DNA from: Cyanobacteria bacterium P01_D01_bin.156
GTDB lineage: Bacteria > Cyanobacteriota > Cyanobacteriia > Phormidesmidales > Phormidesmidaceae
Length of the DNA stretch: 64,000 nucleotides
Assembly: GCA_039024555.1 (NCBI GenBank)
Contig: JBCCQQ010000002.1
Coordinates: 160,001-224,000, forward strand
Direction of reading: 5' to 3'
This document shows, in pieces, positions 1-64,000 of this stretch; within the stretch, counting starts at the first letter, position 1; the number at the start of each line of letters is the position of its first letter. The notes beneath the pieces are model-generated. The model saw only the letters and a program-made list of their open reading frames with translations. It had not been told where the DNA came from and searched no databases. A program made the translations under genes and the position numbers.

Positions 1-304
1 TCGTCGTAATGTAATAGTGAGTATAGTCTTGGCTTGTCGCTGCATTCGTGATCGCGCCTCGTTCTTCGATCAAACGCTCAAATTCACCACATTGCAGCTG
101 GGGAGTGCCCTTAAAAATCATATGCTCTAAAAAGTGAGCCATACCGTTAATGGCATCGGATTCTACCCACGATCCCACTCGCAGCCAAATGTTTAGATTA
201 ATCGCAGCAGTTGACATGTGCTCCGCAATAATCGTGAGCCCATTCGGCAAACGTTTAACAACAGGCTGATGGGTGAGTCGGGAGGGGGCTGGCGTCGCAA
301 CCAT
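1..304 (-). CDS. M16 (pitrilysin/insulinase) family zinc peptidase, 5' part only; runs off the window
   Basis: Manual minus-strand translation: MVATPAPSRLTHQPVVKRLPNGLTII...GMAHFLEHMIFKGT, containing the inverted zincin motif HxxEH. Confidence 0.9.
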   Translation of the reverse strand, partial: MVATPAPSRLTHQPVVKRLPNGLTIIAEHMSTAAINLNIWLRVGSWVESDAINGMAHFLEHMIFKGTPQLQCGEFERLIEERGAITNAATSQDYTHYYITT

Positions 305-406
305 GGGCAAACTAATATTGATTGATTTTGCTATTTCTTATTCTAGTCATCTAGGTACAGTAAAGTCTGGGTAAAAACAACCACCGCCATACGAGAGATA
401 TCTGCT

Positions 407-1105
407 ATGGGCACTTGGATTAAGGAAACCGATAAAGCAATTTATTTGATGCAAGGAGGGTACTACATTTCTAAAATTTCTAAATATCCCTCTAAATCAA
501 ACCCCAATGAAAAAGTGCTCAATATTAGCGGCATGAAATCATGGTTTCGTCGCTCAGATGCTCCCCGTGGGATGACCGTTTCCCAAACGGGGCCTGAACC
601 TAAGCCCATCCCTAAGCCAACAACAGCTCCCGTTAATAGCGGTAGCTCATCCAGCACACGCCAGACCAATACCAGCGGTGTTGGTTTGATTAAATCTTTT
701 GAGGGACTGCGACTGAGGGCTTATCAAGATGCCGTTGGTGTATGGACCATTGGTTATGGCACTACACGGGGTGTTAAGCCTGGTCAAGAAATTAGTGAGG
801 CCCAGGCTGAAGCATTGCTAAAAACTGATCTCACTCGCTTTGAGAGCTCCGTTAACCAAGCTCTTCGAGTTCCTGTTAATGACAATCAGTTTGCTGCCCT
901 AGTGTCGTTTACCTATAACGTGGGCTCGGGCGCAATGAGAAGCTCCACGCTCATGAGAAAGCTAAACCGACGCGATATTTACGGCGCTTCTAATGAGTTT
1001 CTTCGCTGGAATCGTGCTGGAGGCAGAGTGCTGGCAGGGCTTACCCGCCGCCGTAAAGCAGAACGAGCTTTATTTTTAGGCCAGGATTACCGCCGCTACT
1101 TATAA
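407..1105 (+). CDS. Phage-type lysozyme (GH24 muramidase) with an extra N-terminal domain and a Pro/Ser linker
   Basis: FEGLRLRAYQDAVGVWTIGYG (E-x8-D-x5-T catalytic triad), QFAALVSFTYNVG and GLTRRRKAERALFL. Confidence 0.9.
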   Translation: MGTWIKETDKAIYLMQGGYYISKISKYPSKSNPNEKVLNISGMKSWFRRSDAPRGMTVSQTGPEPKPIPKPTTAPVNSGSSSSTRQTNTSGVGLIKSFEGLRLRAYQDAVGVWTIGYGTTRGVKPGQEISEAQAEALLKTDLTRFESSVNQALRVPVNDNQFAALVSFTYNVGSGAMRSSTLMRKLNRRDIYGASNEFLRWNRAGGRVLAGLTRRRKAERALFLGQDYRRYL

Positions 1106-1228
1106 GATGGGCTACTCAAAAACTATCTGAAGGTTTCATAGCATCGTTTAATGTGCTTCGTTAGACGGTTTTCATGCTGACCGCAAAGCGTTATCCCATA
1201 TCCTGGGAAGGACACTCTCTTTCCCTAG

Positions 1229-2116
1229 ATGAACCGTACATTTCCTCGCTGGTTAGTTCCCTATGCATTTTTAGCCCCAGCCTTACTAGTGTTGGGGTTA
1301 ACCGTATTTTGGCCAGCCATACAGGCGTTCTATCTAAGCTTTACAGAATATGGCTACGACATTACCCAACCCCCTATATGGATTGGCTGGGACAATTTTA
1401 TTCGGCTGTGGAAAGATGAGCGGTTTTGGCAAACCCTTGGTAACACGCTAATTTACTTGCTCGGTGTTGTACCCATACTTGCGATCGCACCTCTACTATT
1501 GGCCATTTTGGTGAATCAAAAGCTCAAGGGCATTACCTGGTTCCGCATGGCTTATTACACACCAGTGGTCATTTCTATGGTGGTAGCTGGTATTGCTTGG
1601 CGCTGGCTCTATGCAGAAAATGGCCTATTTAATCAGGTATTAACGGGGCTTACCGGATACACCATCCGCATCCCTTGGCTAACCAGCCCGAACTTAGCCC
1701 TTTTCAGTGTCATGCTCGTCACCATATGGAAAGGCTTAGGCTATTACATGGTGATTTATCTAGCTGGACTCCAGGGCATTCCAGCTGACCTCTACGAAGC
1801 CGCTGCTATTGATGGCTCTGACCGCTGGCGCAAACACTGGGACATTACTATACCGCTGATGAAGCCTTACATGTTTCTAGTAGCTGTCATCTCTGCGATC
1901 GCAGCCACCAAGGTTTTTGAAGAGGTATATATCATGACCCAGGGAGGCCCCCGCAGCAGTTCTAAAACAGTGGTCTACTACGTCTATGAACAATTTATCG
2001 ATTTAGAAATCAGCTATGCCTGCACGATGGGACTGGCTCTCTTTATGGTTATTTTAGCCTTGTCTCTTATCCGATTACGCTTAGCCCCCGACGAATCAAA
2101 CAGCCCTCTTTTGTAA
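1229..2116 (+). CDS. Carbohydrate ABC transporter permease
   Basis: Several TM segments and the EAA loop LYEAAAIDG. Confidence 0.9.
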   Translation: MNRTFPRWLVPYAFLAPALLVLGLTVFWPAIQAFYLSFTEYGYDITQPPIWIGWDNFIRLWKDERFWQTLGNTLIYLLGVVPILAIAPLLLAILVNQKLKGITWFRMAYYTPVVISMVVAGIAWRWLYAENGLFNQVLTGLTGYTIRIPWLTSPNLALFSVMLVTIWKGLGYYMVIYLAGLQGIPADLYEAAAIDGSDRWRKHWDITIPLMKPYMFLVAVISAIAATKVFEEVYIMTQGGPRSSSKTVVYYVYEQFIDLEISYACTMGLALFMVILALSLIRLRLAPDESNSPLL

Positions 2117-2159
2117 GAACCGTCCAGGGAAACTGGCTAATCTTAAAAAATCGGAACGG

Positions 2160-2576
2160 CTAACAGGCTGTTGAAACCGCTACACCATAAGTTTCAACGG
2201 CATCCACACCATCTACGGTCATCGCCAGATTAACCACCTGATGCAGCAAATGGGGAGAAATAACCTGCCCAGTTAAAACCACCACACGACCACGCTGCCG
2301 AACCTTTAAACGTCTTAAGGCCAACTCATCAACATGGGTGCTCGCATTTAAGCAACGGCATACTCGTTTCGATAAACCGTAGTAGTCAAATTCGCCATGG
2401 AGTCCTCGACGCTCAGGGGGAATCGTGGAGAACCAATGCTGTTTACCTGGCTCCACATTCAACAGCCTGAATGGCTGAGACGCTTGATTTAGAGAAATCG
2501 CAATGGTTGAACCGTCCATAACGCTATCTTTGCACCCCAATCGAACCGGGCATCCGCTAGCTTGCGCTAGCCTCAC
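2160..2576 (-). CDS. BON-domain (phospholipid-binding) protein; start uncertain
   Basis: PPERRGLHGEFDYYGL followed by BON-like VRQRGRVVVLTG...VDGVDAVET. Confidence 0.65.
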   Translation of the reverse strand: MRLAQASGCPVRLGCKDSVMDGSTIAISLNQASQPFRLLNVEPGKQHWFSTIPPERRGLHGEFDYYGLSKRVCRCLNASTHVDELALRRLKVRQRGRVVVLTGQVISPHLLHQVVNLAMTVDGVDAVETYGVAVSTAC

Positions 2577-2723
2577 CTACCTACAAAACATCTCAAGGCA
2601 ATGTCAAAAAGTTCAAATTCATAACTTTTTTGCACTGTCCCGAATATATTTGTTAATTCTAAAAAGAATTTACGTGGGATTATGTATTTTCAGAAACTTT
2701 TTAACACAATTTACTCCTGCCAC

Positions 2724-3200
2724 TTACTGAACGAGTAGTACAACAGCGTAGGCAGCGATACCTTCTTCTCGCCCCGTGGGACCGAGTTTTTCATTAGTGG
2801 TTGCTTTAATCCCTACCTGATCAGCATCCAGGGTCAGACGAGCCGCAAGTTGCTGCTTCATCGTCTCAATGTGGGGCTTTAGCTTAGGGCGTTCGGCCAC
2901 GACCACCGAATCTATATTACCGATGGACCATCCCCGCTGCTTGACCAGTTGATAAACCTGGTCAAGCAGCTCCAAACTGTCGGCCCCCTTCCACTGGGGA
3001 TCCGTAGGTGGGAAATAACGCCCAATATCACCCAAACTCAGGGCTCCTAGCATGGCATCCATAATTGCATGGGTCAGCACATCAGCATCGCTATGCCCCA
3101 ATAGTCCTAGGGTATGGGGAATCGTAACTCCACCCAAAATCAAAGGACGTTCCGGCCCTAATCGATGAATGTCATAGCCGTTGCCAATGCGGATATTCAT
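2724..3200 (-). CDS. ispF: 2-C-methyl-D-erythritol 2,4-cyclodiphosphate synthase
   Basis: [29 protein letters not shown]. Confidence 0.97.
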
Positions 3201-3217
3201 AGCTTTTTAGAAAATTT

Positions 3218-3374
3218 TGAAGTCAGAGGTCGGAAGTCGAAAACAAAGCTTAGGCTGGCCAGCGTTACTTTTATTGTCTTGTAAGCGCTCAGAATTCCGA
3301 ACGCCAACTTCCGCACTCCCTAGATTGTCTCATTTCCGCAAGTACTCAGAATTCCAACTTCCGCACTCCGAATC
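3218..3374. repeat. Degenerate heptamer (STRR-like) repeat patch in the trmD-ispF spacer
   Basis: gaagtcagaggtcggaagtcga followed by two copies of tcagaattcc...aacttccgcactcc in the opposite orientation. Confidence 0.55.
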
Positions 3375-4070
3375 TTACATCTCGTCCCGCTGTTGCCAGC
3401 GCTCATACAGATCTAGACGGCGCTCACGGGTACGGTCGACTTGTTGCTGCCGCCGCCATTGAGCAATGGCAGCATGATTACCGGAACGGAGAACATCCGG
3501 CACAGGACACCCTCGAAATTCTGCAGGGCGGGTGTAGTGGGGATAATCTAGCAATCCAGCTTCAAAGCTGTCGTAGTATAGAGAATCTCGCTTGGCCACA
3601 GTTCCTGGTAATAGACGAATCACACCATTTAAGAGGGCTAGGGCAGGAATTTCGCCACAGGTTAAGACAAAATCTCCCAGGGAAACTTCTCGAGTGACAA
3701 AATCGAGAACGCGTTCGTCAACACCTTCGTAATGACCACAAATAATTACCAGCTGGTCTAAATTTTTAGACCACTCCCATAAAAGAGGCTGATTCATGGG
3801 TTCTCCTTGGGGAGTCATCAATGCCACTTGCCGACGAGGGTGCTGGGGCAAACTTTCTAGAGCCGAGACAATGGGCTCTATTTTCATGACCATGCCTACG
3901 CCACCACCGTAGGGTTCGTCATCGACCTTGTGGTGTTTGTCAGTGGTAAATTCTCTAGGATTCGTAATATGAACCTGGGCAATCTGACGCTGCAACGCTT
4001 TACCAATTAAGCCGGACTGTAGGGGTGAGGTAAAAAAGTCAGGAAATAAGCTGATTAGATCAAACCGCAT
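3375..4070 (-). CDS. trmD: tRNA (guanine37-N1)-methyltransferase
   Basis: VDDEPYGGGVGM, ICGHYEGVDER, LDYPHYTRP. Confidence 0.97.
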   Translation of the reverse strand: MRFDLISLFPDFFTSPLQSGLIGKALQRQIAQVHITNPREFTTDKHHKVDDEPYGGGVGMVMKIEPIVSALESLPQHPRRQVALMTPQGEPMNQPLLWEWSKNLDQLVIICGHYEGVDERVLDFVTREVSLGDFVLTCGEIPALALLNGVIRLLPGTVAKRDSLYYDSFEAGLLDYPHYTRPAEFRGCPVPDVLRSGNHAAIAQWRRQQQVDRTRERRLDLYERWQQRDEM

Positions 4071-5122
4071 TAGTCACTACCGTCCTGAACATCCTCAAAC
4101 CTAAGCAAGCGATTAAACAACTCAGCCTTAAGAGCCGTTTGATCTAGCGAGCGGGCCAATGCATAGGCCCATTCATACTGTTCTTTTGCCAGGGCTCGTT
4201 CACCAGTAGCTTCGTAAAACTCGCCTAAACGTTTATAGGTCAAGAGCCGTGCCCGAATATTATCTACGCTATCATCGCTGGTATTAAAGGTTAGAGCAAT
4301 GCGCTCATCCAAGTAACGACGTACCTGGGACCAATCGAGCTCCCCCATGTAAACGTCAATTAGACCGTCAATGGATTGTAGTTGCGCGGCCACATTTTCA
4401 CTTTCACGGGCATAGCTTAAGGCAACCAAATAAGGACCAATCGCTTTTTTCGGTTGGCCACTCGCCACATAAGCATCCCCTAGATTATTACCGGTGTTGG
4501 CACGCCCAGCGATGTTAGCTGAGCGAATTCGATAGTCTCCTGCCACTTCATAGTAGTCAATGGCAGCAGCATAATCACCTTGAGCGGCTGAGAGTAAGCC
4601 TAAATTACTTAAAGAAAGGCCAATCCCTTCATTGCTGTTGATGCTGTAGGCAATGTTGAGGGCTTCTTCGTAGGCTTGGGTAGCTGATTCAACGGCCCCC
4701 TGCTGGAGTTGCAATGTGCCCAATGCGTTCCATGCAAATACTTGTGTATTAAAGTTTTGATTGTCTCTTGCGATCGCAAGCTGTCGGCGCACAGCCGTTT
4801 CAGCACCGCTAAAATCGCCTAGCTGTCCATAAGCACGACCGATATTGCCATAGGCCCGCTCCATAGATGCGGCATCACCAATATCGTAATAAAGATCCGC
4901 TGCTCGACCCCAAGCTTTGATCGCCGATGTATAGTCCCCTTCCGCGGACTGACGTTCTCCTAGACGCAACAGTTGGTCAGCCACATCTCGCCGCTGATTG
5001 ATCCCGGCACGGTCGACCGGTTGACGCAACTGCTGATCTAACGATTCCCGAGCATAGGCCCCTGGCATGCCTATTAATGCCAGTAATGCGAAACCACCCA
5101 AACACCAAACTATACTGCGCAC
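4070..5122 (-). CDS. Secreted tetratricopeptide repeat protein
   Basis: Signal-like N-terminus; about 40-aa TPR-like repeats (SLSNLG, NNLGDAY); stop overlaps trmD start. Confidence 0.8.
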   Translation of the reverse strand: MRSIVWCLGGFALLALIGMPGAYARESLDQQLRQPVDRAGINQRRDVADQLLRLGERQSAEGDYTSAIKAWGRAADLYYDIGDAASMERAYGNIGRAYGQLGDFSGAETAVRRQLAIARDNQNFNTQVFAWNALGTLQLQQGAVESATQAYEEALNIAYSINSNEGIGLSLSNLGLLSAAQGDYAAAIDYYEVAGDYRIRSANIAGRANTGNNLGDAYVASGQPKKAIGPYLVALSYARESENVAAQLQSIDGLIDVYMGELDWSQVRRYLDERIALTFNTSDDSVDNIRARLLTYKRLGEFYEATGERALAKEQYEWAYALARSLDQTALKAELFNRLLRFEDVQDGSD

Positions 5123-5156
5123 TTGCCAGGCTCCTTTCTCTCAAAAATATGATGGC

Positions 5157-5864
5157 TCATGTTTCCGGAGCTAAATTGGGTTGTTCTAAATCAAGATCGG
5201 AAACATTTAGTAAATCCGCCAAATCTTCTGGCAGATTTTCCTCGGCACTGCCCCCAGTATCCCCAAAGTAAATTGTCTGAATATCACTAGGGAGACTGCT
5301 TTTCAAAGAAGTCTGAGCATCCGCGAGCACTGTCGCCACGGCCTTTGGAGATATATGCTGCCCCTCTGCTCGCAAGTACGCCGCGATACGGGTTTTACTC
5401 CAGCGAAATGTTTGTGCCATCACAATCACTAACCGCTGAAGAGGCTGCAATCGTTCCAAAGCTTGAGTCACATAACACCACAGTGGAGGAGGTGCATCTT
5501 GCAAACTGTAATGAATCTCTTCTACATCCGGCAGTGCAGCCTGATTGATACACACCGCTGTCAGATTGACTAGCCAAGCCTGGAGAGAAAACTCTTTTGG
5601 AGGGTTAGGCGGCAGATCTAAACCACTTAGCTCGTATAAAATATGCCGCCAAGTAAGCGCAAATAGATACTCTGACTGTACCGTTGACCGCGCTGAGTGC
5701 CGAATCAGCGTGTACACGACCGAACTATAGCGACAAAAAATAGCTGTAAAGTACTTGCCTTCTTGTGGGTGCTGTTTTAAGCGTCGCACCAGATCGTAAT
5801 CGCTGTATTCAAAGAGCGATGTAACAATGGCATGATCACATTCAGGAAAATTGGGAATATCCAC
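5157..5864 (-). CDS. Cyanobacterial sigma-70 (ECF-like) family protein; likely GTG start
   Basis: IPNFPECDH, GKYFTAIFCRY, region-4-like ALERLQPLQRLVIVM...RIAAYL. Confidence 0.6.
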   Translation of the reverse strand: MDIPNFPECDHAIVTSLFEYSDYDLVRRLKQHPQEGKYFTAIFCRYSSVVYTLIRHSARSTVQSEYLFALTWRHILYELSGLDLPPNPPKEFSLQAWLVNLTAVCINQAALPDVEEIHYSLQDAPPPLWCYVTQALERLQPLQRLVIVMAQTFRWSKTRIAAYLRAEGQHISPKAVATVLADAQTSLKSSLPSDIQTIYFGDTGGSAEENLPEDLADLLNVSDLDLEQPNLAPET

Positions 5865-6209
5865 AGCAGTGCGAACCGAGCTCCTGACAATTTCGATACA
5901 GCAGACTAGACTAACCAGACTGAGGCTACCGTACAAATAGCCATTACTATACCCAGGATTGGTGGAATCTTAAAGATTCCCCAGAAAATCCTCAGCTAAT
6001 ATCTACCAAATCCATGCCGTGGCATCTTATCAAAGAGAACAGGTACTCCATCGAGCGAGAAAATCTCGGATAGCCAGTGAGTAGTCGATGGTGACTCGGA
6101 AAAGCTATAGGTGTGGCCATTACTAACAGTCAGCCGGTTTTACGCTTGATACACTAGAAGTATCCCAAGCCTCCATGTTATACAGACAGCCTATCGATCC
6201 AGATTCTCT

Positions 6210-6785
6210 ATGGATTTTTGCCTTACTTTCTTTACCCCTGCCCTAGCCTCAATCTGGCAAAGCTTACCCCTGGATAGTCTAGTTTCTACCCAGGGGATTA
6301 TGGTTCTTCTCCTGGTTGCCTATGCAGGTGCCATGTGGATGTTTCTGACCAGTGCGCCCAAAGTGCATACGGTCATGGTGTCTGATATAGATATCGCCCA
6401 GCGTTTTTATGAAGGCATGTTGGGGCTTTCAGCCGCGGATGTACCACTACATTATTACTACAACTATGAGCAGACCATGGGAGCCAGTATGGACCCCATG
6501 ATGGGTATGGGCACTAGTTTGTCACGACCGATGGAGCCTGGCACAGGTGACGGTCTGTGGTACCAATTGAAAAAAAATACTCAGTTACACGTCATCGCAG
6601 GCGCTAGTCGAGGGCATAAAAATCGTCAACGCCACGTGTGCTTTGACCGCGACTGTTTAGAGCTGCTGCTGCTGCAGGTCCAAACCAACGCAGTACGCCA
6701 TAAAATCCGCCGGGAAAGACCCCTCAACTTTTTAGTCAAGGACTACTCTGGCGAAGTCATTGAAATGGCGGAAGTTGCTGATTAG
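6210..6785 (+). CDS. Glyoxalase/VOC-like membrane-anchored protein
   Basis: N-terminal TM segment, HTVMVSDIDIAQRFYEGMLGL, RHVCF. Confidence 0.7.
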   Translation: MDFCLTFFTPALASIWQSLPLDSLVSTQGIMVLLLVAYAGAMWMFLTSAPKVHTVMVSDIDIAQRFYEGMLGLSAADVPLHYYYNYEQTMGASMDPMMGMGTSLSRPMEPGTGDGLWYQLKKNTQLHVIAGASRGHKNRQRHVCFDRDCLELLLLQVQTNAVRHKIRRERPLNFLVKDYSGEVIEMAEVAD

Positions 6786-6842
6786 GTTTGGGCATCGATA
6801 CTCAGACTATCCTGCAAAACAAGGTGTTTGATAGGCAATTCC

Positions 6843-7301
6843 ATGATCATCGATCTTTCTGCAATACCCGTGAGTCAAGGCACTGGCTATCCTGAACCAT
6901 TCCGTTCTGCTGTAGCTGGCCGCTCTCGCCAACGGTTGGGAAATGCAGCTGGTCTAACTAATTTTGGTGTTAACTTAACCACATTAGTTCCCGGTGCCCA
7001 GTCGGCCCTACGCCACTGGCATAGCCATCAAGATGAGTTTATTTATATGGTTTCGGGAGAATTGACGTTAGTCACTGATGAGGGCGAGACACGACTGACC
7101 TCTGGCATGATGGCGGGTTTTGCCGCAGGTGTTACCAATGGGCACCACCTGATTAATCGATCAGGGGAAAACGCGACGTATCTTGAAATTGGCGATCGCA
7201 CCCCTGGAGATCGCGCCGAATACCCTGACGATGACTTAATCGCGCTATCCAAACCTGAGGGAGGCTATGCATTTGTTCATCGCGATGGTGTGTCCTATTA
7301 A
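6843..7301 (+). CDS. Cupin domain protein
   Basis: SALRHWHSHQDEFIY and GHHLINRS cupin motifs. Confidence 0.9.
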   Translation: MIIDLSAIPVSQGTGYPEPFRSAVAGRSRQRLGNAAGLTNFGVNLTTLVPGAQSALRHWHSHQDEFIYMVSGELTLVTDEGETRLTSGMMAGFAAGVTNGHHLINRSGENATYLEIGDRTPGDRAEYPDDDLIALSKPEGGYAFVHRDGVSY

Positions 7302-7420
7302 GAATTTGGTGCCCACGGCGCTTAATCACCATGGCTAAAACCTTCAAATAGCCCGAGCTCATTGCGCAGCAAAGCACACAGATCGCATTATTCCCTAAAT
7401 CAGCAACGGCAGAATTTCCC

Positions 7421-8125
7421 ATGGCATCACATCATTTTGGAGCAGCTGCTTTGGCTAAAACTCTGTGCTACGTCGCTCCGCTAATTCTGGCTGTAGTCAG
7501 TTGCCAAGCCACCCCAACACCAGACATAGCTGTCGAACCGCCCCCCGAAACATCGAATAATGCCACGGCTCCACCACCGCCGCCTGCGAATTCATATCTG
7601 GCTCAGCTATCACCTGAGGTGACTAATCAACTGAGAGCGTTAGACATTGAGATTGTTATTCCCACCTATCTGCCTGCTAACACCAAGCTCGCCACCTACG
7701 GTGTGGAAGCGGCCGCTGAGCCACTTTACTATTGGCTGGTTTATCGTGACGAGCAAAATCGTTGTTTTGCCATTGAATATGCTGCCACAGCAATCAACAG
7801 CATCTCCCTAGACAACAAAGAACCTATCAGTAGCAGTCTCTTTGGCGACGACTATCACCTTTATCATGGCAAACGTTCCAATGGTGGTGGTGGCGAATTA
7901 TTGATCAGCGATCTTTTAACCGATTGGATAAAGAGCAGGGATGGATTTTATAGGTTGGTGGGTGCAGGGATGGTAACTGGTCAAAGCTATGGGCCTAAAA
8001 ACTGCACTAACGTCACGGTGCAAGAGGCCATTGCGATCGCTGAGTCTCTCAGTTATTTACCTGAGGATATTCGCACGTTGGATGCTATACCCGCCCAACC
8101 CAACCCAGGTATCGAAATCCCCTAA
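7421..8125 (+). CDS. Hypothetical lipoprotein
   Basis: Hydrophobic N-terminus ending VVSC, followed by a Pro-rich linker. Confidence 0.6.
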   Translation: MASHHFGAAALAKTLCYVAPLILAVVSCQATPTPDIAVEPPPETSNNATAPPPPPANSYLAQLSPEVTNQLRALDIEIVIPTYLPANTKLATYGVEAAAEPLYYWLVYRDEQNRCFAIEYAATAINSISLDNKEPISSSLFGDDYHLYHGKRSNGGGGELLISDLLTDWIKSRDGFYRLVGAGMVTGQSYGPKNCTNVTVQEAIAIAESLSYLPEDIRTLDAIPAQPNPGIEIP

Positions 8126-8169
8126 CAACAGCTAAATATAACTGTCTGACATCCTTACTTTTGAGACAG

Positions 8170-8197
8170 CAAAGGCTCGCTGTTTAGCGAGCCTTTG
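8170..8197. terminator. Hairpin between convergent genes; likely bidirectional terminator
   Basis: caaaggctcgc-tgttta-gcgagcctttg, 11-bp perfect stem. Confidence 0.7.
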
Positions 8198-8246
8198 TCA
8201 AACGAGCGAATAGAGGATAATCTAGCTATCCATCACTTGCGAGCAT

Positions 8247-8780
8247 CTAAGCTTTGCTAGTTGCAGACGTATCCTTAGCATCCTTAGAGTCAGCAACAGT
8301 CTTAGTATCGGTGGCCACCTTCTCAGCGGCAGGCTTAGAAGATGGCGCAGTGGCTTTAGCTTGTTCAGCAGGAGCCGCCGCCGCTTTTGAAACGGCAACT
8401 TTTTTAGAGTTAGCTTTGGGAGCAGGACGTTCTAGCGTCTCTAACCCCAACTGCTCACGGGCTTTATCCAACAAGAAATTAGCACTGTTTTGACTGACAT
8501 CAAGGATGGCTTTACCCGTCGCTGCCGCCGTTTCATTACCATCAGCTGATGCGGTTTGCTGTTTTTCCCACCACGTTCGAGCCGTTTTTCCAGTGTTGAT
8601 GGAAAAATCCCCAAACCACGCTGCAAAGACAAATACGGAACAAATTAATAACCAGGCCAACAACGCCACTTCTTTAAATATTTGGCCGGTCAAAACCAAA
8701 ACATTTCTATAGGCGTCTGCTGTCTTGGGAGAAAAAAGTAACTGAGATACCACAGCAGCCTGAGCTTTAACGCGATCCAT
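8247..8780 (-). CDS. Hypothetical protein with one TM segment and an Ala/Lys-rich tail
   Basis: 177-aa ORF with ATG start, TM segment and low-complexity C-terminus. Confidence 0.65.
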   Translation of the reverse strand: MDRVKAQAAVVSQLLFSPKTADAYRNVLVLTGQIFKEVALLAWLLICSVFVFAAWFGDFSINTGKTARTWWEKQQTASADGNETAAATGKAILDVSQNSANFLLDKAREQLGLETLERPAPKANSKKVAVSKAAAAPAEQAKATAPSSKPAAEKVATDTKTVADSKDAKDTSATSKA

Positions 8781-8852
8781 GGCTTCACCCCATCTAAAGT
8801 CTACAGATGCAAAAAAATTGATTAATTAAACGCTTAGAGTATACCCAACGGT

Positions 8853-9794
8853 TTAACTACCCCAAACTTTTTGCAACACATCTGCCGGGCTCAGATCCCC
8901 TAACTTAGCGGTGGCAGACTGCACGGCTAACGCACGAACCTCTCCATCACTGGGAGGTAGAGCTGTACTCAGACTCGTTTTCAAAACTAAGGTAAAGACT
9001 TGTAATGCTACGGCAACCTGACTGAGATAGCTATCGGGACTAATCACCAAGTCTGCCCCAGCTAAAACTGCTGCCATTTGGCCTAAGTTCTTCGCTGTAA
9101 TACTTTTTAGGCTACGCTGACGGCTTATCACTGCCAGCGCATCTTTGCTATCCGCCGTTTCCAACAAAACAATCGGTAATTGAGGCTGCTTGCTTTGAAA
9201 ATCATCGATAATCGTTAGCCAGCTTTCTACCGGATAGCTATCTGCCTCACTATTGAGACCGGGATACATCACAACGTAGCCACTACCTGCTAGTCCCAGC
9301 GCCTTACGCTGTTCGTCAGCCCAGCTTAGATCGCCCTCGGGCACATTTAACTGGATAGGTTCAAGGGAGGAGTCCTGAGCTAATCCCGTCAACAGCGCCT
9401 GGTATTGACCTTCTGGGTATTGGGCATCAGTGGTCACAGTGGTGGTGTACAACCAGGGGACTTGAGTACTGCTGTAGCCAATACGAGTAGGAATACCACT
9501 GAGCCATAACAAGACCCCTGCTTCCCAGCGATCGCTGGCACATAAAGCAAGTTCAAACTCGCGATCGCGGATAATACCTAATAAGTTGGCCCAGTCTGCC
9601 GGACTATTCTGGCCACGATAATCAAAGGGAATAACCTCCCCAACCGCGCTAGAAACCCGATAGGCCGACTTAGCTCCAGGTTCGACCACTACCGCAATGT
9701 CTGCGTTTGGATAAGTCTTTTGGATCGTTGTTAAGGTTGGGAAAAACTGAAGCTGATCGCTGATTCCACCAGGGACTAAAGCCAGGACGTGCAT
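8853..9794 (-). CDS. Glycosyltransferase family 9 (heptosyltransferase-like)
   Basis: LALVPGGISDQLQFFPTL, SGIPTRIGY, ADLVISPDS. Confidence 0.85.
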   Translation of the reverse strand: MHVLALVPGGISDQLQFFPTLTTIQKTYPNADIAVVVEPGAKSAYRVSSAVGEVIPFDYRGQNSPADWANLLGIIRDREFELALCASDRWEAGVLLWLSGIPTRIGYSSTQVPWLYTTTVTTDAQYPEGQYQALLTGLAQDSSLEPIQLNVPEGDLSWADEQRKALGLAGSGYVVMYPGLNSEADSYPVESWLTIIDDFQSKQPQLPIVLLETADSKDALAVISRQRSLKSITAKNLGQMAAVLAGADLVISPDSYLSQVAVALQVFTLVLKTSLSTALPPSDGEVRALAVQSATAKLGDLSPADVLQKVWGS

Positions 9795-9916
9795 GGGGTC
9801 TGGATAATACTTCGCTACTCATTCTAGAGGAAGCTGGCGATGCTAATGCTTCAGAAACAGGACTAAACCCTGAAAAAATAGAAAAGAAGATCTATAAACC
9901 TATTTAGCAGAACACC

Positions 9917-10597
9917 ATGCACCTACTTATACCGGCAGCAGGTGTGGGCAAACGAATGGGAGCTAATGGGAACAAGCTATTGTTACCATTGCTCGACTTG
10001 CCCATCCTCGGCTGGACATTGAAAGCAGCAATCTCAGCCCAAAGCATTGAGTGGATTGGTGTCATTTGTCAGGCTATCGATGAACCGGCTTTTGAAGCCA
10101 TTGTGACCCAGCTAAACCCGGCAAAACCCATCGTATTTATACGGGGAGGAGATACCCGCCAAGAATCCGTATTTAATGGATTGAACGCATTACCCACAGG
10201 AGCGCAGCAGGTGCTGATCCATGACGGGGCTCGCTGTTTGGCAACACCAATGCTATTTGATCGTTGTTCAGCCGCCTTTCAACAGTGCCAGGGATTTATC
10301 GCAGCGATCCCGGTAAAAGACACCATCAAACAGGTCAATCAGAATAAAATTATTACGGCCACACCTGAACGCGCTCACCTCTGGGCTGCTCAAACCCCCC
10401 AAGGCTTTAATGTGAACCTACTAAAAGCATCTCATCAAAAAGGATTAGCCCAGGGCTGGTCAGTTACCGACGATGCTGCCCTATTTGAGAAATGCGGCTT
10501 TGATGTACAAATTGTGGAAGGTGAAGAAACCAACCTTAAGGTGACTACACCCGTGGATCTTGCGATCGCAGAATTTATCCTGCGCCAAAGAGATTAA
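9917..10597 (+). CDS. ispD: 2-C-methyl-D-erythritol 4-phosphate cytidylyltransferase
   Basis: IPAAGVGKRMG, IHDGAR, AQTPQGF, NLKVTTPVDL. Confidence 0.97.
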   Translation: MHLLIPAAGVGKRMGANGNKLLLPLLDLPILGWTLKAAISAQSIEWIGVICQAIDEPAFEAIVTQLNPAKPIVFIRGGDTRQESVFNGLNALPTGAQQVLIHDGARCLATPMLFDRCSAAFQQCQGFIAAIPVKDTIKQVNQNKIITATPERAHLWAAQTPQGFNVNLLKASHQKGLAQGWSVTDDAALFEKCGFDVQIVEGEETNLKVTTPVDLAIAEFILRQRD

Positions 10598-10653
10598 ACT
10601 CTGAAGTCCCAGTCTTTAAAGGATTCGGGCCATTAGTAACTTAGGCCATACCT

Positions 10654-10720
10654 AGACTCCCGGCTTTTGAAAAAGGTTCAAGTTATTCAAAGTTTGAACA
10701 CACCTAAAAACCGGGAGTCT
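10654..10720. repeat. Long-loop inverted repeat between convergent ispD and psb30
   Basis: agactcccggctttt ... aaaaaccgggagtct. Confidence 0.6.
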
Positions 10721-10724
10721 GGAA

Positions 10725-10868
10725 TTAAAGATCGCCGCCCCGCGCCACCAGCAAAAACACAATAGCTGGACCTGAAATGACCACCATCGCCAACACCGTC
10801 AGCTGAGCAATCACCAAGAAATTAATATTGCTCAAAAAATCTAGACCCAAGATACCTAGAACAGCCAT
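10725..10868 (-). CDS. psb30: Photosystem II protein Psb30 (Ycf12), 47 aa; not in the ORF track
   Basis: Manual translation MAVLGILGLDFLSNINFLVIAQLTVLAMVVISGPAIVFLLVARGGDL; GGAGG RBS upstream. Confidence 0.93.
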   Translation of the reverse strand: MAVLGILGLDFLSNINFLVIAQLTVLAMVVISGPAIVFLLVARGGDL

Positions 10869-10945
10869 TGAACCTCCGATGACCAGATAACCGTAACTTC
10901 TGCGCCCAAGCGCACGGTTATTTTACCTGGTTCGCTCCCACCAAG

Positions 10946-10963
10946 TTTAAAGAAGTTTACAAA
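10946..10963. promoter_or_regulatory. Possible HLR1 (RpaB) direct repeat between psb30 and the YkgJ-family gene
   Basis: tttaaaga-ag-tttacaaa resembles (G/T)TTACA(A/T)(A/T)-N2-(G/T)TTACA(A/T)(A/T); the first half is imperfect. Confidence 0.3.
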
Positions 10964-11065
10964 ATTCCAAGATTTTTCTTCATATCAGTGTCCTTTTTCT
11001 CATTCCCACCAGCCCCCATAGACTCGTATCCTGAGAAAGGATTATCTAGACGAAGGACAGCCTCC

Positions 11066-11422
11066 ATGGCCACTTGGCAGTGCGTAAAAAACTGTGGTGC
11101 TTGCTGCAACCTGACCCCAGCAGACCGGCCTGAATTAGCCAGCTATCTTACTCCTGAGCAGTTGGCAACTTACATGGGAATGGTGGGGCCAGACGGTTGG
11201 TGCATCAACTACGATCATGACCAACGGCTATGCAGGGTCTATGACCAGCGCCCCAGCTTTTGTCGTGTGCAACCCGATACATTTGAGGAAATGTTTAACA
11301 TTCCGATGGAAGACCTCAATGACTTTGCCATCGACTGCTGCCATGAACAGATTAGCGGCGTCTATGGTCCTAAAAGCGAAGAGTTGGAGAGATTTAGAAA
11401 CGCAGTTGGCCTAGAAGAGTAA
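11066..11422 (+). CDS. YkgJ family cysteine-cluster (CxxxCxxCC) protein
   Basis: WQCVKNCGACC...WCINYD...LCRVYDQRPSFCR. Confidence 0.88.
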   Translation: MATWQCVKNCGACCNLTPADRPELASYLTPEQLATYMGMVGPDGWCINYDHDQRLCRVYDQRPSFCRVQPDTFEEMFNIPMEDLNDFAIDCCHEQISGVYGPKSEELERFRNAVGLEE

Positions 11423-11535
11423 GCTGCTTTTCATCAAAAGTTCGCCGTCCTAAGCAGTAGGCACTCCCCATTTCAAACTACCCTAGAGCTTGCTCTTGCC
11501 ATTCTTCTAGAAGATAATGAAAGAAATATGAAATT

Positions 11536-11898
11536 TTGCCTGTGACATCTCCTTCTCCCACGGGACCGACTACAGATGGCAATGTTGCATCCCAACCAGG
11601 GGTTCACTCGCCAAGCTCCACATTTTGGGGTGTCTTTTTGTCGACCTTTATCACTATTTTTTTAGCCGAGCTGGGAGATAAGACCCAAGTAGCTACACTG
11701 CTCATTAGTGCAGAATCCCACAAACCCATCATGGTCTTCGTTGGTGCAGCTCTGGCACTCATTTCGACAAGCTTAGTCGGGGTACTCCTGGGCCAATGGT
11801 TAGCCCGACGTATTTCTCCTGAAGCATTGGACACCCTTGCTGGCATTTTATTGCTGATTATTTCCGTCAGCCTAGTTGCTGACGTAATTGGTTCTTAG
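11536..11898 (+). CDS. TMEM165/GDT1 (UPF0016) family half-transporter
   Basis: FLAELGDKTQ motif and three TM segments. Confidence 0.9.
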   Translation: MPVTSPSPTGPTTDGNVASQPGVHSPSSTFWGVFLSTFITIFLAELGDKTQVATLLISAESHKPIMVFVGAALALISTSLVGVLLGQWLARRISPEALDTLAGILLLIISVSLVADVIGS

Positions 11899-11933
11899 GC
11901 CATCCAAATAGTTCTTAAGGAGATACCGTAACC

Positions 11934-12224
11934 ATGCCATTTGACTGGAACTTAATTGGAGTCAGCTTTATAACCGTCTTTCTTTCAGAATTGGGGGATA
12001 AGAGCCAGCTGGCGGCTATTGCCCTTAGTGGTAGCTCTACTTCCCCTAAGGCGGTCTTTATAGGCACGGCTAGCGCCCTAGTACTCGCAAGTTTCTTGGG
12101 AGTACTGGTGGGAGAAGGCACAGCACAACTTCTACCCACCCAAGTCGTTAAAGGAACAGCCGCTATTGGCTTCGCACTGATGGCAATCCGCTTACTTTGG
12201 CCTGATACAGCAGTGAATGATTAG
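11934..12224 (+). CDS. TMEM165/GDT1 (UPF0016) family half-transporter, second half
   Basis: FLSELGDKSQ motif; AAGGAG RBS. Confidence 0.9.
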   Translation: MPFDWNLIGVSFITVFLSELGDKSQLAAIALSGSSTSPKAVFIGTASALVLASFLGVLVGEGTAQLLPTQVVKGTAAIGFALMAIRLLWPDTAVND

Positions 12225-12294
12225 ATTGAGACCTTAGTGAACTGATGATTACATCATTAGGGCGCTTATCTAAAGCATCCTTCTCCAGCGCACG

Positions 12295-12849
12295 CTACTG
12301 AGTAAACTGGGCTGCAATATCGTTGTAACAAAGACGTAACAAACATCCGAGTAAAGAGAGTTTTGTCACTTCTACGGTCCAATACAAACCATGCATCCAG
12401 TCCATGGCATCGGGCACAGTTGTCACTGTGCCAGGCAATTCAAGCACAAGACCCATGGCACCCATGACAGGCGTGATCACGTAAGCATAGAGCAGCGCGA
12501 TCGCAACTAACCCAACTGCCAATAGGAGTGACCAACGGCTACGACTACCGCTAATTTCAACAGCATCGTCAGCATGCGCCTGACGCATTGCCAGCACTCC
12601 GGTCAACATAAGACCTGCCAACAGCATTTCCACATGATTGAATACCTCGAATAGGCTGTAGCCAGCACTGGCAAATCCAGGAGTCGTCATCATGCCTCCC
12701 ATGTAAAGCATGGGCATCACTAATAGATCGAGGAACAGGCTACCTCCAAGCCAAAAGATAGCGACAAAGAGCACAGCACTATCCCAAGCAAATTGACGAG
12801 GGGACAGCTTTGGAAATGACAAAGGAAAGGAGTTCATAGATAAACGCAA
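12295..12849 (-). CDS. Conserved cyanobacterial membrane protein (DUF4149-like); start uncertain
   Basis: Four TM segments; FWLGGSLFLD and MHGLYWTVEVTKL. Confidence 0.65.
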   Translation of the reverse strand: MRLSMNSFPLSFPKLSPRQFAWDSAVLFVAIFWLGGSLFLDLLVMPMLYMGGMMTTPGFASAGYSLFEVFNHVEMLLAGLMLTGVLAMRQAHADDAVEISGSRSRWSLLLAVGLVAIALLYAYVITPVMGAMGLVLELPGTVTTVPDAMDWMHGLYWTVEVTKLSLLGCLLRLCYNDIAAQFTQ

Positions 12850-12901
12850 AGCTTTGGTGGATTTATCCCAAACCTAACGGATATATGCCCCAACAAACGT
12901 G

Positions 12902-12935
12902 AAAAAACGTTGCAGCCTTTACATTGCAACGTTTT
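12902..12935 (-). terminator. Probable intrinsic terminator of mgdA
   Basis: aaaacgttgca-N10-tgcaacgtttt, ending in a U-tract on the minus strand. Confidence 0.5.
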
Positions 12936-13059
12936 CTTTAGATTCCAACTATCAAATATGACAAAAGCCAGGAAGCTTCGGTTATGGATAAATTCGGAGT
13001 TAGGACGTCAGATATCGGAAAATCAACCCAGGGTCCGAAGTTCAAGCTCTAAAGTCCCA

Positions 13060-14394
13060 CTAAGCACTGGCAGCTTCTTCTCCATGCATTGTCTTGACCC
13101 ATTTCAGCCGCTTAGGCCGCACCGCCATGCGAGTTGTCGCAAAGGCCATCACCAAAATCCAGTGGGTCATGTACAAAGTCCCTTGCACCGCTTTGACCAT
13201 CGCCAACAGTAGGGATACTTTCTGAGTGCGCTGAATTCCCATGGTCATCCCCCAGTAGGACATCGCCACTGCAAAGGTCGTCAGTGGAGCAAATACAGGA
13301 GGCTGACGGAGTGCGATCGCCAGAAGCAAATCGGGCAGGGCCACAATTGGCAACATGTATTGCAATATCCAATAGGCCAGCATATCAATCGATTTATTCC
13401 AACCCAACTGATTACGCAGCAACAGACGCCAATAATCTAGGTAACGCTGGTATCCCCCTTCAGCCCAACGATTCCGCTGATGCCAAAGCGCTAGACCACT
13501 GGTTACGCCCTCTTCCCCCACCGCTGGCATCGACAAAAATCCAATATTCCACTGATGCAAATGCAGCTGTACCGTTAGATCTAAGTCATCAGTAATCGTC
13601 ATTTCATTCCAACCACCGCATTGGGCGATGGCCGTCTGACGCACAAACTGCCCATTCCCCCGGAGCTCGCCGATACCACATCGTGCAGCCCGTTGTTCCT
13701 GGTAATAGCGATCTAACGCCATCTCAGCAGACTGCCCTCGAGTCCAAAAATTCGTGTCGCTATTCACAATATCCTTACGCACCTGGATCGCTCCAGTACG
13801 CTCGTTTGTAAACAGTGGCATCACACGGCGTAACAAATCGGCAGGCACTTGAGCATCGGCATCAAACACAGCCAAAATTTCTCCCGTAGTCCGTGGCCAT
13901 GCCAAATTCAGCGCTCCTGACTTACCTCCAGTAGCATCTGGACCCCGGTGAAGTACTTTCAAATTGGCATGCACTCGCGCTAGACCATCTAAAATCTTGC
14001 CTGTACCATCATCACTGTTATCGTTAATCACCCAAAGCTCATAGCGTTCCTCAGGGTAGTCCAGATGACATAGAGACGTAACTAAATTTGAAATGACCGC
14101 CGCCTCATTTTTGGCCGCCACTAACAATGAAACCCTTGGACACTCCTCTGCCGACAACACCGTTGGAATAGTCGCACTGTTGGGACTTAGTGCATACATC
14201 GCAGTGCCAGTGGCAATCCGCACCACATAAATCGCCACTAAAACAGTGACAGCCCACACCAGCAACTGCCCCCATGCTGCCCAATGCAGCATGGCCGTCA
14301 CAGACCACAGCAGCAGCAAAGTAGCCAACGCCTTCAGGCGACGTCCCTCCGAAAGATCGTCTAGGGAAACATCTGATATCATTTCAGTCGCCAT
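13060..14394 (-). CDS. mgdA: GT2 glycosyltransferase, probable monoglucosyldiacylglycerol synthase
   Basis: D,D,D,QxxRW motifs (NDNSDD, FDAD, TDDLD, QRNRWAEGGYQRYLDY) and GGKSGALN, typical of cyanobacterial MgdA. Confidence 0.8.
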   Translation of the reverse strand: MATEMISDVSLDDLSEGRRLKALATLLLLWSVTAMLHWAAWGQLLVWAVTVLVAIYVVRIATGTAMYALSPNSATIPTVLSAEECPRVSLLVAAKNEAAVISNLVTSLCHLDYPEERYELWVINDNSDDGTGKILDGLARVHANLKVLHRGPDATGGKSGALNLAWPRTTGEILAVFDADAQVPADLLRRVMPLFTNERTGAIQVRKDIVNSDTNFWTRGQSAEMALDRYYQEQRAARCGIGELRGNGQFVRQTAIAQCGGWNEMTITDDLDLTVQLHLHQWNIGFLSMPAVGEEGVTSGLALWHQRNRWAEGGYQRYLDYWRLLLRNQLGWNKSIDMLAYWILQYMLPIVALPDLLLAIALRQPPVFAPLTTFAVAMSYWGMTMGIQRTQKVSLLLAMVKAVQGTLYMTHWILVMAFATTRMAVRPKRLKWVKTMHGEEAASA

Positions 14395-14646
14395 AGGTAC
14401 GATGAGAAATAGGGTTACAGGTTATTAATATCTTATTGAAATCTGTTACATAGTATTGCTTTTCAACAGACCTTCGCAGTAATCCACCCCCCAACCATTG
14501 AAACAATCCACCAGCTAGACATTGAACGGGGACAAGTCTTCTGTGGGTAGACTGAATTTAGGTCTCGCAGATGAGCCACTGAAACCATAACCGCCTCTGC
14601 TAGCCCCACGTCCATACGTCAAGCTCAGACCCCACTGCTCAACACT

Positions 14647-15021
14647 ATGCCTATTGCAGACATTCAGCCCGCTCCCAAACAAGATGTCGGCGTTTATATG
14701 CCCTACTACCAAGGCAATAAACGAAAAGCGCTTCCCTACGCCATTGGACTCTACAAAAAAGGGAATCTGGAGGGAGAACGTCGCATCGAGGGAGGAGAAA
14801 GCATCGCCTTCTTAGCCACATGGAATGTATCCATGCTGCCCGCTGACCTCACTCGCTGTCGGATGCAGTTTGCTGGTGATGCTGAGCTAACCTACGAAAT
14901 CACCATGGCTACGTTTGAATTTGTTGATTTCTTAATCGATGTGGTTACCGCTATCCGGCTAAAGCGCTCACCCGATTTTTCCAAATCCTTTTACCGCAAA
15001 CTCTTGAGAATGGATGAATAG
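14647..15021 (+). CDS. ebsA: Type IV pilus/biofilm-suppression protein EbsA
   Basis: VYMPYYQG...LEGERRIEGG...DLTRCRMQF...FYRKLLR. Confidence 0.85.
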   Translation: MPIADIQPAPKQDVGVYMPYYQGNKRKALPYAIGLYKKGNLEGERRIEGGESIAFLATWNVSMLPADLTRCRMQFAGDAELTYEITMATFEFVDFLIDVVTAIRLKRSPDFSKSFYRKLLRMDE

Positions 15022-15159
15022 CAACTGCCATAGATTCAGTCAGTCAGCTATTTCAATTCATCACACAACACTTCGTCAAAAGTTAAGCTTTTCCCCAGTT
15101 GCGCATTACTCTCCATGGCACAATGAGGATTAGCCCTATTGGTAGTTAGGAGTGATAGT

Positions 15160-16245
15160 GTGCCACATCCATCCAAGCATCTGCTGATTGGCTCAACAGA
15201 GCCCTACAGCGGCAAGTCAGCCACCATAGTAGGACTGGCATTACAGCTTCAGGATCGCGGAATTGATGTCGCCTACGCTAAACCAGTTGGCACATGCCCT
15301 AGTGAGCAGGCAGGTCTAGATGAAGACGTCCATTTCATCTCAAAAATATTAGATTTATCTACGTCAAGATTACGCCCAACCTTACTGTCTCTAGATGCTC
15401 AGACCATCGAGCAACAGTTAAAGGAAGAAACATCTGCTTTCGAACCTCAGAAAATGGCCACCTATCTAAAGGGCCAAGGTGAAGACCTGCTGCTAATTGA
15501 AGGTCCAGGCACCTTGGAAGAAGGCACGTTATTTGGCCTATCGCTGCTACAGCTTGCGCAAGCCACTGAAGCTCAGGTAATGCTGGTGGCAAGATTTCAC
15601 TCAGTCCTGATTGTCGACGGCCTTCTAGCGGCTAAACAAAAGCTAGGAAATCGGTTAATGGGTGTGCTTATCAATGATGTGCCAGAAGATCAGCTGCAGG
15701 CGGTAGAGACCTATGTTAAAACCTGTCTCGAACGTCATGGTGTACCGGTTCTAGGAATTTTACCCAGCACCCCTCTAATGCGCAGTGTGAGCGTTGGGGA
15801 ATTGGTGCATCAGCTAAAAGCCGAGGTCATTTGTTGCGAAGAGCGAATGGACCTGATGGTACAGAGCCTAAGTATTGGTGCGATGAATGTTAACTCAGCC
15901 CTTAAGTACTTTCGTAAAGCAGACAACATGGCTGTGATTACAGGCGGTGACCGGGCTGACATTCAGCTGGCAGCCCTAGAAACATCCACCCAGTGTTTGG
16001 TACTTACCGGCCACATTGCTCCACGTGCTGATATCATCAATCGCGCTCAGGACTTAGAAGTGCCGATCTTATCCGTTGATTTAGACACCTTAACCACCGT
16101 TGAAATTATTGAACGGTCTTTTCAGCAGGTCCGTCTACAAGAGCCGATTAAGGTCCAGTGTATTCAACTCTTAATGGAGAATCACTTTGATGTTTCTCGC
16201 CTGATGGAAGAACTGCAGCTATCTTCCCCTGCGGTGACAGCTTAG
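15160..16245 (+). CDS. Phosphotransacetylase N-terminal-like (BioD-like/DRTGG) protein
   Basis: YSGKS, LLIEGPG, ITGGDRADIQLAALE; no Pta catalytic domain. Confidence 0.85.
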   Translation: MPHPSKHLLIGSTEPYSGKSATIVGLALQLQDRGIDVAYAKPVGTCPSEQAGLDEDVHFISKILDLSTSRLRPTLLSLDAQTIEQQLKEETSAFEPQKMATYLKGQGEDLLLIEGPGTLEEGTLFGLSLLQLAQATEAQVMLVARFHSVLIVDGLLAAKQKLGNRLMGVLINDVPEDQLQAVETYVKTCLERHGVPVLGILPSTPLMRSVSVGELVHQLKAEVICCEERMDLMVQSLSIGAMNVNSALKYFRKADNMAVITGGDRADIQLAALETSTQCLVLTGHIAPRADIINRAQDLEVPILSVDLDTLTTVEIIERSFQQVRLQEPIKVQCIQLLMENHFDVSRLMEELQLSSPAVTA

Positions 16246-16447
16246 AAGTTACGTACTAAATTATTTCAGACAAAACTAGTGCACTGTAGAGGTGCTAGTG
16301 AGGCCTTACCATGGCATATCTTCAGTGAGCTTTGCTATCGGATTTCGATTCTCAATTACATGTCTTGCCGATTCACGCAAAGTAGAAGCGTAGCGCCAAG
16401 GGTTTGGTAGAATTGGCCAGTCCCTTCATTAAAAATATGTAAAGCCC

Positions 16448-16963
16448 TTGAGTCAGTCCCTTGATACCCCTATTGAATCCCTTAAGGTAGATGATTTTTT
16501 GCAAGAGCTTGCTGCCATTCAGCAATCGGGCTTTAAACGCATTGCTATCTTGGGTTCCAGACATGTTCCAATTACCCATCTACGGCTAATTGAATTGATG
16601 AGCTATGCGCTAGTGCTTGGGGGGAATCGTCTGCTTACCTCTGGAGCAACAGGGACAAATTCTGCAGCGATTCGTGGGGCGATGAAAGCGGATCCGAATT
16701 TATTGACGGTCATTTTGCCCCAGAGTCTTGACCGTCAGCCAAAAGAATCCCGTGAGCAACTAGATTCAGTCATTCATTTGGTAGAAAATTCCGCCAACGA
16801 TCGCCTCAGTTTGGCGGAGGCTAGCGCTATCTGCAACCAAGAGATTATTTCACGCTGCCAACAGTTAATCTGTTTTGCATTCCACGACAGCCATACACTG
16901 CTGAAAACCTGTAAGGATGCAGAAGAGCAGCGCAAGATTGTAACTCTGTTTTACTTCGATTAG
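16448..16963 (+). CDS. DprA/Smf-like (SLOG) single-domain protein
   Basis: IAILGSRH, LTSGATGTN, FAFHDS. Confidence 0.75.
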   Translation: MSQSLDTPIESLKVDDFLQELAAIQQSGFKRIAILGSRHVPITHLRLIELMSYALVLGGNRLLTSGATGTNSAAIRGAMKADPNLLTVILPQSLDRQPKESREQLDSVIHLVENSANDRLSLAEASAICNQEIISRCQQLICFAFHDSHTLLKTCKDAEEQRKIVTLFYFD

Positions 16964-17091
16964 CAGAATTCGTTCAAGCTTCTGCTGAGGAGCAAAATGA
17001 TGTCAGCACAACAGAGTTGGCTCCTTTTTTGAGGGACACTTGAGTGTAATGTGGCGTCTGATTGATTGTTGTTAACTAGCCAGATTCAGCT

Positions 17092-17529
17092 GTGAGCTTA
17101 CTATCCGCCCCTAATATTTTTTTGTATAGCCTGCCAGTTGCAGCATTTTTGATTTACGTGCCCTACATGCTTGTGGCCGCAGAGCGTGTAAAACTAGCTC
17201 AGTCTATGGATGATGCGATGGAGGTCTTTTCTCGACCGCGCTTCTATACGGATAAACTACCGGACTATGCCAAGCGGGCGAATTGGGCACATCAAAACTC
17301 GATCGAGTCGTTTATCTTGTATGCTCCAGCGGCAGTCATTGCATATGTTACAGGCCAGGACAGTACCAATGCGCTATTGGCAGTAGTTGCATATCTTGTT
17401 GCTAGGTTGCTGTTTTCGGGGTTTTACATTTTGAATGTGGCACCGTTGCGATCGCTGATGTTTGGCATTGGCAGCCTCAGCATTTTTAGCCTGTACCTGA
17501 TGAGCTGCAAAAGCATTTGGTTACAATAG
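17092..17529 (+). CDS. MAPEG family membrane protein
   Basis: [13 protein letters not shown] motif and TM segments. Confidence 0.85.
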
Positions 17530-17557
17530 CGACCATCATTCATTCACGATTTTCACC

Positions 17558-18049
17558 ATGGCTTCCTCCTACTCCTTTGATGTTGTAAGTGACTTTGACC
17601 GTCAAGAGCTAGTCAATGCCCTAGACCAAGTGCGGCGCGAACTTAAAAGTCGCTATGACCTAAAAGACACTAAAACAACGCTGAACTTAGGAGAGACCAA
17701 CATCTCAATTGAAACAGCCAGTGAAATGACGCTGCAATCGGTCCATGACTTAATTCAAACCAAGGCGGCTAAACGCAACTTGTCGATGAAAATTTTTGAA
17801 TTCGGCAACATTGACGCGGCCAGTGGTAATCGAGTGCGGCAGGAAGTTGAACTAAAAAAAGGCCTGAGCCAAGAGATTGCCAAGAAGATCTCTAAAATGA
17901 TTCGCGACAACCTGAAAAAGGTGCAAGCCTCGATTCAAGGGGAAGCAGTACGGATTTCTGCAAAGTCAAAAGATGACTTGCAAGCGGCAATTCAACTAAT
18001 CAAAGAAGAAGATTGGCCCGTTGCACTGCAATTTCAGAACTATCGCTAA
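17558..18049 (+). CDS. yajQ: YajQ family nucleotide-binding protein
   Basis: [27 protein letters not shown]. Confidence 0.95.
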
Positions 18050-18150
18050 ACTTTAATTCGTAAAGGTCATAGCCAGTTTTCCATCCTAGGAATAACCTGA
18101 TTATCTAAAGCGGGCTTGAAAATACTGACAATAGTCTGAGAAATAGGCAT

Positions 18151-18906
18151 TTGACCTTTATGAGAAATGAATCAGATAGGCCATCTCAACAAATGCCAGC
18201 TACCGCTATTGCAGCTGAAATTTCCACGTCTCTTCAAATAGGAGGCTTGCAAGTACAAGCAGCTCTAGATAATTCCACTTTGTTAGTCAAACTGAAAGCT
18301 CCAGATGATCTTGAGCAAAGCTCAATATGCAATCAGTTAAGAAATCTACTGTTACAAACGAACTTCTCAGAAATTAACAGCTGTAAGGTAGCTTGCTTTG
18401 TTCCTCACAATTCTCAAGCGCTTTGGATCGAAGAATTCGAGCTTTATACTTCTGCTGAACAACTCGCAGATTTTGAACCTCTAGAAGCACCACCGATAAC
18501 TTCTAGCGATTCTAGTCAACCAATGCATCCGATCCCTAAACATATTGCTGAAGAAGGAAAGAAGCAATCTGCTGTAAAACCAAATCGATGGAAACTACCA
18601 GGTGTAAACTTCTCGGAGTTGCATAAGGTTGGTAGTCAAGTTACAGGACAAGCCGTCAAAGCAGCTCAGGAAACTGCATCTACTGCGACAGAGCAAGCAT
18701 TGCGAAGTTCCATTGATCAAACAATGAATGCTTTCCAGATTGCTGTTGAACAAATTTATGCAAGAAAAATTCCTGCAAAAATGACTGCTTTGACAGGCAC
18801 TATCAATGTTGGAGTAATTCAACTAAGTATTCGTGTTGATATTCCTATGGATGAAGAAACTGGGGAAATTACATTCGAAGTAAATGATAAAGATACGTCG
18901 AATTAG
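18151..18906 (+). CDS. Hypothetical protein, AT-rich
   Basis: 251-aa ORF with no recognised motif. Confidence 0.55.
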   Translation: MTFMRNESDRPSQQMPATAIAAEISTSLQIGGLQVQAALDNSTLLVKLKAPDDLEQSSICNQLRNLLLQTNFSEINSCKVACFVPHNSQALWIEEFELYTSAEQLADFEPLEAPPITSSDSSQPMHPIPKHIAEEGKKQSAVKPNRWKLPGVNFSELHKVGSQVTGQAVKAAQETASTATEQALRSSIDQTMNAFQIAVEQIYARKIPAKMTALTGTINVGVIQLSIRVDIPMDEETGEITFEVNDKDTSN

Positions 18907-18926
18907 ATTGAAGCTTGCTAGATTAA

Positions 18927-19415
18927 TCACCTCTCTAAATTTAATGTCATCCAAATCGCTGCCGATTGATAGCCTTGACCTTTATAAAGTTTCAAAGCTG
19001 GTAAGTTACTGGTAAAAACTTGCAAACTCAACTCCTCATAGCCTTGCATCAGTGCCCAGCTTTTAGCGTGATTCATTAGTTTGCGCCCTAATCCTTGTCG
19101 ACGATAGGCAGGGTCAACATAGACCAAATAAATATAAGCCTGGAGTGTGCCAGTCAATTGATTGATTGATTGTCCTAACCAAAGACAACCAATGTCATTC
19201 GCCTGGTCAGCAGTAAAACCCATACGCGAGCTATTTGCTTTTGCTAACCACCACAGCATTGATGGTCCTTCAAGGTAAAGTTCTACAGTTTTAGTCAAAT
19301 GCCCTAGCTGAGTCGCTCCCAATTCCCGGTAAGCACTGGCCATAGTCGCCAACAACCGTGACCGATCCAGGCTAGAGCCTTCCACCAACTGATATCCCTC
19401 AGGCCAATCAGACAC
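18927..19415 (-). CDS. GNAT family N-acetyltransferase; likely GTG start at 19415
   Basis: VYVDPAYRRQGLG motif A and NLPALKLY. Confidence 0.88.
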   Translation of the reverse strand: MSDWPEGYQLVEGSSLDRSRLLATMASAYRELGATQLGHLTKTVELYLEGPSMLWWLAKANSSRMGFTADQANDIGCLWLGQSINQLTGTLQAYIYLVYVDPAYRRQGLGRKLMNHAKSWALMQGYEELSLQVFTSNLPALKLYKGQGYQSAAIWMTLNLER

Positions 19416-19584
19416 CAAAGCTATTAAGCAACAACTTCCCCACCATCGCCAACTCCTCACCATCGATCGGAGCCGGAGCTAGCATATCGCTGGGTAGCCA
19501 AATACGAGCACTAACAGCCAGCATGGCAAATAGAAATACCAGCAAAATTAAAAAAGGAACAACGTAGGAACGAATGATGGACAT
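19408..19584 (-). CDS. Small single-TM protein, 58 aa; not in the ORF track
   Basis: Manual translation MSIIRSYVVPFLILLVFLFAMLAVSARIWLPSDMLAPAPIDGEELAMVGKLLLNSFGV; its stop overlaps the GNAT start. Confidence 0.75.
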   Translation of the reverse strand: MSIIRSYVVPFLILLVFLFAMLAVSARIWLPSDMLAPAPIDGEELAMVGKLLLNSFGV

Positions 19585-19683
19585 GACAAAAATCTAAAAC
19601 TAGCTAGGTGTTATGGAGTAAGGCTGGCTATTAAGTATCGTAACGTTTCTTAGTCAGCCATATACAGACAAATCAGCACTCAT

Positions 19684-21480
19684 CTAAGACCACAAATCAT
19701 CGTCATCCAATCCAGGACGAGGCACTGGTGCAATAGGTTGCAGATTCAGCTTTCGTAACCACCACCAACCACCAACCGCAATAATGAGCGAACACCAGCC
19801 GAGCAGGGACCGTAATAACAAGAAGCCACCCACCGCAAACATGGCTCCAAATAACAGCAACAATGATGCGACAACTCGTTTGATTTCCAAACCAAGATTT
19901 TGCCAGGGGCGCACCCCAGTGCGTTGTCGCTGTTTGCGCCAGCCGGGACCGCCGGGACGGACGCGCCGATAGAAGTTATCCAAGGTTTCATCGGATTCGG
20001 GCGGTGTGAGCAGCATGACCACTAGCCACACAACGGTTGTGATGCCCGCTGTGACCAATAACCGTAGTCCAAAGTCAGAAATTTGAATTACTTTGACTAC
20101 GCTGGTCAGTAAACCAATCACAAAGCCAGTCACCATGGAACTGAGTTCAGCTGCGGCATTAATGCGCCACCAGAACCAGCGCAAAATGAGCACCAGTCCG
20201 GGACCTGTTCCAATGGCAATTACCAAACGAAATACCGTTGCCACATCGGAAGCAAAGAAGGCCGCTATAGCGCCTAGAATGGTTACTAAAACCGATGTAA
20301 TTCGTCCCACATTGACCAGTTCAGCCTGGGTAGCGTTGGGATTGATAAATCGACCATAAAGATCGTTCGTTAAATAGGATGCACCCCAGTTAATCAGGGT
20401 GGATACCGTGCTCATAAAGGCGGCGATTAGGGAGGCGACCACCAGTCCCAGCACTACCGGGGGCAAAAAGTCGAGCATCAGCTTGGGATAACCCAATTCT
20501 CGATCGGCTAAATCTGGGTAAATGGCCACCGCCGCCAACGCCACAACAATCCAGGGCCAGGTGCGAATCACATAGTGCAAAATGTTAAAAAACCAGGCGG
20601 CCTTCTCTGCTTCGTTTTCATCCTTGGCCGCCACCAACCGCTGGATAAATTCACCACCCCCGTCACTGCGGCGAAAGGCCCACCATTGCAAAAACACATA
20701 GGCCATAAAGGCACTAGCGGGGATGCCGGCTGCCGTACTCCAGCCAATGCCACCATCAAAGGCAATAGGGACAATGCTAAGGATGTCGAAGTCGGTGTTT
20801 GCTTGGGCCTGGTTAATCAGGTTTTGCATACCGCCGACGGAGGCAACCGAGGCAACCGCCACAATAATCGCCCCAATTAACGCCAGGAAGAACTGGAAAA
20901 AGTCCGTGGCCACCACGCCCCACAGGCCTGAAAATCCAGCGTAGAACAGCACCAAAATACTGACTACAATCACGCTCCATAGCTTCAGGCTGTCATTGGG
21001 TTGAATGCCGACGCTTTGCCACAGTTCCAACGCATCCACCACTTTGACCATGGCCAACATGGCATAGCCGATGCCGATGCAGTTAATGGGAACTGCAAAC
21101 AGAAATGCTTTGACTCCACGCAAAACCGCCGCCGTTTGACCGCCATAGCGAATTTCCGTTAGCTCCGCATCGGTCACCACTTCCGAGCGTCGCCACAATC
21201 GGGCAAAGACATAGATCATCACCACGTGGGCAATGCCAAAGCTCCACCATTCCCAGTTACCGGCAATGCCACGAGAGCCGACTACACCCGCCACATACAG
21301 AGGCGTATCAATGGAAAAGGTGGTTGCGGCCATACTCGTTCCGGCTAACCACCAGGGTAAGGAGCGCCCAGAGACAAAGAAATCCACTAGGCTACCCGAG
21401 GCTTTGCGCGATAGGTAAACACCGAGAGCCATCGTAAAGATGAGGTAAGCCAGTACGATTAGCCAGTCAATAAGAAGCAT
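19684..21480 (-). CDS. Sodium:solute symporter (SSS) family transporter
   Basis: DFFVSGRSLPWW, AATTFSIDTP, AAFMST; many TM segments. Confidence 0.92.
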   Translation of the reverse strand: MLLIDWLIVLAYLIFTMALGVYLSRKASGSLVDFFVSGRSLPWWLAGTSMAATTFSIDTPLYVAGVVGSRGIAGNWEWWSFGIAHVVMIYVFARLWRRSEVVTDAELTEIRYGGQTAAVLRGVKAFLFAVPINCIGIGYAMLAMVKVVDALELWQSVGIQPNDSLKLWSVIVVSILVLFYAGFSGLWGVVATDFFQFFLALIGAIIVAVASVASVGGMQNLINQAQANTDFDILSIVPIAFDGGIGWSTAAGIPASAFMAYVFLQWWAFRRSDGGGEFIQRLVAAKDENEAEKAAWFFNILHYVIRTWPWIVVALAAVAIYPDLADRELGYPKLMLDFLPPVVLGLVVASLIAAFMSTVSTLINWGASYLTNDLYGRFINPNATQAELVNVGRITSVLVTILGAIAAFFASDVATVFRLVIAIGTGPGLVLILRWFWWRINAAAELSSMVTGFVIGLLTSVVKVIQISDFGLRLLVTAGITTVVWLVVMLLTPPESDETLDNFYRRVRPGGPGWRKQRQRTGVRPWQNLGLEIKRVVASLLLLFGAMFAVGGFLLLRSLLGWCSLIIAVGGWWWLRKLNLQPIAPVPRPGLDDDDLWS

Positions 21481-21739
21481 GGAATGGGGGGAATTCTGAA
21501 GCGATAGCCCAAATCATCCCACACAGGGCCGCTGTCGCCAAAGGCGAATGCTGTTTATCTGAACATGGGTAGGGATGAAGGGGTTTATGAAGGTTGCGAT
21601 CGCACACTTCACCCACAACAGATAGCCTCGCACTTCAAGTAATTAGCTCTAGACGATCGGTCGGCATTAGGGTGTTATGTGGCTATTTTTCGAAGCGCTG
21701 ATCTCTAGCTAATGCTTCAGTAACTTCAGTAAAACGTAT

Positions 21740-22063
21740 TCAGGTCCTTAGCCAAACAATGATGTTAATTAGGGCTGTGACCCCAGCGCACAGAACAACA
21801 CCTTGTACCAGGCTGGATTCATGTCGATGATTGAGCCAGCGAACAAGCGGGATTACATAGAGCAGTTGCCAAAACAGCAAACCCTTTGCCCCTAAGTACC
21901 AGACCTGAATGAATACGTAGCCTGGAAAAATGAGTGCGACCAAGCCAATGACGAAGATGATTATGGCTGCGATCGCATGCAGCAGCAATAGCAACAGACT
22001 TCCTTTAATGATGTCTACACTCATAGACCTGACGACCTCGGTATCCCCAAAAATACAGCCCAC
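21740..22063 (-). CDS. Hypothetical membrane protein; start uncertain
   Basis: Three hydrophobic segments. Confidence 0.5.
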   Translation of the reverse strand: MGCIFGDTEVVRSMSVDIIKGSLLLLLLHAIAAIIIFVIGLVALIFPGYVFIQVWYLGAKGLLFWQLLYVIPLVRWLNHRHESSLVQGVVLCAGVTALINIIVWLRT

Positions 22064-22125
22064 ACCCTACGAAACCTCATTCTCAGCCACTGAAGTCTCC
22101 TAAGCATTCCTTAAAAAACCACCCT

Positions 22126-22668
22126 ATGCTACGCACCCTCTCAGTTCTTTCCTTTGCCACCAGCGCCGCCTTTCTCATGGTTCCAGCCGCCAGCGCCAAC
22201 GGCCTTTCTCTTTCTAGCCGAGATACCTTCGAGCGGATGGACAATATAATACTGCCGGTGGAAGCAACATCAGGCAGCTGCCCTAGCACGGTAGAGCTGT
22301 GGCAGGAATCTGCGGTTAGCTACGAAGCGGGCGACCACAGTGGTTTGATGCTGAATGTGGTTGCGATCGCCCAGGGAAACACCGAATTTATCGATAGCCA
22401 GGAATATTCCGTCACCTTTCGCTCGCCGCTCAAACCAGAGTTCTACAGCTGCGTTGCCTACCTGGGCAATGACGCAAACTTTGATGAAATTGCCCAGTAC
22501 TACCGGAAGCTATACGACATTTGGTTTAGCCAGGGCCATGTTTATTTTCGGCTAGACATCAGCCCCATTGCCCCAGAACCCCACGAACGAGACTGGTATT
22601 ACGCGAACATTACGCACCAGGAAATTGTCGGCCAGTATCCCTATGTGCGTTGGGCCGTTGGAGACTGA
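22126..22668 (+). CDS. Hypothetical secreted protein
   Basis: Signal peptide ending ASA; two Cys residues. Confidence 0.65.
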   Translation: MLRTLSVLSFATSAAFLMVPAASANGLSLSSRDTFERMDNIILPVEATSGSCPSTVELWQESAVSYEAGDHSGLMLNVVAIAQGNTEFIDSQEYSVTFRSPLKPEFYSCVAYLGNDANFDEIAQYYRKLYDIWFSQGHVYFRLDISPIAPEPHERDWYYANITHQEIVGQYPYVRWAVGD

Positions 22669-22679
22669 CCTTTAAACCA

Positions 22680-23315
22680 CTACACAAACAGAGCTTTCAG
22701 CCAGTCGGTAAACCTGATGGCAATTTCTGTATTGGGACGCAGTGCTTGTTTCGTAATCGCTCTTCCCAGTGGTGTTCCTGGCTCATCATGCCAAGCTAGA
22801 TAGGTATGAATAATTGCTTTACTTCGATGAACTGATTTAAAGGTTGTTAAACCTTGTGTCTGAGCTTGTTCTACACATTTCTGAGCACACTGTAATGAAG
22901 ATTCCTCCGCTAGCTCCATACAAAAATCATCGAGCATTCCAGAGTCTTGATTATTTGGCATCAGCCAAAAGCCTAATTTAGGCTCTTCCGACTCACTTTC
23001 CACAAAGGTACCATTGGGAGTAGGAGTATCTGGAATTTCATAGCTGTAATGCCTTAATTTCTGCTGCACACTCTTCCACCGACCTGATAACGAAGGACTA
23101 TCGGCATCAAGCATGACACCTATTACGTCTGGAGGATCAGGACTGATAATCAAGGCATTCAAGCGACTCAGTACCTGATCATCAGAACCACATTGGTAGA
23201 TCCCAAACGTTTCAGGAACAGTATGAGCCTGGCAAAGAGCCATCACCACATGGCAGTCGTTATCTCCTTCAACCAGTAGAACTTTATCGGTATCTTGTTT
23301 ACAAATATTGTTCAT
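22680..23315 (-). CDS. DUF3226-like TOPRIM-fold protein
   Basis: LLVEGDND (TOPRIM Glu), IGVMLDAD (DxD), FWLMPNN..GML. Confidence 0.8.
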   Translation of the reverse strand: MNNICKQDTDKVLLVEGDNDCHVVMALCQAHTVPETFGIYQCGSDDQVLSRLNALIISPDPPDVIGVMLDADSPSLSGRWKSVQQKLRHYSYEIPDTPTPNGTFVESESEEPKLGFWLMPNNQDSGMLDDFCMELAEESSLQCAQKCVEQAQTQGLTTFKSVHRSKAIIHTYLAWHDEPGTPLGRAITKQALRPNTEIAIRFTDWLKALFV

Positions 23316-23320
23316 ACTGG

Positions 23321-24445
23321 CTATCTGACTTCAACATCCATCTCAATCGCATCGGTCAGAGTTTCAGATGTATACTCCGTTACTTTGATGTGGCCATCTT
23401 TTGCATCAAGTCTGAAGAACGCGCCCTGATTAGGATACTTATTCCAAGCACTATCAAATCCAGCTACGCAGTCTCGACTGTGAGTTGTTGCAAACACCTG
23501 AACATTGAGCCTTTCTGCTAACTGAAAAACAATATTCCAAACCTTGGGCTGTACGCTCCAGTGCAAGCCATTTTCAAATTCATCGATGAGAAGTAAGCCG
23601 TCCTGAGCATTCACCAGGGCCACTACTATATGGAACAAGCGAGTCATACCATCACCCATACTCTTCAAAGGCAATGGCTCATCAACACCCTTAACTTTTA
23701 CGAGAGGAATTCGATTATCAGATGAACGTCGTTGACTGTCTTCTACAAAGGCAATTTTTGAAACTCTACTATCAATGAGCCTAAGTGCTGATATGACCTC
23801 TGACTCTAAGTCTGTTAAGCTAGTCAAATCCCAAAGTTCTGCTAATTTTTGATTAGGCATATTGTCTGTTGAAACAGTTTGACACCTATACCTAAACTTA
23901 GGTTCTTGAAGGCTGTATAACCTCTTACGTCTTCGTACTTGTATATCTCTGATATCTCTGTCTAACCTAAAAAGCCTTCTTGATTTGCCCCCTTCTTCCA
24001 AAACTAGAAAAAAATCAATATCAGAAACATCTTCATCAATCAGAAATTCATCAAACCGAGTGATTCTGACCATGCCTGCATCATCATACTTACGGTGATA
24101 AGGTGCTACACCAATATGAATCTCTGAGTTAGAATTAGCTTCTCCAAGAAGAATGCCTCTTTCACTAATTTCAGGCAGTCTATGGCCGAAGAAAAGATGC
24201 CTGACAGGATTTTCAAAGGAACCTTGAGGCTGAGATTGTAACTCACTAAACCAATTTTCTTGCCTAGAATCCACTAGATCAATGAGTACACCCGTAGAAG
24301 CGTTGCTAGAGTAAAGTTCTAATGCTTCAAGAAAAGTACTTTTTCCAGCGTTATTTTTACCAACAATTAGGTTTACTCGACTTAATTTTTTAACTTTAAT
24401 GTCTTGAAAAAGCCTGAAGTTTCTCACCTGAAAGGAACTTAGCAT
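23321..24445 (-). CDS. ABC-type ATPase (AAA_15/AAA_21-like)
   Basis: Walker A GKNNAGKS, signature SMGDG, Walker B LLLIDEFENGLH, H-loop TTHS; AGGAG RBS. Confidence 0.9.
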   Translation of the reverse strand: MLSSFQVRNFRLFQDIKVKKLSRVNLIVGKNNAGKSTFLEALELYSSNASTGVLIDLVDSRQENWFSELQSQPQGSFENPVRHLFFGHRLPEISERGILLGEANSNSEIHIGVAPYHRKYDDAGMVRITRFDEFLIDEDVSDIDFFLVLEEGGKSRRLFRLDRDIRDIQVRRRKRLYSLQEPKFRYRCQTVSTDNMPNQKLAELWDLTSLTDLESEVISALRLIDSRVSKIAFVEDSQRRSSDNRIPLVKVKGVDEPLPLKSMGDGMTRLFHIVVALVNAQDGLLLIDEFENGLHWSVQPKVWNIVFQLAERLNVQVFATTHSRDCVAGFDSAWNKYPNQGAFFRLDAKDGHIKVTEYTSETLTDAIEMDVEVR

Positions 24446-24628
24446 TGAAACTCCTACCATTGTCTAGGGCTAGCTGATAAGTTTACAGCGCTTGCAAACG
24501 TCTCACCAAAATTTCTGAGTTATTTTAGCAAAGCATATCTGACAGCCCTGTCAATTTCTTAGCTTGATATTACGATGACTTAAGTCTTCTGAGGTATGGG
24601 GTAGTACTACAAATTCAGTAACCAGGAT

Positions 24629-25384
24629 TTAAAAATCCTCTTGCTCAATTTCTTCAATTACTTGTAAGCCTCTGGCATCTCCCAAATTCAAGATCGCGGC
24701 GCGAGCATCATCCCTCACGCCTAGATCCTCATCATCGATAAAGGTTTCAATCAGGGCATCAATGGCGGTGGCATAGACCACGTTGTAGGTAATATCGGTA
24801 CACAGTTCCCCAATGGACCAGGCGCAGTTGCTCCGCACAATGGAAATGGAGTCATTGCGCATGGTTTTTACTAAGGCCGGAATCGCTTTGAGTGCAGCTT
24901 CGAAGCTAATTTTGCCCATTTGGCCCAGGGCACTCGCCGCCCAAAGCCGCACTACAGACATATCAGTCTCAATGGCGTCCACTAAAGGAGCCACTGCCTT
25001 TTCATTTTGGCAATTGCCCAAGGCCCACACCACAGCCTTACGTACATAACCATGGGAATCGTGGGTGAGCTGATTGATTAAAGCATCAACCGCTGTCTCG
25101 CTAGGGTTCCTTCCTAGGGCATAGGCTGCATTTACCCGCACCAACGGACTGTCATCCTTAAGCAGTTCAATGAGTCGGGGAATCGCACGAGGTTCTTGAA
25201 TTTTATAAAATGCTCGGGCCGCCAGCATACGCTGCTGCAAAATCTCTGAATGCAACAGGGGTAGCATTTGGTCGGGATTGTAGCGAGGGGACTCATCCTT
25301 TAGGGGAATGTCATCCAAAGGATCGATAGGGGCATCTAACCCCACCTCAGCTTCTAAAATATTAAGAGCATCAATATCATCCAT
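24629..25384 (-). CDS. HEAT-repeat (PBS lyase-like) protein
   Basis: Repeated VRxxAAxALG units. Confidence 0.85.
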   Translation of the reverse strand: MDDIDALNILEAEVGLDAPIDPLDDIPLKDESPRYNPDQMLPLLHSEILQQRMLAARAFYKIQEPRAIPRLIELLKDDSPLVRVNAAYALGRNPSETAVDALINQLTHDSHGYVRKAVVWALGNCQNEKAVAPLVDAIETDMSVVRLWAASALGQMGKISFEAALKAIPALVKTMRNDSISIVRSNCAWSIGELCTDITYNVVYATAIDALIETFIDDEDLGVRDDARAAILNLGDARGLQVIEEIEQEDF

Positions 25385-25497
25385 GAATTGAAATCGGGAA
25401 CAGCCGCACGCGTAGATTTAGTAAACCTTGTCCACGTCCAGAAAAGTCGCTTTACCGTAGAAGAAACTACAGGTTTCAATTTGAACGTGGTTCAAAA

Positions 25498-25531
25498 CTT
25501 GGGTAATAGCCGATATCGGCTATTACCCAAG
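25498..25531. repeat. 34-bp perfect palindrome with no loop
   Basis: cttgggtaatagccgat|atcggctattacccaag. Confidence 0.9.
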
Positions 25532-25632
25532 ATGATATCTATAGCAAATATGAGCGTTACTGATTTCGCAACCAGTAGGCCGGAAATCAGTAACGGTAAT
25601 TCTAGAAAGGCTGCTCTCGACAGCCCATATTT

Positions 25633-26934
25633 CTAGATTGAGGACAGTACAGTACGAGCGGCAGCCAACGTATTGGCAATGTCATCATCGGTGTGGGCCA
25701 GAGACGTAAAGCCTGCCTCAAACTGAGAAGGTGCTAGATATACGCCCTGCTCTAACATGCCCCGGTGGAAACGGCTAAACTTCTGCAAATCAGACTGCTT
25801 AGCATCGTCATAGTTATGCACCGGACCTTCGGTGAAGAACATGCCAAACATGCCGCTAATATTGCCACCGCAAACGGCATGACCATTTTGACGAGCAATT
25901 TCAAGCAGACCGTTGATCAGCTTATTGGTGGTTGCTTCTAGCTGCTCATAAGTACCGGGACGACTCAGAATCTCCAGAGTTTTGATACCTGCCGTCATGG
26001 CGAGGGGATTACCAGATAGAGTACCAGCCTGATACACAGGACCTGCAGGCGCAACCATTTCTAGAATCTCGCGACGACCACCGTAGGCTCCTACAGGTAA
26101 GCCACCGCCGATGATTTTGCCCAGGGTGGTGAGGTCAGGCGTCACACCCAGCTTTTCTTGCACACCGCCGTAGGCAATGCGGAAGCCGGTCATCACTTCG
26201 TCAAAGACAAGCAGGGCATCGTTTTCTTGGGTGATTTCCCGTAAACCTTCTAAGAAACCAGCATCGGGAGTAACAAAACCAGAGTTGCCGACAATGGGCT
26301 CTAGAATCACACCGGAAATTTCGCCAGGATGCTGGGCAAACAGTGCTTTAACAGCTTCTAGATCGTTATAAGGAGCCGTTAGTGTAGCAGCGGTCGTACT
26401 TTTGGGAACACCGGGAGAGTCGGGCAAACCTAGAGTGGCCACACCAGAACCGGCTTTAACCAGGAACATGTCAGCATGACCGTGGTAGCAGCCTTCGAAC
26501 TTGATTACCTTGTCCCGTCCGGTAAAAGCGCGCATCAGACGCAGTACCGCCATGCAGGCTTCAGTACCGGAGTTGACGAAGCGTACCATTTCGATGCTGG
26601 GTACGGCCTTGATTACCATCTCGGCCAGAACGTTTTCGAGATAGCAGGGAGCGCCAAAGCTAGTCCCTTTTTGCAAAGCTTCTGTCAGGGCCGCGTTTAC
26701 TTCGTCATTAGCATGGCCGCAAATAGCAGGTCCCCAAGTGCCGACATAATCAATGTATTCGTTACCGTCAACGTCCCAAATGTGAGAGCCTTTGACATGG
26801 TCAAAAACAATGGGCTGACCGCCAACAGACTTGAATGCGCGTACAGGAGAGCTAACGCCTCCGGGCATCAAGCTTTGGGCAGCCGAAAAAATCTCATCTG
26901 ATTTTGTCGTTTTTAAAGATGTGGTAGTAACCAA
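25633..26934 (-). CDS. hemL: Glutamate-1-semialdehyde 2,1-aminomutase
   Basis: [29 protein letters not shown]. Confidence 0.97.
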
Positions 26935-27139
26935 CGGGCTCTCCTTATCGTTTAAATTCGTTTACCTAAGGGATGGATGACAGCCCGCAATGGCTGCCGT
27001 TGTGAATGCTTGCTGAAGATTGCAGTATTCTCAATCCTATCGTTTGTGAGAGTAACGATTGCAATATGTTAAGGAATGTAGCAATGCGGGTAAAGCCCGC
27101 AAACTGCGACAATGGCACCGATACTAAACCGACCCAGCA

Positions 27140-27781
27140 ATGAGTACTCCGCTTTCCTTCGTAGGCGCTATCCCCACTGACAAGATTCGATACAACGATC
27201 AAGGTTTGGTACCTGCGATCGCACAAGATTACCTCGACGGCACAGTGCTGATGATGGCCTGGATGAACCAGGAGTCGTTAACAAAAACGCTAGAAACTGG
27301 AGACGTATGGTACTGGAGTCGTTCCCGTCAGGAACTGTGGCATAAGGGAGCTACATCCGGCCATTTGCAAAAGCTCAAAGCCATCCGCTACGACTGCGAC
27401 AGTGATGCCCTACTGCTCACCATCGAACAGGTGGGCGATATCGCTTGCCATACTGGGAAACGCAGCTGTTTCCATCAGGTAGATGGAGGAATTACCCCCC
27501 CAGCAGCAGATACGTTATCGCAAGTGTATGGGGTCATCTGCGATCGCAAAGCCAACCCCAAACCAGACTCTTACACCAATACGCTCTTTGCCGGTGGCGA
27601 TAACAAGATCCTTAAAAAAATTGGCGAAGAAGCCGCTGAAGTGGTGATGGCCTGCAAGGATGACGAACCGGATGAAATTGCTGGAGAAGTGGCCGATTTG
27701 CTGTATCACACCCTAGTTGCGATCGCTCACCACAACGTAGATATCAAGGACGTTTACCGCAAGCTACAGTCAAGAAGATAG
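27140..27781 (+). CDS. hisIE: Bifunctional phosphoribosyl-AMP cyclohydrolase / phosphoribosyl-ATP diphosphatase
   Basis: [25 protein letters not shown]. Confidence 0.96.
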
Positions 27782-27867
27782 AGAAATCCTTTAGAGCATG
27801 GGACATGTCTACTTGATTCTCAGACCCATGGCAAAATAGCAGTACAAATGCCCTACCTGCGTTGTCC

Positions 27868-29031
27868 ATGGCTATCAAACCGTCCCAGCTTCAGACGATT
27901 CTGCAAAATAAACGTAGAGAATTCGAAGGTTTCACTCGGGGACAGCAAACCAATCTGGAACGGTACCAGTTGGCGTGGCAAACACTGTGCCAAACCACTG
28001 ATGAGGAACTGAAGAGTTGGCTTAGCGCCCGCCATGGCAACATAGGTGCCCGACCTCTGGAGAATCTAAACACCCACGGAATCTGCCATAGCGGACTAGA
28101 GTGGGGCAATCGAGAACATAGCCTGCAATGGGTGAATGAGCATCTACAGGGCATCACTACATTTGCGGTGGATGGTTCACAAATTTTTCCGAGCAAAGAT
28201 CTATCCCCACCCATTGCCCTGGTACAAATTGGCTGGTTTGAAAATCCACACACATCAACAGCGGACTATATCAAAGACATCGAATTAGATGTGATGACTC
28301 CTAAGGATTTAGAGCTGGGAGATGCTTCAAAGCCCTTAGACCGTCTGGTAAATAAGCACCGTTTCAAGATGGAAGTGGGCCGTTTGGTGGAGTACATCGA
28401 GACGGTTAAAGATCCTGAACATTGCCTGGTGTTTTTTGATGGGGCACTGGTGGCCACCTTTGCCGATGCCTATGAAGATGAGGATCGCAAAGATTATGTT
28501 GAAGCGTTAGTGCGCTTACTACAGGCGAGTGAGACCCATCGAGTACCGCTAGTGGGCTATGTGGACACCAGCTCTGCCCATGATTTAACAACACTTTTGG
28601 AACACCATTCCTCTAGTGTTTCCATGATTCCTAAGGTCACCGATGCCCAGATGCTCAATCGCTACATGCAATGGGGGGATTGTACGCCCGTTTTTCAATG
28701 CGATCGCACTGGCATTCTCACCGAATACAAACAGCATAAAGAGCGGGTGATTTTCACCTATCTAAAAACCAACCAAGGCTATCCCGCTCGCGTTGAAATG
28801 CCTAAATGGATCCATGAAGCAGGCATCACCGAGCAAGTTCTTAATTGGGTTAGGGCAGAAGTCATCGTCGGTGGGGGCTATCCCTACGCCATTGAAACCG
28901 CCGATCAAACCGCAGTGCTCCAAACCAGCGATCGCCAAGTCTTTTTTCGCATTCTCCAGGACTGGGCCAACCATGAAGATCTACAGCTGCGATGGTCACG
29001 CAAAATGATGAGCAAATTGCGGCGACGTTGA
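27868..29031 (+). CDS. NurA-domain nuclease
   Basis: FAVDGSQ, FFDGAL, GYPYAIETADQ. Confidence 0.85.
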   Translation: MAIKPSQLQTILQNKRREFEGFTRGQQTNLERYQLAWQTLCQTTDEELKSWLSARHGNIGARPLENLNTHGICHSGLEWGNREHSLQWVNEHLQGITTFAVDGSQIFPSKDLSPPIALVQIGWFENPHTSTADYIKDIELDVMTPKDLELGDASKPLDRLVNKHRFKMEVGRLVEYIETVKDPEHCLVFFDGALVATFADAYEDEDRKDYVEALVRLLQASETHRVPLVGYVDTSSAHDLTTLLEHHSSSVSMIPKVTDAQMLNRYMQWGDCTPVFQCDRTGILTEYKQHKERVIFTYLKTNQGYPARVEMPKWIHEAGITEQVLNWVRAEVIVGGGYPYAIETADQTAVLQTSDRQVFFRILQDWANHEDLQLRWSRKMMSKLRRR

Positions 29032-29509
29032 TGACAGCCAAGACTCTACGCCAACAGCTTTTTTTAACGCCTGGCATTGCTAAACCTTGGGATCATCTCC
29101 CAGCATGGATTGCATGACCCTATCGAAACACACTGCAAGTAACAGAGTATTGCTTTTTCTAAGGTTAATCCCTACGTTCCTAATGAGTATCGAAGATAAA
29201 ACCCTATGGAATTTCAGTGAGTATTTTCACCTATTAGCAATCCGCTAAAGGGTTACAGCAACTCCATAGCCATTAAAGACAACCATGGGTCTGATCAATG
29301 GTTACTGAGACAATTATTGACTTTTGTTGTGTTTGATTGCGTTTCCGTACATTTTTTTTAGGCGGTTCCCAGCATATTCCTAGACTGAGACTACCGGAGG
29401 ACGAGAACTCCCTATATAACTGCATTTTGGGCGATTGTTCATTTGAGTGATTGCCCTGCAGTTTTTCCCTAGCGTCAGGTTTATTGATACGCAAAAGGAT
29501 TTAAATTTA

Positions 29510-30250
29510 ATGACTTTACCTTTGTTAAGCTATCCCACCAGTTGTCAAAACCAGCGTGTAAATGGTTTTGAAATCCCTGGTGATGAGCAACCCCGCATTT
29601 TTTCCACAGCACTTCTGCCTGATGCCCAGGAAATTGACACGCTAATTTTTGCTGCCTATCGCCGCATTTACAACGAACAGCAACTGTTAGCCTGCCATCG
29701 AGATCGCTTTCTTGAGTCTCAGCTGCGTAGCAATCAGATTTCTGTTCGAGACTTTATTCGTGGCCTGTTGCTATCTGAGTCATTTCGACGTCTTAACTAC
29801 GAATGCAGCAACAACTATCGCTTTGTTGATATGTGTGTGCAGCGCGTCCTCGGTCGTAAGGTCTACGATCAGCGTGAAACGCTAGCCTGGTCTATCGTAC
29901 TGGCTACTGACGGTATCCAAGGCTTTGTAGATGCTTTGCTCAACAGTGATGAGTATGTCAACACCTTTGGTGAAGACACCGTCCCCTATCAGCAGCGACG
30001 GATTTTACCTCAGCAGTCCATGGGCGAGCTTCCCTTCGAACGCATGCCTCGCTATGGCAGTGACCACCTAGAGAAACTCCAAGCACTGGGGAATGATTTC
30101 TCTGCTACTGGTGAAGGTTTAGTTGGCAATGGATTACCATCCGAAAAAATCCAAAAGGTGGGCGCAGCCATTACGATTGCGGGTGCTATTGTGCTGACCA
30201 GCGGCTTAGCTGCTGTCATCCTTTCCTGGTTTGGTTGGCTCAAGATCTAA
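29510..30250 (+). CDS. cpcL: Phycobilisome linker of the CpcG family, CpcL type with a C-terminal membrane anchor
   Basis: LPLLSYP..QNQRV, LESQLR, NNYRFV, FGEDTVPYQ; hydrophobic tail VGAAITIAGAIVLTSGLAAVILSWFGW. Confidence 0.85.
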   Translation: MTLPLLSYPTSCQNQRVNGFEIPGDEQPRIFSTALLPDAQEIDTLIFAAYRRIYNEQQLLACHRDRFLESQLRSNQISVRDFIRGLLLSESFRRLNYECSNNYRFVDMCVQRVLGRKVYDQRETLAWSIVLATDGIQGFVDALLNSDEYVNTFGEDTVPYQQRRILPQQSMGELPFERMPRYGSDHLEKLQALGNDFSATGEGLVGNGLPSEKIQKVGAAITIAGAIVLTSGLAAVILSWFGWLKI

Positions 30251-30270
30251 TCTCCTCCCAAGAGCCTATT

Positions 30271-30301
30271 AAAGCCCTAGACACTCTGTATCTAGGGCTT
30301 T
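30271..30301. terminator. Bidirectional terminator between cpcL and the ycf55-like gene
   Basis: aaagccctaga-N9-tctagggcttt. Confidence 0.75.
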
Positions 30302-30317
30302 TCTGCTATTAATAGAA

Positions 30318-32156
30318 CTATTCCCACTCATTAAAGGTGGGCGGAGCCTGTCGTTGACTAGACCGACGAGTATCTTGCCAAGCGCTACCAATGCCCTGCA
30401 AAATGCCGCGCCCCACCAAACCAATGCCGCGCCCCACCACTTCAGTCAGAACATACACGACACTACTGCCCACCAGTGCAACCAATGCCCGTACCCGTGG
30501 ACTCAACGCATCACGAGTTTCCAACAGCAGAGTCATGGCCCAGGGTAACCCAGACAACCGATCGAGTTCTGCACGCCGGGGGGCATATACGGGCGTTAGC
30601 AAAATACCGCGAGGTCCTAAGGTATATAAGCGATACTGACTTTCAAACATGGCCGTGGGGTCATTGACCAATCGATTCCAGCGATAGCGCCAGGAAAGAT
30701 CATTACGAAATCGCTCAATGTCTCGGGTGGAAATCAGCCGCCGACTATACAAACCTTTTTTGATCACCTCAACATCGGCAAGGCGATTGAGCAGGGGCTG
30801 CATTACCCCATTACCCATCTGAATTAGCAGATTTTCCAATAGTTTTTCACTGTGAGCCAACGCTTCAGGAGCTGTCGCGATGTAACTTGTACCTTCAACC
30901 ACCATGGCATCTTGAAATAGCCAGTGGGAGAGCAGTTCAGGCACTAGGGGAATGGGCTTGAGAATTTCTCGCTCGACGACTTCTTTTTCGTTATAAAGAA
31001 CCGCCACCAGTTCCTGTTCCACACCGTTCAGTGGAACCGTATAGTAGCGACCAAAAAATTCTTCTATAGTGGCCACCCACAGATCACGCAAGATTTGTGG
31101 CGATTTTTCCCGTAGCTGTCCTGGCTGGGGAACAGACTGACGTAAATCATCGAGTAAGTCTTCAAATCGACGCAGAATAATAAATAACAGCTCTCGTTTT
31201 TTATCGAGACGCAAAATATCGATTTCTAACGGCTCATCGGTGGTGTTTTGCAAGTCGGTTTGCAGCTTAGCAAACACAGCTTCGAACACCATATTCTGGA
31301 CATCACCACTGCGCAAACTCAGGGGCGCAGACTCTGGTTTAGTCAGTGCTGCCGCTGCACCTAAAGAAGAGGGCACCCCTCCAGGTCGCTGTCGAGGAGG
31401 CTCTGCTGCACGGCGAGAGAGGTTTTTGGCCCAACTAGCATCGGGGTATTGTTGGGTAGCCCAGAGCTGGCGCATACACCAGCGGGCAGCTTTAAGTTCA
31501 CGCATTTGCCCCACTAAAACCTGACGTTCCAGCCAAGGTAACCGGGGACGACGTAGGGCAGCCGTGGTTTTAGCAAGCTGTTGATCAATTTTGTCCAGGC
31601 CCGCCAGCCGCATGCTTAACCGCATGGCAGTCAGCGGTCCAGGAATTTTAGACGGTAGCTGGGGGCGTTTCGGCGTGGGTTCACGCTGGCCCCTGGCCAC
31701 AGAACGAATTAACTGAGCCAGTTCGCGCACAGGCATACTGCGGGTGCCATACCCATCAGCGCCCACTTGACGAGCGGCGGCTTCTAGCACTGGCTCTGCG
31801 CGGGCACTCAGCACCAAAACCGATAGTTTAGAAAACTCAGTTTTGATGGATTTACACAGCTGTAGCCCAGAACTGTTGACAGGGTCAGTTCCAGCCTCGT
31901 TAGCACCCAAGCCCAGATCAACAATCACCAGGTCAATGGTAGATTTTCCACGCAGGGTGGGATCGGTAAACGCTTGGGCTTGAGTGCGATCGCACTTTCT
32001 AATAATCGCTATGGCTTCAGCTGCAGTAGCTGCCTCAGCCGCGATTTGAAACCCTGGCAGCTGCTCCAACCATACCCGCAGTCCCAATCGAAAGGTGGGG
32101 TCTTCATCCACCAGCATCAATTGCAAGGGTCGTTCGCTCATGCCACCTGATTCCAT
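30318..32156 (-). CDS. Ycf55-like protein: receiver domain plus DUF3685
   Basis: N-terminal LMLVDEDP receiver; STRDIERFRNDLSW and GRGIGLVGRGILQGIG. Confidence 0.85.
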   Translation of the reverse strand: MESGGMSERPLQLMLVDEDPTFRLGLRVWLEQLPGFQIAAEAATAAEAIAIIRKCDRTQAQAFTDPTLRGKSTIDLVIVDLGLGANEAGTDPVNSSGLQLCKSIKTEFSKLSVLVLSARAEPVLEAAARQVGADGYGTRSMPVRELAQLIRSVARGQREPTPKRPQLPSKIPGPLTAMRLSMRLAGLDKIDQQLAKTTAALRRPRLPWLERQVLVGQMRELKAARWCMRQLWATQQYPDASWAKNLSRRAAEPPRQRPGGVPSSLGAAAALTKPESAPLSLRSGDVQNMVFEAVFAKLQTDLQNTTDEPLEIDILRLDKKRELLFIILRRFEDLLDDLRQSVPQPGQLREKSPQILRDLWVATIEEFFGRYYTVPLNGVEQELVAVLYNEKEVVEREILKPIPLVPELLSHWLFQDAMVVEGTSYIATAPEALAHSEKLLENLLIQMGNGVMQPLLNRLADVEVIKKGLYSRRLISTRDIERFRNDLSWRYRWNRLVNDPTAMFESQYRLYTLGPRGILLTPVYAPRRAELDRLSGLPWAMTLLLETRDALSPRVRALVALVGSSVVYVLTEVVGRGIGLVGRGILQGIGSAWQDTRRSSQRQAPPTFNEWE

Positions 32157-32213
32157 GCCACCGTTCTAGTATCTCCTATGAACTAACCCTTTTCGGTGTC
32201 GATAGAAACCAGC

Positions 32214-34088
32214 CTAGTCACGATCGTGGTCATGGGACTCCTCTTCATCGTAGGTTTCTTCTTCTTCGTAGTAGTCATCCTGTACCGCTGGAGCTCTGAG
32301 GGATTCAATATAGGCTCGCTCAGCATCCCAAATGGCAATGGAGTTACGCGCTTCACGATATAGAGCACGCCCTGGGGCAATTTGAGCAGCTACCACGATC
32401 GCATCCGATAGTCGCCCTTGGTAAGCTAGCTCCTCTGCCTCAATCAAAATAGGCCGATCCTGAGCAATCTGAATGCGCGTAATCCATTCTTGAATGGAGC
32501 TTTGGGCTTGACTGTATAGCGCCCGTCCCTCTTTAATTTTGCGCGCTTCTTTAATGGCATCCTGCAGATTACCTTTGCTAGCTAGCTCCAGCGCCTTGCT
32601 ATACAAGGGCTGGTCCTCTAGGACCTGAATCTGCTTAGTCCATTGAGCCACTTTTGTTTGGGCATCCACCCGTAGAGCCCGACCCAATTCCACCTTTTGC
32701 GCTTCTGCGATCGCAGCCTGCAGGCTAGCCTTATCTCCTTTATCAGCCAGCTGCTGCGCCCTGGCTAACAGGGGCCGATCTTCAATCCGCTGAATTTCCC
32801 TAGACCAGTGGGCGATCAGGGTTTGGGCCTGCTGCCGTTGCGGGCGCTCTGCATCAATTTTCTGAGCTTCTCCAATAGCCACCTGCAACGATGCCTTCTG
32901 ATTCAGCTTGGCCATCAATGCTGCACCATAGAGTGTTTGCAAATCCTCTAGTTGATCAGTCCATTGTTCTAGCTTGACCTCAGCCTCAAGATGAAAGGGA
33001 CTGCTACTATCAATCCCTTGGACAGCCTGAATGGCATCCATCAGATTCACAATATCTCCGTAGGTGGGCACCCACTGTTGGTTAAATGAGGCCAATCGTT
33101 GCGCATGGGCCAGCTGCACCAAATCTTTTGCCTCGGGGGCAACCTCCATATCCACCGGCACCTGCTGAATAATGGCTATGGCCCCAGCCAGATCTTCTTG
33201 CTCCCACTTCTGGAATCCATAGTTCAGCAACCTATTGGACCATTCTTCTATCAAGGGTTTAGCCTCTGGCCAGGCATGGCTTTGCACATCCATTTGCCTC
33301 ACTAGACCCAACGCTTCCGCTAGCTCATCCATGTCACCACTGTCAGCTAACGCTTGGGCTCGCAGTAGATTGCGGCGGGCATCTTCTTCTGTTTGAATGT
33401 GCTGCCCTAAATACTGGTACTGGTCTTTAAGCCAATAGTCACTGGTCAGGCGTTTAATATCCCGCAGCTGTTTACGGGCACCGCTCCAGTTTTGGTTACT
33501 GACCGCTGTTTTAACAGCGGCTAAAATCTCTTCACCCGTGGTCCATTCTTGCTGCCACTGTCCTAGGGCTGTTTTTGCCTCTTGAGAAATCTCGGCGCGC
33601 TCAGGAATATACCCCAGTAACTCCACTGCCCGCTCTAAGCTACCAGCCTGCATACGCTGCTGGGCGAACTTAAACAATCCTTTGGACCAACGGTTGGTGA
33701 CATCCTGCGAATCTTGATACAGGGGATGGCTTTCTTGCCAGTCAGCCACCAGATTTACCCCAGCGACCAGATCTTCCTCAGCACCGGAAACCGCCGCCTG
33801 ACGAGCACAGTAAAGCCGCTCGCTGTCAGCACTAAATCTAAAGATGCGATCGCAATTGGGCAAAGGGGGTAAACGCGTCATAAACGCCATCGCCCAGATT
33901 CCTAATGTGCTAGAAGCTGCCAGCAATAGCAACCATAGCAAAGGCCAAAACCACATATGACGCCGCTTGGGCGCTGAGGCGGTAGCAAGCATTGCATCTC
34001 CCTGGGAAATAGGGGAAGCAAACTGTTGTGGGTCCGTAGGCGTAGCTGTCATGAACGACGGTATCCCAGAAGATAAAGGGTCACACAA
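32214..34088 (-). CDS. Conserved cyanobacterial membrane-anchored helical-repeat protein; start uncertain
   Basis: TM segment, LPPLPNC...RLYCA, repeated AIxxAxxIxxGRALY units. Confidence 0.75.
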   Translation of the reverse strand: MCDPLSSGIPSFMTATPTDPQQFASPISQGDAMLATASAPKRRHMWFWPLLWLLLLAASSTLGIWAMAFMTRLPPLPNCDRIFRFSADSERLYCARQAAVSGAEEDLVAGVNLVADWQESHPLYQDSQDVTNRWSKGLFKFAQQRMQAGSLERAVELLGYIPERAEISQEAKTALGQWQQEWTTGEEILAAVKTAVSNQNWSGARKQLRDIKRLTSDYWLKDQYQYLGQHIQTEEDARRNLLRAQALADSGDMDELAEALGLVRQMDVQSHAWPEAKPLIEEWSNRLLNYGFQKWEQEDLAGAIAIIQQVPVDMEVAPEAKDLVQLAHAQRLASFNQQWVPTYGDIVNLMDAIQAVQGIDSSSPFHLEAEVKLEQWTDQLEDLQTLYGAALMAKLNQKASLQVAIGEAQKIDAERPQRQQAQTLIAHWSREIQRIEDRPLLARAQQLADKGDKASLQAAIAEAQKVELGRALRVDAQTKVAQWTKQIQVLEDQPLYSKALELASKGNLQDAIKEARKIKEGRALYSQAQSSIQEWITRIQIAQDRPILIEAEELAYQGRLSDAIVVAAQIAPGRALYREARNSIAIWDAERAYIESLRAPAVQDDYYEEEETYDEEESHDHDRD

Positions 34089-34389
34089 AATCTAGGACAA
34101 TCAGGCTACGTGTGAATCCTGTAAAACACACCCTTAGCCTGATTGTTTTAACGCAGAGTATCAGGCCAATAAATAGCCCATTTAGCTAAACTCGCTAACA
34201 CTTACCTCAAAAAAGCATGGGAAACATTTGTTACTAGAGCAAATTTCCCCACTATTTTGACTGGGAAAGGTATGAATTTAGAGGGTTAAACCAAAAAATT
34301 TTGCTGTCATTGTAGTGGCAATTGACAGGAATACACAGGTTTCGACAAAAACCTTTGCTTAGAAAAATATTTAGTATCTCAAAAAGACT

Positions 34390-35016
34390 ATGTACGGTGC
34401 TAATCCGCTAAACAAACACCCCATGGAAGGATTTTCACAGATTTGTTTTATCAAAAACACTGTTTCAAATCCCAACATTGTCATCGGTGATTACACTTAC
34501 TACGATGACCCCGAAGACTCAGAAAACTTTGAACGCAATGTGCTGTATCACTTTCCATTTGTGGGAGATCGATTAATCATTGGCAAGTTTTGCGCCATTG
34601 CTCGGGGTGTCAAATTCATTATGAACGGTGCAAACCATCGTCTAAATGGATTTTCTACCTATCCTTTTGAGATTTTTGGCAACGGTTGGGAACTGCCCAA
34701 CGCACCTAAGTTTCCCTACAAAGGAGATACGGTGATTGGTAATGATGTTTGGATTGGCTATGAAGCGGTGATTATGCCGGGTGTTCAGGTGGGCGACGGT
34801 GCAGTGATTGCAGCTAAGTCGGTAGTAGCTAGCAATGTTCCGCCGTACACCATTGTTGGTGGCAATCCTGCTAAATGTATTCGCCAGCGATTTGAGTCCG
34901 ATGTCATTGAAACACTACTCACAATCGCCTGGTGGAACTGGGATATTCAAAAAATTACTCGCAGCTTAGACAAAATTATCTCGGCAGATATCGAGGCCCT
35001 GCTAGCTTGCGAATAG
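34390..35016 (+). CDS. Vat/CatB-like xenobiotic O-acetyltransferase (hexapeptide repeat)
   Basis: GDYTYYDD, MNGANH, STYPF, IGNDVWIG, WWNWD. Confidence 0.9.
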   Translation: MYGANPLNKHPMEGFSQICFIKNTVSNPNIVIGDYTYYDDPEDSENFERNVLYHFPFVGDRLIIGKFCAIARGVKFIMNGANHRLNGFSTYPFEIFGNGWELPNAPKFPYKGDTVIGNDVWIGYEAVIMPGVQVGDGAVIAAKSVVASNVPPYTIVGGNPAKCIRQRFESDVIETLLTIAWWNWDIQKITRSLDKIISADIEALLACE

Positions 35017-35067
35017 AGTCAGCGAAGAATAGCTATGATTGATGCATTAGCTTAGGGAGCCTTTGGG

Positions 35068-35664
35068 ATGTCGTCAGCTACTCTAGATACTACTCAGGCC
35101 CTAGGGTTATCTCCTAAGCGTTGGACTTTGGATGAATATCATCAACTGATTGCCCAAGGATTTTTGACCTCTAAGTCTGCTGTGGAACTGATCAATGGAC
35201 AAATTATTGAAATGGTTCCGCAACAGCCACCCCATGCCGCAACGACTGATGAAGGTGGCGACTATCTGAAAGCTTTGTTTGCGGGTAAAGCTAAGGTGCG
35301 GGTGCAGCTACCGGTAACGCTGCCGCCGGATTCGGAGCCGGAACCAGATTTTGCGATTGTTAGGATCGATGAGAATTTTTATCGAGATCGCCACCCCAAC
35401 CCTGACGACATTTATCTAATTATCGAAGTTGCTGACTCTACGCTACGGAAAGATCGGCAGTACAAGTCCCAGCTCTATGCCCAGGCGGGTATTCCAGAAT
35501 ATTGGATTATCAATCTGCAACAGCATCAGGTAATTGTTTATCGACAGGGGCAAGCTGATGGGTATCAGCTGGAGCAGACGTTTGAGGCCACTGATGGGGT
35601 TCAACCCCTGGCGTTTCCAGAGCTGACAGTTGACCTTAAACGGTTATTGATTCTGGCACAGTAA
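35068..35664 (+). CDS. Uma2 family endonuclease (DUF820)
   Basis: ELINGQI, EPEPD, IEVADS, KxxLYAQAGIPEYWIIN. Confidence 0.92.
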   Translation: MSSATLDTTQALGLSPKRWTLDEYHQLIAQGFLTSKSAVELINGQIIEMVPQQPPHAATTDEGGDYLKALFAGKAKVRVQLPVTLPPDSEPEPDFAIVRIDENFYRDRHPNPDDIYLIIEVADSTLRKDRQYKSQLYAQAGIPEYWIINLQQHQVIVYRQGQADGYQLEQTFEATDGVQPLAFPELTVDLKRLLILAQ

Positions 35665-35718
35665 AGACGGTTAAAGCTCATCTTCAATAGTCACCCCAAA
35701 GCCAAAGCAGAACAACCT

Positions 35719-35749
35719 TTCCCCTCCTTGGAGGGGCCACGGGGTGGGT
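35719..35749. repeat. Small dispersed palindromic repeat at the TPR gene stop
   Basis: ttcccctcc-tt-ggaggggccacggggtgggt, resembling common cyanobacterial intergenic repeats. Confidence 0.6.
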
Positions 35750-37281
35750 CAGCCCGTAGAGGCGTCTCCCGATTCTGCTTGCAGTTCTTTGAGCATTTTC
35801 TGGGTCAGCGGATGGTCCGATAGCTCGTCAGTTTTACCGGCTTCGATTACCTGCTTGAGCAAGCCGCGAAAGTTGTTTTTATCTTGTTCAATGTAAGGGT
35901 GTTCTCGCGGGAGCGCTTTCTCATCGATTTCGATAACTCGCACATACAGCGGTTCCGCTTCGCTGTAGCGCCCCATTGACTCGTACAGCCCTGCCAAATT
36001 ATTCAGATCCGTTGCTGTACCAGGATGATCCTTACCTAACCGAGATTCATCAATTTCAATAGCACGCACATACAGCGGTTCCGCTTCGCTGTAGCGACCC
36101 ATTGACTCGTACAGCGATGCCAAATTATTTAGACTCATCGCCGTATCAGGATGCTCAGCTCCCTGTTGCGTTTCTCGGATTTCGAGCGATTTCACCAACA
36201 GCGGTTCCGCTTCACCGTAGCGCCCCATTGACTCGTACAGCAATGCCAAATTATTCAGATCCGTTGCTGTACCAGGATGATCCCTACCTAACCGAGATTC
36301 ATCAATTTCAATAGCACGCACATACAGCGGTTCCGCTTCGCCATAGCGCCCCATTGAATCGTACAGCGCTGCCAAATTATTCAGACTCGTCGCCGTATCG
36401 GGATGCTCAGCTCCCTGTTGCGTTTCTCGAATTTCGAGTGATCGCACATACAGCGGTTCCGCCTCGCTGTAGCGGCCCATTGACTCGTACAGATTTGCCA
36501 ATTCATTTAAGCTCGTTGCCGTATCAACGTGCTCAGGTCCCGACTGTGTTTCCCGTAGTTTCAAAGCTTTCTCATAGGCCGTTGCCGCCTCTGCGTAACG
36601 CACTGCTGTTTCATAAGCAGCTCCCAAATCCATATACAAGCTCGCCAATAAAGGCGACTCAGGATCTTGCGCTTCCAGCTCAGCGATTTGTTTTGAAATT
36701 GCCTCAGGGTCAACACGTGAGCTGTCCGGTGCCTCTTCTGGGGTCTCAATGCGCTTAGCAACAGACTTTTCCCCCAGCGTGACTGCAATCGGCTTAGAAA
36801 ACTCAAACACCCCACCGCGCCAGCTCCAAAAATCCGGCGAGGCCTTAGCCAACTGCCCGGCAACCTGTGGCGTTAGCCACAGCACCACCGGCACCTGAAA
36901 CTGCCGCAGGGCTTCCCGAGTCCACTGCAGCGAAAAAAACAGCTTCTCCTGGGATGATTTTTCATCCTGCCGTAGGCGAATCCCCAACAGCTCATCAGCC
37001 CCCAGCACCGTTACCACCGCATTCTGGTTAGCCAGGTCGGGCTCCTGCTGAGTCAAATTAAACAAACATTGCTTTAAGCTGTACTGCTGCTGATCAACCT
37101 TCACCCGATAGCAGCGGGTCCCCTTTTCCCCTAGCTCAGTCTCATACTGCTCAATCAGCTGAGTCCGATGCTTCCAGTTATCAGAAATCGCCATCAGCAA
37201 ACTCAACCTGCCGTAGCTGGCGTCTATCGCCAGCACCAGCTTACGAAAATTGCGTTTATTGTCTGTCGATTCTTCTGACAT
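35749..37281 (-). CDS. TPR protein (42-aa repeats) with an N-terminal degenerate P-loop-like domain
   Basis: Five near-identical LNNLAxLYESMGRYxEAEPL repeats; N-terminal VPVVLWL...PDFWSWR and no Walker A; ATG at 37281 preferred because the upstream GTG lies in a repeat. Confidence 0.85.
   Translation of the reverse strand: MSEESTDNKRNFRKLVLAIDASYGRLSLLMAISDNWKHRTQLIEQYETELGEKGTRCYRVKVDQQQYSLKQCLFNLTQQEPDLANQNAVVTVLGADELLGIRLRQDEKSSQEKLFFSLQWTREALRQFQVPVVLWLTPQVAGQLAKASPDFWSWRGGVFEFSKPIAVTLGEKSVAKRIETPEEAPDSSRVDPEAISKQIAELEAQDPESPLLASLYMDLGAAYETAVRYAEAATAYEKALKLRETQSGPEHVDTATSLNELANLYESMGRYSEAEPLYVRSLEIRETQQGAEHPDTATSLNNLAALYDSMGRYGEAEPLYVRAIEIDESRLGRDHPGTATDLNNLALLYESMGRYGEAEPLLVKSLEIRETQQGAEHPDTAMSLNNLASLYESMGRYSEAEPLYVRAIEIDESRLGKDHPGTATDLNNLAGLYESMGRYSEAEPLYVRVIEIDEKALPREHPYIEQDKNNFRGLLKQVIEAGKTDELSDHPLTQKMLKELQAESGDASTG
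35900..36530 (-). repeat. 126-bp intragenic tandem repeat, 5 copies, with an A/B alternation (252-bp higher-order unit)
   Basis: ccattga marker at 35973, 36099, 36225, 36351 and 36477. Confidence 0.9.
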
Positions 37282-37295
37282 GACACCTATATTTT

Positions 37296-37316
37296 GGTGG
37301 GCAGTGCCCACCCTAC
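37296..37316 (-). repeat. GTAG-family REP-like element
   Basis: Minus strand GTAG-GGTGGGCA-C-TGCCCACC; its TAG is the ATPase stop codon. Confidence 0.8.
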
Positions 37317-38602
37317 GATTCGATTAATTGTTTCTGTTTTAGCAGCTCTATCACGATGGGGTGGATGTCGTACCAGATGGAATCGTTCTCGTACTCCAGC
37401 ACCATCAGACCATGGAGCAACCGGGTAAATTCTTCACTCCGCGCATCGGGTGTTTCGGCAGTTTCGTAGACCGTTGCCATTAGCTTGTACAAATCACTGC
37501 CAATCTGCCGCGCAAAGTCATTACGCAGGTTACGCAGGGCAATCTTGAGCGTTTCTTGGTTAATGGTGACAACATCATCAGACTCAATGTCGATCTGCAC
37601 CATACATTCCAAACAACACTCCCGAGCCAGCCGCACAATTTCGCGTACCACCCCACCGCTCATCAGCACAATCCGACGCGCAGTTTCGGGCTCTATCAAC
37701 CCCTCAGGAATTCGCTTGTGGATCAGTTCTACAAACGTGTCCACATACTTTGCATCGGGTTCAGCACCCTGCACATGGCGATTCTCCTTGCTAAAAAACT
37801 TGGCCACTGGAAACAGCCGGGGACGCACAATACCCTCTGAATGGAGAGCGCTGAGAACCTTGGTTTCTCGAATAGCCGCAATTGGCACCGTAAAAACAAT
37901 GCGAAACCCAGGAGAAAATAGCGATTTGATGTTGTTGCGAAAGATGGCTTCGGCCAGGGGTAAGTCGAGCTTATCCAGGTCGTCAATGATGACGAGAACG
38001 GGCTGCTTTTTGACGGTTTGGATGGCGGCTGCCACTCGGTCACATTTCTGCACTAAGTCCGAAATCTTTTTAGAAAAGGTCTTTTCTAAGTCGTCGCGAA
38101 AGCTCTTTTCTTGCTTCAGGCTCAGATCGATGATTTGTAAGGCTTTAGTGCCAAAGCCCATACTCCCTTTGGTACCCTCGCTAGATACCTGCTTGCGCAC
38201 GGTAGAATTCCAACCCAGCAGCGTTTCACGCACATCCTCAGAGACGTTAATTTTTTGCTTGCTGGCATAGCTCAGCAGCTGAATGGCGATGGAGTAAAGA
38301 ATATTGGTATGGGTCACCGCCGACATCTCGATCTGGTCGGCAATGGAAAAAAAGACCACCGCATGGCTAGACTGCATATCCACCGACACCTGCTTTAGCA
38401 GCGTGGATTTTCCACAGCCGCGATGTCCCGCAAATACGAACTTGCCGTTAAGCGCAGAAGCATTAATCTCTTGACGTAGTCGCACTTGGACGTCGCGACC
38501 ATAGTCCACCCGAAATTTGTCAATATCCTTCGATTCGATCAGAGGAAACAGGTCCAGATTCTTATATGCCTGTTGAAATTTTTCCAGCCGCGTTTCGCTC
38601 AT
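37313..38602 (-). CDS. P-loop ATPase (AAA+/STAND/KAP-like)
   Basis: Walker A GHRGCGKS, Walker B VLVIIDDLDK, SGGVVREIVRL, C-terminal WYDIHP. Confidence 0.85.
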   Translation of the reverse strand: MSETRLEKFQQAYKNLDLFPLIESKDIDKFRVDYGRDVQVRLRQEINASALNGKFVFAGHRGCGKSTLLKQVSVDMQSSHAVVFFSIADQIEMSAVTHTNILYSIAIQLLSYASKQKINVSEDVRETLLGWNSTVRKQVSSEGTKGSMGFGTKALQIIDLSLKQEKSFRDDLEKTFSKKISDLVQKCDRVAAAIQTVKKQPVLVIIDDLDKLDLPLAEAIFRNNIKSLFSPGFRIVFTVPIAAIRETKVLSALHSEGIVRPRLFPVAKFFSKENRHVQGAEPDAKYVDTFVELIHKRIPEGLIEPETARRIVLMSGGVVREIVRLARECCLECMVQIDIESDDVVTINQETLKIALRNLRNDFARQIGSDLYKLMATVYETAETPDARSEEFTRLLHGLMVLEYENDSIWYDIHPIVIELLKQKQLIES

Positions 38603-38680
38603 GGCATCAGCGCTAACGTCCATAGAATTCTAATCGCACACCGTCCTTACCGCGACATCCGTTAGAGAAAGCCTAGAACG

Positions 38681-38715
38681 AAAAAGCGGCAGGTGATTAA
38701 CACCCACCGCTTTTC
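38681..38715 (-). terminator. groEL terminator
   Basis: aaaaagcgg..ggtg-attaa-cacc..ccgctttt. Confidence 0.7.
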
Positions 38716-38767
38716 GCTAACAATTAATCAATGCTCAAATACACTAACTAATTGATTGCATGGTTGC

Positions 38768-40402
<1,635 letters not shown>

Positions 40403-40461
40403 TTAACCTATGTTTCAGAACGTTTTTAGAGGGGTCTGGGGTGGGAAGGAGCGAGAGGCAC

Positions 40462-40773
40462 TTAGCCAACAACCGCAAGAATGTCCTTCTCAGATAGCAG
40501 TACATAGTCATCACCACCAAGCTTGATGTCAGTACCGGCATACTTGGAATAAAGCACCTTATTGCCAACTTCCACATCAGGAGCCTGACGAGCACCGTCA
40601 TCACCGCGCTTACCAGGGCCTACAGCAGTGACTTCGCCAACCTGAGGCTTTTCCTTAGCTGTATCAGGTAGCAAAATACCACCAGCGGTCTTTTCTTCAG
40701 ACGCACTGACTTTAATAAGAACGCGATCACCTAGGGGAGTGACGCTCGAAACACTCAAAGAAATGGCTGCCAT
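40462..40773 (-). CDS. groES: Co-chaperonin GroES
   Basis: [28 protein letters not shown]. Confidence 0.98.
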
Positions 40774-40902
40774 AGTTTTCTCCGAACTCTGATAGATCAA
40801 TCATTCGGCAATTTGCATCGAGGCGGACTAAACCCACCTGAGCAGTCCCTTTTACCCACTGAAGTAGCGTTACAGGGAAAGAAGCTGCGACCTAAACACG
40901 GT

Positions 40903-40929
40903 TTAGCACTCTCCATTGCCGACTGCTAA
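40903..40929. promoter_or_regulatory. CIRCE element (HrcA operator) of groESL
   Basis: TTAGCACTC-N9-GACTGCTAA, one mismatch to the consensus. Confidence 0.9.
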
Positions 40930-40957
40930 TTTATCGTTTACAGAAGAGTCATCGCAA
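40928..40957 (-). promoter_or_regulatory. Probable sigma70-type promoter of groESL
   Basis: Minus strand TTGCGA-N18-TAAATT, abutting the CIRCE. Confidence 0.6.
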
Positions 40958-40968
40958 TACATCTATCG

Positions 40969-40984
40969 GTACGGGTTCCCGTAC
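40969..40984 (-). promoter_or_regulatory. K-box upstream of groESL
   Basis: GTACGG-GAAC-CCGTAC against the consensus GTTCGG-NNAN-CCNNAC, just upstream of the -35. Confidence 0.75.
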
Positions 40985-41018
40985 TCAAGCCAGACTCGTT
41001 AGACCAGAGAAGCTTCAG

Positions 41019-41064
41019 CGCAAAAGGGCCTGAGCTGCCGATCGGCAGCTCAGGCCCTTTTGCG
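41019..41064. repeat. 46-bp perfect palindrome with no loop
   Basis: cgcaaaagggcctgagctgccga|tcggcagctcaggcccttttgcg. Confidence 0.92.
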
Positions 41065-41334
41065 TAATTTACGCATTCGTTAGATGCCACAAATTATTGA
41101 ACCAGCAACTTGATACGTAATATCACGTATTTTCAATAAAAATTGATGTCTCTTTTTGATAAAGATTACGTGCTTATACATAAGTATTTTCTGAAAAAAT
41201 GACATCCTTAAATGCAAGAAAACCTATTGAAATCAAGAAATTTAAAACCATTTCAACTCTTTTTTTCAGTGCGTGACCGAGAAAAAGACCAGTATTTTTT
41301 GATACATCCAATCAATTACATAGAGCTTTTGAAT

Positions 41335-42192
41335 ATGCTTGGACTCTCCCACCATCACATTGGCATAGCTAATGTTTTGAGTATTGGCCTGCTAGGACTC
41401 TTACACAACCCATCACAAGCAGCCTGCTTACCTGGTGGCTGCCGTCAAAATGGTCTGGTATTTAGCGAAGCCTCCGATAATTTTGAAATCACGGATGTAA
41501 TGGGTACAGGCACCTCAAACGATCCATTTGTGATTCACCAAGACGTTTGGGGATTAGACATCTCATTAGCAATCGATGGACTACCGCAAGCTCGCCAACA
41601 TTCTGTCTTTGATCGACCAGGGTTCGCCGTTAGCATTGTGGCTCGTAATCTAACCGGAGCTTTTTGGCGGTTCTACGACCACGAGCTCCAAGAGATTCAG
41701 GGGCTTGCCAGCCATGAAAACGACGGCCTATCTTTCGCCCAAGCCATTGCACCGGCTCGTCCTTACACATCTACACATTATTCAAGAGCCGATGAAATCA
41801 CAGATATACGAGATTTCATTAATTTCTATCGGGGTGCTGGTGTAAATCCAGGGGAAACGGTTCGCTTCAACTACTTCGTCACAGATACTATTCCCAACAG
41901 CAGGTTCTACATTCGCCAGCGTCCGGATTATCGCCCCAATGAGACACCGACACCGCCTATTGCTCCTATTCTGGAGCCGCCTGTGTCACCGCCAGCCCAG
42001 CCTTCCAGCCCAGTTACTGCAATATCTACGCCTGCTGAAACATTACCTCCGGTTGCCTCAATACCAGCAACCCAGGTAACACCGTCTCCTTTGTCAACGC
42101 AGGCAGTTCCTGAACCCACAGGTCTCGCTGGAGGTGTGGCCCTTTTCCTATTGAGTACAGTCCAAAAGCGATCAAAAGCGATTAGGTCTTAA
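41335..42192 (+). CDS. PEP-CTERM sorting domain protein; start uncertain
   Basis: Signal-like N-terminus, Pro/Thr-rich stalk, C-terminal VPEP + hydrophobic + basic tail. Confidence 0.8.
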   Translation: MLGLSHHHIGIANVLSIGLLGLLHNPSQAACLPGGCRQNGLVFSEASDNFEITDVMGTGTSNDPFVIHQDVWGLDISLAIDGLPQARQHSVFDRPGFAVSIVARNLTGAFWRFYDHELQEIQGLASHENDGLSFAQAIAPARPYTSTHYSRADEITDIRDFINFYRGAGVNPGETVRFNYFVTDTIPNSRFYIRQRPDYRPNETPTPPIAPILEPPVSPPAQPSSPVTAISTPAETLPPVASIPATQVTPSPLSTQAVPEPTGLAGGVALFLLSTVQKRSKAIRS

Positions 42193-42378
42193 CCAATCTA
42201 ATACTGGTGCAGAGAAACCCAGGAGAATTTTTAGCTTGAACTGACTAGACAAAAGTTCTCCGACTATAGCAAAGACCAGTGCCATGGATGATGCATCTAG
42301 TGATAATCTTTTACATGGCACTTTGAAAGAAAAAATTAAAATTAAAAGTCGCCGCAGTAGCTAAACACCTAGGATTAA

Positions 42379-43842
<1,464 letters not shown>

Positions 43843-43880
43843 GCGCTAGCTTCTTCTCGCATCGTCAAAGTTGCGACTTC

Positions 43881-43982
43881 GTGGGTAGTGAGTGGTGAGT
43901 CGAGAATGAACTTGTTTTCATTCGGCTTGGATTGATTCAAGGTAGGTCTTGTCACTGCTCACTATTCTCTACTCACTATTCA
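43881..43982. repeat. Degenerate heptamer repeats forming a fold-back in the atpD-atpC spacer
   Basis: gtgggtagtgagtggtgagt ... cactgctcactattctctactcactattca. Confidence 0.5.
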
Positions 43983-44002
43983 TCTTTAAGTTTTAGAGTT
44001 TT

Positions 44003-44410
44003 ATGGCGTTAGCAGTACGTGTAATAGCTCCCGATAAGACTATTTGGGATGCTGAAGCGGAAGAGGTTGTGCTACCTAGTACAACCGGTCAATTAGGTAT
44101 TTTGAGTGGTCACGCTCCTTTGCTAACAGCTCTAGATATTGGCGTTTTACGTGTACGAGCTGACAAGGATTGGGTTGCGATCGCATTGATGGGCGGTTTT
44201 GCTGAAATAGAAGACAATGAAGTTACTGTCTTGGTAAATGGTGCCGAGCGTGGTGACACGATTGATCTTGCTGATGCAAAGTCAGAGTACACCTCTGCAA
44301 AGTCAGCATCAGAAGGCACGTCTTCTGAAGATAAGCAGGCTGCTATTCAAGCCAGCAAAAATTTGAAAAGAGCTCGCGCTCGAGTTCAGGCAGCAGGTGG
44401 TAGCATCTAA
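44003..44410 (+). CDS. atpC: F1 ATP synthase subunit epsilon
   Basis: LPSTTGQLGILSGHAPL, MGGFAEI. Confidence 0.97.
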   Translation: MALAVRVIAPDKTIWDAEAEEVVLPSTTGQLGILSGHAPLLTALDIGVLRVRADKDWVAIALMGGFAEIEDNEVTVLVNGAERGDTIDLADAKSEYTSAKSASEGTSSEDKQAAIQASKNLKRARARVQAAGGSI

Positions 44411-44431
44411 CCGCTCTGAGTCAGCATCGAC

Positions 44432-44483
44432 AAAAATAAAAGAGGCTTTCTCCCATGTGCGAGAAAGCCTCTTTTATTTTTTT
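44432..44483. terminator. Strong bidirectional terminator after atpC
   Basis: aaaaataaaagaggctttctc-N8-gagaaagcctcttttattttt. Confidence 0.9.
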
Positions 44484-44583
44484 AGTAAGCAATCCTTATA
44501 GAAGAGAGTTTATGCCCAAAAGTAATAGCCTGTCAGTTTTGAACTAAACCAACAGGCTAATAACACAATATGCTTTGGCTAAA

Positions 44584-44883
44584 TCATGAACTACCAGTGA
44601 AAGCAACGTTGGGAAACTTCTCAGCTGCCTTCTGCATGGTCTGGGCTTTACCCCCTTCCTGCCAATAGTTGATAATTTCCGTTGCCTGGTTCAGGAGATC
44701 AATACGCTCTTCTTCGACAATCCAAGTTTTAGACTCAAGTTCTGTCTTCATCTGGTCCCACGCATCATTGCGAGGCCAGAAAAAGTAAGAGGTCAGCGGA
44801 CTCGATCCCTTGCCCACTACTTGATCCACTGCGAGAGCCACATCTTTGTCGAGCCAGAGAACCTTTAAGATAAATCGAGACAA
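44584..44883 (-). CDS. ycf65: 30S ribosomal protein PSRP-3 (Ycf65); likely TTG start
   Basis: [37 protein letters not shown] before the TTG. Confidence 0.92.
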
Positions 44884-45008
44884 TGCAAACCTCCGCTGTA
44901 CGCCTCTTGGCTTCAAAACTACACGGTTTAATAAAACCACACGGTCTATAATTCTAGCGCATTTGTTACCCCAAGCGCATTAAAAAATCAGTCTCGTTCA
45001 CCAAAATA

Positions 45009-45803
45009 ATGTCTAATCCCATTGCTCTTGCAGTCTTTGATATCGATGGTGTTGTCCGTGATGTAGGCGGGTCTTATCGACGGGCCATTGCCGATACGGT
45101 GGAGCACTTTACCCAAGGACGCCATCGTCCCACACCCACTGATCTAGATCAGCTAAAGAGCGAAGGCATTTGGAATAACGATTGGAAAGCGTCTGAAGAA
45201 CTTATCAAGCGCTACAGTCAATCCACGGGCATCGCTTACAACACCGACTACAACAGTATTGTGGCCTATTTTCAAGAACGCTATCGGGGCACAGGCGAGG
45301 ATCCAAGCCAGTGGAACGGTTACATTACTCAAGAGCCCGTGCTGATGAGTGCTCAGTACTTGAATGAGTTGCAGCATGGTGGTGTGCCCTCTGCATTTTT
45401 TAGTGGTGCTACCCGAGGTTCGGCTCACTACATTTTGCAGCAGCGGATCGGGTTGCAAAATCCCATTTTGATTGCCATGGGTGATGCCCCCAGCAAGCCC
45501 GACCCCGCTGGGTTATACATGACTATTCAACAATTAGAGGAGCATACGCCCCCCGGCTTACCGGTGCTATATGCCGGAGATACAGTAGCTGACATGGCTA
45601 CGATTACTGCTGCCAGAGCAGATTTTCCAGAGCGTCAATGGTTCGGTGTCGGCGTACTACCTCCCCACGTACAGACGGAGGCAGACTATCAAACTCGCTA
45701 TAGTGAAACCCTAGAAAAAGCGGGAGCTGCGCTAGTCATTCCTCATGTGGAACAGTTAACTGTTGATGCAATTCAAACTTTACTAGGGCAGAAACAACCT
45801 TAG
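45009..45803 (+). CDS. HAD-superfamily hydrolase (TIGR01548-like)
   Basis: FDIDGVVRDV, KPDP, YAGDTVADM. Confidence 0.88.
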   Translation: MSNPIALAVFDIDGVVRDVGGSYRRAIADTVEHFTQGRHRPTPTDLDQLKSEGIWNNDWKASEELIKRYSQSTGIAYNTDYNSIVAYFQERYRGTGEDPSQWNGYITQEPVLMSAQYLNELQHGGVPSAFFSGATRGSAHYILQQRIGLQNPILIAMGDAPSKPDPAGLYMTIQQLEEHTPPGLPVLYAGDTVADMATITAARADFPERQWFGVGVLPPHVQTEADYQTRYSETLEKAGAALVIPHVEQLTVDAIQTLLGQKQP

Positions 45804-45940
45804 TCCAAGGCATGGGAGTATCTATAGATTTATTTTCTGTAAACGCAGCAATTTTGTTCTAAAACTCAGCAATGGGGTTCAAGAACTTTTATGAGCACTG
45901 CTCGATAGTAGTAACTGTCAGCCCTCATAAAAAATTAGTT

Positions 45941-46942
45941 ATGAACCGATTTATCCATACAGCGTTTTTGTCCACAGCAGTTGCTTTGCTATCGACTGCA
46001 AATCGTGCAGAAGCTGCTCAAGTACAAACGGTAACCTTTGAAAGTCAGGGTAAAACTCTGGTGGGTGACCTGTATCTACCCGACAACTATGTTGAGGGGC
46101 AGGAACTACCAGGTATTGTGGTTACAGGTTCATGGACTTCTGTCAAAGAGCAAATGTCAGGTCTATATGCCGAAGCTCTAGCAGACAAAGGATTTGCAGC
46201 ATTAGCCTTTGATTTTAGAAATTTTGGTGAGAGTGAGGGCAACATTCGTGCCCTAGAAAGTCCAACCATGAAAATTGAGGACATTCAGGCAGCTGCTGAA
46301 TTTTTGCCTACATTGCCTGAAGTTGCGGATGATTCCGTTGGTGGTCTTGCTGTGTGTGCTTCAGCAGGTTACATGGCCCATGCGATCGCAAATGGCGCCC
46401 CCTTACAGTCCTTCGCCACCGTTGCAGCTTGGTTTCATGACACTGAAACAGCTCGCGCAGTGTACACCCCCGAACGGTATGAGCGTCTGATAAGTGCCAG
46501 TCAAGAGGCTCAAGATTACTACGAGACCAACGGAGTTGTGCAATACACCGTAGCAGCCACCAATAACGAAGATATTGATCTCGCCGCTATGCGCTGGGCC
46601 GACCCCACGTTTTATTACACCGATCCTGAACGAGGTGCGATCGCAGAATACGACAATCGTTTTCCCATTATGGCTTGGGAAGAATGGCTGACCTTTGATG
46701 CCCTAACAGCCGCTACCCGTATCGAAATCCCTTACCTCATGATTCACGGCGATCAAATGGCACTACCTGACAATGCTCAGACATTCTATACTCAGGTCCC
46801 TAGCGCTAAAACCATCGAATGGGTAGATGGGCTACAGATGGATTACTACGATCAACCAGCCCTAGTTAATGATGCTGTCAATCGGGTCACCGAACATTTT
46901 CAGAAAACACTTTACTCACCCCAGCTCCCAGAATTCCAGTAG
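45941..46942 (+). CDS. Secreted alpha/beta hydrolase
   Basis: Signal peptide, GSWTSVKEQ, AFDFRNFGESEG, VCASAGY nucleophile elbow. Confidence 0.85.
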   Translation: MNRFIHTAFLSTAVALLSTANRAEAAQVQTVTFESQGKTLVGDLYLPDNYVEGQELPGIVVTGSWTSVKEQMSGLYAEALADKGFAALAFDFRNFGESEGNIRALESPTMKIEDIQAAAEFLPTLPEVADDSVGGLAVCASAGYMAHAIANGAPLQSFATVAAWFHDTETARAVYTPERYERLISASQEAQDYYETNGVVQYTVAATNNEDIDLAAMRWADPTFYYTDPERGAIAEYDNRFPIMAWEEWLTFDALTAATRIEIPYLMIHGDQMALPDNAQTFYTQVPSAKTIEWVDGLQMDYYDQPALVNDAVNRVTEHFQKTLYSPQLPEFQ

Positions 46943-47238
46943 GTACCCCAGGCGTATCTCACCTAAAAAAATCTGGGGGATCAACTCAGCTCATCAACTA
47001 TTTCAATGTTGTTAAGCTGTAGTATTTATTCGCCCAGACAAAGCTGTAATATCCTCACTGCTCGGGTCATCAGAAAAGCGGCAACGGCAACGATTTTACA
47101 TAAGGAGCGAGAAGGCTAGTTTATATAGTCGCCTCATTTAATAGCGCCACTTTTTTTATCGGAGCAAAACACGATAGCCTCTCTACCAAGCCATGAGACG
47201 ATAGGCCAGTATTCTAGAAAAGTTCCATATCTGCGTTT

Positions 47239-48723
47239 ATGACTGCCATGGGCTTCTTGTCATTTTTACTGTCTTTCTATGCTGCGGGAACAACAGCATT
47301 GCCGACAACAGTTCCACAACAGCCTCCCACCGAACGGATAGCGCAGTCTAAAAGCGAAATTATTCCCTACATTCAAGAAGTACGACCATTGCCAGGGGAA
47401 TTAGATGATATTCCTGTTTTTAATAGCAATAGTCCCGAGATCCTGGGTGGAGAAGGTATTCTTGTCTCTACGTTTCCTTCTCGTGGTAAAGCCCAACCAG
47501 GTGCCCATTTAGACTACAGCTTTGAAGGTCGGTTCGATATTTTTGCCCACCATGTAGTGCAAGCGCAGAACGACAGTGATACGCGCACCCGCTATCTCGG
47601 AATCGTCGTCCACAACCCCAGTAAAAGCCCTGTCACCCTTAACTTTCGTGAAGCTGCTAGCTATCTAAGTCAACAGGCTCCTTGGTACGGTCGCAACGAT
47701 GTGGAATTTAACCTAGCCAGCACCCAGTTTTCAGGTCCAGGCAGTCGGCTGATGAATGAGATTTTGCGCGATCGCAGACAGCCCCTATGGTCCCAAACAG
47801 TCACTATCCCGGCCCAGTCAAGTCATTTACTGCTCAATGGCCCCATACCGGTACGGCGGCTAACAGTACCTACCGATGGTAGCCATGCCCCCGGTCGTGA
47901 ACTACTGCCCCGCTTACCAAAAACCTTAGGCGGTAATCGCAACAATGCCCGATCCACGCTCATGCGAGTGGTCAGCGATGGCCCTGTGTATATAGCCAGT
48001 TTAAGTATGCTGGCCCCACTCACGGACAGCGGTGGAGAGCGGGTTCCCCGTCTTGATGAATGGATACAGCTTTTAGTCAATGGTGGTCTCGTGGGGCCAC
48101 GAGACCGACGCCCTAGTCCCCCCAACTCTGAAACTAACTCTTTTATTTATGGTCGGGTAGCAGGCGTCAGCCAAGGATCGCGCTGGCAAGCCACATTGAC
48201 TGACCAACGCTCATCCCAGCTGGCAATTCCCGCACCAGGGGAACAGCTTTCTTATGCCATCAGCACTGTGGACCGCAACACCTTTGGAACCCGGCAAGTA
48301 CAGAGCGCTCCGATGCTCCGGCGCTATCGTGACACGGCCTACCGCGCCCATGGCAACTATGGGACTGAGTACGATCTAACCTTGCCGTTGCATAACCCAA
48401 CAGATAAGCCACAAAAAATTTCCCTCTCGGTACAAACACCTCTACAAAATGAAACTCTCAAAAATGCCCTAACGTTTTTAATTCCCCATGAGAATCGCAT
48501 TTTCTTTCGGGGCACTCTCTTGTTTCTCTACACTAACGACCAAGGCAAACGACAGGCTGACTATATTCACCTTGTCCAAAGAAGGGGACAGATAGGTCCA
48601 CCGCTTGTAGAACTTACCCTTGCTCCCCAGGAGGAACGCTCCGTAGAGGTGCAGTTTCTTTATCCCCCCGATGCCACTCCCCCCCAAGTGCTGACGTTGA
48701 CCACCCACAACCCAGAAAGCTGA
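47239..48723 (+). CDS. DUF3370 domain protein
   Basis: VFNSNSPE, YGRVAGVSQG, AHGNYG, YPPDATPPQVLT. Confidence 0.85.
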   Translation: MTAMGFLSFLLSFYAAGTTALPTTVPQQPPTERIAQSKSEIIPYIQEVRPLPGELDDIPVFNSNSPEILGGEGILVSTFPSRGKAQPGAHLDYSFEGRFDIFAHHVVQAQNDSDTRTRYLGIVVHNPSKSPVTLNFREAASYLSQQAPWYGRNDVEFNLASTQFSGPGSRLMNEILRDRRQPLWSQTVTIPAQSSHLLLNGPIPVRRLTVPTDGSHAPGRELLPRLPKTLGGNRNNARSTLMRVVSDGPVYIASLSMLAPLTDSGGERVPRLDEWIQLLVNGGLVGPRDRRPSPPNSETNSFIYGRVAGVSQGSRWQATLTDQRSSQLAIPAPGEQLSYAISTVDRNTFGTRQVQSAPMLRRYRDTAYRAHGNYGTEYDLTLPLHNPTDKPQKISLSVQTPLQNETLKNALTFLIPHENRIFFRGTLLFLYTNDQGKRQADYIHLVQRRGQIGPPLVELTLAPQEERSVEVQFLYPPDATPPQVLTLTTHNPES

Positions 48724-48807
48724 CAGGTGCTCCTGCCGAAAGACGGACCTTAAACACGCAAAGCATATGGAGCGTGCAGGACCTCAAAAACTGCGCCTAA
48801 CCGAGCA

Positions 48808-49827
48808 CTATCCAGCGAACCAATCGGCCAGTGGATCTGTAGACCGGACAATGTGCATGCCAGCATCGGCAAACCGTTGATACGCTTCGTCAGCAGCGGT
48901 CGAAAAATCTACAACGCCAGGGACAACAACGGGGGAACTACAGTCTTCTAATAAATAAACTTTTTTAGCGAGGGCAGGGTCTATTTGCTGAATTTCAGTC
49001 AGCAGATCGTCAATGGTCCAGGCCACACAATGGCTTTTAGCTTGGCCTGCGATCGCAACCGCATCAAACACTAGCAAGTGCTGAATCAGCGACTGATTTT
49101 TGTGAGCCACAGTCTTGCCAGTAGCATCTTCTAGAACCTCTGGTCGCAGCACCGAATAATTTTCCGTGAGGGGATTGCTCCCCTTCAGTTCAAATCGCGT
49201 TTGAGACTGACGTGCCAAATTATGAAAAAAGCAGGCTTCTTCAAATGCAGACACCAAACTGTGGCCAATGCCCCCCAGCATCGAATGATAAGGCCACACC
49301 GTCAGTGGATATTTACCATCCTCACTGAGCTGTGTCACATAGTGCAACGCAAACGCTTCTAACTGCTCTAGGGGTTTGCCCAAACTGGTCACCATGGCCG
49401 GATTCACCCGCCAGCGACCGCTGCGTACATCATCTAGCTGCACCATGGTCATGGGGGCAGGCATATTTCCTTCCCCATCCACCCAAAAAGCCGCATGGAA
49501 AATCTGCACAGCCTGATGAGTATCCATGGTGGGCACAATTTCAGTAATCTGCCCTAAATTCTGGTAAATAAACTCGCACAGACGGCGCGTATCTTCCACG
49601 GCCCCACTGCCAGAGGCTCCACCTACAAACAGTTCAAAACCAGGAATACAAAACGTATTTTGAACATCAATGGCCAACACACATAACTTAGGATTGTCAG
49701 CCACCGCTGGTTGAATATTGTGGGTCTCGGCCCATGATTGAGCCTGAATCGCTCGCTCCTCATAGGGAACACGCCAAACATCACCAACGGTGTCAGCAGT
49801 AAAAAACTCAGGAATCGGCAGAGCCAT
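48808..49827 (-). CDS. Isochorismatase-family cysteine hydrolase, nicotinamidase-like
   Basis: IDVQNTF (Asp), DTH, WPYH, KG (Lys), GQAKSHCV (Cys). Confidence 0.85.
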   Translation of the reverse strand: MALPIPEFFTADTVGDVWRVPYEERAIQAQSWAETHNIQPAVADNPKLCVLAIDVQNTFCIPGFELFVGGASGSGAVEDTRRLCEFIYQNLGQITEIVPTMDTHQAVQIFHAAFWVDGEGNMPAPMTMVQLDDVRSGRWRVNPAMVTSLGKPLEQLEAFALHYVTQLSEDGKYPLTVWPYHSMLGGIGHSLVSAFEEACFFHNLARQSQTRFELKGSNPLTENYSVLRPEVLEDATGKTVAHKNQSLIQHLLVFDAVAIAGQAKSHCVAWTIDDLLTEIQQIDPALAKKVYLLEDCSSPVVVPGVVDFSTAADEAYQRFADAGMHIVRSTDPLADWFAG

Positions 49828-49849
49828 GGTGCATCCTCCAAGTAAACGA

Positions 49850-50638
49850 CTATGACTTCAATAGGGGCATGTAGGCGGCTTTGAACTGAATAATAATTGC
49901 CTTTAGCGGCTCATCCAGAATTTTCCACACATTATCTAGAATGGCCTCCGGCACTTCACCGTAAAAGGCTTCAGCCATACCGCCCGTAATGCAGGTCAGG
50001 GTATCGGCATCTCCACCAAGGGATATGGCATTGCGAATAGCATCGGTAAAACTCTCGGATTCAAGAAAAGCAATGATGGCTTCGGGTACCGTTTCCTGAC
50101 AGGATTCATTGAACTGATAATCGGGACGAATCTCGTCAAGACTGCGGCTCAAATCGTAGCCAAACTGAGTTTCTATATAGCTTTTAATGGCTTGTTTAGA
50201 CTGGCCCTGGCGCGCCAGAAAAATTGCTGCAGCGGTCGCTTGAGCCCCCTTAACGCCCTCAGGGTGATTGTGGGTGACAACGGCAGTTTGTTTTGCCCCT
50301 TGCAACACGGCTTCTAAATCGTGATGAGCATAGGCAACAGGACTCACCCGCATGGCTGAACCATTGCCCCAGCTATTGTAGGGTTCACTCTCCGTGGCCG
50401 CTGCCCAAGACTGAAATCGGGCACCATACCCACCACAGGGATGGGGATAACGGCGATAAAACTGCTTAAACGCATGGCTGTAGCTACCTCCATGGAGTAG
50501 CACATTGGCCACGGCCACGGTCAAAATGGTGTCATCAGTGAATGTGCTTTGGTCTGTGAATAGAGGAAAGGTTTTAGTTTTATGGGCCTTAAACTCATAG
50601 GCAGAACCGATAATGTCACCTGTAATTGCGCCAAGCAT
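49850..50638 (-). CDS. ADP-ribosylglycohydrolase (DraG/ARH family)
   Basis: GAITGDIIG, FTDDT, GNGSAMR, THNH, GGDADT. Confidence 0.93.
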   Translation of the reverse strand: MLGAITGDIIGSAYEFKAHKTKTFPLFTDQSTFTDDTILTVAVANVLLHGGSYSHAFKQFYRRYPHPCGGYGARFQSWAAATESEPYNSWGNGSAMRVSPVAYAHHDLEAVLQGAKQTAVVTHNHPEGVKGAQATAAAIFLARQGQSKQAIKSYIETQFGYDLSRSLDEIRPDYQFNESCQETVPEAIIAFLESESFTDAIRNAISLGGDADTLTCITGGMAEAFYGEVPEAILDNVWKILDEPLKAIIIQFKAAYMPLLKS

Positions 50639-50676
50639 ATAAATGTGTGCCTAAAAGTGTGTATTGCAAAAAACGC

Positions 50677-50697
50677 TTTGTGTATTTTTTACACTAA
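50677..50697. promoter_or_regulatory. Candidate NrtR operator
   Basis: 21-bp imperfect palindrome tttgtgtattttttacactaa with a GT-N7-AC core, in the divergent promoter. Confidence 0.75.
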
Positions 50698-50735
50698 GAT
50701 ACATTTGGTTATAGCGAATCAACGTGTGAACGTCA

Positions 50736-51431
50736 ATGGTCCATAGTTACGATTACCCTAGACCAGCGCTTACGGTGGACTGTGTTGTATTTGGGTTAGG
50801 GAAAAAGACTGACACTTTACAGGTTCTACTCATTCAACGCCGTCTGCCTCCATTTGCAGGGCAATGGGCGCTACCCGGTGGCTTTATACACAAAAATGAA
50901 GGGTTAGAAACCGCTGCCCGCCGAGAACTCACTGAAGAAACCGGTGTTAGAGAATTATTTCTGGAGCAGCTGCGGGCCTATGGACAACCGCACCGAGATC
51001 CACGGGGACACACCGTCACTGTCGCTTTCTATGCGTTGGTCAATCTTTGGAATCATCAGATAAAAGCTGCCACCGATGCGAGGCAAGCTCAATGGTGTGC
51101 TATCACTCAGCTTCCAAAGCTGGCCTTTGACCACGAGGCTATTCTTACGGATGCGATCGCAGCATTGCGTTCTTCAATTCGACACCGCCCCATCGGCTTT
51201 GAGTTACTTCCACCTAAATTCACCCTGAGCCAGCTACAAAGGCTTTACGAAATTGTTTTAGATCGTCCCTTTGACAAACGCAACTTTCGAAAAAAGCTGC
51301 TCAAGCTAGATATCTTAGTGGCCTTGGATGAAAAGGAGGTCAACGTCGCCCACCGCGCTGCCCAGCTATACCAGTTCAACTCTGCAAAATATAAAGCACA
51401 GCAACAAACAGGGTTTAATTTCGACTTATGA
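50736..51431 (+). CDS. nrtR: NrtR-family regulator: Nudix domain plus winged HTH
   Basis: Nudix box [33 protein letters not shown]-terminal FTLSQLQ...DKRNFRKK. Confidence 0.88.
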
Positions 51432-51474
51432 GACTCCTTGCAGAGTGTCGTTTAGCCAGAGCAACCCACACTTG

Positions 51475-52371
51475 CTATCCCAGTAGGGAATAGATATTGC
51501 CATCGATTAACAGATGGGTAATTCCCTTAGCCTGCAAATAATAGGAGGCCTTAGTAATAATTTGACCATCCGGCACCTTAATAATCCGCTGGTTACGTCG
51601 TGAAAACCGACGGGCCACACGATGATTATCAAAGACAGGCAAGGTTAAGGCTGATGCTTGTTCTTCAGGAATAGTCCCTAAATCAGCAAATTCTTTAAGG
51701 GGATGGGTAATCAGCTCTGACAGCCGGTCCACTACCAAATAACAGGTACGGGGAAAGACAGCATCCCCAATGGGCATAATCTCGACCGAAGTGCCTAAGA
51801 AACCGGCATCATCTACACCAGAGTCATCGTCGTCAAAGTCATCGTCGTCATCAAACTCAGCGTCTAGCTCGCTATCGAGGTCATCATCATCGTCCATATC
51901 GGACAAATCCTCGTCGAGAATCTCTAGATCATCATCATCTAGATCGGCCTCCTCTAAAGCTGTCTCCTGAGGCTCAGGTAACAGTTCAGCCTCAGCCTCT
52001 CGTTGAGCAACATCTCCAGCTTCAGACGCTAGTAACTCTAGCTGACCGTCATTGGGAGATGCGCTCTCTGGTTCGGTTTCAACCGCAGCTGACCGCAGGC
52101 GCGTTCTACGAGGTCGGGGCTTTTCTATTTTGACGGGTGGTGGTACAGCTTCTGCTTCTACAGATGTGGCCGATTTCTCCGACGGTCCCGAACGCTTTTG
52201 AGCAACTAAGGCTCGATATTCGTCTTCAGGAATTTGCGTCTTTAAAATTCGACTGATGGTACTGGTGCTAACCCCATAACGCATCGCAATGGTTGAGGTG
52301 GTCTCTCCAGGTTGCCGATAAATTTCAATTACGTCACGTTTATCAGCGTCAGACAGTTTGCGCGATGCCAT
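51475..52371 (-). CDS. Conserved cyanobacterial HTH protein with an Asp-rich tract
   Basis: N-terminal HTH (TIAMRYGVSTSTISRIL), poly-Asp linker, LPVFDNHRVARRFS. Confidence 0.75.
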   Translation of the reverse strand: MASRKLSDADKRDVIEIYRQPGETTSTIAMRYGVSTSTISRILKTQIPEDEYRALVAQKRSGPSEKSATSVEAEAVPPPVKIEKPRPRRTRLRSAAVETEPESASPNDGQLELLASEAGDVAQREAEAELLPEPQETALEEADLDDDDLEILDEDLSDMDDDDDLDSELDAEFDDDDDFDDDDSGVDDAGFLGTSVEIMPIGDAVFPRTCYLVVDRLSELITHPLKEFADLGTIPEEQASALTLPVFDNHRVARRFSRRNQRIIKVPDGQIITKASYYLQAKGITHLLIDGNIYSLLG

Positions 52372-52434
52372 ACACACAACACCCTTAGGGGCAGGTAAAA
52401 ACGTCTTTCTAGTATGCCAGGTTTGGGCCTAGTG

Positions 52435-53505
52435 TTATGAGCGACGACGCGATCCCCGACGTGACCGTTTCGAAACGTCATATTCAATGGCTGCTCCAGC
52501 TGCAAAAAACAGGGCAGAGAACGTCCAAAACACCTCCCACAATGCGCCCTCGGTATAGTTATCGCCTGAAGCCGCAAAGGCCATATCGGCAATATATAAA
52601 CAGAAGGTTGCGATCGCAATTAGTTTCCAAGACTGGGAAAATCGTCCCCCCCAAAAGGCAACCAATAGCGCCGCTGCAATCACCACCAGAAAACAATCTG
52701 CAACCACATACATTAACGTCACCGGATCAGCATATTGCTCTAACACGGCATCTAACGTCTGGGCCCAACCTGGAGCAGGTAATATTCCGGCAACGGTCTC
52801 AACCTCTGCCTCAACCAACGCTTCACCCTCACCATCCGGTGTCGTAATCGGCGCTGTCGCAGGCGCTTCTTCCACAACTGGGGATTCTTCTGCAGCAGGC
52901 TGAGGTGCCGTAGGCACAGGCTCTTCTGCTGGCACTGAAGGAGCTTGGGCTACATAGGCATTAGCAGCATAGGCAGGCTGAGGCGATAGCTGGGCTAAGG
53001 CTGGAAAACCGTAGTTCAAAACACAGGCCAAAACAACACCCACAGCACCAATCGCAAAAATCATTAGCCACTGAGGAACCGTCAGGTCAATGCGTCGTGG
53101 CAATGCAGCTAGCAACATGCCAATCACCATGGCCACATAGCTAATAAAGTAAAACCCATCTCCAAGCGATACAGATGGATCTAAGCCCCATACAGTGCCC
53201 CACAAAAAAAAGAACACATTACCAGCAGCGTAGGCGAGCATGCCCACACCTAGAGCCAACCAAACGGTTCGACCACTAATAATCTGAGAACTGCCAGAAT
53301 TACGAATGCACAGATATGCAGCCAGCAAAAAGGCAAAAATTTCTAAAAAAGTAATTGAGATTAAAAACCAGTCTGGGCGCGCCTCTTCTCCAGGAGCCAA
53401 GGCTCCAAACAATAAAAAGAAAAGGGCCGATAAAACACCCCAACCGATGCATAGAAGCAAGGTAGATTGCGAACTGGCTTGAAAAGCCTTGGAGGACTGA
53501 GTCAA
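52435..53505 (-). CDS. Conserved multi-TM membrane protein
   Basis: About 8 TM segments, FWGGRFSQSW, Pro/Glu-rich loop. Confidence 0.7.
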   Translation of the reverse strand: MTQSSKAFQASSQSTLLLCIGWGVLSALFFLLFGALAPGEEARPDWFLISITFLEIFAFLLAAYLCIRNSGSSQIISGRTVWLALGVGMLAYAAGNVFFFLWGTVWGLDPSVSLGDGFYFISYVAMVIGMLLAALPRRIDLTVPQWLMIFAIGAVGVVLACVLNYGFPALAQLSPQPAYAANAYVAQAPSVPAEEPVPTAPQPAAEESPVVEEAPATAPITTPDGEGEALVEAEVETVAGILPAPGWAQTLDAVLEQYADPVTLMYVVADCFLVVIAAALLVAFWGGRFSQSWKLIAIATFCLYIADMAFAASGDNYTEGALWEVFWTFSALFFAAGAAIEYDVSKRSRRGSRRRS

Positions 53506-53778
53506 AGCTCTACTCCCTAATGCATAACACCGAAGAGATTCAATAAAGGCGATACATTACATATCAACCTAATTAAAATCTTAAAAATCCAACGTTACCT
53601 GATTATGGCCTCTGAGACTATATCCAGAAGCGCTAAGCATAAATACAAGCTCTATAGCTTACAAAACCATCAACCAAAGTTGATAAATTCTTTATGCACT
53701 CGAAGAATACCCACAATATCCGTTAGAAGTCACGGTCTGTAAATAAATGCAATGCCATTATTAGTTAAACCACCTACG

Positions 53779-54453
53779 CTATTGCCAAAGCTGACCACTC
53801 GAAAGTTGTTTTAACCAATTTAGAAACGCATCTCTCTCCGTCGGAGATAACTCGTCTAACGCCTCTAGGGCACGTTCTGTAAAGTTAGATCGACCAAAAT
53901 AATTTTTACCGATCCGGTGCAATTCCTTGAATATCGTATTGATATGACTCGTCTGCCAGGGTGGCAAGGCTCCTGAGAAAGGATCTAGCTTTAGGACGCC
54001 AGTCACCAATTCGGCAGAACTCAACTCAGGTAAACGCATCTGCGCTCCCACCGCTGCTAGATCACCTTCAAAGCGTTTCGCTTGCTTATCTCCCATCAAG
54101 TCAGCCACGTCATCGTACATCGCCTGCAAAACGAGAACGCCCGCTTTAATAAACACTGCACTAACACCACCAACCGCAGCAGAATCAGATTTTGGAGTTT
54201 CCCCAGAAGTCTGATCGAACTGAATTTTGCCCCACACACTAAACCGTTCCGGTTCTTCTAGCAAAACACAGGCCTTACCACGATTATCTGTTAAATCTCG
54301 CCAGAGAGTACGAGCTTCTTCTTCCTGGGCTGCATTAAAAACACTCAGCAAGCGGAACGTCTGTCCTTGATAGGACAAGATTGGAATCTTTTGCTCTTTA
54401 GACGGATGCTGAAAACTACCAAGTTCTACATCCTGACGCTTTAAGATGAACAT
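53779..54453 (-). CDS. Npun_F0813-like conserved cyanobacterial protein
   Basis: MFILKRQDV...WRDLTDNRGKACVLLEE. Confidence 0.75.
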   Translation of the reverse strand: MFILKRQDVELGSFQHPSKEQKIPILSYQGQTFRLLSVFNAAQEEEARTLWRDLTDNRGKACVLLEEPERFSVWGKIQFDQTSGETPKSDSAAVGGVSAVFIKAGVLVLQAMYDDVADLMGDKQAKRFEGDLAAVGAQMRLPELSSAELVTGVLKLDPFSGALPPWQTSHINTIFKELHRIGKNYFGRSNFTERALEALDELSPTERDAFLNWLKQLSSGQLWQ

Positions 54454-54987
54454 AGTGCTGCCGATAAATGCTAACCCATATGGGCCAAGGCCATCCGCTT
54501 TGGCGAGTAGGCCATCAGTCAACTAATTTGTCTTTTCAGAGTTGCTGAGCCGAATTGTGACTCCATTTGCAAGATACCGCGACATAACGTGTTTTATCGA
54601 TCGCTTTACATATATATCAGCAGCAGCTCGTTTTCCGAACTCCCAGTTAAATTCAACCCCACTGTCTAGCTCAGCTCAAGATTTCATCAAAACCAATCAA
54701 TATGGTCTTACCCCAATGGAGGTTGGAACCATAAAGTATTTGGTAGAGCATTACACAATCAAAAAACAATAGCTAGAAACATTCTGTGCATCAGCGTACC
54801 CAGTTACTCCCCCCACCACGACAGCATTGGCTTTTAGACATTTGATGGACATAATAGATTGTGAACAATCCAGTCTGAGATTGTAGACTTAGCATGCAGA
54901 TGTGTTTAGAGTGTCTGTAAGCAAACCATCATTGCTCGCAGCCTTACACTAAGCCATTAGCTTAGGTCATTGCTGAGTCATAGAAGT

Positions 54988-55060
<73 letters not shown>

Positions 55061-55185
55061 TTTTCCTGGAAAAATCTCCCATCATTTCAAGTAAATATGG
55101 GAAAAGTCATGTAAAGCACGTTGAACTAAGGCCAGAAAATCAACAATTTTGTTCTTCAGTGACCTCAATGTTGAAGTGCGAAGCT

Positions 55186-55425
55186 TCAATCCGACAGTTG
55201 CCGATTATCCGTTGGAGGGCTAATGATCGCTTGCTCTTCCAATAATTTCAACATTGTAATTAGGGTTTCTATTTTTGCCCCCTTGTAGCGCTTACGCTCA
55301 CGCTGCTCCAAAGCTTGTTTACTAACCCCAAGTGCATTGGCAGCATCAGTCATGGTAGGAAATACCAGCTTCCGAGCAGCAATTAATCTATCCGGTAAGG
55401 TCTCTAGCCAGTCAGATGCCTTCAT
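55186..55425 (-). CDS. Small XRE-like helix-turn-helix protein, possibly a remnant
   Basis: LPDRLIAARK...TDAANALGVSKQALEQRE. Confidence 0.65.
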   Translation of the reverse strand: MKASDWLETLPDRLIAARKLVFPTMTDAANALGVSKQALEQRERKRYKGAKIETLITMLKLLEEQAIISPPTDNRQLSD

Positions 55426-55663
55426 AGTGACGTCAACCTATAGTTTGGCCAACCAATATAGCCAATCAACTTTCAGGTGTCAACGGGGATCGCCTTGCAG
55501 CAAGGGATACAGCACTATACGGGATATCCATCACAATCCACTCAGCATGACAAATAGCCATTAGCCAACGTCAAAAGCTTGTGACCATCCCAGGATTCAT
55601 GGGAACGCTGAAAACAATGTAATAACATGCCCTGAATCGTTTCCAGCTCTAAGTTGCAACACT

Positions 55664-56710
55664 ATGATTAGCGTATTAGAACAGGTTGATCGCCTTGTAA
55701 GCTTAAGACCTGTCTTTAGCCGTTTTTTTCCAGATAAAGTCAGCTTAGATTTTTCAGTAGCAATTCCCACATATAACGGCGAGGAACGTCTACCCAGAGT
55801 GCTAGATTGTCTACGCTGGCAGCTCAATGCCCACGAATTAACCTGGGAAGTCATCGTTATTGACAATAACAGTACCGATAACACCGCCAAAATTGTTGAG
55901 CAATATCAACGTGAGTGGGCTCAACAGATTCCCCTAAGGTATGAATTTGAGGCGAAACAAGGGGCTGGCTATGCTCGCCAAAAAGCAGTTCAAGTAGCCG
56001 CTAGTCCTCTAATTGGATTTTTAGATGACGATAATTTACCAGATATGACCTGGCTGATATCTGCCTATCAATTTGCCCAGCAATACCCTAGAGCTGGGGT
56101 AATCGCTAGCCGTATTCGAGGCAGTTTTGAAACAAAGCCCCCTAAAAGTTTTAGACGCATTGCCCCACTGCTAGCCCTGACTGAACGAGGCTCCGAACCA
56201 ATGATTTACAGTCCTAGCCAAAGGGTGATTCCACCATCTGCTGGGATGGTAGTTCGACGGCAAGCATGGCTAGATAATGTACCTGAAGAATTGGTCCTTA
56301 CAGGCCGTACAGAAAACAGTATGCTCACCGGAGAAGATACGGAATCTATTCTCCATATTCAAAAAGCAGGTTGGGAAGTCTGGTACAACCCTGATATGCG
56401 CCTACAGCATCAGATCCCGACTACGCGGTTAACTCGACAGTACTTGCAAAAACTATGTCGTGGAATTGGTTTGAGTCGGTACCGTACTCGTATGCTGGGC
56501 TATGCTCCCTGGCAACGCTTGCCCATGCTATTGATTTACACAGGAAACGACACTCGTAAAATTCTTTTACATTGCTTCCGTCATCGCCAGGACGTCCTGA
56601 GAGATGATGTCGCAGCTTGTGAGCTCACTCTTTATGTAGCCAGCCTAATGAGTCCCTTTTTTATGGCCCGTTACTATCTTCAACAGCATTTTCACAACAG
56701 AAAGAACTAG
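55664..56710 (+). CDS. hpsE: GT2 glycosyltransferase, HpsE-like (hormogonium polysaccharide)
   Basis: VAIPTYNGEERLP, GFLDDDN, PPSAGMVVRRQAWL, GIGLSR. Confidence 0.75.
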   Translation: MISVLEQVDRLVSLRPVFSRFFPDKVSLDFSVAIPTYNGEERLPRVLDCLRWQLNAHELTWEVIVIDNNSTDNTAKIVEQYQREWAQQIPLRYEFEAKQGAGYARQKAVQVAASPLIGFLDDDNLPDMTWLISAYQFAQQYPRAGVIASRIRGSFETKPPKSFRRIAPLLALTERGSEPMIYSPSQRVIPPSAGMVVRRQAWLDNVPEELVLTGRTENSMLTGEDTESILHIQKAGWEVWYNPDMRLQHQIPTTRLTRQYLQKLCRGIGLSRYRTRMLGYAPWQRLPMLLIYTGNDTRKILLHCFRHRQDVLRDDVAACELTLYVASLMSPFFMARYYLQQHFHNRKN

Positions 56711-56837
56711 AAATGTAGCGTCTGCAAAATTATTGAAGAGATAGTGAGTCATCACTCACAACACTTAGGGACACCAGTTGCTAAAACATAAAAGCTCACC
56801 TATAAATCGCCAACAACAAACTCTGCATGAAACAAAA

Positions 56838-57458
56838 CTATCGAGTCGCCGCCCGCTGTCGTTCTAAATATCCCTGGAGGCGAGCCACGTCCTCAGGCAA
56901 AACAACATTGAGCTTTCCAATGGTGGCAACACCATTCGTATCCAAAGTAATCTCCAGCCAATAGGCGTAGAGACTCCCTAAACGAACGTTACCCTGAGCT
57001 GAATTAGCGGTCGTCACTCTGTAGCCATCAAGTAGCTCTGACCGACGATAATCAGCATAAACTTCTGGTCCATACACGACTCTCAGCGCTTCTTCTAGTC
57101 GTTCCAATGTAACTGGCTCATCGTAATCAACGACGATGAATTCCTCACGACGAATAATGTTTGTGTTCGGACGTTGGTTCAATGAGAATCCGCTATCGTT
57201 AGCAGGTTGCAACCCACCAATGGGTAAAACACTGGCTTGAAATGTAAACCGTCGGGATGGAACCTCGGCCCGATGGACTCGCAGCCCTTCACGACTTTCG
57301 GCTCGAAGTGTCGGGTGGCCCTGCATCCATGTTTTGGTTTCATCTACAGATTGCCCAGGCAAACCGTAGCTGGAACTGCCAGACAACACCCATGACATCC
57401 CCAGGGCAACTAGACCCAAGACTGTATGTTTTCTCATATGGTCAGGCAATAGGTACAA
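56838..57458 (-). CDS. Hypothetical secreted protein
   Basis: Signal-like segment followed by LPGQSV..W...HPTLR. Confidence 0.65.
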   Translation of the reverse strand: MYLLPDHMRKHTVLGLVALGMSWVLSGSSSYGLPGQSVDETKTWMQGHPTLRAESREGLRVHRAEVPSRRFTFQASVLPIGGLQPANDSGFSLNQRPNTNIIRREEFIVVDYDEPVTLERLEEALRVVYGPEVYADYRRSELLDGYRVTTANSAQGNVRLGSLYAYWLEITLDTNGVATIGKLNVVLPEDVARLQGYLERQRAATR

Positions 57459-57541
57459 CTGTAATTGATGTCGATTAGTCTGCCCAAGCTCGTCAAGTTT
57501 CTATGCTTTTTGCCATAGGAACATTACCTCAGCTGGTGAGG

Positions 57542-59038
57542 CTAAAGGGTACCAAACCCTTTTTTCTTTTTCTTTTTTTTGTTCTTTTTAGAACCCGCAC
57601 TGTAGCCACGGAAGCCCGGTCGTGCGCCCCCGGGCATGCCCCCACCGGCCATACCCGGCATGCCCCCCATGCCAGGCATTCCGCCCATACCAGGAAAACC
57701 ACCACCCATACCGGGGAACCCGCCCATACCCGGCATTCCACCTTGGCCCATCTGTTTCATCATGGAGCGCATTTTCTGAAAATCGCTAACTAGCTTACTG
57801 ATATCTTTATCTCCATAGCCGGATCCTTTGGCAATGCGACGACGACGACTGGGGGAATTAGCGAGTAAGTCAGGATCTTCCCGTTCCTGCTTAGTCATGG
57901 AATTAATCATGGCTTCGCAGCGGCGCAGTTGGGTTTCACCCTGTTGTAGCTGATCGGCAGATAGTTTATTAGACATGCCTGGGATCAGTTTCATGATGCC
58001 GGTTAATGACCCCATATTTTTCATTAACCGGGTCTGTTTGAGAAAGTCGTTGAAATCAAACCGAGCTTCTAAAATCTTGGCTTGCAGCTTTTCCGCATCA
58101 GCGATGTCAACCTCTTCTTGGGCTTTTTCTACCAGGGTTAAAACATCTCCCATGCCCAAGATGCGAGAGGCCATCCGGTCCGGGTAAAAGGGTTGTAAGG
58201 CTTCAACCTTTTCACCAATACCAATGAACTTAATCGGCTTACCAGAAATTTGGCGGATTGAAAGGGCTGCCCCTCCTCGGGAATCACCGTCCATTTTGGT
58301 CAAGATAGCACCGGTAATCCCAATCTGTTCGTGAAATGTGTGGGTTAAGGTAGCGGCCTCTTGGCCTGTCATCGCATCCACCACTAACAGCACCTCATCG
58401 GGACTGATAGCTGTTTTGACATTTCCTAGCTCAGCCATCATGTCCTGATCAATTTGTAATCGACCAGCGGTATCCACAATTACCGTGTCAATACCGGCTT
58501 CTTTAGCCTTGGCAATACCGGCTTTGGCAATATCAACAGGATTGGCATCGGTGCCCATTTCAAACACCGGCACATCAATTTGGTTACCTAAGGTAATCAA
58601 CTGATCAACCGCAGCTGGACGATAAACATCAGTAGCGACCAGCATGGCAGAACGCTCTTGCTTACGCAGATGGAGCGCTAATTTAGCTGATGCTGTGGTT
58701 TTACCAGTACCTTGCAAACCCGCCATTAGAACCACCGTCGGTTTGGCATCTGCATCCGCTAGGGGTTCATTAGCATCGCCCATCAGGGCAACCAATTCAT
58801 CGTAAACAATTTTGATGAACTGTTGATCGGGAGCTACTCCAGCAACGACTTCAGCCCCCTGAGCTTTAGTCTGCACATCGGCAACAAAATCTTTAACGAC
58901 GTTAAAGCTAACATCGGCTTCTAGCAATGCACGTCTAACTTCCCGCAGTGCCTCTTTTATATTGGAGTCCGAGATTTTATCCTGGCCGCGCAGGGTTTTC
59001 CAGGCGGATTCAAATCTTTCTGAGAGGGCTTCAAACAT
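57542..59038 (-). CDS. ffh: Signal recognition particle protein
   Basis: GLQGTGKTT, DTAGR, TKMDGD, M domain. Confidence 0.98.
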   Translation of the reverse strand: MFEALSERFESAWKTLRGQDKISDSNIKEALREVRRALLEADVSFNVVKDFVADVQTKAQGAEVVAGVAPDQQFIKIVYDELVALMGDANEPLADADAKPTVVLMAGLQGTGKTTASAKLALHLRKQERSAMLVATDVYRPAAVDQLITLGNQIDVPVFEMGTDANPVDIAKAGIAKAKEAGIDTVIVDTAGRLQIDQDMMAELGNVKTAISPDEVLLVVDAMTGQEAATLTHTFHEQIGITGAILTKMDGDSRGGAALSIRQISGKPIKFIGIGEKVEALQPFYPDRMASRILGMGDVLTLVEKAQEEVDIADAEKLQAKILEARFDFNDFLKQTRLMKNMGSLTGIMKLIPGMSNKLSADQLQQGETQLRRCEAMINSMTKQEREDPDLLANSPSRRRRIAKGSGYGDKDISKLVSDFQKMRSMMKQMGQGGMPGMGGFPGMGGGFPGMGGMPGMGGMPGMAGGGMPGGARPGFRGYSAGSKKNKKKKKKKGFGTL

Positions 59039-59176
59039 GGGAAAAGGAAGAAATCAAGTAAACCGGAGTATGTTCCATACTAATCGCTTTACCTGCGTCA
59101 GGGACATAGGATTGAGGAAGTGGGGAGCACTAGGGCAAACACTTGCTATGCTGCTCTAGATGCAAATTGCAGAGCG

Positions 59177-60145
59177 ATGAATGGTGACAAACAACGAGCA
59201 CCAAATAATCGAACCTTAGTCCTGCGGGATGAGGATCGCCAACTCTATGGCAAACGATTGGTAACACTGGACAGGGTAATGCCGTCCCAGACTCTGCAGA
59301 ATATCACCCTTTGCCAAGATACTTTTACGGCGTTGCCCTTCTTGCCGGATAGCTTTGTCGATTTATTAGTTGTAGATCCACCTTACAACCGGTCTAAGGT
59401 GTTCAATCAGGCTAGTTTTAACCGTCGTTCACCGGCTGATTATGAAACCTGGTTGGACAGCTGGATGTCCCAGGTAATCCGCTTGCTTAAGCCTAATGCG
59501 TCAGCCTATGTTTGCTGCGATTGGCAATCATCACCGATGGTGTACAGCATTTTTTCAAAGTATTTTATTGTGCGCAATCGCATTACCTGGGAACGGGAAA
59601 AAGGGCGGGGATCAAAATACAACTGGAAAAATTCATCGGAAGACATTTGGTTTGGCACGCGGTCGGAGAATTATTGGTTTGATGTCGATGCTGTCAAACT
59701 AAAGCGCCGAGTATTGGCACCCTATCGCGATCGCAATGGCAACCCTAAAGACTGGAAATCCACAGAGGATGGAAACTTTCGCGTGACTCATCCTTCGAAT
59801 TTATGGACCGATATTTCCATTCCTTTTTGGTCCATGCCAGAAAACACCGATCACCCTACTCAAAAACCCGAGAAGCTAATCGCCAAAATAATTTTGGCCA
59901 GCAGTCAACTTGGAGATCTCGTCTTTGATCCCTTTTTAGGATCAGGAACAACATCGGTCGTCGCCAAGAAATTAAATCGTCAATATATTGGCATCGAACT
60001 GGATAGAGACTACGCCTGCATTGCTGAAAAACGATTAGCTCTAGCTGAACTACAGCCGTACATCCAGGGATATACGGGGGGCTATTTTTGGGAACGTAAT
60101 AGTACACCTTCTCAGCAGCAGGCTCGACGGCAGCCCAAACCTTGA
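59177..60145 (+). CDS. Orphan N4/N6 DNA methyltransferase (beta motif order)
   Basis: DPPY precedes HPTQKP and DPFLGSGTT; no adjacent restriction gene. Confidence 0.88.
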   Translation: MNGDKQRAPNNRTLVLRDEDRQLYGKRLVTLDRVMPSQTLQNITLCQDTFTALPFLPDSFVDLLVVDPPYNRSKVFNQASFNRRSPADYETWLDSWMSQVIRLLKPNASAYVCCDWQSSPMVYSIFSKYFIVRNRITWEREKGRGSKYNWKNSSEDIWFGTRSENYWFDVDAVKLKRRVLAPYRDRNGNPKDWKSTEDGNFRVTHPSNLWTDISIPFWSMPENTDHPTQKPEKLIAKIILASSQLGDLVFDPFLGSGTTSVVAKKLNRQYIGIELDRDYACIAEKRLALAELQPYIQGYTGGYFWERNSTPSQQQARRQPKP

Positions 60146-60729
60146 TCCGACCTCAAGGTTTGTACATCTATACCGACAAAAAATATTAGTTAATCGAACT
60201 CGGCTTTAGCTTTAATCACTCCATGCCCAAAAAGTCATTAACTTTTCTAAAAACTCCTGCGTAAAGGCTTCGGGTTCCATTGTGGATAATACATAATAAA
60301 AACAATTAATTTGCGACTATAAACGTCTGGATCGCCATAGCTGAAAGATTTTGAGTTCTTAATTCTTATTGAGAATTGATTAAATAATCAACCTCAATTG
60401 TTTTATTAACTGCCTAATGTTAGTGATTTTCTTGTCGTCACAGGCTTTTGAGCATAGGGCGCTTGCTAAATTTAAGCTCGATCTCTAAAGCTAATTGCTT
60501 TTTCTAACGGCAGTAGCGATATCGTTGTCAGTCGTTAGGAATGCTTAAGAAAATCATCTCTAAATTTTGCGGCTCCAGACGTTGTTGTCCGTAATTTGAA
60601 ATAGCAGCTTAAAGCTACCAATCATCTGCAGCAGCAGAGCATATTTAACAAATGTGTTCTGGCTTTTGAGAAGGCTTTTTTGTTCAAGGCAAACGCCACG
60701 GTTCGTACGAAGGGCAGAGAAAATCAGCA

Positions 60730-61362
60730 ATGGGTGCATTTAAATTCAAGCAACTCAGTCAACAAGGGCTCTTAATATTGGCAGGGATGACTTTGCTGGG
60801 TGGTCTTAAAGCCGTTAGTGATTTTGGCAGTGTTGCCGATGCTGTTGTATCTCAGCCTACGGTTGAAACTCAGAGTAGCTCAGAGTTCTCCATTTGCAGT
60901 CAAGCTGTTGATTGGCAACGCCCTAGCCTCGATCAGCAACAAAAACAGTTAACGACGAACGAGCGCTATGGCGGTCTGCTTGAGGATAAAGCATTTCAGC
61001 AACTCGCTAATCAGTTCTGGCAATATGAAATTTTGAGCTTCACCACCTATGGCCTGAGTGCTCGTATGGAGCCAATCAATTTATCGGGGTTATGGTCAGT
61101 CGCTGATGATGTTTGGAACCAATGCTATGCCCATGACGAAGGCAGTGCTATCAACGATGGAACCTTGGCTGAAGCATGGTTAATGAATCATCAAGTTGTT
61201 GACTTACAGTGGCAAGATAACCGCTACATCATGACCGTAGAACCTAGAGCTAGAGGTATGCAGGTCGTGCAGTTTACCCGTAGAGAACAGGCATCTGAAC
61301 TACCGCTAACCATCGTTACCTCTCAGGGAAATAGTGTGAACCATTACGATGCAGATTGGTAA
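60730..61362 (+). CDS. Hypothetical exported protein
   Basis: N-terminal hydrophobic segment; 210-aa ORF. Confidence 0.65.
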   Translation: MGAFKFKQLSQQGLLILAGMTLLGGLKAVSDFGSVADAVVSQPTVETQSSSEFSICSQAVDWQRPSLDQQQKQLTTNERYGGLLEDKAFQQLANQFWQYEILSFTTYGLSARMEPINLSGLWSVADDVWNQCYAHDEGSAINDGTLAEAWLMNHQVVDLQWQDNRYIMTVEPRARGMQVVQFTRREQASELPLTIVTSQGNSVNHYDADW

Positions 61363-61373
61363 TCGCTGGGGAT

Positions 61374-61427
61374 ATTGAGTACGTTCGGCGGATTGCGCCG
61401 ATTGAGTACATTCGGTAGATTGCACCG
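61374..61427. repeat. 27-bp tandem duplication upstream of prfC
   Basis: attgagtacgttcggcggattgcgccg / attgagtacattcggtagattgcaccg (23 of 27 identical). Confidence 0.75.
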
Positions 61428-61523
61428 CAGTTTCCCAGGGTATCGACACCGGGCAGTACAATGGAGTATCGCTCATCACTCACCCTGGGGATCGTGCCCT
61501 GCGCATTGACATCCAACAGCGCT

Positions 61524-63161
61524 ATGACCACCACCTTATCTTCGCCAGCAAACCTTGATAACGCCGTCGAGCAACGTCGTAACTTTGCGATTATTTCCCA
61601 CCCGGACGCTGGCAAAACAACGTTGACGGAAAAACTGCTTCTCTATGGAGGTGCTATCCATGAAGCGGGGTCTGTCAAAGCCCGTCGGGCTCAACGGCAT
61701 GCTGTTTCTGACTGGATGGAGCTGGAGCAGCAGCGGGGAATTTCGATTACCTCAACGGTGCTGCAATTTAACTACAGTGGCTATCGTATTAACCTGCTAG
61801 ATACTCCAGGACACCAAGACTTTAGCGAGGATACCTATCGCACCCTGGCGGCGGCAGACAATGCCGTGATGTTGGAGGACGCGGCTAAGGGCCTAGAGCC
61901 CCAGACGCGCAAACTGTTTGAAGTGTGCAAAATGCGGGGACTACCGATTTTCACATTTTTCAATAAGCTAGATCGCCCCGGACAAGAGCCTCTAGCCCTG
62001 CTGGATGAAATTGAAAAGGAACTGGAGCTGTTCACCTATGCGGTCAACTGGCCTATCGGCATGGGGGATCGGTTTAAAGGAGTATTTGATCGACGACAAA
62101 AACAGGTGCACTTATTTGAGCGTGCAGCCCACGGTAGCAAGGCAGCTGAAGATACTGTTCTAGAGTGGGGCGATCCTCGCATTGAGGAACTGATTAACGA
62201 TGATGAGGTATATGAGCAATTCTTAGAAGAATTGGAAATGTTGGATGAGCTAGGACCTGAGCTTGATTTAGAGCTGGTCCACAGCGGAGAAATGACGCCA
62301 GTTTTCTTTGGCAGTGCCATGACTAATTTTGGTGTGGAACTGTTTTTACAGTCATTTTTAGACTTTGCTCTTAAACCAGGTCCACGGGAAAGTACCGTTG
62401 GGATGGTTCCTCCCAATCGAGAAGAGTTTTCTGGGTTTGTGTTTAAGCTACAAGCCAACATGGATCCCAAACATCGCGATCGCGTTGCCTTTGTCAGGAT
62501 CTGTTCCGGAAAATTTGAGAAGGACATGGTGGTCAACCACGCACGTTCCGGAAAAAACGTACGTCTCTCCCATCCACAAAAGTTATTTGGACAAGGACGA
62601 GAGTCGCTGGACGCCGCCTACCCCGGCGATGTGATCGGTCTCAACAACCCAGGCGTATTTGCTATTGGAGACACCATTTACCAAGGTAAAAAGCTCGAAT
62701 ATGAAGGGATCCCCTTCTTCTCTCCTGAACTGTTTGCCTACTTAAAAAATCCCAACCCGTCTAAGTTTAAGCAATTTCGTAAAGGAGTCATAGAGCTCAG
62801 GGAAGAAGGCGCGGTACAAATCATGTACTCTGCTGACGAAGCCAAGCGAGACCCGATCTTAGCGGCGGTGGGGCAGCTCCAGTTTGAAGTGGTGCAGTTT
62901 CGTTTGAGAAACGAGTACAACGTAGACACCATGGTCGAAATGTTGCCCTACAGCGTAGCTCGATGGGTCACTGGCGGCTGGTCAGCCTTGGAAGCGGCTG
63001 GTCGTTTGTTTAATACGGTAACCGTTAAGGATAGCTATGGCCGTCCGGTCCTGCTGTTCCGCAACGAGTGGAACTGTCAGCAAGTAGAAGGAGAACATCC
63101 TAAACTGGCGTTGAGTAAAACAGCGCCTGTGGTCTCCGGTAAAGAACCCGACGAGATTTAG
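61524..63161 (+). CDS. prfC: Peptide chain release factor 3
   Basis: [32 protein letters not shown]. Confidence 0.97.
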
Positions 63162-63171
63162 CACTAGGGCT

Positions 63172-64000
63172 ATGCAAATCTATTTAGATTACAGTGCTAC
63201 AACACCGGTGCGGCCAGAAGCGATCGCAACCATTGAATCAGCGATGAAAACAAGCTGGGGTAATCCCTCCAGCCTTCACGATTGGGGCAACCGATCCGCC
63301 ACCACCCTAGAAATTGCCCGGATGCAGGTGGCGAATCTCATTGGTGCTACTGCCAATGCCATTGTGTTTACTGCCAGTGGTTCTGAGGCTAACAACTTGG
63401 CCATTACGGGGGTGGCCCAACAGTACCGAAAGCCAAGGCACATGGTGATTTCAGCAGTGGAGCACTCCGCTGTTTCTAGGCCAGCAGAGCGTTTGGAACA
63501 GTTAGGCTGGGACATTACCCGTCTGCCCGTGGACCGTTACGGTCAGGTATCCCCAACGGATTTAGCCGCGGCCCTACGTGAGGACACAGTACTTGTATCA
63601 GTCATCTATGGCCAAAGCGAAGTGGGTACTGTGCAACCCCTTACAGACCTCGCTGCCGTCATTCGAGACAGCCATTGGCAACCTCTATTTCATACCGATG
63701 CTGTACAGGTAGCCGGACGCTTGCCTATTGATGTAGAAGCATTAGGCGTAAATTTACTATCGATATCTAGCCATAAGATCTACGGTCCCCAGGGAGCAGG
63801 AGCACTGTACATTGAACCCGGCACTGACTTAGTACCACTGATCAATGGCGGTGGTCAGGAAAACCAGTTGCGTTCTGGGACTCAAGCCGTACCAACGATT
63901 GCAGGCTTTGGCATCGCGGCAGAACTGGCCACACAAGAGCTGGAGCAAGAGCAACAGCGGTTGTTAAGATTACGCGATCGCTTAATTCATCAACTACGGT
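63172..64000 (+). CDS. Cysteine desulfurase (IscS/NifS family), truncated by the window end
   Basis: Manual translation MQIYLDYSATTP...GNPSSLH...FHTDAVQ...SSHKIYGP...RSGTQ. Confidence 0.92.
   Translation, partial: MQIYLDYSATTPVRPEAIATIESAMKTSWGNPSSLHDWGNRSATTLEIARMQVANLIGATANAIVFTASGSEANNLAITGVAQQYRKPRHMVISAVEHSAVSRPAERLEQLGWDITRLPVDRYGQVSPTDLAAALREDTVLVSVIYGQSEVGTVQPLTDLAAVIRDSHWQPLFHTDAVQVAGRLPIDVEALGVNLLSISSHKIYGPQGAGALYIEPGTDLVPLINGGGQENQLRSGTQAVPTIAGFGIAAELATQELEQEQQRLLRLRDRLIHQLR

What the first reader, a model, noticed from the sequence alone, without database searches (positions are those of the whole stretch)
35749..38602. Two-gene P-loop ATPase + degenerate-NTPase/TPR module: candidate split NLR-like sensor system
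Seen: an ATPase with intact Walker A and B motifs (GHRGCGKS, IIDDLDK) lies about 30 bp upstream of a co-oriented gene. The second gene has an alpha/beta N-terminus with no Walker A (VPVVLWL..PDFWSWR) followed by an array of 42-aa TPR repeats. The pair sits just past the groEL terminator, and I saw no HIP1 site in it. Known: STAND NTPase-TPR architectures act as pattern sensors (Avs systems, fungal NLRs). Inference: an active ATPase plus an inactive-NTPase/TPR subunit could form a heteromeric sensing or defence complex. No effector domain is obvious, so the output is unknown.
Basis: partly seen in the sequence, partly recalled or inferred. Interest (0 to 1): 0.72.

Follow-up and report, generated by a model that had tools for sequence, protein, structure and literature searches.

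The report
Active ATPase paired with pseudo-ATPase–TPR protein
Two adjacent cyanobacterial genes encode an ATPase with intact motifs and a TPR-repeat protein that begins with an ATPase-like fold lacking the ATP-binding loop; they lay side by side at every place examined, are predicted to bind each other, and likely form a two-part sensor switch that no curated family library describes.

Summary
Gene A (37313-38623, minus strand, 436 aa) is a three-domain ORC/Cdc6-STAND-type AAA+ ATPase with intact Walker A and B motifs. Gene B (35749-37281, 510 aa) starts 31 nt downstream. It has a 165-aa N-terminal domain that folds as an AAA+ base without a P-loop, then six 42-aa TPR units. The pair is not a chance neighbourhood. 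The window's genome holds four such pairs. All 40 loci I took from other cyanobacterial genomes carry an N-domain gene downstream of the ATPase gene. In a 401-genome sample, all 110 genomes with the ATPase also have the N-domain. A complex prediction supports binding (score 0.75, best control 0.00), and the interface includes the family's most conserved motif (APDFWSWRGG). In paralogs, the part after the constant N-domain+TPR module varies: nothing, nSTAND1+WD40, NB-ARC or NACHT+TPR, CHAT protease, GTPase, or histidine kinase. Synteny holds only in the closest relatives, and copies sit on plasmids. Neither protein reaches a specific curated family, and PADLOC gives nothing significant. The closest description in print is the proteobacterial nSTAND2 two-gene system. 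I read the pair as a heteromeric active/inactive AAA+ sensor switch. A conflict or cell-fate role is plausible but unproven.

The parts
37313..38623 (-). Gene A: 436-aa ORC/Cdc6-STAND-type AAA+ ATPase (alpha/beta base, helical lid, C-terminal winged helix)
   Evidence: ORF. AF2 model pLDDT 89.3, pTM 0.88. Foldseek PDB hits: Cdc6/Orc1 2qby_A 6.2e-7, CED-4 2a5y_C 1.8e-6, archaeal ATPase 2qen, TnsC, Apaf-1. Pfam hits are weak and generic.
38405..38428 (-). Walker A GHRGCGKS (A residues 66-73)
   Evidence: G66, G69, G71 and K72 are invariant in 32 aligned family members. Coordinates.
37973..37999 (-). Walker B VLVIIDDLD (A residues 209-217)
   Evidence: D214 is invariant. Coordinates.
37631..37660 (-). 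SGGVVREIVR, a sensor-2-like motif at the start of the lid helix that forms part of the predicted interface with B
   Evidence: S322, G323, G324 and R327 are invariant. Interface residues 327-346.
37352..37375 (-). WYDIHPIV motif in the C-terminal winged helix
   Evidence: W417 and P422 are invariant and D419 nearly so. Strands 408-412 and 416-420 in the model. Likeness to the STAND 'MHD' histidine motif is my recollection and was not tested.
37296..37312 (-). 17-nt palindrome GGTGGGCACTGCCCACC in the 31-nt A-B spacer
   Evidence: Sequence. Folds at -13.6 kcal/mol, z -2.4, 5 of 200 shuffles as good. Function unknown.
35749..37281 (-). Gene B: 510-aa protein made of pseudo-AAA+ N-domain, linker, six TPR units and a tail
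36787..37281 (-). B N-domain (residues 1-165): AAA+ alpha/beta base without a P-loop
   Evidence: AF2 pLDDT 79.3, pTM 0.75. Foldseek and VIA-align matches to AAA+. No Pfam, NCBIfam or PDB sequence hit. 5455 cluster representatives at E<=1e-3.
36811..36840 (-). SPDFWSWRGG motif (B residues 148-157), with D150 invariant and R155 in the loop between the fourth main helix and the fifth strand
   Evidence: Conservation. Predicted interface residues 149-150, 152-158 and 160.
35899..36654 (-). Six 42-aa TPR units (B residues 210-461) with a young 252-bp higher-order repeat
38677..38718 (-). Intrinsic-terminator-like hairpin plus U-run behind groEL, about 55 nt before A's start

Best explanation
The two genes likely encode the two subunits of a heteromeric AAA+/STAND-type switch. 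Shown: A is a complete, motif-intact ATPase module with base, lid and winged helix. B is a pseudo-ATPase domain (AAA+ base fold, no Walker A) joined to a TPR array. The two genes are inherited, duplicated and diversified as a unit. Predicted: B's N-terminal helix and its conserved APDFWSWRGG loop dock onto A's N-terminal helix, lid helix and nucleotide face (P-loop residues 68-69). Inferred: B would act as a pseudo-protomer that caps or completes A's ATP site. R155 may serve as a trans arginine finger, since it sits in the loop where AAA+ proteins carry that residue. The TPR array would bind a protein ligand and couple ligand binding to A's nucleotide state. Inferred from family features: the most likely role is sensing in conflict (anti-invader or regulated cell death) or cell-fate signalling in large-genome cyanobacteria. 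This TPR-only member would work by scaffolding or sequestration, or through a partner not encoded here.
For: Folds. The A model has pLDDT 89 and matches Cdc6/Orc1, CED-4, Apaf-1, the archaeal ATPases 2qen and 2fna, and TnsC. The B N-domain model has pLDDT 79 and matches AAA+ by two independent aligners.
Motifs. In A, Walker A, Walker B D214, T245/P247 and SGGxxR are invariant or nearly so. B has no P-loop, but R122 and D150 are invariant.
Pairing. The window's genome has 4 of 4 ATPase genes followed by an N-domain gene. All 40 of 40 loci from other genomes have an N-domain ORF downstream on the same strand, 35 within 64 nt and 5 at 132-640 nt. A was found in 110 of 401 genomes and the N-domain in 112 of 401, including all 110 with A.
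Co-diversification. Mantel r = 0.945 over 43 pairs, with 0 of 2000 permutations as high. ATPase clusters map onto N-domain clusters.
Binding. The complex score was 0.75/0.73/0.75 against a best control of 0.00. Partner pLDDT was at least 78 and contact agreement at least 89%. The mark was reached by 116 of 157 solved complexes and 2 of 215 mismatched pairs. The interface includes the conserved motif.
Family features typical of conflict systems. Genomes carry several paralogous pairs. The C-termini vary: nSTAND1+WD40, NB-ARC+TPR, NACHT+TPR, CHAT, GTPase, histidine kinase-receiver, pentapeptide, or none. The TPR array holds a young repeat. Synteny is kept only in the closest relatives. Copies lie on plasmids, one beside HicAB, integrase genes and a NACHT gene. 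An A-type module is fused to a SAV_2336 N-terminal domain next to a MoxR ATPase gene.
Against: No experiment bears on any step. PADLOC gave only weak generic hits: VakA 6.2e-5 and PtuA 1.6e-4 for A, and a generic TPR model for B. This member and most of its orthologue clade have no recognisable effector. The orthologue clade is well conserved, at 56-86% identity over the best 120 with constant length, and here it sits among housekeeping genes (groESL, atpD). That would also suit a housekeeping role. The complex pass may reflect the model's memory of AAA+ protomer packing, and my own alignments were used, so the calibration holds only roughly. Linked genes share history, so the Mantel result does not show binding. 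R155 is R in only 30 of 43 pairs and is missing in 7 of 7 members of the nSTAND1-type clade. No pairwise contact between R155 and the P-loop was printed. The window's genome has one N-domain+TPR gene without an adjacent ATPase gene. The 40 loci were picked by hand from the hit list, by E-value band and genus and without knowledge of their neighbours. They are not a random sample.
Confidence: 0.55

Rival explanations
1. A housekeeping AAA+ chaperone or assembly factor with a TPR adaptor. A would remodel or assemble a cellular complex that B's TPR array recruits, with no link to conflict.
For: The orthologues are conserved at 56-86% identity with constant length. The pair sits next to groESL and atpD. 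It has no effector domain and no significant PADLOC hit. One orphan N-domain+TPR gene lies among housekeeping genes. Fold neighbours of the N-domain include Rubisco activase and CbbX.
Against: The distribution is patchy: 110 of 401 genomes, and none of 29 in family f18. Genomes carry several divergent paralogous pairs. Synteny is lost beyond the closest relatives. Paralogs are fused to STAND NTPases, a CHAT protease and a GTPase. Copies lie on plasmids beside toxin-antitoxin and integrase genes. A folds like the ORC/STAND switch types with a winged helix, not like ring unfoldases.
Confidence: 0.22
2. A DNA-directed initiator or loader-like pair. A would bind DNA through its winged helix as ORC/Cdc6, DnaC, TnsC or MuB do. 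B would regulate it, serving replication, partition or targeting of a mobile element.
For: The best structural matches of A are Cdc6/Orc1, ORC subunits, TnsC and MuB-like ATPases. The best profile match to solved sequences is DnaC, at a weak 6.5e-4. Copies lie on plasmids next to tyrosine recombinase genes.
Against: This window has no transposase, integrase or replication gene beside the pair. The constant partner is a TPR protein, and paralogs are fused to STAND+WD40, CHAT or GTPase modules and not to DNA enzymes. CED-4 and Apaf-1 match A about as well as Cdc6 does. Several unlinked paralogous pairs per genome do not fit a single replicon function.
Confidence: 0.08
3. The neighbourhood is only an operon of convenience. 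The two proteins act separately, and the predicted interface is an artefact.
For: The complex score is a model's own confidence. AAA+ domains are often laid side by side from memory of solved rings (caveat printed). One N-domain gene stands alone in this genome.
Against: Adjacency was found at 44 of 44 ATPase loci: 4 in the window's genome and 40 elsewhere. Presence and absence match almost perfectly across 401 genomes. Clades match one to one. The invariant and near-invariant surface motif of the N-domain lies in the predicted interface. All three controls scored 0.00.
Confidence: 0.1

Closest known systems
nSTAND2 two-gene system (Kaur, Iyer, Burroughs, Aravind, eLife 2021, PMC8195603; I read section 15, the Fig. 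6C legend, and the whole nSTAND2 table of the Fig. 6 source data, parts 18-19)
   Same: The 5' gene encodes an active STAND+wHTH ATPase. The 3' gene encodes a STAND-like module with eroded NTP-binding motifs followed by TPRs. The authors predict a hetero-multimer and list variable C-terminal ends.
   Different: In that system the inactive module keeps a wHTH and ends in HEPN or GT4. Here the inactive part is only a 165-aa AAA+ base, followed directly by a linker and TPRs, with no HEPN or GT4. The table lists proteobacteria and one Calditrichaeota and no cyanobacterium. Sequence relationship could not be tested.
iSTAND / iSTAND2 third components of vWA-MoxR ternary systems (Kaur et al., eLife 2020, PMC7159879, passages; and 2021, passages)
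   Same: A catalytically inactive STAND-type domain serves as the constant, presumably sensing, part of a multi-gene NTPase system. These systems are enriched in cyanobacteria and other multicellular bacteria.
   Different: Those systems need a MoxR ATPase and a vWA protein. None lies beside this pair. Here the partner is a STAND/ORC-like ATPase. One distant A-type module fused to a SAV_2336 N-terminal domain does lie next to a MoxR gene on a Nostoc plasmid.
ORC/Cdc6 initiators and their inactive relatives (Orc1-Cdc6 heterodimer 2qby; Sir3 AAA+-like domain 3te6)
   Same: A has the three-domain fold. AAA+ assemblies that mix active and inactive protomers exist. The N-domain matches Cdc6/Orc1 at Z 10.7 and the Sir3 AAA+ domain at Z 10.2.
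   Different: Sequence similarity is limited to P-loop-level hits. The context is not replication. The partner is a TPR protein, and genomes carry many paralogs.
Avs/AVAST antiviral STAND NTPases with TPR sensors
   Same: A STAND-type ATPase is combined with a TPR sensor. Avs5 (9jap, Z 10.3) and an AVAST5 filament (9nc9, Z 9.4) are among the fold matches of the N-domain.
   Different: Avs proteins are single chains with an N-terminal effector. Here the ATPase and the TPR lie on separate chains with an added pseudo-ATPase domain and no effector. No Avs model in PADLOC matched.
NB-ARC/NPHP3-type NTPase+TPR_10/TPR_12 proteins
   Same: Pfam NPHP3_N scores 29.1 bits on A (cut-off 24.8). TPR_NPHP3 scores 186 bits on B (cut-off 100). 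The TPR type is TPR_10/TPR_12.
   Different: Those proteins are single polypeptides. A misses the NACHT cut-off (24.8 bits against 26.7) and had no NB-ARC hit.

Membership tests
STAND NTPase (gene A) | P-loop NTPase with Walker A and Walker B | tested here: met
   GHRGCGKS and hhhhD214 are present, with G66, G69, G71, K72 and D214 invariant in 32 sequences.
STAND NTPase (gene A) | Helical domain plus winged helix after the NTPase domain | tested here: met
   The model shows a lid (291-388) and a winged helix (397-430). It matches CED-4, Apaf-1 and Cdc6 over the whole length.
STAND NTPase (gene A) | Reaches the curated threshold of a STAND Pfam family | tested here: inconclusive
   NPHP3_N scores 29.1 against a cut-off of 24.8 and passes. 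NACHT scores 24.8 against 26.7 and nSTAND_NTPase5 21.2 against 34, so both fail. ATPase_2 and AAA_16 are just below their cut-offs.
STAND NTPase (gene A) | Sensor repeats and effector or adaptor domain on the same chain | tested here: not met
   A ends after the winged helix at 436 aa. The repeats are on B.
KAP family P-loop NTPase (gene A) | Pfam gathering score | tested here: met
   PF07693 scores 25.0 bits against a cut-off of 20, over residues 65-228 and profile positions 26-172 of 293. This is a partial, weak match.
KAP family P-loop NTPase (gene A) | Transmembrane helices inserted in the NTPase domain (a feature I recall from the family's description; I did not read it here) | tested here: not met
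   The insert between Walker A and B (residues 121-208) is polar and charged and shows no hydrophobic stretch. It is modelled as soluble helices.
AAA+ base domain, inactive (B N-domain) | Alpha/beta AAA+ core fold | tested here: met
   Foldseek gave 33 hits at E<=1e-3, including ORC2, ORC/Cdc6, p97, MuB, TnsC and CbbX. The VIA-align top 50 are all AAA+, Z 9.0-11.6.
AAA+ base domain, inactive (B N-domain) | Walker A GxxxxGK[ST] | tested here: not met
   After strand 1 the sequence reads ISDNWKHR. No conserved glycine or lysine is found there in 39 sequences.
nSTAND2 two-gene system | 5' active STAND+wHTH gene followed by a 3' gene with an inactive STAND-like module | tested here: met
   for this pair. 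Definition read.
nSTAND2 two-gene system | The inactive module keeps a wHTH and ends in TPRs plus HEPN or GT4 | tested here: not met
   TPRs are present. There is no wHTH between residue 165 and the TPRs, and no HEPN or GT4 hit.
nSTAND2 two-gene system | Sequence membership in the nSTAND2 alignment | not testable with these tools
   The alignment exists only in the paper's supplement. Its sequences are not held as session proteins, so I did not enter them.
iSTAND vWA-MoxR ternary system | Adjacent MoxR AAA+ gene and vWA gene | tested here: not met
   The neighbours are groEL, a Uma2 gene, a hexapeptide transferase gene, an unknown 624-aa ORF and a DUF3685 response regulator gene.
EACC2 systems | Constant alpha+beta domain followed directly by a caspase domain | tested here: not met
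   The N-domain is followed by TPR-like sequence in the window's B and in 5 long paralogs. There was no caspase or CHAT hit there. Definition read.
Known anti-phage systems in PADLOC-DB 2.0 | Significant match to a system's protein models | tested here: not met
   The best hits for A are VakA 6.2e-5 and PtuA 1.6e-4, both limited to the P-loop region. B hits only a generic TPR model.

The most novel reading that the evidence does not exclude
This would be a large, uncatalogued family of two-subunit NLR-like sensors in cyanobacteria. A pseudo-AAA+ domain on the sensor chain completes the ATP site of a minimal STAND ATPase in trans, with R155 as the arginine finger. ATP turnover and oligomerisation would then depend on the sensor subunit. 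Whole pairs have duplicated into insulated, co-evolved sets, each wired to a different output: STAND+WD40, CHAT protease, GTPase, kinase, or TPR only.
Probability: 0.25. Interest if true: 0.8.

Novelty: new variant of a known kind. Interest (0 to 1): 0.62.

Why it matters
If the reading holds, cyanobacteria carry a widespread sensor design that family libraries miss. In the searches here the N-domain reached 5455 clusters at 50% identity and appeared in 112 of 401 sampled genomes. It has no Pfam or NCBIfam model and no solved relative by sequence. A design with the nucleotide switch and the ligand-binding repeats on separate chains, joined through a dead ATPase domain, would be a simple system for asking how STAND/NLR proteins couple ligand binding to nucleotide state. 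Each half can be mutated and titrated on its own. It would also add a defined domain family for annotating thousands of 'tetratricopeptide repeat protein' and 'P-loop NTPase fold protein' entries.

Tried and rejected
- PADLOC scan of A and B: only weak generic hits.
- NCBIfam scan: A and its paralogs stay far below the Sll1717-family cut-off (23-36 bits against 75). The N-domain has no hit.
- Profile searches against PDB sequences: none for the N-domain, only P-loop-level hits for A.
- Earlier notes of this scan, by place and by both sequences: nothing.
- RNA evidence: no RNA holder was listed for 35700-38800, so expression and co-transcription with groEL are untested.
- The consensus scan found no convincing promoter before A, and it missed the groEL terminator, which folding shows.
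- HIP1 depletion as a sign of foreign origin: rejected, because an even longer HIP1-free gap lies elsewhere in the window.
- GC content across the pair is 0.50-0.54, like its surroundings.
- 'Split gene' reading: rejected.
- EACC1 (a transmembrane helix domain) and EACC2 (followed by a caspase): rejected as identities of the N-domain.
- Phage records: no match to A.
- Literature searches for iSTAND, nSTAND2, inactive STAND, EACC2, SAV_2336 and related word sets found no description of this cyanobacterial pair. The library lacks most subscription journals. Of the 2021 paper's supplements I read only the parts cited, and I did not open the 2020 paper's supplements.
- The 2026 survey of defence-associated STAND proteins (word search only) had no passage on two-gene or inactive-partner forms.
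Full report
WHAT IS THERE. On the minus strand, directly after groES (40462-40800) and groEL (38768-40399), lie two co-oriented ORFs. Gene A runs from 37313 to 38623 and encodes 436 aa. Gene B ends with its stop at 35749-35751. Its ORF could open at GTG 37311, but the ATG at 37281 fits the N-termini of homologues and gives a 510-aa protein. That start leaves a 31-nt spacer holding a perfect 17-nt palindrome (-13.6 kcal/mol, z -2.4). Behind groEL there is a strong hairpin with a U-run (38677-38718, -25.8 kcal/mol, z -6.4), about 55 nt before A's start. HIP1 (GCGATCGC) occurs 34 times in the window and not in the pair. The empty stretch of 6213 bp is matched by another of 7117 bp, so it says nothing. 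GC content is unremarkable.

GENE A. Pfam gives only weak, generic P-loop hits. ATPase_2, AAA_16 and NACHT fall just under their cut-offs. NPHP3_N and KAP_NTPase fall just over theirs. NCBIfam and PADLOC give nothing specific. An alignment of 32 family members shows several invariant or near-invariant features:
- Walker A (G66, G69, G71, K72).
- Walker B D214.
- T245 and P247 at the end of strand 4.
- R304.
- An SGGxxR motif (S322, G323, G324, R327).
- A C-terminal W417..D419..P422 motif.
The AlphaFold model (pLDDT 89.3, pTM 0.88) has an alpha/beta base, a helical lid and a winged helix. Foldseek places it beside Cdc6/Orc1 (2qby_A, 6.2e-7), Cdc6 (1fnn), CED-4 (2a5y_C, 1.8e-6), ORC subunits, the archaeal ATPases 2qen and 2fna, TnsC and Apaf-1, with 116 hits at E<=1e-3. 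A is therefore a complete ORC/Cdc6-STAND-type switch module with no repeats and no effector.

GENE B. Residues 210-461 are six 42-aa TPR units of the TPR_10/TPR_12 kind (register). At the DNA level a 252-bp two-unit repeat is 91% identical over 2.2 copies, which points to a recent duplication inside the array. Residues 1-165 hit no Pfam family (E<=0.01), no NCBIfam model and no PDB sequence. The AlphaFold model (pLDDT 79.3, pTM 0.75) is a helix followed by a five-stranded alpha/beta domain. Foldseek matches it to ORC2, ORC/Cdc6, p97, MuB, TnsC and CbbX (E about 1e-4, TM about 0.45-0.54). VIA-align 2, which does not lean on Foldseek, returns only AAA+ ATPases in its top 50:
- TnsC, Z 11.6.
- NSF D2, Z 10.7.
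- Cdc6/Orc1, Z 10.7.
- Avs5, Z 10.3.
- The Sir3 AAA+ domain, Z 10.2.
There is no glycine-rich loop or lysine after strand 1. Across 39 diverse sequences R122 and D150 are invariant. L15, L69, G94, P149, W154 and F161 are nearly invariant.

THE PAIR IS A UNIT.
- The window's genome holds four ATPase genes of this family, 24-28% identical to each other. Each is followed at once by a gene that begins with the N-domain. A whole-genome scan also finds a fifth, orphan N-domain+TPR gene on contig 13 among housekeeping genes.
- In a sample of 401 genomes of the phylum, A was found in 110 and the N-domain profile in 112. Those 112 include all 110 with A. The two extra genomes have weak matches. Family f18 had 0 of 29 for both.
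- I picked 40 loci from other genomes by hand from the hit list, without knowing their neighbours: 20 with E<1e-80 and 20 weaker. All 40 have an N-domain ORF downstream on the same strand. In stop-to-stop terms, 35 start within 64 nt of the end of the ATPase ORF and 5 start 132-640 nt away.
- Four further close relatives from the search for related loci show the same arrangement. Two others are cut by contig ends.
- Distances among the ATPases and among the N-domains of 43 pairs correlate at r = 0.945, with 0 of 2000 permutations as high. The ATPase clusters correspond to the N-domain clusters, so whole pairs were duplicated and then diverged without exchanging partners. Because the genes are linked, this shows common descent of the pairs. 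It does not show binding.

PREDICTED BINDING. The complex job used A together with B residues 1-190, each with its alignment. It scored 0.75, 0.73 and 0.75 against 0.00 for all three controls. Partner pLDDT was at least 78 and at least 89% of contacts were shared between runs. The mark was reached by 116 of 157 solved complexes and by 2 of 215 mismatched pairs. The interface comprises A residues 16-26, 68-69 (in the P-loop), 218, 327-346 (the lid helix after SGGxxR), 365-375 and 401-406. On B it comprises residues 10-26, 126 and 141-160. The B stretch includes the conserved APDFWSWRGG motif with the invariant D150. This explains why that surface motif is the best-kept part of a domain with no catalytic motifs. 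There are caveats. AAA+ protomer packing is richly represented among solved structures, so part of the score may be memory. My own alignments were used, so the calibration holds only roughly.

INFERRED MECHANISM. R155 sits in the loop between the fourth main helix and strand 5, where AAA+ proteins carry the arginine finger. It is listed in the interface together with A's P-loop residues. I therefore propose that the pseudo-ATPase domain docks as a neighbouring protomer and may supply the finger in trans. This is an inference. No direct R155-P-loop contact was printed. R155 is R in 30 of 43 pairs and K in 3, and it is absent in all 7 members of the clade whose B protein carries its own nSTAND1 ATPase.

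WHAT THE FAMILY LOOKS LIKE. A has more than 1000 homologues of about 430 aa. Named ones come from Leptolyngbya, Nodosilinea, Pseudanabaena, Alkalinema and others, under labels such as 'P-loop NTPase fold protein' or 'KAP family P-loop domain protein'. The N-domain profile finds 5455 cluster representatives at E<=1e-3, 3178 of them at E<=1e-10. In almost all of the 150 best hits listed, the domain sits at the N-terminus. Atlas clusters are mainly cyanobacterial and have no Pfam family over this part. The constant module is N-domain plus TPR. What follows varies:
- Nothing, as here and in most of the orthologue clade.
- nSTAND1+WD40, as in two pairs of the window's own genome.
- NB-ARC+TPR.
- NACHT+TPR.
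- nSTAND1 with PAS, histidine kinase and receiver domains.
- CHAT protease.
- An MMR_HSR1 GTPase.
- Pentapeptide repeats.
- The N-domain alone, at 166 aa.
Fused A-B forms are nearly absent. A search among longer proteins found 2 at E<=1e-10. One is a partial A joined to TPRs. The other is a SAV_2336 N-terminal domain joined to an A-type ATPase with no N-domain.

CONTEXT.
- The groEL-pair-orf624 order is kept in the closest relatives: 91% identity in L008 and 80-83% in Leptolyngbya cf. ectocarpi. In the latter the Uma2 and hexapeptide transferase genes between B and orf624 are missing.
- Relatives at 73-75% identity and all 20 more distant orthologue loci have no groEL within the flanks.
- In a genome of the same family but another genus, orf624 and the DUF3685 regulator gene lie beside groEL without the pair.
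- Paralogous pairs occur on plasmids. On Acaryochloris marina pREC1 (typed conjugative), the pair lies between hicAB genes, two tyrosine recombinase genes and a NACHT gene. On a Nostoc ATCC 53789 plasmid, the B-type gene is annotated 'ribosome assembly protein 4'.
- On a Nostoc C057 plasmid, an A-type module with intact GHRGGGKT is fused behind a SAV_2336 N-terminal domain and follows a MoxR ATPase gene. That layout recalls the vWA-MoxR ternary conflict systems. The vWA identity of the upstream gene was not tested.
- No phage record matches A.

COMPARISON WITH WHAT IS KNOWN. The closest description I found is the 'nSTAND2' two-gene operon of Kaur et al. 2021. It has an active STAND+wHTH gene followed by a gene for an inactive STAND module with wHTH, TPRs and HEPN or GT4, and the authors predict a hetero-multimer. 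The present pair shares that logic, but it differs in three ways. It lacks the wHTH on the inactive chain. It lacks HEPN and GT4. It belongs to cyanobacteria, which do not appear in that table, which I read in full. Sequence kinship could not be tested. iSTAND and iSTAND2 are inactive STAND parts of vWA-MoxR systems, and no vWA or MoxR gene is present here. EACC1 and EACC2 do not fit. Avs-type sensors are single chains with effectors, and PADLOC does not match. I file the pair as a new variant of the known kind 'active plus inactive STAND/AAA+ NTPase system with TPR sensor'. I do not file it as a member of any named family.

VERDICT. It is unproven in its biology (defence) and loose in the word 'split'. 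The role remains open for three reasons. This member has no effector, its orthologue clade is well conserved, and no expression or phenotype data exist (one search listed no RNA holder). I give 0.55 to the heteromeric sensor-switch reading with a conflict or cell-fate role. I give 0.22 to a housekeeping AAA+/TPR role and less to the other readings.

Noticed in passing
window 34390-35664: A hexapeptide-repeat transferase gene (34390-35016) and a Uma2-family putative endonuclease gene (35068-35664) lie on the opposite strand between gene B and orf624. Both are present in the closest relative (L008). No match to either was found in the Leptolyngbya cf. ectocarpi locus (L011), where about 900 bp separate B and orf624. 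This looks like a small insertion or deletion next to the pair.
   Followed up: partly
window 30318-34088: A 624-aa ORF with no Pfam hit (32214-34088) and a receiver+DUF3685 regulator gene (30318-32156) form a conserved couple. The couple is also found in two other genera of the family, in one of them directly beside groEL but in the opposite orientation (L055, L056).
   Followed up: partly
G000 contig 13, 13547-15562 (locus L057 5557-7566): An orphan N-domain+TPR gene (669 aa) has no ATPase gene next to it. It sits between genes for a bilin reductase, guanylate kinase, a penicillin-binding protein and phosphoribulokinase. It may work with one of the four ATPases in trans or alone.
   Followed up: partly
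L059 (Nostoc sp. C057 plasmid p057_J) 2066-7857: An unnamed 428-aa gene, a MoxR ATPase gene and a 975-aa 'SAV_2336 N-terminal domain-related' gene lie in a row. The C-terminal 420 residues of the last are an A-type ATPase with an intact Walker A. A 164-aa unnamed gene follows, which the N-domain profile does not match. This looks like a ternary MoxR system that uses the same ATPase module.
   Followed up: partly
window 37296-37312: A perfect 17-nt palindrome sits in the 31-nt spacer between A's stop and B's start. It might pause or process the transcript or affect B's translation. I did not check whether it is conserved in relatives.
   Followed up: no
window 41212-42192: A 326-aa ORF between groES and atpD ends in VPEPTGLAGGVALFLLSTVQKRSK. 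From memory this resembles a PEP-CTERM sorting signal: PEP, a hydrophobic helix, then basic residues. A proline- and threonine-rich linker precedes it. Not tested.
   Followed up: no
L018 (G284), L034 (G228), and matches in G035, G156, G168, G290: Several orthologues of A carry a single in-frame stop (TGA, TAG or TAA) while the downstream N-domain gene is intact. These could be pseudogenes, sequencing errors or read-through.
   Followed up: no
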